In this document: positions 1 to 6,856 of the stretch, in pieces
How positions within the stretch are numbered: position 1 is the first letter of the stretch
Layout of the letters: every line of letters starts with the position of its first letter
IMG/VR virus record: IMGVR_UViG_2675903433_000039
Coordinates: 1-6,856 of that record
Origin: a virus
Taxonomy: Duplodnaviria; Heunggongvirae; Uroviricota; Caudoviricetes
Direction: 5' to 3' (one strand)
DNA: 6,856 nt
The notes under the pieces: generated by a model
Database searches by the model: none
The model's input: only the letters and a program-made list of their open reading frames with translations
Told to the model about the DNA's origin: nothing
Translations under genes and position numbers: made by a program

Positions 1-46
1 AGGTTGCTCCGGGCTATGAAATAGAAAAATGAATCCGTTGAAGCCT
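1..46. other. Host chromosomal DNA flanking the prophage (bacterial arm of the lambda attachment site)
   Basis: Sequence ...gaaatagaaaaatgaatccgttgaagcctgc immediately left of the att core matches my recollection of the E. coli attB left arm. It is not phage-like and lies outside int. Confidence 0.7.
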
Positions 47-60
47 GCTTTTTATACTAA
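47..60. other. attL: attL core (overlap region O) of a lambda-type attachment site
   Basis: gctttttatactaa at 47-60 corresponds to the lambda common core GCTTTTTTATACTAA as I recall it. It is flanked on the left by attB-like DNA and on the right by P'-arm sequence (gttggcattataaaaaagcattgc...), which is the B-O-P' arrangement of attL. The T-run is 5 T here against 6 in my memory of the canonical core. Confidence 0.85.
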
Positions 61-133
61 GTTGGCATTATAAAAAAGCATTGCTTATCAATTTGTTGCA
101 ACGAACAGGTCACTATCAGTCAAAATAAAATCA
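61..133. promoter_or_regulatory. attL P' arm with IHF H' site and three Int arm-type sites
   Basis: tatcaatttgttg at 86-98 fits the IHF consensus WATCAANNNNTTR. Three tandem arm-type Int sites follow: aggtcactat (107-116), cagtcaaaat (117-126), aaatcattat (127-136). The position directly upstream of the int stop is as in lambda. Confidence 0.8.
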
Positions 134-1204
134 TTATTTGATTTCAATTTTGTCCCACTCCCTGCCTCTGTCATCACGATACTGTGATGCCATGGTGTCC
201 GACTTATGCCCGAGAAGATGTTGAGCAAACTTATCGCTTATCTGCTTCTCATAGAGTCTTGCAGACAAACTGCGCAACTCGTGAAAGGTCGGCGGATCCC
301 CTTCGAAGGAAAGACCTGATGCTTTTCGTGCGCGCATAAAATACCTTGATACTGTGCCGGATGAAAGCGGTTCACGATGAGTAGATGCAATTATGGTTTC
401 TCCGCCAAGAATCTCTTTGCATTTATCAAGTGTTTCCTTCATTGATATCCCGAGAGCATCAACATGCAATGTTGTAGGGATGGCAATTTTTACGCCTGTT
501 TTGCTTTGCTCGACATAAAGATATCCATCTACGATATCAGACCACTTCATTTCGCATAAATCACCAACTCGCTGCCCGGTAACAACAGCCAGCTCCATTG
601 CAAGTCTTAGCCAACATGGTGATGATTCTGCTGCTTGATAAATTTTCAGGTATTCGTCAGCCGTAAGTCTTGATCTCCTTACCTCTGATTTTGCTGCGCG
701 AGTGGCAGCGACCGGGTTTGTTGTTATATGGCCTTCAGCTATTGCCTCTCGGAATGCATCGCTCAGTGTTGATCTGATTAACTTGGCTGACGCCGCCTTG
801 CCCTCGTCTATGTATCCACTGAGCATTGCCGCAATTTCTTTTGTGGTGATGTCTTCAAGTGGAGCATCAGGCAGCCCCCTCCTTATTGCTTTAATTTTGC
901 TCATGTAATTTATGAGAGTCTTCTGCTTGATTCCTCTGCTGGCGAGGATTTTTTCGTAGCGATCAAGCCATGAATGTAACGTAACAGAATTATCACTGTT
1001 GATTCTCGCTGTCAGAGGCTTGTGTTTGTGTCCTGAAAATAACTCAATGTTGGCCTGTATTGCTTCAGTGATTGCTATCCTCCTGTCTCGGCCTAATCCA
1101 AACTCTTTACCCGTCCTTGGGTCCCTGTAGCAGTAATATCCATTGTTTCTTATATAAAGATTAGGGGGTAAATCCCGGCGCTCATGACTTCGCCTTCTTC
1201 CCAT
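134..1204 (-). CDS. int: Tyrosine site-specific integrase, lambda Int
   Basis: 356-aa ORF whose translation (MGRRRSHERRDLPPNLYIRNNGYYCYRDPRTGKEF ... HLLGHKSDTMASQYRDDRGREWDKIEIK) matches lambda Int as I recall it, including the C-terminal catalytic region (HxLR ... Y in SQYRDD). Adjacent to attL and overlapping xis by 23 nt as in lambda. Confidence 0.97.
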   Translation of the reverse strand: MGRRRSHERRDLPPNLYIRNNGYYCYRDPRTGKEFGLGRDRRIAITEAIQANIELFSGHKHKPLTARINSDNSVTLHSWLDRYEKILASRGIKQKTLINYMSKIKAIRRGLPDAPLEDITTKEIAAMLSGYIDEGKAASAKLIRSTLSDAFREAIAEGHITTNPVAATRAAKSEVRRSRLTADEYLKIYQAAESSPCWLRLAMELAVVTGQRVGDLCEMKWSDIVDGYLYVEQSKTGVKIAIPTTLHVDALGISMKETLDKCKEILGGETIIASTHREPLSSGTVSRYFMRARKASGLSFEGDPPTFHELRSLSARLYEKQISDKFAQHLLGHKSDTMASQYRDDRGREWDKIEIK

Positions 1205-1400
1205 TTCTGATCCTCTTCAAAAGGCTACCTGTTACTGGTCGATTTAAGTCAACCTTTACCGCTGATTCGTGGAACAGATACTCTCTTCCATCCTTAACCG
1301 GAGGAGGGAATATCCTGCATTCGCGCACCCATCGACGAACTGTTTCAAGGCTTCTTGGGCGTCGCTGGCGTGCATTCCACTCCTGAAGTGTCAAGTACAT
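1182..1400 (-). CDS. xis: Excisionase, lambda Xis
   Basis: 72-aa ORF MYLTLQEWNARQRRPRSLETVRRWVRECRIFPPPVKDGREYLFHESAVKVDLNRPVTGSLLKRIRNGKKAKS matches lambda Xis from memory. Its 3' end overlaps the int start by 23 nt. Confidence 0.95.
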   Translation of the reverse strand: MYLTLQEWNARQRRPRSLETVRRWVRECRIFPPPVKDGREYLFHESAVKVDLNRPVTGSLLKRIRNGKKAKS

Positions 1401-1521
1401 CGCAAAGTCTCCGCAATTACACGCAAGAAAAGCCGCATTGATGCGGCGATGGTAGGTCTGGATATCATTGAGCCATGAACAGGCCTCATCGAGTGTGAGG
1501 CTGTGGTTAGTCCTTTCGTAA

Positions 1522-1719
1522 CTCGCTGATTCTCCTGTAAGTCTCTGGTGCTTTGTTTCCGTGTATCTTCATTTCGGCGCATGGGCTTGTAGCGCGTGTC
1601 ACGATGAAATCGACCGACGCACCCATAACCTCGACAACAAAGACGCCAGACTTTACCACCTCGAAGGCGTGATCAGGACGCAGGCGATACTGCTGAAGGA
1701 GGGGAAGATTAAGTCATGA
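1522..1719 (+). pseudogene. 3' remnant of a truncated nin-region gene upstream of rusA (no credible start codon)
   Basis: An open frame runs from the stop at 1519-1521 to a TGA at 1717-1719 that overlaps the rusA ATG (ATGA coupling). It reads ...VYLHFGAWACSACHDEIDRRTHNLDNKDARLYHLEGVIRTQAILLKEGKIKS*. It has no ATG and no Shine-Dalgarno at its 5' end, consistent with a gene truncated at a deletion or recombination junction. Identity not established. Confidence 0.3.
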
Positions 1720-2078
1720 ACGAATATCAGTTTGTGCTTCCATACCCGCCGTCGGTGAATACCTACTGGCGAAGACGGGGAAGCCAATACTACATCAGCG
1801 ATAAAGGCCAGAAATACCGAAAAGACGTTCAGCAAATCATCCACCAACTCAAGTTAGATATTTTCACCAAATCACGACTCCGCATCAAAGTAATCGCAGA
1901 CGTTCCAGACTCCCGCCGCCGCGACCTAGATAACATCCTGAAGGGTTTACTCGACTCCCTTATCCATGCCGGATTTGCGGAAGACGACGAGCAATTCGAT
2001 GACATTCGCGTAATTCGTGGTGTGAAAGTACCAGGCGGACGGCTTGGAATAAAAATCACCGAACTGGAGAACGCATGA
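1716..2078 (+). CDS. rusA: Holliday junction resolvase RusA (lambdoid nin-region endonuclease)
   Basis: 120-aa ORF with RusA hallmarks shared with E. coli K-12 RusA as I recall it: N-terminal LPYPPSVNTYW (K-12: LPWPPSNNRYY), the RRRDLDN motif with catalytic Asp residues, and C-terminal GGRLGIKITE. Same length as K-12 RusA. Good RBS (aggagg/ggaag) upstream; the stop overlaps the next ATG. Confidence 0.9.
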   Translation: MNEYQFVLPYPPSVNTYWRRRGSQYYISDKGQKYRKDVQQIIHQLKLDIFTKSRLRIKVIADVPDSRRRDLDNILKGLLDSLIHAGFAEDDEQFDDIRVIRGVKVPGGRLGIKITELENA

Positions 2079-2263
2079 ACGCCACAATTCAAACGATACC
2101 AGAGCTTCTTATCCAGACACGAGGCAATCAGACCGAAGTGGCGAGGATGCTTTCCTGCGCAAGAGGAACAGTGCTCAAGTACAACCGAGACAGCAAAGGC
2201 GAGCGTCATGTAATAGTTAACGGCGTCCTGATGGTCAAACAGGGCAAGAGGGGAAGACGATGA
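2075..2263 (+). CDS. ninH: NinH-like small DNA-binding protein (nin region)
   Basis: 62-aa ORF MNATIQTIPELLIQTRGNQTEVARMLSCARGTVLKYNRDSKGERHVIVNGVLMVKQGKRGRR resembles lambda NinH as I recall it (..KTIPDML..YGNQTEVARRL.CSRGTV.KY..D..G..H.IVN.VLMV..). Translationally coupled to rusA (ATGA). The C-terminus diverges from lambda NinH just before the low-GC insertion. Confidence 0.75.
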   Translation: MNATIQTIPELLIQTRGNQTEVARMLSCARGTVLKYNRDSKGERHVIVNGVLMVKQGKRGRR

Positions 2264-2391
2264 GACTCGAAAGCGTAGCTAAATTTCATTCGCCAAAAAG
2301 CCCGATGATGAGCGACTCACTACTGGCCACAGTTTATTGGTTTTCGTAACTGAGTCATTTTATTATTTTATTGCAACTTTTAATCTTTTAT

Positions 2392-2428
2392 AGTGCGAAA
2401 TAAATGGAGCTGGCATTCATTTCGCACT
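2392..2428 (+). terminator. Perfect 10-bp inverted repeat (agtgcgaaat / atttcgcact) with a 17-nt loop, followed by a T-rich tract; possible terminator of rightward nin transcription
   Basis: Arms at 2392-2401 and 2419-2428 are exact reverse complements. ttatgtttttgttgg follows on the plus strand. The loop is long for a canonical intrinsic terminator, hence the low confidence. Confidence 0.3.
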
Positions 2429-2474
2429 TTATGTTTTTGTTGGACTTATGTTATTTTGATTGAATTCAATTCAG

Positions 2475-3434
2475 TTAAAAAAAGAAGGTGATTGCTCCAT
2501 TTATAAATGAATAGTCATCCCCTGTCTTGAATTCTGATGTTACTTTATTAAATGCTAGTGTGAAGGCTACAGGTGCATACCCAATTGTTGCGCCAACTTG
2601 ATATTCATCAACAGTTTTGTTTAGCGATACTGTTGTTTGTTTCGTCTGTATTGTTTTTCCTTCGAGAGTATAGTTGCGATTGACATCTCGTCTTTCCATA
2701 CCTGCAAAAATCTTGTATTTGAATCCGCTTGTATCGGACATATGCATTAAACCACGGGGAGCCAGCAGACCAAAGCCATTATCCGAATTGAAGGTTTTAT
2801 CATTACCAATGGCAATGGTTGCGCCATATGCTACATATTGAAATAAGTTTCCAGTAACAGCAGAAACTTCAGGGTATAATCCAACATTAGCACCTAAAAT
2901 ATCCATACTTGGTGTCATGGATAGCATCCCTTTTACAGTATAACCGTAGCGATTCTCTATTTGATCATCCCATGCATGATATTTTTCTGCCCCAATAATC
3001 TCATGAGCTTTATTTTGTACTTTCTGACCGCCTGCGTCGGGGCCAACAACACCTATGTCAGTACCTAATCGATAGCGAATCCAGTCATTCGCAAGGGAGT
3101 TCCATTCAATACCAGTGTGAGTGTATGCACTAAAAGCTCTGTCTCCAGTTACAGCTGTGTTGTGTCTTTTATTACTGCCTGATGGAGAGTAAATATCTTG
3201 CGCAATATGGAGAGATAATTGGCTCGAGTCTGAGATATCGTGGCTATATCCCAGAAATAAGCCTTGTGAGTAATCATCTCTGTTTTCATGTTTATTGCCA
3301 TAAATATCATTAAGTATTGGTTGAAACTTCCCTGCATCATCATTTGCTAATGATAATGCAAGGCTGTTCGCGATAGCTGAACACGTGGTAAATGACAGAG
3401 CAATAAAGACGCCAGCGATGACACTTTTTTTCAT
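2475..3434 (-). CDS. lpxR: Outer-membrane lipid A 3'-O-deacylase LpxR (beta-barrel, signal peptide); prophage accessory gene
   Basis: 319-aa ORF with an N-terminal signal peptide (MKKSVIAGVFIALSFTTCSAIA) and a C-terminal aromatic ...ITFFF typical of outer-membrane beta-barrels. Length and sequence character match Salmonella LpxR and its E. coli O157 prophage orthologue as I recall them. RBS GGAAG lies 10 nt upstream of the ATG. Low GC relative to the flanking phage genes. Confidence 0.7.
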   Translation of the reverse strand: MKKSVIAGVFIALSFTTCSAIANSLALSLANDDAGKFQPILNDIYGNKHENRDDYSQGLFLGYSHDISDSSQLSLHIAQDIYSPSGSNKRHNTAVTGDRAFSAYTHTGIEWNSLANDWIRYRLGTDIGVVGPDAGGQKVQNKAHEIIGAEKYHAWDDQIENRYGYTVKGMLSMTPSMDILGANVGLYPEVSAVTGNLFQYVAYGATIAIGNDKTFNSDNGFGLLAPRGLMHMSDTSGFKYKIFAGMERRDVNRNYTLEGKTIQTKQTTVSLNKTVDEYQVGATIGYAPVAFTLAFNKVTSEFKTGDDYSFINGAITFFF

Positions 3435-3720
3435 ATGTTATTGTCTTCCTTTTTTTTGAATGGTGCGCGTATTTTACATACATGAGTTTGTAATACAAGG
3501 TGCGTAATCAATATGATGTTTTATAATTGCGTGAGACAATTGATTTATTCGTTTTTTATTGCGGTTTTTATTATCTTTTAATGTAACGGTGTTTTTATTA
3601 AGTGTGTTTGCGTGGTGTTTTATGTTTTTTATAATTTTTATTTTATTAAATTTAAAAGCATTAGTAATGGCTATTCTATATAGCAATATAAGAACTGTTA
3701 CAAAAAAAGGGGGGGCAATT
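3435..3720. promoter_or_regulatory. AT-rich, T-tract-phased (probably intrinsically curved) upstream region of lpxR; likely promoter and silencing region
   Basis: Very AT-rich intergenic DNA with T-runs recurring at roughly helical spacing between about 3550 and 3650. Lies directly upstream of the lpxR start (minus strand) and divergent from the Q-like gene. Confidence 0.3.
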
Positions 3721-3909
3721 ACAGGTAGTTATGGATGATGAGTGAAACAGATATTGGAGAACCGGGGAATGAATGATGTCTGAGTCTTATATATCAGAAC
3801 TCCTTCGCTGTCGCTGGGGGCTCCTGTGCTTATGTCGTTTCCCCGATTCGGTTTTGAACGATTACCGAATGTTGAAGAATTATGCCAAAATATAGAAAGG
3901 ATTTACTGC

Positions 3910-4599
3910 ATGAATACCCAATATTTACAGTATGTTCGTGAGCAACTTATGGCAGCTACTGCTGACTTGAACGGAGCAACGAAAGGCCAGCTCGAAGCCT
4001 GGCAGGAGCATGCACAATTTGATACTGGTACATACAAACGAAAGAAGCCGCGCATTCTGGATGTGGTAACTGGCAAGATGATTACGCTGGATAATACGCC
4101 GACTTCCGGTAAGCAGTCGTACGCAAAAGGTTCATCCATTGCTTTGGTCAGCCCGGTTGAATTCTCAACCTCTTCATGGCGCCGCGCGGTTTTGTCTCTC
4201 GATGAACATCAGAAAGCATGGTTGCTTTGGTGTTACAGCGAAAGCGTTCGATGGGGGCATCAGGTCACCATAACGCAATGGGCATGGAGCGAGTTTAAAG
4301 ATTTGTTAAGTAACAGAAAAATTGCAGGTAAGACACTGGATCGCCTGAAGACGTTAATCTGGCTGGCTGCACAGGATGTGAAGAGCGAACTTGCAGGGCG
4401 TGAGGCCTATGAATACCAGACACTGGCATCATTGGTGGGAGTGACAACAAAAAACTGGTCCGAGACATTTACTGAACGCTGGGTTGCAATGAAGCACATT
4501 TTTCTACAGCTTGATAGTGATGCTTTATTGCTTGTGACGAGAACACGTTCAAAACAAAAGGCAGCATTTTTACAGCAAAATATTGCAAAACTGGATTAA
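3910..4599 (+). CDS. Putative late-gene antiterminator Q (large Q-like family of lambdoid prophages); the longest ORF starts at 3826
   Basis: Located between the nin genes and the lysis cassette, where Q sits in lambdoid phages. The ~230-257 aa size is consistent with the large Q variants annotated in E. coli prophages. The ATG at 3910 has a good RBS (aaagga, 8 nt spacer); the upstream in-frame ATG at 3826 has a weaker one. Assignment is by position and general resemblance, not verified by search. Confidence 0.55.
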   Translation: MNTQYLQYVREQLMAATADLNGATKGQLEAWQEHAQFDTGTYKRKKPRILDVVTGKMITLDNTPTSGKQSYAKGSSIALVSPVEFSTSSWRRAVLSLDEHQKAWLLWCYSESVRWGHQVTITQWAWSEFKDLLSNRKIAGKTLDRLKTLIWLAAQDVKSELAGREAYEYQTLASLVGVTTKNWSETFTERWVAMKHIFLQLDSDALLLVTRTRSKQKAAFLQQNIAKLD

Positions 4600-4647
4600 A
4601 AGCCATATACTTCATGCAAATTTGGTATGTTGTAAAAAATGTATAAA

Positions 4648-4671
4648 CCCGCTGCCGAGTGGGTTTTTTTT
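4648..4671 (+). terminator. Rho-independent terminator-like hairpin ~50 bp downstream of the Q-like gene
   Basis: Stem cccgct (4648-4653) / agtggg (4658-4663) with one G-U pair, loop gccg, followed by a run of 8 T (4664-4671). An A-tract upstream (aaaaaatgtataaa) could make it bidirectional. Confidence 0.5.
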
Positions 4672-4743
4672 ATGCCCTGAGTTGTACTTGTACGGTAAAC
4701 ATGCTGGCTGCTATGTAATAGAGTTTTTTTAGCCTGTAACCTC

Positions 4744-4773
4744 TTGACGGCATTGAATTGCTTTTGTTATGAG
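4744..4773 (+). promoter_or_regulatory. Sigma70-like promoter candidate upstream of the membrane-protein gene (possible late promoter pR' or moron promoter)
   Basis: TTGACG (4744-4749), a 17-18 bp spacer, then TTATGA/TATGAG. The spacer contains ATTGAA at the same position as in lambda pR' (TTGACTtATTGAA...) as I recall it. A tandem TTGTAC TTGTAC repeat at 4682-4693 lies just upstream. Confidence 0.3.
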
Positions 4774-4810
4774 TTGTAAGCCAATGTTATCATCTTGTAT
4801 TGGGGTGGTT

Positions 4811-5527
4811 ATGAAGGATGGTGCGCTGCTCAGGAGTTCTTCACTTTTTATTGCCTACATGGGATGCCTTGGATGGGGGAGTGCTTATTTCTATGGATGG
4901 GGTACTTCTTTTTACTACGGCTTCCCATGGTGGATTGTAGGTGCAGGTGTTGATGATGTTGCCAGAAGTTTATTTTTTGCAGTTATCGTCATTGCTATAT
5001 TTCTTATCGGTTGGGGTATTGGTGTTGTATTCTTTTTCGCAGTGAAAAGAAAACATTCTATGCAAGAGCTAAATGTATTTCGCCTTTATTTTGCTGTGGA
5101 ATTATTGTTTGTGCCGGCAATTATTGAGTTTTCTATATTGAGACAGAAGATTCAGGTACCTCTTTTGCTACTGTCAGCAGCGATTGCGCTGGCGGTTACA
5201 ATTTCGATAAGATCTTATGGGCGATTTTTATCGGTATCATGCTTCTATGATAAGCCATTTATAAAAAAACATTTTTTTGAGATTGTGATGATTGCTTTTG
5301 TGGCATATTTTTGGCTTTTTTCATTTCTGACAGGATATTACAAACCACAGTTTAAGAAAGAATATGAAATGATTAATTATAATGATGGTTGGTATTATGT
5401 TCTTGCTCGTTATGATAATTGTCTGGTTTTGTCTACTTCTTTCAATGCAGGTAGTAAAAGGTTTGTCATTTATCAATCAGCACAAGATAAGAATCTTCAG
5501 GTTGATATTGTAAGGACCAGAATTTAA
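4811..5527 (+). CDS. Uncharacterised integral membrane protein (about five predicted TM helices plus a ~60-aa C-terminal soluble domain); low-GC accessory gene
   Basis: Long ORF (maximal 4769-5527; alternative starts at 4769, 4784 and 4811, with gggg/ggtgg upstream of 4811). Hydrophobic segments include FAVIVIAIFLIGWGIGVVFFFAV, LYFAVELLFVPAIIEFSIL, LLLLSAAIALAVTISI and FFEIVMIAFVAYFWLFSFLTGYY, with an aromatic/Gly-rich N-terminal segment (GWGSAYFYGWGTSFYYGFPWW). Codon usage is AT-rich compared with neighbouring phage genes. No family recognised. Confidence 0.7.
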   Translation: MKDGALLRSSSLFIAYMGCLGWGSAYFYGWGTSFYYGFPWWIVGAGVDDVARSLFFAVIVIAIFLIGWGIGVVFFFAVKRKHSMQELNVFRLYFAVELLFVPAIIEFSILRQKIQVPLLLLSAAIALAVTISIRSYGRFLSVSCFYDKPFIKKHFFEIVMIAFVAYFWLFSFLTGYYKPQFKKEYEMINYNDGWYYVLARYDNCLVLSTSFNAGSKRFVIYQSAQDKNLQVDIVRTRI

Positions 5528-5660
5528 TTGGCTGCATAAATAATATTTTAAGTTGCAAGTTGGCTATTCGTAGGAATAGAACCTTAGGCATGCTGAATGC
5601 GTTTTCTGAACATTGTTTTATAAACTGTGTCTGCTTGCTGTTGTGATCCTGCTTTTAGTG

Positions 5661-5771
5661 ATGGTGATGATGGATTTCACCAGCAGGATAATGTTGGTAC
5701 TGACTGATGGCGCTCTGGTCTGCGGCATTGTGGTATTGCTGTGGCCGATGATGAAAGAACAGAATGAATAA
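5661..5771 (+). CDS. Hypothetical 36-aa hydrophobic micro-protein (MVMMDFTSRIMLVLTDGALVCGIVVLLWPMMKEQNE)
   Basis: Short ORF with one predicted TM segment, ending 3 nt before the -35 of the downstream promoter-like element. It has no obvious Shine-Dalgarno and contains the rare AGG-ATA codon pair, so coding status is uncertain. Confidence 0.2.
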   Translation: MVMMDFTSRIMLVLTDGALVCGIVVLLWPMMKEQNE

Positions 5772-5774
5772 TTC

Positions 5775-5803
5775 TTGACTTTTTTGTTTACTGTTTATTA
5801 AAA
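5775..5803 (+). promoter_or_regulatory. Late-promoter-like element (pR' candidate): TTGACT -35, ~17 bp spacer, A/T-rich -10
   Basis: TTGACT at 5775-5780, then a 17-bp spacer and TTAAAA (or TATTAA with a shorter spacer). An intrinsic terminator lies about 175 nt downstream and the holin start about 410 bp beyond that, a geometry like the lambda pR'-tR'-S arrangement as I recall it. Confidence 0.35.
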
Positions 5804-5957
5804 AATCAACCGCATGGTGAATCCTCCTTGGAGGGGCTAAATGATCGAGTTTTAAGGGCACGTAGCGAGTTCTGTTTGATCATTGCAGAACTTAGCGGGA
5901 GGCGCCATGCGTACATCACTAATGTTATTTCCTTCTATCATTTTCCTTGTGAGTTCT

Positions 5958-5984
5958 GGCTGCGCATGGCGCGGCCTTTTTTTT
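5958..5984 (+). terminator. Rho-independent terminator (tR'-like) in the late leader
   Basis: GC-rich stem ggctgcgc (5958-5965) / gcgcggcc (5969-5976) with one G-U pair and a short loop, followed by 8 consecutive T (5977-5984). Confidence 0.55.
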
Positions 5985-6173
5985 ATGACCTGCCACTGGC
6001 AGATGGTCATCCTGTGATTTGATTCCGGTTCCGGCTTTTTAACTCTGTTCCTGTACACGGGAGAAATTCTATGTCGATTAATCGTTATGATATTGGTTAC
6101 AAGAAGTACCACGTATTGTGTTGAGATAGAAAGCATGGTGCCAGAGGTAAATGCAGCAGCATAATAAAAAAGA

Positions 6174-6213
6174 GCCAGCGCAGAAGAGAACGGGTAAAAG
6201 AGTCTGCGCTGGC
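6174..6213. repeat. Perfect 11-bp inverted repeat (gccagcgcaga / tctgcgctggc) with an 18-nt loop, adjacent to a second small GGGG/CCCC hairpin
   Basis: Arms at 6174-6184 and 6203-6213 are exact reverse complements. On the minus strand the structure is followed by ctcttttttattat, so it could act as a minus-strand terminator. ggggatattcccc follows at 6216-6228. Confidence 0.4.
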
Positions 6214-6329
6214 GTGGGGATATTCCCCGTGGAGAAATGATATGTAACACACATCGGGAACCTTTCTATATAAACATTATCATTATTGTCAATCATAACA
6301 GTCAGGTATTATGACGTTTATGCATCAGG

Positions 6330-6360
6330 GCCATCAGGAATTAACTGGTGGCTTTTTATT
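6330..6360 (+). terminator. Terminator-like hairpin 35 bp upstream of the holin start
   Basis: Stem gccatcag (6330-6337) / ctggtggc (6345-6352) with one G-U pair, loop gaattaa, followed by tttttatt (6353-6360). Confidence 0.45.
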
Positions 6361-6392
6361 GTTGTCAGCTTCCGGATAACGGGAGACGGGGT

Positions 6393-6608
6393 ATGTACCA
6401 GATGGAAAAAATAACAACAGGTGTGTCATACACCACGTCAGCGGTGGGGACGGGATACTGGCTACTGCAGTTGCTGGACAAAGTCTCCCCATCCCAGTGG
6501 GTGGCAATAGGCGTATTGGGTAGCCTGGTGTTTGGCTTGCTGACGTATCTGACAAACCTTTATTTCAAGATTAAAGAAGATAAGCGTAAGGCTGCGAGAG
6601 GTGAATAA
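6393..6608 (+). CDS. Phage-21-type holin (pinholin, S21/EssD family) with dual-start motif
   Basis: Translation [71 protein letters not shown] closely resembles S21/EssD as I recall them (..[44 protein letters not shown]). RBS gggaga upstream. Met1 and Met4 form the holin/antiholin dual start. The ORF track extends the frame upstream to 6348, but that start has no RBS. Confidence 0.92.
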
Positions 6609-6856
6609 TGTCGCCATCATTACGCAAGGCTGTTGCTGCTGCTATTGGTGGTGGGGCTGTTGCCATAGCGTCTGTGCTCATCACTGGTCCGAGTGGTGAC
6701 GATGGCCTGGAAGGTGTCAGCTACATACCATACGAAGATATCGTTGGCGTATGGACTGTATGTCACGGACACACCGGAAAAGACATCATTCCCGGTAAAA
6801 CGTATACCAAAGCAGAATGCAAAGCACTCTTGAATAAAGACCTTGCCACTGTCGCC
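6608..6856 (+). CDS. SAR endolysin (phage-21 R-type lysozyme), 5' partial; continues past the window end
   Basis: The ATG at 6608 overlaps the holin stop (TAATG). Translation [83 protein letters not shown] matches the N-terminal signal-anchor-release domain and start of the lysozyme domain of R21/RrrD as I recall them. Open to the end of the window. Confidence 0.9.

Follow-up and report, generated by a model that had tools for sequence, protein, structure and literature searches.

Why does the resolvase gene rusA begin almost directly behind the excisionase gene xis in this prophage, and what became of the DNA that belongs between them? In functional lambdoid phages a full early region (recombination genes, N, cI, cro, cII, O, P and nin) lies between the same anchors. 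In the stretch analysed here (hereafter the window; 6,856 nucleotides, positions 1 to 6,856 of IMG/VR record IMGVR_UViG_2675903433_000039), the ATG of rusA (1716) stands 316 bases past the first base of xis (1400), with 315 bp between the two genes. An earlier note made from the letters alone had given this spacing correctly, and had taken it to mean either that more than 10 kb of early region was lost or that the element was assembled by illegitimate recombination. Our alignments indicate that positions 1401-1719 are very probably the scar of a single deletion within a lambda-type prophage that was already defective.

A lambda-type prophage has integrated between ybhC and ybhB, at the lambda attachment site, and the window covers its left end. 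Its lambdoid modules stand in canonical order, from att, int and xis through a truncated DUF1364 gene to rusA, ninH, Q, holin and the start of the lysozyme gene (Table 1). Int aligns over residues 1-356 with lambda Int (5j0n, 1z1g), with 5 substitutions and an identical C-terminal catalytic segment, and 71 of the 72 Xis residues are identical to those of lambda Xis (PDB 1pm6). RusA aligns over 1-119 with E. coli RusA (1q8r) and keeps the RRRDLDN acidic motif. The description of int, xis, Q and the start of the lysis cassette as intact is thereby borne out. The same note had stated that a repressor and pL/pR are absent, which holds between xis and the nin genes, and we found no ORF or Pfam hit for cI, cro, N, O or P anywhere in the window. 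Rfam families and tRNAs are likewise absent from it.

Table 1. Features of the window (positions are those of the whole stretch)
Feature	Position	Strand	Basis or remark
Bacterial arm, ybhC side	1-46		
attL common core, GC-T5-ATACTAA	47-60	+	bacterial arm to the left, P' arm to the right
int, lambda-type tyrosine integrase, 356 aa, full length	134-1204	-	Pfam Phage_integrase and lambda arm-binding domain
xis, lambda excisionase, 72 aa, full length	1182-1400	-	Pfam Exc, E=4e-41
pI promoter region with cII box TTGCGTGTAATTGCGG (1411-1426)	1395-1426	-	sequence reading and curated phage 434 annotation
Terminator upstream of xis, hairpin (1432-1447) and T tract	1425-1447	-	GCCGCATCAATGCGGC then TTTTCTTGCG
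3' stub of phage-434 ORF114 homologue (WP_001281774.1, 114 aa)	1507-1575	-	last 22 codons and stop
Deletion junction, 2-bp TC common to both parental flanks	1574-1575		three-way alignment
3' stub of DUF1364/YbcO nuclease gene (WP_000002261.1, 96 aa)	1576-1719	+	codons 49-96
rusA, Holliday-junction resolvase, 120 aa, full length	1716-2078	+	Pfam RusA
ninH, full length	2075-2263	+	Pfam Phage_NinH, positions 1-60 of 60
5' stub of lambda/HK97-type Q gene, 72 bp	2260-2331	+	
lpxR, AT-rich	2475-3434	-	Pfam LpxR, E=7e-40
ylcG	3776-3895	+	
Complete phage-82-type Q gene	3910-4599	+	Phage_antiter_Q, E=2e-91
Two small ORFs, phage-21-type holin (6393-6608), start of lysozyme gene	right end of window		

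Several features of the right-hand part deserve mention in their own right. An older scar of module exchange is visible at 2260-2475, where the 5' stub of a Q gene follows ninH, after which homology ends and the GC content is about 0.33. The lpxR gene, an opposite-strand moron of the lipid A 3'-O-deacylase family, sits between this stub and the second, complete Q, and the relatives carry the same block. The spacer between lpxR and ylcG/Q (3435-3825) is very AT-rich (GC 0.24-0.31). A promoter-like site (TTGCAA, a 17-nt spacer, TATACT) in 4583-4666 overlaps the end of Q and is followed by a strong terminator-like hairpin (4645-4666), an arrangement that resembles a pR'/tR' late-promoter unit. 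On the minus strand, an ORF of 132 aa (5852-6250) is annotated as frameshifted in relatives.

The interval between xis and rusA consists of retained regulatory DNA and two gene stubs. Next to xis, the native regulatory DNA is intact as far as the left stub and comprises the cII box of pI and a terminator hairpin. We placed pI and its box from the annotation of OL657226.1 ('pI promoter; CII-controlled', 'CII binding site'; locus offset 421). Over xis, pI, the terminator and the 3' end of ORF114, phage 434 DNA is 99.5% identical to the window, and the counterpart of the terminator is annotated in the phage 434 record as 'terminator, PMID:6305007'. This terminator would halt unmodified leftward transcription ahead of xis. 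The left stub translates as EMKIHGNKAPETYRRISELRKD followed by a stop, which is the C-terminus of WP_001281774.1; the 5' 92 codons and the start are deleted, and the homologue is complete in O26, UTME-12, E105 and phage 434. This headless gene on the opposite strand had been missed in the earlier note. What had been recognised there was a start-less 3' fragment before rusA, and this fragment proves to be the end of WP_000002261.1. Against the Pfam YbcO profile it covers positions 49-91 of 92 only, its N-terminal half and native start being deleted, and its stop overlaps the start of rusA (ATGA). Both truncated genes are presumably dead, and we infer that the scar itself is functionless; scans for Rfam families, tRNAs and sigma-70-like promoters gave nothing to suggest that it encodes anything.

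Placing the breakpoint by alignment, a check proposed at the outset, gave a base-exact answer. A three-way alignment puts the junction between 1575 and 1576, in codon 49 of the 96 of the DUF1364 gene. Window 1-1575 corresponds to positions 641-2216 of the prophage locus of E. coli O26:H11 11368 (L001) with 99.94% identity, and window 1574-6095 to positions 15908-20428 of the same locus with 99.74% identity. In O26:H11 11368 the two pieces therefore belong to one prophage, in the same order and orientation, with 13,691 bp between them. A chance pattern is excluded: over kilobases, each flank has 99.7-100% identity with known prophages, and the change from one match to the other takes place within 2 bp. 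The undeleted arrangement, which the earlier note had suggested looking for in other strains, was also found in UTME-12, where 4,588 bp, including a 1,310-bp IS3-family element, separate the same anchors. Measured against O26:H11 11368, the loss of more than 10 kb claimed at the start is correct.

The segment missing relative to O26 can be read from left to right. Its left part holds the 5' part of ORF114, small ea-type genes, the erf and anti-RecBCD recombination genes and IS600; its middle holds kil, cIII, sieB', cII', a frameshifted O, P and ren; and its right part holds ninB, ninE, an IS3-family element, ninF, a KilAC antirepressor gene and the 5' half of the DUF1364 gene. N, cI and cro are already gone from the O26 copy, in which sieB' abuts cII'.

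To the right of the junction, the window is identical to O26 over 1574-5921, and 5922-6856 fits UTME, as does the T5 attL core; as to the immediate parent, the SNPs point both ways. Differences at 5922, 5928 and 5935, all three inside the minus-strand ORF at 5852-6250, separate the window from O26, UTME-12 and E105. A 2.3-kb segment with a DUF6645 pseudogene (L001 20429-22712) is present in O26 and absent from the window and the UTME strains. UTME-12 differs from the window by four single-base indels (3625, 4664, 5928 and 5977), each with one T fewer in UTME-12. At least three of the four (3625, 4664 and 5977) fall in T runs of 6-8 bases, that at 4664 in the T tract of the terminator-like hairpin past Q, and at these three the finished O26 genome reads as the window does. 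The indels may be homopolymer errors in the UTME assemblies and not real differences.

How might such a junction have arisen? We propose that a homology-independent (illegitimate) joining event fused a point in the leftward ORF114-like gene to a point in the rightward DUF1364/YbcO gene. Everything between the two points would have been removed, that is, 13,691 bp from an O26-like parent or 4,588 bp from an IS-shortened, UTME-like parent. Three other routes were considered and rejected: IS-adjacent deletion by transposition, because the junction has no IS end; Int-mediated deletion at a secondary att site, because both endpoints lie away from any att core; and homologous recombination between repeats, as the parental flanks share 2 bp only. 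Because the shared sequence is limited to 2 bp and neither endpoint carries an IS end, an att core or a repeat, the deletion appears to have been illegitimate and not dependent on homology. The earlier mention of illegitimate recombination agrees with this, in that a join between flanks sharing 2 bp is not homologous. The TC overlap does not identify the joining mechanism, since about 16% of random joins are expected to share 2 bp. The trigger could have been generic replication slippage or an end-joining error, and equally a break left by excision of the IS3-family element.

The last of these triggers leads to a more specific account of the same deletion, which we regard as possible but tentative. 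Excision of an IS3-family (IS629-like, 1,310 bp) element inside the interval would have started the event: the transposase would cut the IS ends, nucleases would resect the flanks, and the IS-excision enhancer (IEE) polymerase would rejoin them at a short microhomology. In a UTME-type parent, resection would have covered about 450 bp on the left side and about 2.8 kb on the right. An IS3-family element does lie inside the deleted interval in every close relative, the junction itself is free of IS sequence, and its two sides share a microhomology of 2 bp. IEE performs microhomology-mediated end joining in vitro with overlaps of 2-6 nt, and the IEE-linked process is reported to give rise to deletions beside an IS that range from a few nucleotides to over 40 kb (PMC9943667). 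However, neither deletion endpoint coincides with an IS end, the 2-bp overlap is not above chance, and the element is known by its length and family alone, its identity as IS629 being putative.

A megablast search across the junction covered 5,426 complete E. coli genomes and 50,697 phage records, and no junction-spanning match was found in any of either. The two sides are common when taken separately: window 1-1575 has a 99.9-100% match in about 1,950 of the 5,426 genomes, and the window from 1574 onward has a 100% match in O26 and O103 strains. An exact scan for the junction 31-mer found nothing in species-representative genomes, IMG/VR viral contigs or metagenome contigs, and exact look-up of the products of the three junction-spanning ORFs returned no record. 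Since the junction is absent from every collection searched, its distribution marks it as a private deletion allele and not as a native layout.

The earlier note had left room for the opposite, namely that the compact xis-nin layout is native to a functional phage or satellite that carries its immunity genes elsewhere. We consider this almost certainly wrong. Not one phage record or complete E. coli genome has the layout, and nothing else was found in its favour. Functional phages carry in full the two genes that are truncated at the junction: ORF114 is whole in phage 434, and HK97, HK022, HK620 and the mEp phages, which match from window 1574 onward only, all have a complete DUF1364 gene. Moreover, the closest complete prophage, that of UTME-12, is 44 kb long and devoid of immunity and replication genes throughout, and an IS lies within its J gene.

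That the junction occurs in no other public sequence searched could also be expected if assembly or sequencing had produced a chimeric contig, and the interval in the relatives holds repeated IS elements, which are common assembly breakers. Yet such repeats end contigs at the borders of the IS, whereas the join here lies 450 bp and 2.8 kb from those borders, and assemblers do not fuse sequences over an overlap of 2 bp. The flanks are clean, and a finished genome is identical to the window over the 4,348 bp right of the junction. An artefact is thus hardly credible, and a real deletion remains our preferred reading.

The relatives at the ybhC-ybhB site place this deletion in a longer history. 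The best overall match to the window is found in four pig isolates (UTME-9, -10, -12 and -14), with 100% identity over the left flank and 99.83% over 5,283 bp of the right flank. Window 1-1575 matches the ybhC-side prophage end of UTME-12 and E105 at 100% and that of O26 at 99.9%, and the Sakai genome annotates 'prophage Sp3' at the same site. In the UTME isolates the 1,310-bp IS3-family element replaces about 9.1 kb, from the ea genes into ren (hyp'-IS-ren'). The whole UTME-12 prophage runs for 44 kb from ybhC to ybhB without an annotated repressor, cro, N, O or P, and carries lpxR, iss, lom, nleH, cif, nleG and espJ. E105 has a different early-region deletion (hyp'-IS-ninG', followed by a phosphatase gene), O26 has the sieB'-cII' deletion, and Sp3 of O157 Sakai has a bet'-ninG deletion together with a broken int.

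These comparisons also allow a two-prophage origin to be weighed. Recombination between co-resident lambdoid prophages could have joined a left arm from the ybhC prophage to a right arm from elsewhere, which would imply a larger chromosomal rearrangement and not an internal deletion. EHEC-type strains do carry many near-identical lambdoid prophages, and the right-hand segment occurs at 2-10 places per genome. However, in O26, UTME-12 and others both arms match one and the same prophage at 99.7-100%, with their order and orientation conserved; the join lacks the homology that would drive an exchange; and this route needs more events, whereas an internal deletion needs one. We therefore judge a two-prophage origin very improbable and retain the internal deletion.

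The lineage shows at least five independent early-region deletions, that of the window and at least four others (Sp3, O26, UTME and E105). The repressor, N and cro were lost earlier in the lineage than the DNA removed by the window's deletion. Loss was stepwise, given that the O26 copy is already without N, cI and cro and the UTME copy already short of about 9 kb, and the event that made the junction may have taken only 4.6 kb of debris. O26, UTME-12, E105 and Sp3 all keep lpxR, Q and the lysis block, and the picture resembles repeated erosion in which cargo is retained; T3SS effector genes (nleH, cif, espJ, nleG), which belong at the right end of Sp3-type prophages and so beyond the window, are present in UTME-12 and E105. 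The 5' stub of Q is common to O26, UTME-12 and E105, and ylcG is annotated in all three, while neither is annotated in Sp3. Published work on Sakai describes a similar state: Sp3 and Sp8 have no cI and cro, Sp3 also has no replication functions, and neither circularises (PMC2669165). More generally, grounded prophages are prone to deletions, along a path on which att or recombinase defects come first and deletions follow (PMC6379469).

What the window has in common with its relatives, and what is its own, can be stated briefly. The window conforms to the Sp3-type prophage family that EHEC/EPEC strains carry at ybhC-ybhB. All four relatives have the same integration site and attL arm, O26, UTME-12 and E105 also have the same lambda-type int and xis (99.9-100%), and all four, like the window, are without an immunity region. 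Sp3 of O157:H7 Sakai differs in its disrupted int and in keeping exo and bet'. Only the window fuses ORF114' directly to DUF1364', thereby also removing ninB, ninE, ninF and the KilAC antirepressor gene. HK97-type phages are 96-98% identical to it over the 3' part of the DUF1364 gene, rusA, ninH and the 5' end of Q.

DLP12 of E. coli K-12 belongs to the same architecture class. It keeps int and a remnant of xis, and its exo'-P'-ren' deletion took immunity, N and the replication genes. Past that scar the order is ybcN, ninE, ybcO, rusA, ylcG, Q, an opposite-strand outer-membrane-protein moron and holin-lysozyme-Rz. DLP12 differs in lying at argU with a different integrase, in its xis being a pseudogene and its ybcO complete, and in the several kb of accessory genes (emrE, ybcK, ybcL, ybcM) between scar and nin genes; its RusA has diverged from that of the window (93.9 bits over 119 aa). 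The feature is thus ordinary, well-documented prophage decay of the DLP12 kind, and the junction itself is new to the databases searched.

What would the deletion mean for excision? The claim that int and xis are kept intact stands as regards their sequence, which does not by itself make them usable: pL, N and cII no longer feed into them, and attL is one T shorter in its core than the attR of the closest relatives. Both genes appear to be stranded, because pL and N have been lost, the terminator upstream of xis has been retained, and pI needs the absent cII. Compared with the canonical lambda/434 core, attL lacks one T (T5) in the window and likewise in UTME-12 and E105, and T6 is found in the O26 attL, the phage 434 attP and the attR of E105 and UTME-12. 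The T5 is probably real, since seven complete genomes (PE164, E105, the four UTME strains and Z1323PEC0008) are identical to the window over 1-1575, T5 included. A mismatch between T5 in attL and T6 in attR changes the core-site spacing on one partner only and would be expected to impair Int-mediated excision. Given the loss of pL, N and cII, the terminator kept upstream of xis and the T5 in attL against T6 in the relatives' attR, the element is probably locked in the chromosome as a grounded prophage remnant, a reading drawn from sequence comparison.

Expression across the scar is probably lost as well. The upstream nin operon and pR-derived transcription are gone, and a simple scan of 1100-2500 found no sigma-70-like promoter on either strand, although weak or non-consensus promoters can escape such a scan; rusA and ninH are for these reasons probably silent. 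Mahdi, Sharples, Mandal and Lloyd reportedly observed in 1996 that the rusA gene of DLP12 is normally silent and that upstream IS insertions activate it. One could imagine that the deletion in the window was selected and not neutral, having stripped the last toxic or regulatory early genes (kil and the KilAC antirepressor gene) and put DUF1364'-rusA-ninH, its translational coupling through the ATGA overlap retained, under fortuitous transcription. We think selection of this kind most unlikely. If the deletion had been selected, the host would gain a RuvABC-independent Holliday-junction resolvase, and the locus would parallel in nature the rus-1 and rus-2 activations by which DLP12 rusA was switched on in the laboratory. 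It is likely that the remnant persists for its cargo, namely lpxR and, as carried by the relatives, nleH, cif and espJ.

As a marker specific to a strain or clade, the junction can be detected by a PCR from xis to rusA that would give a 0.5-kb product. If the source strain carries iee, the locus may also offer a natural test case for IS-excision-associated deletion. For the family as a whole, the junction is a further independent early-region deletion allele in a lineage that has at least four others, and taken together the alleles illustrate how the immunity, replication and recombination modules have been eroded repeatedly.

Follow-up and report, generated by a model that had tools for sequence, protein, structure and literature searches.

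Sequence analysis of an AT-rich lpxR cassette in a lambda-like prophage remnant

Organisation of the prophage remnant

The window, that is the whole 6,856 nt stretch of viral record IMGVR_UViG_2675903433_000039 that was analysed, reads as a lambda-like prophage remnant (Table 1). The integrase and excisionase genes are fused to a truncated ybcO, and PR and N are gone from the window. Following ybcO are rusA and ninH, the stop codon of which overlaps the ATG (2260) of a short Q stump. Beyond the stump are lpxR on the opposite strand, ylcG and a complete late antiterminator gene. Downstream of Q are genes for a membrane protein, a DUF3927/TciB-like peptide and a P21-type holin, and then the start of a lysozyme gene. 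Both the Q stump and ylcG had been overlooked in a preliminary description of the interval 2264-3825, which was made from the sequence without database searches.

Relative to the closest fuller prophage, that of UTME-9, 4.6 kb between xis and ybcO have been deleted. The UTME-9 prophage itself already has an IS3 element in place of the repressor-N-PR region. The 1574/1575 deletion joint is spanned by none of the complete E. coli genomes or compared loci. In two strains the prophage is adjoined by ybhC, which neighbours the lambda attachment region.

The true start of the complete Q is most likely the ATG at 3910 and not the GTG at 3826 given in the preliminary description. The GTG falls inside ylcG and the Pfam match to Q begins only at residue 32 of the GTG-started ORF, while the ATG is favoured by RefSeq and by the annotation of phage 434. 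The terminator that follows Q, the counterpart of which is annotated in phage 434, is the tR'-like target of Q antitermination.

Table 1. Features of the window, with their positions, strands and supporting evidence
Feature	Position	Strand	Evidence or remark
Integrase	134..1204	minus	
Excisionase	1182..1400	minus	
ybcO-type nuclease, C-terminal part only	1561..1719		
rusA	1716..2078		
ninH, 62 aa	2075..2263	plus	Pfam PF06322 (Phage_NinH) E 2e-24; left neighbour, outside cassette
Q' stump, 29-codon ORF	2260..2349	plus	lambda Q start homology
AT-rich lpxR cassette, ~1.44 kb, GC 0.36	~2328..3763		homology end points and composition
Perfect 15-bp hairpin	2392..2428		47 nt downstream of lpxR stop
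lpxR CDS, 319 aa	2475..3434	minus	Pfam LpxR, 3FID, active-site residues, O157:H7 nucleotide identity
lpxR signal peptide, residues 1-22	3369..3434	minus	mature protein of 297 aa
lpxR upstream region, 29% GC	3435..3772	minus	composition, conservation, direct reading
ylcG, 40 aa, right-hand linker	3773..3895	plus	NCBIfam NF033498 E 7e-13
Complete Q82-type late antiterminator Q, 229 aa	3910..4599	plus	Pfam PF06323 (Phage_antiter_Q) E 2e-91; phrog_304; RefSeq start
Intrinsic terminator downstream of Q	4645..4666	plus	terminator scan; corresponding phage 434 terminator annotated

Identity of the lpxR gene

The opposite-strand ORF noticed in the preliminary description is intact. It matches the Pfam LpxR family (PF09982) with a score of 137.4 bits (E 6.8e-40), above the curated cut-off of 26, ORF residues 10-318 aligning with profile positions 2-320 of 323. 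Residues 24-319 align with chain residues 2-296 of 3FID, the crystallised LpxR of Salmonella Typhimurium, with a single 1-residue gap (E 3.6e-153) and with identity at 220 of 296 positions (74.3%). Judged by the Pfam and PDB E values this similarity is far beyond chance, and the identification as LpxR put forward in the preliminary description withstands comparison with the databases. NCBIfam yielded no model matching LpxR. The phage family phrog_2309 (LpxR protein) is still labelled 'unknown function' in PHROGs.

Read directly from the sequence, the N-terminus, MKKSVIAGVFIALSFTTCSAIA followed by NS, resembles a signal peptide, with MKK, a hydrophobic core and AIA before the N of the mature chain. 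The mature 3FID chain aligns from ORF residue 24. At the other end the ORF closes with the aromatic ...GAITFFF typical of outer-membrane barrels, so that both ends agree with the signal-peptide outer-membrane barrel originally described. The 74% identity to 3FID across the whole mature chain suggests a 12-stranded beta-barrel fold.

The Salmonella protein, of the same family and length, is a Ca2+-dependent 3'-O-deacylase (PMC6863877, PMC6260217). Residues needed for its Ca2+ binding and catalysis are N9, D10, T34, Q118, H122 and E128, corresponding to N31, D32, S56, Q140, H144 and E150 of the LpxR of enterohaemorrhagic E. coli (EHEC) (PMC6863877). A further residue list, with a discussion of the mechanism, is available (PMC6260217), and together with PMC6863877 the list includes D11, K67 and K129. 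N31, D32, D33, S56, K89, Q140, H144, E150 and K151 are all present in the ORF, and 8 of the 9 active-site positions checked are identical to those of Salmonella. The exception is position 34, which is Thr in Salmonella LpxR and Ser in the LpxR of the window.

This substitution bears on whether the ORF might be a catalytically dead or repurposed LpxR-like barrel, a phage-encoded surface protein that serves as a receptor or excludes superinfecting phages and does not deacylate lipid A. The relatively low activity of Salmonella LpxR (discussed in PMC6260217) and the PHROGs label could be read in the same direction. However, the T34S change has already been reported for the active EHEC LpxR (PMC6863877) and none of the residues reported as necessary for binding Ca2+ and for catalysis has been lost. 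In addition, deletion of the nucleotide-identical EHEC gene lowers lipid A deacylation, as far as this is given in papers citing the original study. A dead or repurposed barrel is therefore very improbable.

The CDS is 100% identical at the nucleotide level to the lpxR gene of E. coli O157:H7 (RefSeq WP_000750155.1), which has the locus tag Z0955 in strain EDL933 (PMC4699771), and to lpxR of many O157:H7, O145, O111, O103 and O26 strains. PGAP names the E. coli copies 'lipid A deacylase LpxR family protein'. By its sequence, the 319-aa ORF is LpxR, an EHEC gene that has already been characterised and the prophage setting of which is also known. Ca2+-dependent removal of the 3'-acyloxyacyl group would be expected of the encoded protein, as it is reported, in the citing literature, for the nucleotide-identical EHEC gene. 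Expression in this remnant genome is putative only.

Boundaries of the cassette

The non-coding sequence on either side of lpxR is very AT-rich, as had been described, with a GC content of 0.28 at 2331..2474 and 0.29 at 3435..3772 against 0.50 for ybcO'-rusA-ninH and 0.46 for Q. The GC profile drops to 24–33% on either side of the minus-strand ORF. The cassette is bounded on the left by homology to lambda Q and on the right by homology to the rus-ylcG region of phage 82 and DLP12.

On the left, 2264..2330 matches the beginning of lambda Q with 97% identity. The first 20 codons of the Q' stump are of the lambda type (MRLESVAKFHSPKSPMMSDS); the remaining 9, before the stop, are unrelated. The phage 434 record lists the stump as an N-terminal fragment of Q, and RefSeq as a partial antitermination protein. 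From 1574 to 2327 the window is 97.5% identical to the lpxR-less prophage of E. coli VE-F5, which beyond this point continues as an intact 207-aa lambda-type Q. This comparison places the left joint ~65 nt inside Q and not at the end of ninH; aligned with the VE-F5 prophage, the recombination joint lies at ~2321..2332 and is marked by the Q' stump. The preliminary description had placed the insertion between ninH and Q. While ninH is indeed to the left and a Q antiterminator to the right, the insertion itself sits between the 5' stump of one Q and the ylcG-Q82-type module.

Nor does the C-terminus of NinH diverge from lambda NinH at an insertion boundary, as had been proposed. Differences from lambda NinH are spread over the entire protein, and the same 62-aa allele, apart from its last residue, is present in the VE-F5 prophage without lpxR, in front of the intact Q. 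NinH has thus not been altered by the insertion.

At the right end the sequence becomes homologous to phage 82 and DLP12 from 3764 onwards, 9 nt before the ylcG ATG, and this point corresponds to the 3' end of rus in both phages. The ylcG gene is 85% identical to that of DLP12 and is also annotated in phage 434 and by RefSeq. Among the phage records, the non-coding flanks of the cassette match only phage 434.

The search for target-site duplications and terminal inverted repeats at the cassette ends returned only short matches at chance level, such as the 12-nt pair GATGATGAGCGA / GATGATGAGTGA at 2304 and 3734. Transposition as the origin of the cassette was rejected on this basis, and an origin by illegitimate and homologous recombination is favoured.

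Distribution and mobility of the cassette

The lpxR gene is found in 622 of 5426 complete E. coli genomes, with at least 99% identity in 620. The whole Q'-lpxR-ylcG unit is present in all 620 complete genomes that have the close allele. In 620 of the 622 genomes the order is truncated lambda-type Q, lpxR, ylcG and Q82-type Q. Likewise, 52 of 54 IMG/VR loci have the same cassette. The left junction of the IMG/VR cassettes is with either rusA-ninH or ninI, which are two different modules, and two of the 52 loci switch to another Q after ylcG. This variation on both sides fits a cargo cassette that has been moved by homologous exchange in conserved linkers. The cassette is also polymorphic for its presence, since in the VE-F5 prophage, which shares ybcO-rusA-ninH with the window, an intact Q comes next and lpxR is missing. 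Presence or absence between homologous phage modules, together with a deviant GC content (0.36 against 0.50), are among the features by which a moron is recognised.

More distant alleles occur in other settings. One of 71% lies in another prophage, at its tail-fibre end, where its neighbours are IS fragments and a gene for a family-2 glycosyltransferase. Another, with 83% nucleotide identity, is carried by an E. coli plasmid and adjoins a gene for an M91 peptidase. A 73% allele lies next to phoPQ in the chromosome of Citrobacter sp. ANG330. The Citrobacter allele was rejected as the donor of the cassette because its 73% nucleotide identity is confined to the CDS and its flanks are unrelated. 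A second prophage allele was likewise rejected, the match being to the CDS only, at 73% nucleotide identity, with unrelated flanks. In Salmonella, lpxR is a chromosomal gene and is not known from a nin-Q interval.

Two relatives are especially close. The O157:H7 gene lies, together with nleB2 and nleC, in a defective lambdoid prophage next to ybhC. This prophage has the same Q'-lpxR-ylcG-Q order and the same downstream genes, with 99.7% identity over 2249..6856. It differs in having ninG-ninI before the Q stump, where the window has ybcO'-rusA-ninH, and the window prophage has the further 4.6-kb deletion.

In Escherichia phage 434 (OL657226), CPT_434_65 is annotated as 'outer membrane beta-barrel lipid A deacylase LpxR'. 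The same Q stump, cassette, ylcG and Q82-like Q are present there, with 99.3% identity over 2249..6095, and the 1.56-kb interval of the preliminary description is also 99.3% identical. In contrast to the remnant in the window, phage 434 is complete and viable; it also has ninI upstream and lacks 8 nt of the 3' flank of lpxR.

Outer-membrane or surface cargo oriented against its neighbours between late-regulatory modules is also known from nmpC of DLP12 (after quuD) and from bor/iss (after the lysis genes). These encode a porin and a lipoprotein of families unrelated to LpxR, neither of which acts on lipid A as an enzyme.

Regulatory sequences around lpxR

Within the lpxR upstream region the proximal ~90 nt (3435..3525) are retained in loci that are 5–8% divergent elsewhere, while 3525..3600 is variable. 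The conserved stretch contains the Shine-Dalgarno sequence AAGGAAG and a weak σ70-like pair, TTGTAT (3498..3493) and TAAAAT (3476..3471), with 16-nt spacing. From this pair we infer a possible position for the lpxR promoter. In a consensus scan, neither a promoter nor a terminator was called for lpxR, and promoter-like matches in the AT-rich region were at chance level. The AT-rich flanks make lpxR a likely H-NS target. The upstream region is presumed to be the site of silencing by H-NS, the part of which we infer, and of activation by Ler and Pch.

The hairpin downstream of lpxR has a predicted folding energy of -19.1 kcal/mol on the minus strand (z -6.4) and -16 kcal/mol on the plus strand (z -2.7). 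The stem shows no variation among loci with 5–8% divergence elsewhere. The hairpin was not among the calls of the consensus terminator scan. A U-rich run follows the hairpin on the plus strand only, with none on the lpxR strand, which suggests that it may terminate nin-to-Q transcription as much as end the lpxR transcript. The hairpin may therefore be a candidate lpxR 3'-end structure, a rightward nin-to-Q terminator, or both.

MicF control has been reported for Salmonella lpxR. When nt 1-35 of E. coli MicF were paired with the lpxR 5' region, the best duplex joined MicF nt 1-12 with lpxR +93..+104, at the Asn-Asp-Asp codons. Its energy of -13 to -14.6 kcal/mol was matched by 76 of 300 shuffles and does not stand out from the shuffled controls. 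The Rfam scan, at a permissive threshold, gave no RNA gene hits within 2264..3825.

The orientation of lpxR led to the suggestion in the preliminary description that read-through from the nin genes would have to cross it antisense in order to reach Q. This applies to intact relatives and not to the deleted remnant, where the argument is moot because the early region (PR, N) has been lost. In phage 434, Q is downstream of lpxR without another obvious promoter, and by analogy with lambda N-modified transcription from PR would have to cross lpxR antisense to reach it. As phage 434 is viable, the arrangement is evidently tolerated.

It is conceivable, though rather unlikely, that the hairpin is a terminator which N can suppress and which, in the lysogen, keeps antisense transcription out of lpxR, and that lytic induction shuts lpxR off. 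In an induced intact relative, N-modified polymerase from PR would then pass the hairpin, cross lpxR antisense and reach Q. Transcriptional interference would stop lipid A deacylation exactly when the phage turns lytic. If this were so, K-12 lysogens of the classic laboratory phage 434 would carry a silent, largely unremarked lipid A-remodelling gene.

Discussion

The interval is almost certainly a lysogenic-conversion cassette, or moron, of lambdoid prophages at the lambda attachment site next to ybhC. For this reading the identity of the gene, its residues, and the anatomy, boundaries and distribution of the cassette come from the present analysis, while the activity, immune effect and control by Ler and Pch are taken from the literature.

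A different view, that the insertion was a recent disruptive event that broke the phage Q and is now debris in a dying prophage and not maintained cargo, would accommodate the truncated Q stump at the left edge, the loss of 4.6 kb including the regulatory region and the defective, IS-containing O157:H7 prophage, but is very improbable, and the least probable of the explanations, given that a complete second Q (82-type) and its terminator follow the cassette, that viable phage 434 has the identical arrangement, and that 620 genomes share the cassette with 99% identity or more although the prophage around it has decayed in varied ways, with lpxR copies near-uniformly intact across genomes.

As a conversion cassette, the interval would contribute a self-contained lpxR gene, transcribed leftward, between the 5' stump of a lambda-type Q and the ylcG-Q82-type module, and would spread among prophages by homologous recombination in the conserved linkers. 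The product would be exported via Sec, lose its signal peptide by cleavage after residue 22 and insert in the outer membrane as a 12-stranded beta-barrel. Bound Ca2+ (N31, D32, S56) and a water activated by H144, helped by E150, would cut the 3'-acyloxyacyl ester of lipid A. Hexa-acylated lipid A would thereby become tetra-acylated, which would be a weaker stimulus for TLR4/MD-2. In LEE-positive E. coli, Ler and Pch would switch lpxR on together with the type III secretion regulon.

As cited from Ogawa 2018, EHEC lpxR confers lipid A 3'-O-deacylase activity (PMC6393859, PMC6863877) and its activation needs Pch and Ler (PMC6393859, PMC9263587). Papers citing the same study, including PMC7649339, give higher TLR4-dependent inflammatory and phagocytic responses on loss of the gene. 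The gene belongs to the LEE modulon (PMC9263587) and is strongly associated with LEE across E. coli (PMC6724679), and LpxR has been proposed as an EHEC vaccine antigen (PMC6863877). The proposal that a prophage here delivers a host-interaction gene is thus borne out by its 100% identity to the O157:H7 gene, for which TLR4 dampening and Ler/Pch activation are reported in those papers.

The window does not add new biology. What it provides are the boundaries of the cassette, the correction concerning ninH and the label for phrog_2309. [quoted passage not shown] The presence of lpxR in the window marks the source strain as one that belongs to the LEE-positive EPEC/EHEC pool, or has exchanged prophages with it.

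The internally deleted prophage

Two segments of the prophage in E. coli UTME-9, the closest fuller relative, together account for the window: locus positions 2838..4412 correspond to window 1..1575 with 100% identity, and 9001..14279 to window 1574..6856 with 99.8% identity. The prophage of the window is a remnant with an internal deletion. Relative to E. coli UTME-9, approximately 4.6 kb is absent, comprising an IS3 element, ren', ninB, ninE, ninF, kilAC, and the 5' part of ybcO, and the deletion joins int-xis to the truncated ybcO. None of the complete E. coli genomes or retrieved loci spans the joint (1574/1575).

Features around and 3' of Q

The features identified around and 3' of Q are listed in the table. 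In phage 434, a viable phage with the lpxR cassette, the annotation places a CII site and paQ close to the Q 3' end. Leftward antisense transcripts of the paQ type could end at the minus-strand hairpin within the 5' portion of Q, short of lpxR. The membrane protein encoded 3' of Q has no match in Pfam or NCBIfam and belongs to phrog_1521, which has the function label unknown in PHROGs. It is also kept in phage 434 and in EHEC prophages.

Features around and 3' of Q, with window coordinates
Feature	Coordinates	Strand	Remarks
Terminator-like hairpin	4003..3986	-	5' part of Q
STnc240-like match	within 4606..4675	+	weak; overlaps the terminator 3' of Q
Terminator	4645..4666	+	directly 3' of Q; equivalent annotated in phage 434
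Multi-pass membrane protein	4769..5527	+	252 aa; directly 3' of Q
TciB-like DUF3927 peptide	5613..5771	+	3' of the membrane protein gene
STnc100-like sRNA match	5782..5987	+	37.7 bits, below the gathering score of 47; E 1e-5
Esr41-like sRNA match	6164..6253	-	weak; 32 bits, far under the gathering score of 102; E 0.0035

Candidate sRNAs

The STnc100-like match has the DUF3927 gene on one side and the holin gene on the other. A 2026 preprint classes the prophage sRNAs PasD1 and PasD2 with STnc100 and reports that >98% of PasD copies have Q and LpxR genes no more than 10 kb away; because of this class and this neighborhood, the match is probably a PasD gene. The Esr41-like match adjoins the holin gene on its upstream side and has a terminator-like hairpin at its 3' end.

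LpxR annotation and other lpxR alleles

LpxR (2475..3434, minus strand) is a full-length match to phrog_2309 (E 3e-230, PHROGs v4), which carries the label 'unknown function', and no NCBIfam model matches it. In both collections the gap is one of annotation rather than of biology.

Alleles of lpxR were also seen in other settings. In Citrobacter sp. ANG330 a chromosomal allele (locus positions 3995..4960, 73% identity) has phoP-phoQ directly downstream. The allele on E. coli plasmid pJNE23-001_1 (locus positions 5001..5960, 83% nucleotide identity) is surrounded by IS remnants, with an M91 zinc metallopeptidase gene nearby. Two IMG/VR loci, L063 (835..1794) and L064, carry a divergent allele (71% protein identity) at the tail-fibre end of another prophage, where it neighbours genes for a tail fibre, tail-fibre assembly, and a family-2 glycosyltransferase, as well as IS fragments. 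The arrangement points to a second phage capture of lpxR, independent of the first, beside another LPS-modifying gene.

Follow-up and report, generated by a model that had tools for sequence, protein, structure and literature searches.

A probable orphaned late-regulatory and lysis module in a phage-434-like prophage after a recent early-region deletion

The DNA analysed was a viral stretch of 6,856 nucleotides (IMGVR_UViG_2675903433_000039:1-6856; hereafter the window, with positions counted from its first letter), and it proved to be part of a lambdoid prophage at att-lambda, adjoining ybhC. The region is most plausibly the part of a phage-434-like prophage that governs late transcription and lysis, orphaned by a recent deletion of the early region, probably still competent and probably silent. 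That its genes are intact is explained by the recency of the deletion and not by any demonstrable retention. Features along the window were as follows:

1574..1575, no strand: deletion junction, where an orf remnant downstream of xis is fused to the C-terminal 52 codons of ybcO
2260..2331, plus strand: lambda-type Q remnant, N-terminal 24 codons (RefSeq 'antitermination protein, incomplete' in relatives)
2392..2440, plus strand (that of Q): terminator-like hairpin ending in a U-rich stretch, located past the nin genes and before Q (−16.4 kcal/mol, z = −3.3)
2475..3434, minus strand, antisense to Q: lpxR moron of the lipid A 3'-O-deacylase family (PF09982, E = 7e-40)
3773..3895, plus strand: ylcG-like small gene directly upstream of Q (phrog_2705; RefSeq and phage 434 annotation)
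3910..4599, plus strand: phage-82-type antiterminator Q (229 aa; PF06323, phrog_304)
4583..4611, plus strand: late promoter pR', overlapping the stop codon of Q (TTGCAA, 17 nt, TATACT)
4623..4631, plus strand: sigma70-dependent pause-inducing element, extended −10-like (TGgTATGTT)
4645..4675, plus strand: tR' intrinsic terminator (9-bp stem, 4-nt loop, T run)
4784..5527, plus strand: 247-aa membrane protein in moron position (phrog_1521; precomputed PF27470 label)
5613..5771, plus strand: TciB-like DUF3927 small membrane protein (PF13064, phrog_1470; 'TciB' in the phage 434 annotation)
5958..5985, plus strand: second terminator-like hairpin (8-pair stem with 7 G-C pairs, then T8; phage 434 terminator annotated here)
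6327..6362, plus strand: third terminator-like hairpin, just upstream of S (z = −2.5)
6393..6608, plus strand: S21-type pinholin, 71 codons from ATG 6393, with a 68-codon form from ATG 6402
6608..6856, plus strand: SAR endolysin of the R21/RrrD type, 5' part, first 83 of about 165 codons (PF00959)

The window lacked the whole immunity, N and replication region (cI, cro, pR, nutR, N, O, P). The join at 1574/1575 was clean, with 2 bp of microhomology (TC) and no repeat, as is typical of illegitimate deletion. To its left, positions 1–1575 matched the int-xis side of the UTME-9 prophage at 100% identity, and to its right positions 1574–6856 matched the ybcO-to-endolysin side of the same prophage at 99.8%. 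Between these two arms lie ~4.6 kb in UTME-9 and ~13 kb in phage 434, the latter including cI, cro, N, O, and P. The first-pass annotation had reported the immunity region absent, and the match of both arms to UTME-9 across the junction bears this out. Nine differences from UTME-9 were counted in 5,283 bp, only one of which fell within Q, S or R, and it was synonymous. A search of 5,426 complete E. coli genomes returned 0 occurrences of the junction, and it was also not found in GTDB representatives, IMG/VR or JGI metagenomes. Given this private junction and the near-zero divergence from live phages, the deletion is, judged from sequence, private and recent. With so little divergence, intact open reading frames are expected under neutrality and selection is not needed to explain them. 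A separate remnant of a lambda-type Q (2260..2331), whose phage 434 counterpart is labeled 'antiterminator-like protein, lambda Q N-terminal fragment', is a leftover where the lpxR-ylcG-Q82 block was inserted.

The Q protein matched the Pfam profile PF06323 (Phage_antiter_Q) over positions 1–216 of 220 (E = 1e-91) and phrog_304 with E = 2e-108, and was identical to phage 434 Q at 229/229 residues and to phage 82 Q at 203/229. The full-length profile match upholds the earlier view of this gene as intact, with a correction to its start, which had been set at 3826. Translation starts at ATG 3910, with AAGGA 8 nt upstream, as in phages 82 and 434 and in the RefSeq annotation. GTG 3826 was rejected as a start; it overlaps ylcG, and the annotated start is ATG 3910. 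Upstream of Q, sigma70-like matches were not above shuffled sequence (5 found vs. 7.5 expected). Because the deletion took pR and N along with cI, Q is left without a known promoter and is probably silent. 'Repressor-less' here means promoter-less for Q, not de-repressed. The AT-rich stretch 3435–3770 contains one TTGTAA, 18 nt, TATGAT match (3488–3517) and could hold a weak promoter.

In active lambdoid phages, RNA polymerase initiating at pR' is held near +25 by sigma70 contact with a −10-like element, and a phage-82-type Q modifies the paused polymerase, which then reads through tR' and the hairpins downstream. In an alignment of four Q82-type loci, the pR' hexamers and spacing were kept in all, as was the TGnTAT..T motif of the pause element, with conservation falling off just downstream. 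If +1 is taken as 4618, the pause element sits at +9 to +14 and the pause is predicted at +25 (T4642), a geometry that would agree with the published phage 82 pR' (PMC5001585). The tR' hairpin folded at −15.8 kcal/mol (z = −2.6), a phage 434 terminator is annotated at the same place, and the predicted tR'-terminated leader is ~55 nt. Q, promoter, pause element and tR' are base-for-base those of viable phage 434, and antitermination by this Q at its own pR' is predicted on that indirect ground. The likeness to phage 82 pR' covers the hexamers, the extended −10-like element at +9 to +14 and the T at +25, whereas the discriminator (+15 to +17) is GTA in the window and phage 434 vs. GCC in phage 82 and its closer kin, and beyond about +16 the window and phage 82 are unrelated. 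In phage 82, changing GCC to AAA made the pause about five times shorter (PMC5001585); pausing strength may thus differ from that of phage 82, though phage 434 is viable with GTA.

Between Q and S lies an interval of 1.8 kb, with three terminator-like hairpins, the gene for the 247-aa membrane protein and the TciB-like DUF3927 gene. Homology to known proteins and to phage DNA indicates that these genes are not chance open reading frames. The 247-aa protein is identical to its phage 434 counterpart and is frameshifted in two of six relatives at ybhC.

The S product matched PF04971 (P21 holin S) with E = 1e-32. Its first transmembrane domain (residues 7–27) was weakly hydrophobic, with a mean hydropathy of ~0.4 and 55% Gly/Ala/Ser/Thr, while the second (residues 36–53) was strongly hydrophobic (mean 2.3), and the family match together with this pairing marks an S21-type pinholin. 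The allele is identical in O157:H7, O55:H7, UTME-9 and Z1323, and one residue separates it from phage 434 S68. An intact pinholin with a dual start had been proposed. The profile match and the two ATGs, at codons 1 and 4 with the spacing of S21 71/68 and DLP12 essD, agree with this, but the extension between them reads Met-Tyr-Gln, vs. Met-Lys-Ser in DLP12 essD, and carries no basic residue, whereas the antiholin of dual-start pinholins needs an extra N-terminal positive charge (PMC9636201). In phage 434 and many relatives codon 1 is ATA, and the phage 434 S has one start only. Folding detected no structured 5' RNA element at the S dual start (z = 0).

The endolysin gene starts at 6608 in a TAATG overlap with S and runs past the window end after 83 codons. 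These 83 residues were identical at 77/83 positions to both RrrD (4ZPU) and the phage 21 lysozyme whose crystal structure is 3HDE. By published criteria for SAR segments and the E-X8-D-X5-T lysozyme motif (PMC9239132), they contain basic R6 and K7 followed by a Gly/Ala-rich segment at 8–25 (61% Gly/Ala/Ser/Thr), and the catalytic triad E35, D44, and T50. The 5' region can therefore be called intact, as first described. The 3' part of the gene and Rz/Rz1 lie outside the window, the cassette being read here to codon 83; in UTME-9, the closest relative, the endolysin gene is complete (165 codons) and Rz and Rz1 are present.

With Q and its cis elements as in phage 434, a pinholin one residue off and the endolysin motifs kept, the module is potentially functional, as the first-pass annotation had it. 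In an active phage with this layout, polymerase would pass tR' and two further hairpins and transcribe S, R and Rz/Rz1. Once the inner membrane is depolarised by the pinholin, the tethered SAR endolysin is released, refolds and cuts the wall, and spanins open the outer membrane. Here, an illegitimate deletion removed cI and cro together with pR, nutR, N, O and P, and Q also sits behind a terminator-like hairpin and antisense lpxR. By default, pR' would be expected to fire constitutively, yielding the short terminated leader, with the lysis genes silent. A phage-82-type Q supplied in trans by a co-resident or infecting phage could activate the module, which alternatively might be reused through rescue by recombination.

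Prophages with a complete cI-cro-cII-O-P set and the same right arm are in circulation (L014, L016, L017, L018 and L022). Among relatives at ybhC, the early region has been lost via different junctions, at least seven, and lpxR-Q was kept always. S, R and Rz are intact in five of the six relatives at this site, in which structural genes are often damaged, and the sixth, E105, has lost S-R-Rz and kept lpxR and Q. Intact S-R-Rz beside damaged structural genes is also what selection on the cassette would give.

Two accounts invoke selection in place of recency. The first, improbable in our estimate though the better of the two, is that selection acted on lpxR and perhaps on other lysogenic-conversion genes (tciB, the gene for the membrane protein), with Q and the lysis genes retained as flanks that are harmless without pR and N. 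The LpxR, Q and TciB proteins are 100% identical in phage 434 and all six relatives, E105 included, and lpxR-Q outlasted each of the early-region junctions; this lipid A deacylase is also described as highly conserved in EHEC (PMC6863877). Full identity may, however, just reflect the recent spread of one phage type, and the frameshifts in the 247-aa gene, which is located within the block, mean that the block is not protected throughout.

The second is domestication, which the first-pass annotation had read from the retention of the lysis genes, with the host controlling Q-S-R-Rz for autolysis, vesicles or biofilm, as reported for DLP12 of E. coli K-12. We regard this as slightly less probable still. 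The layout is DLP12-like (int, xis, early deletion, ybcO-rusA-ylcG, Q, moron, S21-type holin, R21-type lysozyme, Rz/Rz1), of which the window itself shows the immunity loss along with Q, S and R as far as codon 83, and in DLP12 the cassette reportedly influences biofilm and vesicle formation and answers to the DLP12 Q, RpoE and Hha (PMC7918800). The intact S, R and Rz in five of six decayed relatives also favor it, as does an allele dN/dS below 1 (Q 0.2–0.4, S 0.02–0.12, R 0.08–0.4). These ratios, however, compare alleles that diverged in the circulating phage pool, and since immunity-intact versions exist they are uninformative on selection after inactivation. The private junction, the one synonymous difference in Q, S and R, and the loss of S-R-Rz from E105, which kept lpxR and Q, do not describe long retention under purifying selection after inactivation. 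Moreover, pR, nutR and N are gone, a Q promoter is not evident (sigma70-like matches at or below chance), the window Q and quuD are of different families, and upstream of S the window shares no homology with DLP12. As the Q family differs and the S upstream DNA is unrelated, DLP12 regulation is not transferable. Domestication is therefore unsupported here, and nothing shows that the host adopted the genes. A third account, that the int-xis/ybcO junction is an assembly or sequencing artefact and the real prophage has more early region, perhaps with a repressor, is very improbable: the junction was seen nowhere else in the collections searched and both arms match UTME-9-type sequence almost perfectly, but the form of the join is that of a true illegitimate deletion, and cI is already missing in UTME-9, the nearest relative on both arms, in all six ybhC relatives examined and in a further ybhC prophage (L015), so that even a false join would give no reason to expect a repressor.

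Phage 434 (OL657226.1) has the same order of lambda-Q remnant, minus-strand lpxR, ylcG, Q82-type gene, pR'/tR', 247-aa gene, TciB, pinholin and endolysin. It is 100% identical to window 3710–5921 (ylcG, Q, pR', pause, tR', 247-aa gene, tciB), 99.3% identical to 2250–6095 and 99.8% on the int-xis side. Unlike the window, phage 434 has cI, cro, N, O and P, being complete and viable, and its TciB and S genes are separated by a 1.85-kb SASA esterase gene that is missing here (breakpoint 6095/6096). The two also differ in their S-R alleles, which share 94% identity, and in the nin region, where phage 434 has ninG and a phosphatase and the window has ybcO-rusA-ninH.

DLP12 of E. coli K-12 (quuD, nmpC, essD, rrrD, rzpD/rzoD) is likewise a defective lambdoid prophage that has lost its immunity region by deletion. 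It shares ybcO-rusA-ylcG, a Q gene, a Q-S moron, a two-ATG S21-type holin and an R21-type SAR lysozyme, and also has spanins; S is identical at 59/71 residues and the first 83 endolysin residues at 77/83. However, quuD (127 aa) is of a type unrelated to the phage-82-type Q of the window, DLP12 is integrated at argU and not att-lambda, and there is no homology upstream of S between the window and essD. Host-level roles of DLP12 have experimental evidence (PMC7918800), whereas the window element is known from sequence alone.

The ybhC prophage of E. coli O157:H7 and O55:H7, which we take to be Sp3/CP-933K, occupies the same site, and its lpxR, Q, 247-aa, TciB and S proteins are 100% identical to those of the window. 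It likewise has no esterase gene, its immunity/replication region is deleted, and S, R and Rz are intact. It differs in its junctions (bet'|ninE in O157:H7; int'|IS3|ninB in O55:H7) and its nin genes (ninG and phosphatase), and keeps more structural genes than the window. In O157 Sakai, all 11 lambdoid prophages keep Q and the full lysis set; Sp3 and Sp8 do so without CI and Cro, Sp3 also without replication genes (PMC2669165). A repressor-less lambdoid prophage that keeps Q and its lysis genes is thus ordinary and already known, from DLP12 as well as from O157 Sp3 and Sp8.

The window comprises one end of a lambdoid prophage at att-lambda, and ybhC adjoins the integrase side in close relatives. 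The following features were identified (positions in the window):

134-1204, minus strand: int, lambda-type
1182-1400, minus strand: xis
1574/1575: deletion junction
right of the junction: ybcO (last 52 codons), then rusA, then ninH
2260-2331, plus strand: remnant of a lambda-type Q, 24 codons
2392-2440, plus strand: hairpin with a U-rich tail
2475-3434, minus strand: lpxR
3773-3895, plus strand: ylcG
3910-4599, plus strand: complete Q
4583-4675, plus strand: promoter, pause element and terminator
4784-5527, plus strand: 247-aa membrane protein
5613-5771, plus strand: TciB-like DUF3927 gene
5958-5985 and 6327-6362, plus strand: two more terminator-like hairpins
6393-6608, plus strand: pinholin (S)
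6608 to the window end, plus strand: SAR endolysin (R), first 83 codons

The two arms of the window were matched to the prophage of E. coli UTME-9, its nearest relative. Positions 1-1575 correspond to the int-xis side of that prophage with 100% identity, and positions 1574-6856 to its ybcO-to-endolysin side with 99.8% identity (9 differing positions in 5,283 bp, a single one of which lies within Q, S or R and is synonymous). The arms meet with 2 bp of microhomology, and the interval missing between them holds, in phage 434, exo, bet, gam, kil, cIII, N, cI, cro, cII, O, P and ren. The immunity region is therefore absent, as the first-pass annotation had stated. Patterns of 52 and 30 nt across the junction had no match in GTDB representative genomes, IMG/VR or JGI metagenomes, and no megablast match to any of 5,426 complete E. 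coli genomes spanned the junction. Exact look-up of three junction-spanning ORFs returned no record, and none of the ten contexts returned for RusA contained the 1574/1575 junction. The prophage is an ordinary, recently truncated 434-like element whose late and lysis module (Q, late control elements and lysis genes) is intact but orphaned.

A profile search placed Q in PF06323 over its full length (E = 1e-91). The protein is identical to that of phage 434 and shares 203 of 229 residues with phage 82 Q, which bears out the earlier call of an intact gene. No PDB sequence match for Q was found. Its start is the ATG at 3910, matching phages 82 and 434 and RefSeq. A GTG at 3826 was rejected as the start, as this codon lies within ylcG and all homologues begin at the ATG equivalent to 3910. 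In an alignment of four loci with a phage-82-type Q, a promoter overlapping the Q stop (TTGCAA, 17 nt, TATA(C/T)T) and an extended -10-like element (TGnTAT..T) 20 bp 3' of it were conserved, and conservation fell off just 3' of the latter. With +1 placed at 4618, the inferred start site, the pause element occupies +9 to +14 and +25 is a T, a geometry that agrees with that published for the sigma70-dependent pause of phage 82 (PMC5001585). Positions +15 to +17 (4632-4634) are GTA in the window and phage 434, whereas they are GCC in the other two loci, PhiR47_2 and an E. coli prophage. GCC at these positions is required for the long pause in phage 82 (PMC5001585), and GTA in its place suggests that pausing at the 434-type late promoter pR' may be weaker or tuned differently. 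The terminator following the pause element folds at −15.8 kcal/mol, and the phage 434 annotation places terminators at the equivalents of the late terminator tR' and of the 5958 hairpin.

A scar lies upstream of Q (2260-3895). It begins with 24 N-terminal codons of a lambda-type Q (MRLESVAKFHSPKSPMMSDSLLAT), followed by the plus-strand hairpin with a U-rich tail, reverse lpxR, ylcG and the complete phage-82-type Q. This arrangement suggests that the lpxR-ylcG-Q82 block took the place of most of an earlier Q gene, and the same scar was seen in phage 434 and all relatives examined.

The holin matched the phage 21 holin family in a profile search and has the two membrane segments expected of an intact pinholin, the first weakly and the second strongly hydrophobic. 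The first-pass annotation had also described an intact dual start, and this held in part. ATG codons are indeed present at positions 1 and 4. The case for a functional pair is weaker: the N-terminal extension is Met-Tyr-Gln, which carries no charge, as opposed to the Met-Lys-Ser of the comparator, essD of DLP12 (a cryptic prophage of E. coli K-12), and in lambda S and S21 the antiholin form is defined by an additional positive charge (PMC9636201). ATA replaces the first ATG in viable phage 434 and many relatives, and fold analysis gave no signal of an sdi-like or other 5' RNA structure at the S start. Three N-terminal variants coexist among near-identical alleles (window 6393-6404; comparison loci L003, L006, L011 and L013-L018): MYQM, with two ATGs and no charged residue; IHQM, with ATA and a single start; and MKSM, that of DLP12, with two ATGs and a Lys. 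The upstream start is thus not a conserved trait of this allele group.

The endolysin fragment shares 77 of its 83 residues with both RrrD and the crystallised lysozyme of phage 21, and carries basic residues, a Gly/Ala-rich SAR segment and the E-X8-D-X5-T triad, so the 5' region of R is intact as reported. The rest of R (the last ~82 codons) and the spanin genes Rz/Rz1 lie beyond the window end and are intact in UTME-9.

Between Q and the holin, several smaller observations were made. The 247-aa membrane protein sits between tR' and the lysis genes, the slot occupied by stx in Stx phages; tRNA genes, which Stx phages carry between Q and S, were not found there or anywhere else in the window. 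The protein had no match in the Pfam copy searched and bears the precomputed label PF27470 'TfpB', and in UTME-9 and E105 its gene has a frameshift at an A-run near 5263. The small DUF3927 membrane protein (5613-5771) is TciB by the phage 434 annotation, and the PHROGs text for its family reads 'TciB-like inhibition of cell division or resistance to colicin'. Literature searches on tciB and TfpB returned only unrelated topics. Owing to a one-base indel at 5928, a 132-aa ORF is open on the minus strand (5852-6250), a RefSeq hypothetical protein; in phage 434 and UTME-9, which lack the indel, a 62-aa plus-strand 'membrane protein' (~5828-6022) is open instead. Only one of the two ORFs can be real, and neither had a family match above threshold.

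Lysis control in lambdoid phages is established biology (PMC9636201, PMC9239132). In an active phage, transcripts from pR, carried by N through the nin region, would supply Q, which would join polymerase paused at pR' and enable it to pass tR' and the hairpins beyond and so to transcribe S, R and Rz/Rz1. The pinholin would then collapse the membrane potential, releasing and activating the SAR endolysin, and the spanins would complete lysis. In the window, the deletion removed pR, nutR and N along with cI. On the strand of Q, the upstream region now consists of int-xis and lpxR in antisense, three nin genes and a terminator-like hairpin, and sigma70-like matches upstream of Q were no more frequent than in shuffled sequence. 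By default this prophage would produce a short terminated leader from pR' and leave its lysis genes unexpressed. Judged from sequence, the module is probably transcriptionally silent, and with pR and N gone as well as the repressor, Q would have been silenced rather than released. Q free of control would be expected to lyse the cell that carries it. Other lambdoid phages can still draw on orphaned modules of this kind as a reservoir, by trans-activation or by recombination.

Six prophages at the same ybhC site in other E. coli were compared, including that of O157:H7, which we take to be Sp3/CP-933K. All six lack the immunity region, with different junctions; a further locus is listed with them:

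O157:H7: bet'|ninE
O55:H7: int'|IS3|ninB
O103:H2: int|dam'
UTME-9: orf'|IS3|ren'
E105: orf'|IS3|ninG'
Z1323PEC0012: a further, different join
comparison locus L015: the eighth junction if that of the window is included

In various E. coli lineages the immunity and replication region has thus been lost, with at least seven or eight distinct junctions (L001, L002, L007, L010, L011, L012, L015 and the window); IS3-family elements are present at four of these ybhC junctions. Such a series of independent deletions at one att site may be of use for studies of prophage decay. lpxR and Q were kept in every ybhC prophage examined, and Q, LpxR and TciB were 100% identical in all six relatives. S, R and Rz were intact in five of the six; in E105 the whole lysis cassette is gone, with lpxR and Q still present. 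Keeping the cassette is therefore common, not obligatory. The same ybcO-to-Q arm occurs with a complete cI-cro-cII-O-P region in five other prophages (L014, L016, L017, L018 and L022), which shows that the module is part of a phage type still in circulation. At least 80% of window 3770-6856 is present in approximately 324 of the 5,426 complete E. coli genomes.

The proposal that retention of the module suggests domestication found no support, given a junction absent from the collections searched, the loss of the cassette in E105, a DLP12 precedent that does not transfer and the weakened case for a dual start. DLP12 has the same architecture, but its Q belongs to another family and the DNA upstream of its S has no homology to the window's, so its regulation cannot be carried over. 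So few mutations have accumulated since the split from an intact phage that open reading frames are uninformative on selection. Values of dN/dS among alleles were below 1 (Q 0.2-0.4, S 0.02-0.12, R 0.08-0.4); these were rejected as evidence of domestication because the alleles diverged among circulating phages, and the ratios are silent on the period after inactivation. It is very unlikely, in our estimation, that the module is more than debris, a retained pR'-lysis unit serving the host and fired either in trans, by phage-82-type Q from a lambdoid phage that infects or already resides in the cell, or by a host stress signal. The pattern behind this reading is that the lethal early region was deleted at least seven independent times with lpxR, Q, pR' and usually S-R-Rz left intact. 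If true, a trans-fired unit would act as a suicide or release device, with early lysis resembling abortive infection, and firing by host stress would be as proposed for DLP12. A prophage that has decayed only recently should not be called domesticated on the strength of an intact lysis cassette without post-deletion evidence, and the preferred reading remains that of a recently truncated prophage with an orphaned module.

Phage 434, which is viable, temperate and carefully annotated, is the best reference for this module, with a nearly identical late region. Window 2250-6095 is 99.3% identical to it, and there are zero differences over 3710-5921, so a working phage has exactly the same bases throughout Q, pR', the pause element, tR' and the genes for the 247-aa protein and TciB. 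The window diverges from phage 434 at 6095/6096, and similarity resumes at the holin (94% identity). A 1.85 kb SASA-family carbohydrate esterase gene separates TciB from the holin in phage 434, O103:H2 and several other relatives; this gene is absent from the window, O157:H7, O55:H7, UTME-9 and Z1323PEC0012, which have ~300 bp of different sequence there (6095/6096 to 6398). The exact S allele of the window is common to the ybhC prophages of the latter four strains, and the defective prophages of O157:H7 and O55:H7 encode the same proteins with another deletion. DLP12 and the Q/pR' system of phage 82 are also among the closest known objects. Asadulghani et al. reported that each of the 11 lambdoid prophages in O157 Sakai retains Q and a full lysis set, among them Sp3 and Sp8, in which CI and Cro are missing (PMC2669165), and the DLP12 cassette has published roles in biofilm and vesicle production (PMC7918800). 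With these reports, both the object and the idea are already in the literature, and the module carries little weight as a discovery: phage 434, DLP12 and the O157 Sakai pool between them already provide descriptions of its genes, of how they are regulated and of their retention in repressor-less lambdoid prophages.

Follow-up and report, generated by a model that had tools for sequence, protein, structure and literature searches.

Results

Genes of the locus

The window, that is the whole stretch of 6,856 nucleotides that was analysed (positions 1 to 6,856 of IMG/VR record IMGVR_UViG_2675903433_000039), carries a Q antiterminator gene of the phage 82 family on its plus strand at 3910-4599 (229 aa). 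The open reading frame matched PF06323 in Pfam (E 1.7e-91, profile positions 1-216 of 220 covered) and PHROG 304 in the PHROG comparison; its nucleotide identity to Q of phage 82 (X92588) was 89.6%, and the phage 434 record labels the same Q as Q82-like. An earlier note on this DNA had described a 257-aa Q antiterminator while allowing that the protein might not be one; the Pfam match upholds the function, and the length was corrected to 229 aa. The start was set at ATG 3910 and not at GTG 3826 because the Pfam match begins at residue 32 of the long open reading frame, Q homologues are nearly all 229 aa long, and 3773-3895 is taken up by ylcG. A search of solved structures by sequence with Q gave chance-level matches only (E above 0.1) and no Q82-family structure. 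tRNA genes were not found in the window.

Downstream of Q, on the same strand, lie genes for a membrane protein of 238 aa (4811-5527; phrog_1521, a family of unknown function) and for a TciB-like small membrane protein of 52 aa (5613-5771; DUF3927, PF13064, E 3.4e-14), the latter assigned to phrog_1470 ('TciB-like') and annotated as TciB in phage 434. The 238-aa protein has about four strongly hydrophobic segments and was without a match in Pfam, NCBIfam and PADLOC; translation might instead begin at one of the in-frame ATGs 4769 and 4784, but the annotation of E2348/69 on which the EPEC study relied has the gene start at the equivalent of 4811. A minus-strand open reading frame gave no match in NCBIfam and PADLOC, and literature searches on TciA, TciB, phage 434 and EcOnc13 yielded nothing useful. 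A small-RNA gene, PasD1, follows at 5775-5984.

The lysis genes stand at the end of the window and comprise a phage 21-type class II holin (6393-6608, plus strand; PF04971, E 1.1e-32) and the start of an endolysin gene (6608 to the window end at 6856, plus strand; PF00959, E 2.1e-13); both phage 434 and E. coli genomes have them annotated as holin and lysozyme. Just 5' of the holin, the terminator scan located a third intrinsic terminator (6327-6360, plus strand; fold -16.2 kcal/mol, z -3.3), and the phage 434 record has an annotated terminator at the same relative place. The earlier note had expected accessory genes and a terminator between Q and the lysis genes, and had considered the membrane gene a possible Q-dependent late gene; the membrane gene, the tciB-like gene and PasD, together with several terminators, do occupy this interval, and the membrane gene lies within the Q-dependent late unit. 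On the minus strand, 6164-6253 resembles the small RNA Esr41 (Rfam RF02676; its 32.3 bits fall far short of the gathering score, 102), and EPEC RIL-seq chimeras lie on that strand at what corresponds to 6165-6206; this element lies outside the Q circuit and inside the late leader region.

Predicted late promoter, pause element and terminator next to Q

The promoter scan, a composite motif and conservation in the family located, at sequence level, an 82-type late promoter pR' at 4583-4611 on the plus strand, overlapping the end of Q. Its -35 hexamer TTGCAA (4583-4588) and -10 hexamer TATACT (4606-4611), with 9/12 matches in the scan, are separated by a 17-bp spacer (4589-4605) that holds the Q stop codon and reads AACTGGATTAAAAGCCA, agreeing with the 82-type spacer at 15/17 positions. 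In phage 82 the Q-binding element sits between the -35 and -10 of pR' (PMC4914094); a putative element of this kind is placed in the spacer here from position and the 15/17 identity only. The composite 82-type motif occurred once in the window and in 0/200 shuffles, including when one mismatch was allowed. Promoter-like hexamer pairs in general were not in excess (8 in the window versus 9.2 ± 3.4 in shuffled sequence), and the promoter at 4583-4611 was the only one beyond chance. Searches of the literature found no study mapping pR' for either phage 434 or this prophage, full-text searches with literal phage 82 pR' strings returned unrelated papers only, and the comparison with 82 pR' rests on the positional features given in the text of PMC5001585.

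According to that text, the transcribed region of 82 pR' begins with AAA, its -10-like hexamer spans +9 to +14 and carries an extended -10, GCC occupies +15 to +17, the bases from +18 to +25 are AT-rich, and the pause at +25 has a U. Position-by-position matching placed the corresponding initial transcribed, qut-like region at 4618-4642 (plus strand), with the predicted start at AAA 4618-4620 (+1 = 4618), the extended -10-like pause element TGgTATGTT at 4623-4631 (+6 to +14), and an AT-rich stretch from +18 to +25 containing a G at +24 (4641), as in phage 82, and a T at +25 (4642), which is the predicted pause site and is conserved across the Q82 family. Alignment with the pR'/qut region of phage 82 had been suggested as a check; the comparison by position recovered the published features, apart from the discriminator, at 4583-4642. 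The full published set was also found directly after Q in the 82-like phage PhiR47_2, with which the window aligns base for base apart from a few differing positions. The G/C-rich discriminator was the feature not found in the window, where +15 to +17 (4632-4634) read GTA and share only the G with the GCC of phage 82. In phage 82 this discriminator tunes pause strength, and changing GCC to AAA made the pause about five-fold shorter in vitro (PMC5001585); by analogy, pausing here may be weaker or shifted, with GTA replacing GCC. Discriminator positions vary in the family (GCC, CGC, GTC) and hold less information than the pause hexamer, and GTA has become fixed along with this subgroup of Q.

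An intrinsic terminator predicted to act as tR' was identified at 4645-4671 (plus strand) from the terminator scan, the fold and the family loci. Its stem, AAACCCGCU/AGUGGGUUU, begins at +28, and eight T come after it; the region 4618-4675 folds at -15.3 kcal/mol (z -2.7), and the predicted terminated leader is about 50-54 nt long. A terminator-like hairpin had been noted before at 4648-4671 and had been taken to precede a promoter; the hairpin and its T-run are present, with an extent of 4645-4671, and it is the first terminator after pR', hence the predicted tR'. The same arrangement recurs in phage Flotzy and in many Q82-family loci. A match of 4606-4675 to Rfam STnc240 (28 bits, E 0.14-0.5) was put down to terminator-driven resemblance. 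Among the matches listed from EPEC RIL-seq, no short leader RNA from the spacer between Q and the membrane gene was found, Hfq binding not being required of such an RNA, and no sign was found that the pR' leader accumulates or binds Hfq.

Conservation across Q82-family loci

The survey covered 196 usable loci, reported as 80 close viral relatives, 66 genomes from many enterobacterial genera (54-73% or 32-35% Q protein identity) and 55 Flotzy-like phages. A TTGCAA-like -35, a 17-bp spacer and a -10 were present after Q in 194/196 loci; among these 194, a TAnnnT hexamer stood 14 nt past the -10 in 188 and was preceded by TG in 185. The -35 begins 14 nt ahead of the Q stop codon at 87 loci and 33 nt beyond the stop at 50, and since its position relative to the stop differs, it is the DNA element and not a coding sequence that is conserved. 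With a Q of just 33% identity, Flotzy still has the promoter, the pause element and an immediate terminator. Conservation falls off after +17 to +26, beyond which at least four unrelated sequences occur; as judged from these alignments, this is the extent that would be expected of a Q-utilisation site. The identical Q is encoded in 44/80 viral loci, among the matches listed. The signature seen in 194/196 loci offers a simple guide by which pR' and its pause element can be annotated behind any gene of the Q82 family.

PasD1 and the cassette between Q and the lysis genes

The segment 5775-5984 (plus strand) is the PasD1 small-RNA gene, with full-length identity to PasD1 of EPEC. Promoter-like hexamers (TTGACT 5775-5780, 18 bp, TAAAAA 5799-5804) precede an RNA of 173 nt (5812-5984) with the proposed seed UGUGAG at 5948-5953 and a terminator at 5958-5984 that folds at -17 kcal/mol; the hexamer pair failed the promoter scan, TAAAAA lacking the final T. 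Positions 5812-5984 are identical to PasD1 of EPEC E2348/69 (NC_011601, 1060260-1060432; coordinates from table S6 of PMC8550237), and the sequence of the PasD1 northern probe was found at 5945-5968. Hfq association and targets have been shown in EPEC for the identical PasD1 sequence (PMC8550237). Compared with PasD1/PasD2 (EPEC E2348/69; EcOnc13 in EHEC), 5812-5984 is identical to PasD1 including seed and terminator, without any sequence-level difference, and the flanks are the same in the window and EPEC as well, with the tciB-like gene upstream and the holin downstream. The Rfam model STnc100 scored 37.7 bits, below its gathering score of 47, with all 206 model positions aligned (E 1e-5), and PasD has been described as a diverged relative of STnc100 and not a member (bioRxiv 10.64898/2026.05.13.724894). 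Rfam matches to SorX, asX2, GcvB and similar families over the PasD terminator were rejected as terminator-driven resemblance.

The cassette formed by the membrane gene, the tciB-like gene and PasD was also found behind lambda-type Q/pR'. An identical membrane gene is present in 79 viral loci, 31 of them behind an 82-type and 48 behind a lambda-type pR', and the EPEC prophages PP2 and PP4 show both arrangements (82-type and lambda-type); in PP4 a lambda-type pR' (TTGACT-17-GAAACT, then AATAATGGG) lies upstream of the same cassette. Conversely, the cassette was absent in 27/28 close Q82 relatives with the 82-type pause element. The tR' hairpin is intact in 31/31 cassette copies behind an 82-type pR' and fits the degenerate form in 44/48 copies behind a lambda-type pR'. 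The occurrence of the cassette behind both Q types indicates that the cargo is independent of the type of Q, and the PasD small-RNA cassette thus moves between prophages with different Q types.

In EPEC RNA-seq, baseMean values were about 8,700-11,000 for the PasD RNAs and 3.5-5.4 for the holin genes, which suggests that the terminators keep the lysis genes silent in lysogens; near-silent holin genes despite strong upstream transcription fit efficient termination. In uninduced EPEC lysogens the membrane gene had a baseMean of 147-226, its copies being identical so that reads are not assignable per copy and read-through from pR' is possible, and the lambda-type Q upstream of one copy had a baseMean of 6. 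As to features of a moron, the candidate promoter TTGTTA-18-TGtTATCAT (see below) is a consensus match only, the terminator at 5958-5984 follows the cargo, and the membrane gene is transcribed without induction. The membrane gene, the tciB-like gene and PasD are placed in a Q-controlled late operon, and in lysogens appear to be expressed or insulated by signals of their own.

The promoters proposed earlier at 4744 and 5775

The earlier note had counted two candidate late promoters, with TTGACG at 4744 and TTGACT at 5775, and had let Q act on one or the other; the promoter at 4583-4611 was missing from it and is the likelier target of Q, with the cognate 82-type pR', pause element and tR' at 4583-4671 abutting Q. 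Neither of the promoters proposed earlier is likely to be the Q target. That Q acts at TTGACG 4744, and that the hairpin at 4645-4671 merely ends an early transcript or that of Q, is very improbable. TTGACG (4744-4749) matches the -35 consensus at 5/6 positions, and the ATTGAA (4752-4757) behind it is present as described, ATTGAAT recalling the lambda pR' spacer; it is, however, shifted by one base relative to lambda, and the promoter lacks a usable -10, as only TTATGA or TATGAG is available, none with a final T lies 16-18 bp from TTGACG, and the pair was absent from the scan output. Further features of a lambda-type pR' were not found here, there being no AACGAT/GGG-like element and the adjacent Q being of the 82 type. 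Were transcription to start near 4780, TGtTATCAT (4785-4793) would fall at +6 to +14, as does the 82 pause element, and the segment 4744-4793 is invariant among cassette copies; but it is invariant behind both Q types, and a segment unchanged behind lambda-type Q/pR' in 48/79 loci cannot be specific to Q82, while 27/28 close Q82 relatives with an 82-type pause element are without it. Moreover, no terminator lies between TTGACG and the membrane gene, so there is nothing for Q to antiterminate there. The tandem TTGTAC TTGTAC, regarded earlier as a possible Q-binding element, does occur at 4682-4693, but it is 3' of tR' and not conserved, reading TTGTATTTGTGT in the PP4 copy of the cassette. Within 4744-4793 (plus strand) only the better neighbour of TTGACG passed the scan, an overlapping candidate promoter of the extended -10 kind with TTGTTA at 4764-4769, an 18-bp spacer and TGtTATCAT at 4785-4793 (predicted start near 4799-4800). 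A survey of membrane-gene homologues returned identical proteins only, which do not separate TTGACG from TTGTTA/TGtTATCAT. This region may at most let the membrane gene be transcribed independently of Q in lysogens, with TTGTTA/TGtTATCAT a likelier promoter than TTGACG.

Equally hard to sustain is the view that Q acts at TTGACT 5775 and that the 173-nt RNA is a late leader like the lambda 6S RNA. The geometry does recall lambda pR'-tR', and much of the earlier description holds, since TTGACT stands at 5775-5780, a leader of about 175 nt fits the length of the RNA, and the strong terminator is followed, 409 bp on, by the holin ATG at 6393 (about 410 bp had been given); the RNA is also abundant in lysogens, as a constitutive RNA like lambda 6S would be. 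What had seemed the best pR'-tR'-like module is nevertheless the gene of a small RNA, found behind different Q families and more than 1 kb from Q, and not a late leader. The RNA is the Hfq-associated PasD1 with mapped targets (PMC8550237), and at least three kinds of Q precede the element, namely 82-type, lambda-type and that of phage Evi, in every case at a distance of more than 1 kb and with a tciB-like gene ahead of the element. In Stx2 phages the related STnc100 is located 75 nt 3' of stx2B, a long way from pR' (PMC12370729). No hexamer in the first 25 nt combines the A at position 2 with the T at position 6 that a -10-like pause element would have, and an intact 82-type pR' already adjoins Q. 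The PasD/STnc100 family may still descend from the late-leader module of another Q type. No pR'21 sequence with which to compare the PasD promoter is printed in the text of the preprint on the Q21 structure (10.1101/651190).

Discussion

A probable phage 82-type switch with cargo

The identities of Q and of PasD1, the anatomy of the sequence and the family-wide conservation are established here, and the locus as a whole is read, with a probability of roughly 0.85, as a standard phage 82-type lambdoid late-gene switch with accessory cargo between the switch and the lysis genes. From the sequence we infer that sigma-70 RNA polymerase would initiate from A4618 at the pR' overlapping the end of Q (-35 from 4583, -10 from 4606), that sigma-70 would re-bind TGgTATGTT at +6 to +14 and that polymerase would pause near +25 (T4642). 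Without Q, transcription would terminate about 25-30 nt further on at 4645-4671 and leave a leader of about 50-54 nt. Once accumulated, Q would bind the DNA between -35 and -10 and join the paused polymerase, and the modified polymerase would ignore the terminators at 4645-4671, 5958-5984 and 6327-6360, so that the membrane and tciB-like genes, the PasD region and finally holin and endolysin would be transcribed. An apparent puzzle is thereby closed with a system of a known kind, and the current view of Q antitermination is unchanged.

It is unlikely, though less so than a Q target at either 4744 or 5775, that the 82-type module is an inactive relic on which Q never loads and that the locus serves as a platform for lysogen cargo (membrane gene, PasD1 and Esr41-like RNA). 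The window belongs to a remnant prophage whose early region is lost, attL-int-xis being joined to the nin region near 1574, and with the early region gone the switch may never be triggered in its host; GCC is replaced by GTA, and in uninduced EPEC the cargo RNAs are highly expressed and the lysis genes silent. Against this, Q is intact, as are its promoter hexamers, pause element and terminator, an identical Q-pR'-tR' is found in the viable phage 434 and the identical Q, among the matches listed, in 44/80 viral loci, and fixation of the GTA form with its Q subgroup is as for a working variant rather than decay. A relic would, besides, concern activity in one host and not the identity of the elements. 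For the 82-type switch itself, it is doubtful, if conceivable, that the form in the window works differently from that of phage 82, with GTA as discriminator and the hairpin 3 nt past the predicted pause. If it did, pausing and termination would be coupled in one leader of 50-54 nt, altering how and when Q must load, and the constitutive leader (hairpin + U8) could be a regulatory small RNA in lysogens, like StxS.

Comparison with known systems

The phage 82 cassette agrees with the window in the family of Q, the TTGCAA hexamer, a near-identical 17-bp spacer, the overlap of the promoter with the end of Q, the AAA start, the extended -10-like element at +6 to +14, the AT-rich stretch at +18 to +25, the T at +25 and a downstream terminator. 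The window differs in a Q about 86-90% identical to 82-like Q proteins, in the -10 (TATACT versus TATATT) and the pause hexamer (TATGTT versus TATTTT), in the discriminator (GTA versus GCC), in a terminator stem beginning at +28 versus about +50, and in about 1.7 kb of cargo before the lysis genes. The logic proposed for the window is that of lambda pR'-qut-tR', where a constitutive promoter stands by Q, polymerase makes a sigma-70-dependent pause close to the promoter, Q has its site between -35 and -10, a short leader ends at a terminator and processive antitermination carries transcription on to the lysis genes; in lambda, however, Q belongs to an unrelated family, the DNA elements are others, the pause lies at +16/17 with the hexamer at +1 to +6, and the leader (6S RNA) has 194 nt. 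As a lambda-type pR' precedes the same cargo in EPEC PP4, the modules are interchangeable. StxS is reportedly a small RNA that arises from early termination of the pR' transcript of a Shiga-toxin phage, as Sy et al. are said to have described in PNAS in 2020; it, too, is a constitutive, short, terminator-ended pR' leader in a lambdoid prophage, to which the leader of 50-54 nt predicted here is analogous, and the Q family and sequence differ.

Phage 434 (OL657226) and small prophages at the lambda attachment site of O157:H7/O55:H7 are 99.5% identical to the window over 3700-6095, and plaque-forming phage 434 is 100% identical over 4560-4830. The gene order lpxR, ylcG, Q82-like Q, membrane protein and TciB is shared, and phage 434 differs from the window in a sialate esterase gene between PasD and the holin. 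In the region of phage 434 that was examined no other complete Q is annotated, just an N-terminal lambda-Q fragment, and its record has two terminators annotated and no pR'. The late promoter is now placed for phage 434 and for the related small EHEC/EPEC prophages, whose genome records are without such an annotation.

The probable late promoter, its pause element and tR'

The late region belongs with the phage 82-type late cassettes. Its antiterminator gene Q (3910–4599) belongs to the phage 82 family (PF06323, E 1.7e-91; 89.6% identical in nucleotides to Q of phage 82) and encodes a protein of 229 aa, not of 257 aa as given in the earlier note. A promoter scan returned TTGCAA (4583–4588), a 17-bp spacer and TATACT (4606–4611) over the last Q codons, a site that the earlier note had missed. 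The published transcript of the late promoter pR' of phage 82 starts AAA, has a −10-like pause-inducing hexamer at +9 to +14 with an extended −10, GCC at +15 to +17 and an AT-rich stretch at +18 to +25, and pauses at U +25 with G immediately 5' (PMC5001585). Every one of these features lies directly 3' of Q in the 82-like phage PhiR47_2 (TTGCAA-17-TATATT, then AAATCTGATATTTTGCCAATGTTGTA), and the window, with AAATTTGGTATGTTGTAAAAAATGTA and +1 at 4618, aligns with it base by base, with TGgTATGTT at 4623–4631, G at +24 (4641) and T at +25 (4642); the sole notable difference is GTA instead of GCC at +15 to +17. The composite motif is found a single time in the window and in 0 of 200 shuffles.

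Three bases past the predicted pause site begins a hairpin (4645–4666) followed by eight T (fold of 4618–4675: −15.3 kcal/mol, z −2.7). It had been regarded as an obstacle preceding the late promoter; with +1 at 4618, hairpin and T-run are read here as tR', the first terminator after pR'. From the identities, positions and conservation of these elements we infer constitutive transcription from about 4618 and a sigma-70-caused pause near +25; polymerase would terminate at 4645–4671 when Q is absent, and when Q is present and binds would be modified at the pause and read past 4645–4671, 5958–5984 and 6327–6360 into holin and endolysin, cargo genes included. Compared with the phage 82-type cassette, the discriminator is a variant one and the terminator lies very near the pause site. 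It is rather unlikely that the tight coupling of pause and terminator, or the short leader RNA, serves a purpose over and above that in phage 82. Phage 434 is identical to the window over 4560–4830, and no second complete Q gene is annotated in the region of phage 434 examined; since this phage forms plaques, the switch variant must work. PasD1 and the Esr41-like RNA (below) are already published and the genes and terminators are annotated in the phage 434 genome record, from which pR' is missing.

Conservation across the Q82 family

Loci were drawn from 80 viral contigs with close relatives, 66 genomes of many enterobacterial genera (54–73% or 32–35% protein identity) and 55 Flotzy-like phages. 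The −35, 17-bp spacer, −10 and TAnnnT hexamer were found in 194 of 196 usable loci, the hexamer lying 14 nt past the −10 in 188 of the 194 and being preceded by TG in 185. The −35 starts 14 nt 5' of the Q stop codon in 87 loci and 33 nt beyond it in 50; as the sequence is the same in either position, what is conserved is a DNA element. The Q of Flotzy shares only 33% identity with the window Q, and promoter, pause element and immediate terminator are all kept downstream of it. Conservation drops past +17 to +26, with at least four unrelated sequences beyond, the extent to be expected of a Q-utilisation site.

The membrane-protein gene, the DUF3927/TciB-like gene and the PasD1 small-RNA gene form a cargo cassette between Q and the lysis genes. 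Among 79 viral loci with an identical membrane gene, 31 lie behind an 82-type pR' and keep the tR' hairpin intact, and 48 lie behind a lambda-type pR', where 44 carry a degenerate hairpin of the same sequence; the cassette is absent from 27 of 28 close Q82 relatives with an 82-type pause element. These tallies place the joint between Q-specific and shared DNA just past the pause site; from about 4643 on, all the DNA is interchangeable cargo.

The two promoters proposed earlier

Every motif listed in the earlier note is at its position. Promoter-type hexamer pairs are not in excess (8 observed, 9.2 expected in shuffled sequence), both proposed promoters (TTGACG at 4744, TTGACT at 5775) lack a T at the last −10 position, and the TTGTAC repeat, suggested as a Q-binding element, is not conserved in the other cassette copy. 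TTGACG was rejected for want of an acceptable −10; it is overlapped by a better pair from the promoter scan, TTGTTA (4764), 18 bp and TGtTATCAT (4785–4793), an extended −10 candidate with a predicted start near 4799. Just downstream are a GGGGTGG ribosome-binding site and ATG 4811, which is the membrane-gene start in the annotation of an RNA study of enteropathogenic strain E2348/69 (EPEC, NC_011601).

In uninduced EPEC RNA-seq the membrane gene has a baseMean of 147–226 (two identical copies, so that a read could come from either prophage), and the lambda-type Q that precedes one of the copies has 6. This fits a Q-independent membrane-gene promoter, read-through from pR' being an alternative source. 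In EPEC prophage PP4 an 82-type terminator remnant behind a lambda-type pR' (3505–3625 of its sequence) is now unfolded (z +0.95), and the PasD1 terminator, 1.3 kb off, is the first strong one after that promoter; in PP4-like prophages pR' may transcribe the membrane and tciB-like genes constitutively. PasD1 and PasD2 reach about 8,700–11,000 and the holins 3.5–5.4, which fits very efficient termination ahead of the lysis genes.

At the second candidate, a full-length, below-threshold Rfam STnc100 match covers 5782–5987. A 2026 preprint relates STnc100 to the EPEC PasD small RNAs and names phage 2B8, a 98.3% match to this part of the window, as a pasD carrier. PasD1 (NC_011601 1060260–1060432, 173 nt), confirmed on northern blots and by RIL-seq (PMC8550237, table S6), is identical to 5812–5984, with the published northern probe at 5945–5968; what had been taken for a late leader of ~175 nt is therefore an Hfq-associated small RNA already described. 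The element is linked to no single Q type: it lies behind a Q82-type gene in EPEC PP2 and behind a 207-aa lambda-type Q with lambda-like pR' in PP4, a related element follows the tciA-tciB pair, >1 kb from Q, in phages Evi and PPyecE, and STnc100 lies just downstream of stx2B in Stx2 phages (PMC12370729).

Further small-RNA observations

The phage 434 'putative membrane protein' ORF (5828–6022, plus) lies almost entirely within the RNA of PasD1 and probably does not represent a real gene. Ribosome profiling of O157:H7 EDL933, whose genome has eleven STnc100 copies, recorded expressed 'STnc100_1' (902843, plus strand; 1,046 transcriptome reads), probably the same locus as 5782–5987, in a small prophage at the lambda site. 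In phage PPompW CATGGTGAATGC occurs at about 2651, about 115 nt past a Q82-type gene, with three tRNA genes following closely; its resemblance to the conserved PasD/STnc100 5' end (GCATGGTGAATCC) could be coincidence or reflect an RNA motif common to both.

Opposite the late leader lies an Esr41-like small RNA (6164–6253, minus), which scores 32 bits in Rfam against a gathering score of 102. In EPEC, RIL-seq gave chimeras attributed to an ORF that overlaps it, E2348C_1013; their positions correspond to 6165–6206 (minus), with the small-RNA position in all those listed (e.g. with the entC 5'UTR), and the RNA-seq level of this ORF is about 7.5-fold lower without Hfq; the 132-aa ORF (5852–6250, minus) is therefore probably not a gene.

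Prophage layout and Q expression

The window covers the left end of a lambda-like prophage. First comes lambda attL (bacterial arm 'tgaagcctgc', core, P' arm), followed by lambda int (134–1204, minus) and xis (1182–1400, minus); near 1574 the sequence jumps into the nin region, straight into the middle of a DUF1364 gene, thus truncated, beside rusA (1716–2078). The immunity, replication and early region is wholly absent (window 1–1720), which makes this a prophage remnant in the lambda attachment site. After ninH (2075–2263) the interval 2260–3910 holds a lambda-type Q stub (its initial 28 codons), lpxR (2475–3434, minus) and ylcG (3773–3895), ahead of the Q82-type gene; lambda Q appears to have been replaced, by recombination within the Q gene, with a whole Q-plus-late-promoter module. 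Downstream of Q follow the membrane-protein gene, the DUF3927/TciB-like gene, a phage 21-type holin (6393–6608) and, at the window end, the start of the endolysin. Over 3700–6095 phage 434 is 99.5% identical, and the arrangement recurs in O157:H7 and O55:H7 strains and in PP2.

EPEC lysogens show a baseMean of 69 for the Q82-type gene against about 1 for the upstream nin genes, and chimeras with MgrR fall at positions corresponding to about 3578–3600 (plus strand). The AT-rich lpxR-ylcG spacer holds a promoter-like site (TTGTAA at 3488, 18 bp, TATGAT ending at 3517) that may provide low Q transcription independent of the early operon.

Follow-up and report, generated by a model that had tools for sequence, protein, structure and literature searches.

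The window analysed here, a stretch of 6,856 nucleotides from a virus of the class Caudoviricetes, is a defective prophage whose nin region borders on int and xis and which has lost nanS-p by deletion. Between a Q antiterminator gene and a holin gene it carries an AT-rich open reading frame of the TfpB (STM1630) family, with an lpxR gene on one side and a small DUF3927 gene and an sRNA-like element on the other (Table 1).

Table 1 Features of the window surrounding the TfpB gene. Coordinates are nucleotides of the window.
Feature	Coordinates	Strand	Remarks
lpxR, lipid A 3'-O-deacylase	2475..3434	-	Pfam PF09982, E = 7e-40
Q antiterminator, phage-82 type	3910..4599	+	Pfam PF06323, E = 2e-91
pR'-like late promoter	4583..4611	+	TTGCAA, 17 nt, TATACT; overlaps the end of Q
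tR'-type intrinsic terminator	4645..4674	+	9-bp stem and T-run; between Q and TfpB
Conserved promoter-like element	4743..4773	+	CTTGACG, 18-nt spacer, TGT-TATGAG
TfpB/STM1630-family CDS, predicted inner-membrane protein	4811..5527	+	238 aa; stop codon counted in the coordinates
DUF3927 ('TciB-like') 52-aa membrane protein	5613..5771	+	Pfam PF13064, E = 3e-14; PHROG 1470
STnc100/PasD-like sRNA element	5782..5987	+	Rfam RF02076; ends in terminator 5958-5984
Class II holin	6402..6608		complete

An uninterrupted open reading frame runs along the forward strand from 4769 to 5527 and would encode 252 aa from its first ATG. Random codons at 36% G+C include ~7% stops, which places the probability of 252 consecutive stop-free codons at ~1e-8. 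Two further start codons have been annotated. ATG 4784 (247 aa) is the start in the phage 434 record and in older RefSeq records, whereas the 2026 RefSeq record WP_001299184.1 ('STM1630 family protein', 717 bp, 238 aa) begins at ATG 4811. Homologues of nine genera align their starts with ATG 4811, and ATG 4769 falls within the -10-like element of the promoter-like motif described below. The alignments point to ATG 4811 as the probable start, in preference to ATG 4769 and ATG 4784. A preliminary description of the locus had given a protein of ~240 aa; its uninterrupted reading frame stands, with a length of 238 aa from ATG 4811 as against 252 aa from ATG 4769. The corrected start, like the identification of the upstream hairpin as tR' (below), is useful even if the gene merely rides along.

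Comparison of the window gene with nine diverged homologues returned dN/dS values of 0.12-0.24; by this measure, the ORF is a real gene under purifying selection. Frame-shifted variants in the databases are few (clusters P0005, P0014, P0016, P0021 and P0066, with 1 to 53 members each) and are far outnumbered by intact clusters, P0001 alone comprising 545 member sequences. Poor conservation or a disrupted frame, either of which had been named in advance as grounds for rejecting the gene, was thus not encountered: the ORF is conserved, and in most cases its frame is unbroken. The coding sequence has a G+C content of 36.1%, whereas sliding windows range over 44-48% in Q and 48-51% in the holin region, which bears out the earlier remark that it is AT-rich relative to the flanking phage genes (36.1% against 44-51%).

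Upstream of the gene, the 690-bp Q gene is annotated as 'Q82-like' in both RefSeq and phage 434. Lambdoid phages are laid out as Q/pR'/tR', with the late promoter directly 5' of the terminator; we infer that the pR'-like sequence (9 of 12 consensus matches) is pR', since its position directly 5' of a terminator fits that layout. The terminator hairpin folds at -16.5 kcal/mol (z = -2.1) and is also annotated in the phage 434 record. Its stem is retained in the L104 prophage with one G.U-to-G-C difference, and homology to lambda-Q-type prophages begins at 4667, within the tR' T-tract.

A second promoter-like element lies 68 nt 5' of the start codon, with a -35-like TTGACG at 4744-4749 and an extended -10-like TGT-TATGAG at 4765-4773. 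The pattern CTTGAC-N16-TGTTATG was found in 3.9 Mb of collected loci at no place other than -68/-69 relative to a TfpB start. Three lineages carry it there (the window/434 type, the ETEC plasmids and the L104-type prophages), with proteins that share only 55-59% identity; in the ETEC plasmid lineage, the motif is present and Q is absent upstream. The -10-like TATGAG lacks the final T and the element is weak by consensus, a generic consensus scan having listed a weaker overlapping pair (4764-4793) in place of TTGACG/TATGAG. Its conservation argues that this element is probably the gene's own promoter, and the promoter-like element noticed previously is therefore recovered as a motif conserved at -68/-69 in three lineages. 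The 'CII binding sites' of the phage 434 record are matches to a consensus and no more; their second half-site is not conserved in L095 or L104.

The preliminary description had also placed terminator hairpins on both sides of the ORF, and here it does not hold. The 4645-4674 hairpin is a genuine terminator-like site, but it stands 5' of the promoter-like element: it is tR', which follows the Q gene, and not one arm of a bracket. A terminator scan listed no terminator-like sites between 5527 and 5957, and the fold of the 90 nt after the TfpB stop (5525-5615) is matched by that of shuffled sequence (z = -0.02). Only at 5958-5984, past the DUF3927 gene and the sRNA-like element, does a strong terminator follow.

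The protein was assigned by profile and identity. It matches PHROG 1521 with E = 2e-154 over profile positions 1-222 of 222, and all 103 homologues considered (103/103), including P0001 and P0004 (identical to the window protein), bear the label PF27470 'TfpB'. It is 100% identical to CPT_434_68 of phage 434 (gene 68, UMO75332.1) and to RefSeq WP_001299184.1 / WP_001302581.1; one E. coli record carries the name 'protein tfpB'. By these matches the window gene is a member of the TfpB/'STM1630' family, identical to phage 434 gene 68. The gene and its family are already known as sequences; the earlier view that no family could be assigned and that the locus was a candidate for something undescribed is not sustained. 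A confident match to a well-characterised family, which would also have spoken against that view, did not appear in the profile searches run. Neither Pfam-A nor NCBIfam gave a meaningful match, the copies searched being without PF27470 and without the STM1630 model, respectively, and none was found among PDB sequences by single-sequence or profile search. Pfam scans of 48 individual homologues at E <= 5 returned only noise, the sole recurrent hint of a soluble domain being bPH_10 (4/48 homologues, best E = 0.045). A literature search for WP_001302581, PF27470, PHROG 1521 and Moraxella tfpB found nothing.

Complete E. coli genomes carry the gene in 692 of 5426 cases (~13%), and copies encoding a 100% identical protein occur in hundreds of genomes as well as in the viable phage 434. 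Among phage records, the family is found in only 3 of 50,697. A scan of genome contigs for TfpB yielded 6 loci only. The scans of viral contigs for TfpB and LpxR recovered mainly near-identical copies and so do not constitute independent evidence.

We sought structural information using AlphaFold2. With 30 close homologues the model reached a pLDDT of 62; addition of distant members raised this to 79 (79.3, pTM 0.71). The model contains five long helices (residues 10-36, 47-79, 84-111, 116-137 and 155-181), after which residues 184-235 form a beta domain of five strands, in keeping with the ~60-aa C-terminal domain proposed previously. The N-terminal segment AYMGCLGWGSAYFYGWGTSFYYGFPWW is rich in aromatic residues and glycine, as had been remarked, and no other part of the family is as well conserved (column identity 0.86-0.89). 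K/R residues number 3.0 per sequence in loop 79-86 and 3.3 in loop 137-155, both K/R-rich, and are absent from loop 37-48. The predicted topology is N-in, with five membrane helices and a C-out beta domain of ~55 residues in the periplasm; the almost invariant aromatic/glycine helix-loop-helix at 11-57 is predicted to lie at the periplasmic face. Of the five transmembrane helices originally claimed, all five are present in the model, but helix 1 is weakly hydrophobic: every 19-residue Kyte-Doolittle window within 11-36 scores <=1.6, and the figure of five membrane-spanning helices is accordingly a prediction.

Alignments over Enterobacteriaceae, Neisseriaceae and Pasteurellaceae, taken together with the model, place the window protein within the common architecture of the family: an aromatic/Gly-rich helix 1, an ARSL motif opening helix 2, five helices in all and a C-terminal YYxL...ILS beta domain, over a total of ~236-250 aa. 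No catalytic-looking set of invariant residues was seen in the family alignment; W22, Y26, W30, D48 and R52 are invariant. Foldseek searches with the model gave nothing at E <= 0.001 against either the PDB or the viral structures of BFVD; within the PDB, the C-terminal domain weakly resembles SH3/Sm-like barrels.

The position of the gene recurs. TfpB always comes first past Q/pR'/tR', and it does so with Q genes of three families unrelated to one another: PF06323 (the window and L104), PF03589 (L019) and PF06530 (Yersinia). Homologues do therefore recur at the Q-S junction, as the preliminary description had wondered. Late regions that are otherwise alike may have the gene or lack it: L104-type prophages read Q-TfpB-65aa-Mtase and L108-type prophages Q-65aa-Mtase. 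In Stx phages, stx is cargo of the Q-S interval. The slot is common to stxAB and TfpB: both stand as first cargo after Q/pR'/tR' or after tRNA genes (in L108-L110, TfpB follows Q-Mtase-tRNAs, as stx does), both lie upstream of nanS-p and holin, and for both the slot allows an autonomous promoter in addition to Q-dependent read-through. There is no relation in sequence or function, stxAB encoding a secreted AB5 toxin and TfpB an integral membrane protein. The slot is nonetheless that of stx, among the most consequential cargo positions of lambdoid prophages.

Classification of the gene as a moron, as first suggested, stands in part. Its base composition is unlike that of its flanks, and it separates genes that in related phages adjoin one another. 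The conserved promoter-like motif, weak by consensus, may serve as its own promoter; a terminator of its own directly downstream is missing. Judged on composition and boundaries, TfpB is a self-contained low-GC cargo cassette of the Q-S interval that starts in the tR' T-tract. The family is also encoded on plasmids and chromosomes, as expected if a moron's product is of service to the cell.

Beyond phages, a homologue adjoins eltAB (LT) on ETEC plasmids, and another lies between spa40 and virA of Shigella pINV (pWR501), at the edge of the entry region. In Citrobacter rodentium the homologue adjoins lpxR. The homologues of Neisseriaceae and Pasteurellaceae are lone chromosomal genes. Recurrence in virulence loci may merely mirror the clustering of AT-rich, H-NS-silenced foreign DNA.

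In Salmonella Typhimurium, the chromosomal homologue STM1630 (SL1344_1560) lies between sseJ and steB. We identified STM1630 with our cluster P0075 from the published deletion primer, which encodes NSSMLLAYLGGLGWG, from the gene's length of 717 bp and from its place beside sseJ. It resembles the window gene in its PF27470 label, its 238 aa, the common architecture (46% identity) and its occurrence in AT-rich foreign DNA, which in this case lies among virulence genes. It differs in lying outside a prophage, in having a different promoter ~200 nt further upstream and in being followed not by a DUF3927 gene but by a 41-aa ORF without a Pfam match. STM1630 is bound by H-NS, carries a -10 element of its own and is expressed both in InSPI2, a medium that induces SPI-2, and within macrophages; the -10 element is destroyed in ST313, the gene is missing from Typhi, and deletion of STM1630 in 4/74 increased macrophage replication (PMC6785131 S1 Text). 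STM1630 also clusters with SPI-2 and PhoP-type genes (PMC2639726). Its mutant was hypermotile in a screen, but a later study did not include it with the mutants that it analysed in detail; the case for a role in motility in Salmonella is weakened, this phenotype not being among those followed up. The phenotypes of STM1630 are modest and partly contradictory, and at 46% identity they are not to be assumed for the phage gene. A classical gene of phage 434 is nevertheless now connected to a Salmonella gene with infection phenotypes.

The neighbourhood of the window gene is that of phage 434, in the order lpxR, ylcG, Q82-like Q, terminator, TfpB and DUF3927/TciB. The two differ in a 1.85-kb SASA esterase gene that follows in 434 and is deleted in the window, and the distance from TfpB to the holin is ~3 kb in the former and 0.9 kb in the latter. 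The DUF3927 gene follows an identical TfpB in 79 of 80 IMG/VR loci and is probably co-transcribed with it in the window lineage. As an obligate partner it was rejected, since the 79/80 loci represent the identical lineage only and, in the other lineages examined, TfpB is not followed by a DUF3927 gene. The sRNA-like element beyond it matches RF02076 over its full length with 37.7 bits (E = 1.3e-5), below the gathering score of 47. PasD sRNAs have been reported to be relatives of STnc100 lying near Q and LpxR (bioRxiv 10.64898/2026.05.13.724894).

The earlier suggestion of a link with lpxR proved partly justified. Three distinct lpxR/TfpB arrangements were seen, and LpxR identities of 71, ~72 and 77% parallel TfpB identities of 68, 66 and 71%. 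The association is loose, however: lpxR is absent within 8 kb upstream in 41 of the 71 identical TfpB copies with enough upstream sequence, and strict linkage was rejected on this count. No envelope-related genes were found in the neighbourhoods of non-enteric homologues examined. On these comparisons, lpxR is a recurrent, non-obligatory neighbour of TfpB-family genes, and a functional tie between TfpB and LpxR lipid A remodelling is possible. A PmrD label on a neighbouring gene in the L109 locus was not reproduced in our own analysis.

We propose that the gene would be expressed by two routes. In the lysogen, transcription would start from the conserved promoter-like element at -68; after induction, Q-modified polymerase would read through tR' into the TfpB gene. 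While the bacterium colonises its host, the product would most likely work in the bacterial cell as an envelope factor without enzymatic activity, and not in lysis or the virion. Through its beta domain and the conserved motif that faces the periplasm, it would bind a conserved partner in the envelope, either lipid or protein. An envelope role in colonisation is suggested by STM1630, which is H-NS-bound, has its own promoter, is expressed in SPI-2 medium and macrophages and alters the outcome of infection when lost. To this explanation as a whole, comprising family, cassette, expression and colonisation-linked envelope role, we assign a probability of roughly 0.45. Identity, family and cassette, taken jointly, are close to certain; the proposal of an envelope factor acting in the bacterium during colonisation, argued from the Salmonella orthologue, is tentative. 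With these connections, what was an anonymous ORF becomes a candidate envelope or host-interaction factor that can be tested.

A bolder extension would make the TfpB/STM1630 family an unrecognised class of horizontally mobile, inner-membrane modulators of the Gram-negative envelope, gained by enteric pathogens with toxins, effectors and lipid A-remodelling genes and acting with or on LpxR-type deacylation. Such a class might activate latent LpxR, handle its products or drive vesiculation, and could thereby tune immune recognition and the delivery of toxins and effectors. We regard this extension as speculative and quite unlikely.

An alternative to the envelope factor is a superinfection-exclusion or anti-phage protein of the inner membrane, expressed by the prophage and blocking DNA entry or another early step. 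This reading would suit a single AT-rich gene that stands alone, moves horizontally and turns up in many neighbourhoods unrelated to one another, carried as prophage cargo with its own promoter-like element. It would suit, too, an inner-membrane protein with a predicted periplasmic domain, as the strongly conserved motif on its periplasmic side could have a conserved membrane protein of the host as its target. However, none of the 5027 models of PADLOC-DB v2.0.0 matched at E <= 1, which also leaves the abortive infection mooted previously unsupported. Classical sie and rex genes are located in the immunity or early-left region, whereas TfpB lies in the late operon. Furthermore, a family found in only 3/50,697 phage records, with a member in Salmonella induced by SPI-2 conditions and macrophages and associated with infection phenotypes rather than known phage phenotypes, argues against exclusion, which we consider unlikely.

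Less probable still, and in our view very unlikely, is a late membrane function of the lytic cycle, dependent on Q read-through alone and concerned, for example, with the timing of lysis, a block to re-adsorption or the release of cargo. The late-operon position tells against the envelope reading in so far as it would suit a lytic-cycle role as well: TfpB stands first after Q/pR'/tR' behind three Q families and upstream of the holin-endolysin-spanin cassette, and the boundary of its own cassette falls inside the tR' T-tract. Against this, homologues occur without nearby phage or lysis genes in Salmonella, Citrobacter, Neisseriaceae, Pasteurellaceae and plasmids, and many lambdoid phages lack TfpB, with up to 3 kb of other cargo before the holin. 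The conserved promoter-like motif lies downstream of tR', and the window has a separate, complete class II holin. TfpB as a holin or lysis-cassette protein was rejected on its 238 aa (as against <150 aa) and on its lack of contiguity with the endolysin and spanin genes.

The Pfam name raises a further alternative, a type IV pilus accessory protein of the TfpY/FimB-like kind, proteins that aid the assembly of pili; we judge this highly improbable. The name TfpB presumably goes back to an ORF in the pilin inversion region of Moraxella bovis, and Neisseria and Pasteurellaceae, both with members of the family, are rich in type IV pili; to the family name may be added the one E. coli entry for 'protein tfpB'. 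Compared by description only, TfpY-like proteins (PMC11841053) are similar in size (235-245 aa), with a cytoplasmic N-terminus, N-terminal membrane helices and a periplasmic, beta-containing C-terminal domain, and are apparently non-enzymatic. They differ in having three N-terminal transmembrane helices, followed by a larger mixed domain of beta-sheet, alpha and antiparallel sheet, where TfpB has five helices and a five-strand domain. They are always beside a pilin gene, whereas none of ~15 distinct TfpB neighbourhoods examined contained one. Moreover, the TfpY paper mentions neither TfpB nor Moraxella (PMC11841053), and no Moraxella TfpB sequence was retrieved among the homologues.

That the gene is a decaying hitch-hiker, functionless in the present prophage remnant, is scarcely credible: the defective state of the window (int/xis abutting the nin region, nanS-p deleted), the few frame-shifted clusters and the silenced copy of Salmonella ST313 are outweighed by an intact window ORF, 100% identical to the copies of hundreds of genomes and of viable phage 434, by family-wide dN/dS of 0.12-0.24 and by the 545 sequences of intact P0001 as against 1 to 53 in each frame-shifted cluster.

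The open reading frame recognised in the preliminary description is a real gene. It is open from 4769 to 5527 and its G+C content is low, as had been described (36.1%; flanking phage genes, 44-51%). By our calculation, stops would make up about 7% of random codons at that composition, making it very improbable that 252 codons stay open by chance. Compared pairwise with nine diverged homologues, the gene gave dN/dS values of 0.12-0.24, indicating purifying selection, and although a few frame-shifted variants exist in databases, intact forms predominate. Homologues in Escherichia, Citrobacter, Cronobacter, Klebsiella, Enterobacter, Salmonella and Yersinia are 236 to 238 aa long and start at the position of ATG 4811, from which a 717-bp gene is annotated exactly so in a 2026 RefSeq record.

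The 238-aa product is predicted to be a membrane protein. A first AlphaFold2 model using close homologues only was poor (pLDDT 62), whereas a second, with distant members added from an exhaustive profile search, reached pLDDT 79.3 and pTM 0.71. The latter comprises helices at residues 10-36, 47-79, 84-111, 116-137 and 155-181 followed by a five-strand beta domain (184-235). K and R are abundant in loops 79-86 and 137-155 but missing from loop 37-48, a distribution that predicts an N-in protein with five spans and a periplasmic C-terminal domain. Helix 1 is weakly hydrophobic, so this topology stays a prediction. The best-conserved segment of the family is N-terminal (AYMGCLGWGSAYFYGWGxSFYYGFPWW..AG.DD.ARSL), and the invariant residues in the alignment do not resemble a catalytic set.

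The protein had been considered unassignable, and searches of local copies of Pfam, NCBIfam, PADLOC and PDB sequences returned no match. Gene and family are nevertheless already catalogued: the protein matches PHROG 1521 (E = 2e-154), Pfam PF27470 (TfpB) labels every homologue, and the RefSeq name is 'STM1630 family protein'. PHROG 1521 is itself annotated as function unknown, in keeping with the earlier statement. It is a small family, represented by 73 sequences at the 50% identity level in a set of 1.84 billion proteins, and reaches into Neisseriaceae and Pasteurellaceae. Among 50,697 phage records only phages 434 and 2B8 hold a member, the classical phage 434 copy (CPT_434_68, 'putative membrane protein') being 100% and the 2B8 copy 98% identical to the target. 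The gene occurs at an identity of at least 99% in 655 complete E. coli genomes (692 of 5426 at any identity), and all 20 genomes listed were serogroup O26/O103 or clinical/bovine isolates. A literature search found no published mention of the phage or E. coli gene.

Relatives are also found in varied settings outside phages. On ETEC plasmids (loci L095-L099) a member lies near STb and divergent from the heat-labile enterotoxin operon eltAB, 866 bp away. In Shigella pINV (106 plasmids) it is placed between spa40 and virA (135269-135985 in pWR501, locus L170). The chromosomal copies of Salmonella and C. rodentium adjoin sseJ and, immediately, lpxR, respectively, and E. coli plasmid-like contigs carry the gene with Rep3 and IS elements. 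In Neisseriaceae and Pasteurellaceae the homologues are lone genes amid housekeeping genes; the loci examined revealed no conserved neighbour and no pilin gene. That toxin, effector and lipid A genes recur as neighbours provides a useful lead.

A link with lpxR had been proposed, and three arrangements speak for it: lpxR(-) ylcG Q TfpB(+) in the window and phage 434, TfpB(+) lpxR(-) in E. coli prophages L108-L110, and adjacent lpxR(-) TfpB(+) in C. rodentium. Among these, LpxR identities of 71, ~72 and 77% accompany TfpB identities of 68, 66 and 71%, which we read as the same rank order; such tracking points to a long shared residence. Still, the tie is loose, as 41 of 71 IMG/VR loci with an identical TfpB and enough upstream sequence possess neither lpxR nor an 82-type Q, and a few lpxR loci are without TfpB.

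Features of the window and their coordinates
Feature	Position	Strand	Remark
int	134-1204	-	
xis	1182-1400	-	
rusA	1716-2078		
ninH	2075-2263		
lpxR	2475-3434	-	
Q, phage-82-type	3910-4599		PF06323
Promoter-like site (putative pR')	4583-4611		TTGCAA-17 nt-TATACT; overlaps Q end
Terminator (putative tR')	4645-4674		Predicted; annotated in phage 434 record
Target ORF	4769-5527	+	252 aa from first ATG
DUF3927 gene	5613-5771	+	52-aa protein
STnc100-like sRNA element	5782-5987	+	Full-length RF02076 match (Rfam), 37.7 bits, gathering score 47, E = 1.3e-5
P21-type holin	end at 6608		

The window is a lambdoid prophage remnant. Between 134 and 1720, int and xis directly abut nin-region genes (a DUF1364-like ORF, rusA and ninH); the entire immunity and replication region is absent, so the prophage is defective. 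Coverage of the window by complete E. coli genomes does not exceed 88%. Between ninH and lpxR (2263-2474) is what remains of the N-terminus of a lambda-type Q, labelled a partial antitermination protein in RefSeq and the phage 434 record, which suggests that an lpxR-ylcG-Q82 module recombined into a lambda-type Q. Phage 434 and strain E2865 have a 1.85-kb sialate esterase gene, nanS-p (SASA/DUF6645), that separates the DUF3927 gene from the holin; the window lacks it (~5990-6340). The same junction occurs in IMG/VR prophages L019, L022 and L030 and is thus a circulating variant rather than an artefact. A weak Esr41-like match lies at 6164-6253 (- strand; 32 bits against a gathering score of 102).

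From the standard lambdoid layout, we infer that the promoter-like site and terminator following Q are pR' and tR'. Prophages whose Q is lambda-type (PF03589) match the window from 4667, within the tR' T-tract, as far as the holin; the cassette therefore starts right after tR'. The target or its homologue is the first gene after Q behind three unrelated Q families: PF06323 (window and locus L104), PF03589 (L019) and PF06530 (Yersinia). In L108-L110 (~2260-9800) Q is followed by a 65-aa HTH-like ORF, an N6/N4 methyltransferase gene, tRNA genes, TfpB, lpxR, a small ORF and nanS-p; a PmrD label precomputed for the small ORF was not reproduced by a local Pfam scan. In Stx phages, stx occupies the same slot as this TfpB, and the late region of L108-L110 is Stx-phage-like, with TfpB and lpxR in the stx position. 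The gene's constant place behind three Q families, in the stx slot, is a second lead. Together with the cassette boundary and the wide occurrence outside phages, it upholds the view of a cargo-like gene. The predicted pR'-to-tR' RNA (4612-4674, +; ~55-60 nt) would be the positional equivalent of lambda 6S RNA or the Stx-phage sRNA StxS. A -10-like TATGTT ~9-14 nt into it is reminiscent of the phage 82 pause element that depends on sigma-70.

A third lead is CTTGACG-N15-TGTTATG, 68 nt before the target start codon, which can be parsed as a -35-like TTGACG, an 18-nt spacer and TGn-TATGAG. ETEC plasmids and L104-type prophages carry the same element at -68/-69, although their proteins are only 55-59% identical, and the 3.9 Mb of fetched sequence contained no other instance. 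Such a fixed site in diverged lineages makes a good comparative case that the element is regulatory and belongs to the gene. The promoter-like element of the preliminary description thus stands as a conserved motif, its role as the gene's own promoter being probable. The bracketing terminators do not: the upstream hairpin would be tR', and none follows the target before 5958-5984. The target and the DUF3927 gene are probably co-transcribed.

The match to Salmonella STM1630 is a further lead. The Salmonella copy adjoining sseJ is STM1630 (717 bp), and a published STM1630 deletion primer encodes NSSMLLAYLGGLGWG, residues 9-23 of this homologue (P0075). STM1630 is H-NS-bound with its own -10 element, is expressed in SPI-2-inducing medium and inside macrophages, is silenced by two promoter SNPs in all ST313 strains tested and is missing from S. 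Typhi (PMC6785131 S1 Text). Mutants were attenuated in calves and chickens (Morgan et al. 2004, as cited in PMC6785131 S1 Text), whereas a clean deletion in strain 4/74 increased replication in macrophages (PMC6785131 S1 Text). A regulatory network places STM1630 in a cluster with genes of the SPI-2 and PhoP types (PMC2639726). A screen reported hypermotility (PMC4219756), which is not among the phenotypes detailed in the follow-up study (PMC4534456).

The target may be expressed both from its own promoter and by Q read-through. Rather than serving lysis or morphogenesis, its product would act in the envelope of the bacterium while the host is being colonised. Such a role would be non-enzymatic, exerted via the conserved periplasm-facing motif and the beta domain. 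Superinfection exclusion is a plausible alternative for a stand-alone prophage membrane protein, but the missing PADLOC match weighs against it and the evidence from Salmonella points in another direction. A late lytic role suits the gene's position but not the homologues outside phages. An accessory role in type IV pili fits the name TfpB only: the neighbourhoods examined lack pilin genes and the architecture is unlike that of TfpY-like proteins. A decaying remnant is contradicted by purifying selection and by identical copies across hundreds of genomes.

In the identical lineage the DUF3927 gene comes after the target at 79 of 80 loci, and it was not found after TfpB in other lineages. Its PHROGs label, 'TciB-like inhibition of cell division or resistance to colicin', goes back to phage P1 tciB and is not known to have experimental backing. 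The STnc100-like element beyond it terminates in the strong terminator at 5958-5984. The Hfq-bound EPEC sRNAs PasD1 and PasD2 are reported to be STnc100 relatives near Q and LpxR (2026 preprint, bioRxiv 10.64898/2026.05.13.724894). Across the stretch of the STnc100-like element the phage 434 record places a CDS, CPT_434_70 ('putative membrane protein'), which may really be the sRNA.

Follow-up and report, generated by a model that had tools for sequence, protein, structure and literature searches.

A tciB-like reading frame without its tciA partner in the Q-to-holin interval of a phage 434-related prophage

Results and Discussion

Layout of the locus

The window, by which we mean the whole stretch of 6,856 nt analysed here (IMG/VR record IMGVR_UViG_2675903433_000039, Caudoviricetes), carries in its first part int, xis, a fragment of ybcO, rusA, ninH, LpxR (on the minus strand) and the gene for a Q82-like antiterminator. 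After Q come a terminator, a gene for a 247-aa membrane protein, the open reading frame (ORF) that is the subject of this study, an STnc100-like small RNA with its terminator, and the holin gene, so that the ORF lies in the interval between Q and the lysis genes (Table 1). A tRNA scan of the window found none. Positions 2249–6856 are 99.7% identical to the CP-933K prophage of Escherichia coli O157:H7 EDL933, and positions 2249–6095 are 99.3% identical to phage 434. The region is found in 697 of 5426 complete E. coli genomes, at a median of 6 places per genome.

Table 1. Coordinates of the features discussed in the text
Feature	Coordinates	Strand	Evidence or remark
Q82-like antiterminator	3910..4599	+	PF06323 (E=1.7e-91); phrog_304; 'Q82-like' in phage 434
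Probable Q-dependent PR' (TTGCAA-17-TATACT, 4583-4611) and terminator tR' (4645-4675)	4583..4675	+	Directly after Q
247-aa multi-pass membrane protein	4784..5527 (ORF 4769-5527)	+	phrog_1521; precomputed PF27470 'TfpB'
Non-coding spacer and tciB codons 1-3	5528..5621	+	Unrelated to the flank of tciA-linked copies
In-frame TGA closing the frame above TTG 5613	5607..5609	+	
Full tciB-like ORF, 52 aa, TTG start, TAA stop	5613..5771	+	RefSeq, Pfam, PHROG, alignment with P1 TciB
36-aa ORF: C-terminal 36 codons of the 52-codon frame, from an internal ATG (M17)	5661..5771	+	
Variable C-terminal tail (KEQNE*)	5757..5771	+	A-run indels
Small-RNA promoter: -35 TTGACT (5775-5780), 17-nt spacer, TTAAAA (5798-5803)	5775..5803	+	Conservation and small-RNA expression
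Putative STnc100/PasD-family small RNA	5782..5987	+	Rfam RF02076; intrinsic terminator 5958-5985
Holin	6348..6608		PF04971 (E=2e-32)

A 52-aa frame of the TciB family

The initial annotation described a frame of 36 codons running on the plus strand from ATG 5661 to TAA 5769–5771, with the product MVMMDFTSRIMLVLTDGALVCGIVVLLWPMMKEQNE, and the particulars reported for it are all present: 133 nt separate the stop of the membrane-protein gene (5527) from ATG 5661, the hexamer TTGACT begins 3 nt past the end of the ORF, and a rare AGG-ATA codon pair lies within it. Its boundaries, however, do not hold, since the frame stays open upstream to TTG 5613, the first start-type codon after the in-frame TGA, and since both RefSeq and the phage 434 record annotate the resulting 52-aa product. 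Because the window contains 73 ORFs of at least 30 aa, the length of the ORF alone is within chance; judged from sequence, it is homology alone, and not length, that marks 5613–5771 as a real ORF. RefSeq lists it as a 'DUF3927 family protein' (WP_000499454.1), and in the curated genome of phage 434 the identical gene bears the name TciB. Against Pfam PF13064 its 52-aa product scores 53 bits, where the cut-off is 25 (E=3.4e-14); it also matches phrog_1470, labelled 'TciB-like' (E=2.5e-17), and aligns without gaps to residues 1–48 of phage P1 TciB (P1_gp075) with 46% identity (E=3e-15). RefSeq, Pfam, PHROGs and the phage 434 record thus already contain this ORF, together with its family and name; what is added here is the corrected boundaries, the lost partner, the recombination joint, evidence that selection is relaxed and the reassignment of the adjoining promoter.

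A profile search recovered 548 family clusters, mostly of 51 aa, from Klebsiella, Enterobacter, Citrobacter, Leclercia and Salmonella (Enterobacteriaceae) and from their phages; among species-representative genomes there was a single match, on a misbinned contig, which does not inform taxonomic breadth. Family proteins of 51–54 aa have two hydrophobic segments that flank an invariant DFT, followed by L-x-D-G and W-P motifs, and the residues invariant in the family are M1, K4, L14, D21-F22-T23, L30, D32, L35 and W44-P45. The 52-aa reading has the 50–55 aa length, the invariant residues and both hydrophobic segments, at about residues 5–20 and 26–45; the 36-aa reading is without the first segment. 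The window protein departs from two nearly invariant family positions, with S28 replaced by L and A31 by T.

The 16 residues before M17 are covered by both the family profile and the alignment with P1 TciB, and since the invariant residues include M1, K4 and L14, the 16 residues left out of the 36-aa reading are part of the conserved protein. M17 itself, encoded by ATG 5661, is Val in the Escherichia albertii copies and in canonical family members. On this comparison the conserved unit is a reading of 52 aa with two hydrophobic segments, not one of 36 aa with a single segment, and the description of the product as a single-transmembrane peptide gives way to two hydrophobic segments placed around DFT. 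For the identical EDL933_0862, two transmembrane helices were predicted by PredictProtein (PMC4765031, supplement). AlphaFold2 returns a single continuous helix over residues 2–50 (pLDDT 90), a lone helix that does not discriminate between one and two membrane passes. Public annotation of the locus is inconsistent, with the 52-aa form on about 995 contigs or more, the 36-aa form on 82, and several read-through forms besides.

Our literature search found no experiment on TciB function. The P1 record gives the name TciB 'by homology' only, and citing papers, PMC9603915 among them, trace the tci name to the similarity of TciA to TerB. The label of PHROG 1470, 'inhibition of cell division or resistance to colicin', likewise rests on no experiment that we found.

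The size and hydrophobicity of the 36-aa peptide had suggested a small membrane toxin or modulator. That this is a reading frame for a small hydrophobic membrane protein stands, and it comes from a real and widespread family; the toxin assignment is not supported, as the ORF has no toxin-family match. Searches of Pfam, NCBIfam and PADLOC matched the ORF to no toxin, holin or defence family, and Rfam placed no antisense RNA over 5613–5771 at E up to 1. More broadly, the defence and NCBIfam libraries gave no meaningful match for the ORF, the 247-aa membrane protein or canonical TciA. The Hok, Ldr, TisB and Ibs type I toxins are alike in size, hydrophobicity and prophage location, but differ in that neither a family match nor an antisense RNA is found here and that the partner of the present family is a protein gene, tciA; a type I toxin is therefore not supported, as these searches gave neither a known family nor an antisense antitoxin RNA. 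A holin or antiholin is not supported either, as the ORF matches no holin family and the true holin lies downstream (Table 1). A functional 36-aa single-transmembrane peptide started at ATG 5661, as toxin or modulator, is in our judgement extremely unlikely: in its favour, ATG is preferable to TTG as a start, the 82 contigs mentioned above carry this form, and a further ATG at 5670 (M20) is preceded by a weak Shine-Dalgarno-like GGTGA (-3.9 kcal/mol), but M17 is unconserved even in window-type copies of E. albertii, the family and P1 TciB align across the 16 residues upstream of it, no Shine-Dalgarno sequence precedes ATG 5661, and neither a toxin family nor an Rfam antisense RNA could be assigned.

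Loss of tciA and a recombination joint at the start of tciB

Elsewhere, tciB follows tciA, a TerB-like gene of 141–150 aa whose stop codon overlaps the tciB start codon, and the pair is sometimes trailed by tciC (35 aa). In P1, tciA (TerB-like, 141 aa) is followed directly by tciB (54 aa), and this by tciC (35 aa), with stops and starts that overlap. The N4-like phages Pollock and vB_SalP_TR2 carry the tciA-tciB pair as well, as do the lambdoid LMessi and Klebsiella phage 5 LV-2017; in prophages of Klebsiella and E. coli it is found between Q and the holins. The module tciA-tciB(-tciC) is a dispensable accessory one: P1 tciA, tciB and tciC were non-essential in a CRISPRi screen (PMC10695390), and in one subgroup of P1-like phage-plasmids about half of the members are without the operon (PMC9603915).

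No TerB-like ORF is present in the window by the ORF list or by Pfam, and the start-stop coupling to a TerB-like tciA, which is a matter of module context and not a trait of the protein family, is absent from the window copy. The place of tciA is occupied by the 247-aa membrane-protein gene, which is unrelated to it. When the window DNA is aligned with the copies in Shiga toxin-producing E. coli (STEC) prophages L087 and L084, homology starts at AAACTG (codons 4-5, K4-L5). Upstream of it, the sequence of the other copies is ...CTGTGACGGTA, where a tciA-like frame ends and the tciB GTG overlaps its TGA; the window instead carries, above codon 4, the spacer of the 247-aa membrane-protein gene. 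As homology begins only at AAACTG, we place a recombination joint in tciB codons 1-3 (about 5619–5622), and with the joint there, the native start and the translational coupling are gone.

Comparison with relatives places the window copy more closely. P1 TciB is of a similar length class (54 vs 52 aa) and shares K4, DFT, L-x-D-G and W-P-x-x-K, but P1 tciB sits on the tciA stop and is followed by tciC, within the C1-controlled ban operon, and the window copy is without both neighbours. The canonical pairs in lambdoid phages and prophages of Klebsiella, Enterobacter and E. coli, LMessi and Klebsiella phage 5 being examples, have a TciB of the same family, occupy the same slot between Q and the holin or endolysin genes and have proteins with 40–49% identity; in them tciA is intact, the tciB GTG overlaps the tciA stop and purifying selection on tciB is strong, whereas in the window tciA is absent and selection appears relaxed. 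The closest relatives (67% identity) are the MTVKL-type copies, which start with GTG, of STEC prophages L084–L089. These have the same downstream small-RNA promoter and are likewise without a working tciA: tciA has become a pseudogene in these sister loci, all of which have the same in-frame stop and each a further 5' frameshift or deletion. They differ from the window type in that they keep the ancestral GTG overlapping the stop of the tciA pseudogene, while in the window type the flank is unrelated and the frame begins with TTG.

Translation signals

The initial annotation had remarked on the lack of a clear ribosome-binding site, and this is borne out by the anti-Shine-Dalgarno duplex energies, the best of which is +0.6 kcal/mol before ATG 5661 and +0.4 kcal/mol before TTG 5613, compared with -5.4 for Q, -7.4 for the holin and -11.8 kcal/mol for rusA in the same window. 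By this measure no Shine-Dalgarno sequence precedes either start. No upstream ORF ends within 5528..5621, and because both a Shine-Dalgarno sequence and such an ORF are missing, coupling has been lost at TTG 5613. In the supplements of ribosome-profiling studies of enterohaemorrhagic E. coli (EHEC) we found no footprint data for EDL933_0862, which is present only as a length-matched annotated control with a prediction of two transmembrane helices (PMC4765031).

The adjoining promoter

The TTGACT hexamer beyond the ORF had been taken for part of a late promoter. It is the -35 box of an STnc100/PasD-like small RNA, and the probable PR' lies beside Q; we conclude that TTGACT belongs to a conserved promoter of the small RNA and not to a Q-dependent late promoter. 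The block CTTGA(C/T)TTTTTTGTTTACTGTTTATTA is almost invariant among E. coli and E. albertii copies. A simple promoter scan made no call at 5775..5803, where the -10 box is weak, and the assignment is based on conservation and on expression of the small RNA. The match to RF02076 extends over the full model length (E=1.3e-5) at a sub-threshold 37.7 bits against a gathering score of 47. Copies of STnc100 are transcribed in uninduced EDL933, and one has been confirmed by Northern blot (PMC5331693). A 2026 preprint unites PasD, an Hfq-bound small RNA, and STnc100 in one diverged family, and names Q and LpxR as conserved neighbours of PasD; both are neighbours in the window also.

The TTGACT promoter lies 1.2 kb from Q and is identical behind two types of Q, while the 100 nt proximal to Q differ between the Q types. 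The phage 434 record annotates a terminator at the place of tR'. Loci with a lambda-type Q have TTGACT-TTTTGAATAACTTTGGG-GAAACT in the place of PR', which we take to be close to lambda PR', and their homology with the window resumes at the terminator. Lambda 6S RNA and StxS-type transcripts are similar in having a constitutive promoter, an intrinsic terminator about 200 nt on and a position in the Q-to-lysis interval, but their promoter and terminator are linked to Q, lie directly after it (4583–4675 here) and vary with its type, whereas the TTGACT promoter is separate. This arrangement would place the ORF within the late operon, past PR' and tR', with a separate small-RNA promoter next to it.

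The proximity of this promoter raises another reading, in which the stretch does not code at all but persists either as DNA that precedes the small-RNA promoter or as a structured RNA, the frame being incidental. The promoter block is indeed almost invariant while the ORF varies, and the tail of the ORF overlaps an A/T-rich stretch just before the -35 box; against this, the invariant block begins at the -35 box itself and the DNA of the ORF diverges like the spacer. The predicted RNA fold of 5528–5775 is no better than that of shuffled sequences (z = -0.77), which indicates no special structure and led us to reject a structured RNA there, and homology to a conserved protein family explains the frame without a cis-acting role. 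We give this reading a very slim chance. Much of it overlaps with an explanation of the ORF as a gene remnant, which is taken up below.

Substitution pattern and frame stability

Selection was assessed over codons 4–48 by comparing the number of changed codons with that expected when the substitutions are placed at random (kappa = 3). Canonical tciB genes that accompany an intact tciA are under strong purifying selection (P <=1e-4 in each pair, Table 2). The orphan copies give P = 0.15–0.9, apart from a marginal deficit between the window and E. albertii (P about 0.02–0.04). Substitutions in orphan tciB are close to the neutral expectation and accumulate about as quickly as those in the spacer, amino-acid changes showing no clear shortfall: between the window and E. 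albertii, identity is 82.2% for the tciB core and 79.8% for the non-coding spacer, and 94.9% for the membrane-protein gene. Mosaic recombination may mimic or inflate such rate differences between adjacent segments. Nor is a high dN/dS proof of lost function, because small membrane peptides tolerate many hydrophobic swaps.

Table 2. Changed codons in tciB pairs with and without an intact tciA
Pair	tciA	Observed	Expected	P	Differences by codon position
LMessi-Kp5	intact	2	9.3	<1e-4	2, 0, 12
Pollock-TR2	intact	12	20.4	1e-4	12, 5, 16
LMessi-P1	intact	23	32.6	<1e-4	22, 11, 30
Window-L087	orphan	14	16.2	about 0.2	8, 7, 11
Window-L091	orphan	4	3.5	0.84	0, 1, 4
Window-L093	orphan	6	6.9	0.37	3, 3, 4
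Window-L084	orphan	15	16.0	0.40	8, 6, 11
L084-L087	orphan	5	4.0	0.92	3, 1, 2
Window-E. albertii	orphan	12	16.5	0.02-0.04	6, 8, 12

The upstream gene behaves differently. Its 38 differences between the window and E. albertii fall on codon positions as 5, 3 and 30, and 8 codons are changed where 27.1 are expected, a value that none of 3000 simulations equalled or undercut; the 247-aa membrane-protein gene is under strong purifying selection. This bears on the suggestion, also made at the outset, that the ORF is a partner of the membrane protein. In its favour, the genes are neighbours on one strand, no terminator lies between them, and the same pairing is seen behind two different types of Q and in E. 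albertii. The suggestion nevertheless fared poorly: the partner conserved elsewhere is TciA, absent here; tciB occurs without the membrane-protein gene in L084 and L087; the genes are 85 nt apart and uncoupled, with the joint between their histories inside tciB, in codons 1-3; and the constraint on them is very different. A two-gene membrane module in which the ORF is the functional partner of the 247-aa protein is thus very unlikely.

Conservation of the reading frame had been proposed as a check on the ORF, and the outcome is divided: the core frame is kept, while the tail is found in several frames and the substitutions are near-neutral. An initial scan of IMG/VR returned 80 near-identical copies, and divergence was taken from exact-protein variants and from a DNA scan of IMG/VR loci in which the sample of copies was anchored on the downstream promoter and not on the ORF. 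Of the 114 copies sampled by way of the promoter, 109 retain the core frame. The remaining five have a frameshift in the second hydrophobic segment, at a G-run, and all five are of the MTVKL/GTG-start variant, of which 25 copies were sampled. Among window-type copies the core frame is intact in 88 of 88, which is weak evidence because these copies are nearly clonal. After K48 the tail is read in at least five frames (KEQNE, KKQNE, KRNSLHNA, KKKQPA/KEQPA and a read-through KETACIMLDF...). Neither hydrophobic segment contains a charged residue, although the DNA of the first has diverged by 36%, an outcome to which simulation assigns P=0.008 in one direction and 0.28 in the other.

Origin and possible role of the ORF

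We think it probable that 5613–5771 is an orphaned remnant of tciB, carried as a passenger on the late transcript and translated weakly or not at all. In the lineage of phage 434 and EDL933 CP-933K, recombination would have replaced tciA by the unrelated membrane-protein gene, at a joint that cut into tciB codons 1-3 and removed the native GTG or ATG start together with its coupling. What was left would be a frame of 52 codons that opens with a fortuitous TTG and lacks a ribosome-binding site. Lying below the putative PR' and tR', the ORF would ride on the Q-antiterminated late transcript, and the orphan would drift at about the rate of the spacer, with nearly equal changes at the codon positions and with its last codons free to shift frame. 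Any role that TciB has together with TciA would have gone with the partner, and the product, if translated, would be a 52-aa inner-membrane peptide. Some observations count against a remnant, namely the intact core frame of window-type copies, the marginal deficit relative to E. albertii and the charge-free segments. Genes without a Shine-Dalgarno sequence, and genes initiated at TTG, do exist, which is a further point against reading the ORF as a remnant.

These same observations leave some room for an orphan that still works, in which the late transcript, or read-through from the membrane-protein gene, still yields the 52-aa protein, and this acts in the inner membrane without TciA, for example in lysis timing, superinfection exclusion or tolerance to colicins or phages. 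We regard this as possible but doubtful. The frame is open in nearly all copies, its hydrophobic character is retained, amino-acid changes relative to E. albertii are in marginal deficit, the region is very widespread in STEC (the 697 of 5426 genomes), and the ORF precedes the lysis genes in the late operon. On the other side stand the missing Shine-Dalgarno sequence and the loss of the native coupled start, the near-neutral substitutions with a divergence equal to that of the spacer, the altered residues at nearly invariant positions and the unstable frame of the tail. In addition, phage 434B lives without the region: it swapped about 5.5 kb, including the ORF, for DLP12 sequence and still forms plaques (PMC9119081), so the ORF is dispensable for lytic growth.

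A bolder form of the idea, which we consider unlikely, is that orphan TciB works on its own as a late 52-aa inner-membrane peptide that affects lysis timing, excludes phages or colicins, or modulates a host membrane protein. If it were true, TciA-TciB(-TciC) of P1, N4-like and lambdoid phages would be a system for membrane stress or exclusion with a small subunit able to function by itself.

To return to the remnant that we favour, the ORF carries little weight as a finding, being already annotated and having the look of a leftover in this lineage. Three unrelated groups of phages have conserved the tciA-tciB pair, and it is the intact pair, not the orphan, that makes a sensible target for experiments. 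In the Stx2 prophage of strain Sakai, an STnc100/PasD-type small RNA lies downstream of stx2B, far from PR'; no tciB remnant was found downstream of stx2B in Sakai Sp5, where the small-RNA core alone is shared with the window. The slot between Q and the promoter of the STnc100/PasD-type small RNA varies in its cargo, which may be tciA-tciB, the 247-aa membrane-protein gene with tciB, or, in Stx phages, stx.

Results and Discussion

The window lacks all of the immunity and replication region and is therefore a defective prophage remnant, in which int and xis are followed by an abutting C-terminal fragment of ybcO, and then by rusA and ninH. Directly 3′ of the Q82-like antiterminator gene (Q) lies what is probably PR′, its late promoter; an STnc240 match to the same interval is weak and non-significant (28 bits, E = 0.53). 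In loci with a lambda-type Q, the equivalent position is occupied by a lambda-PR′-like sequence.

Features of the window
Feature	Position	Strand	Remarks
int and xis, then abutting ybcO C-terminal fragment (1561-1719)	within 134-1719		
Probable PR′ of Q82-like antiterminator	4583-4675	+	TTGCAA-17-TATACT, then short leader and terminator
247-aa multi-pass membrane protein	4784-5527	+	phrog_1521; precomputed Pfam PF27470 ‘TfpB’
Small-RNA promoter	5775-5780	+	TTGACT, nearly invariant
STnc100/PasD-family small RNA	5782-5987	+	Rfam match, sub-threshold (37.7 bits vs gathering threshold 47)
132-aa ORF	5852-6250	-	RefSeq hypothetical protein WP_012578864.1
Small ORF within the small RNA	5877-6022	+	MIIAELSGRRHAYITNVISFYHFPCEFWLRMARPFFYDLPLADGHPVI = EDL933_0863
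Intrinsic terminator of STnc100/PasD-type small RNA	5958-5985	+	
Esr41-like weak match	6164-6253	-	32 bits vs gathering 102

The membrane protein gene that follows, preceded among the loci by two different Q types, is under strong purifying selection, with 8 changed codons against 27 expected between the window and E. albertii. As a working accessory gene it is a better candidate than the 36-aa frame downstream (5661-5771), the C-terminal part of a tciB-like ORF.

Changes in tciB and in its usual upstream partner, the TerB-like gene tciA, were seen in other copies. In the STEC prophage loci L084-L089, tciA is a pseudogene 5′ of tciB (about 2090-2504); all copies have in common the in-frame stop CEAS*KAKIEQ, and each additionally carries a 5′ frameshift or 5′ deletion. 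In E. albertii tciB, an internal 7-nt repeat, GCTGGAG, expands and contracts in number (L090, L095; P0030, P0048, P0050, P0066, P0071, P0072), such that the called proteins of 50, 57, 64 and 71 aa differ by 21-nt steps, with P0072 one out-of-frame variant. The GTG-start (MTVKL) tciB of E. coli has, at the place of this repeat, a G6 run that gives rise to frameshifts in 5 of 25 copies. Such changes could mean either that the DNA is drifting and slips here or that the site acts as a phase-variable switch.

The 5′ core of the small RNA, CGCATGGTGAATCC..GGAGGGG, is common to the window and the Sakai Sp5 copy 3′ of stx2B. At the site of its internal ORF, the phage 434 annotation has a longer ‘putative membrane protein’. 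Some STnc100 copies may be translated, since ribosome coverage is high for several in EDL933 (for example STnc100_1, RCV 2.16, and STnc100_10, RCV 3.21; PMC5331693). The WP_012578864.1 ORF, antisense to the small RNA and its terminator, had no significant match in Pfam and none in PHROG, and is probably a spurious call. Esr41 matches are often found near PasD (PasD preprint); most of the one seen here is accounted for by a terminator hairpin in common.

No tRNA genes were found in the window. In phage P1 (L222, 70233-71008), a tRNA-Ile2 gene (CAU, reading ATA) lies directly 3′ of tciC, and the Q-to-lysis interval of Stx phages holds ileZ-argN-argO (L229, Sakai Sp5). The rare AGG-ATA pair of the window ORF consists of exactly the codons decoded by these P1/Stx-type phage tRNAs.
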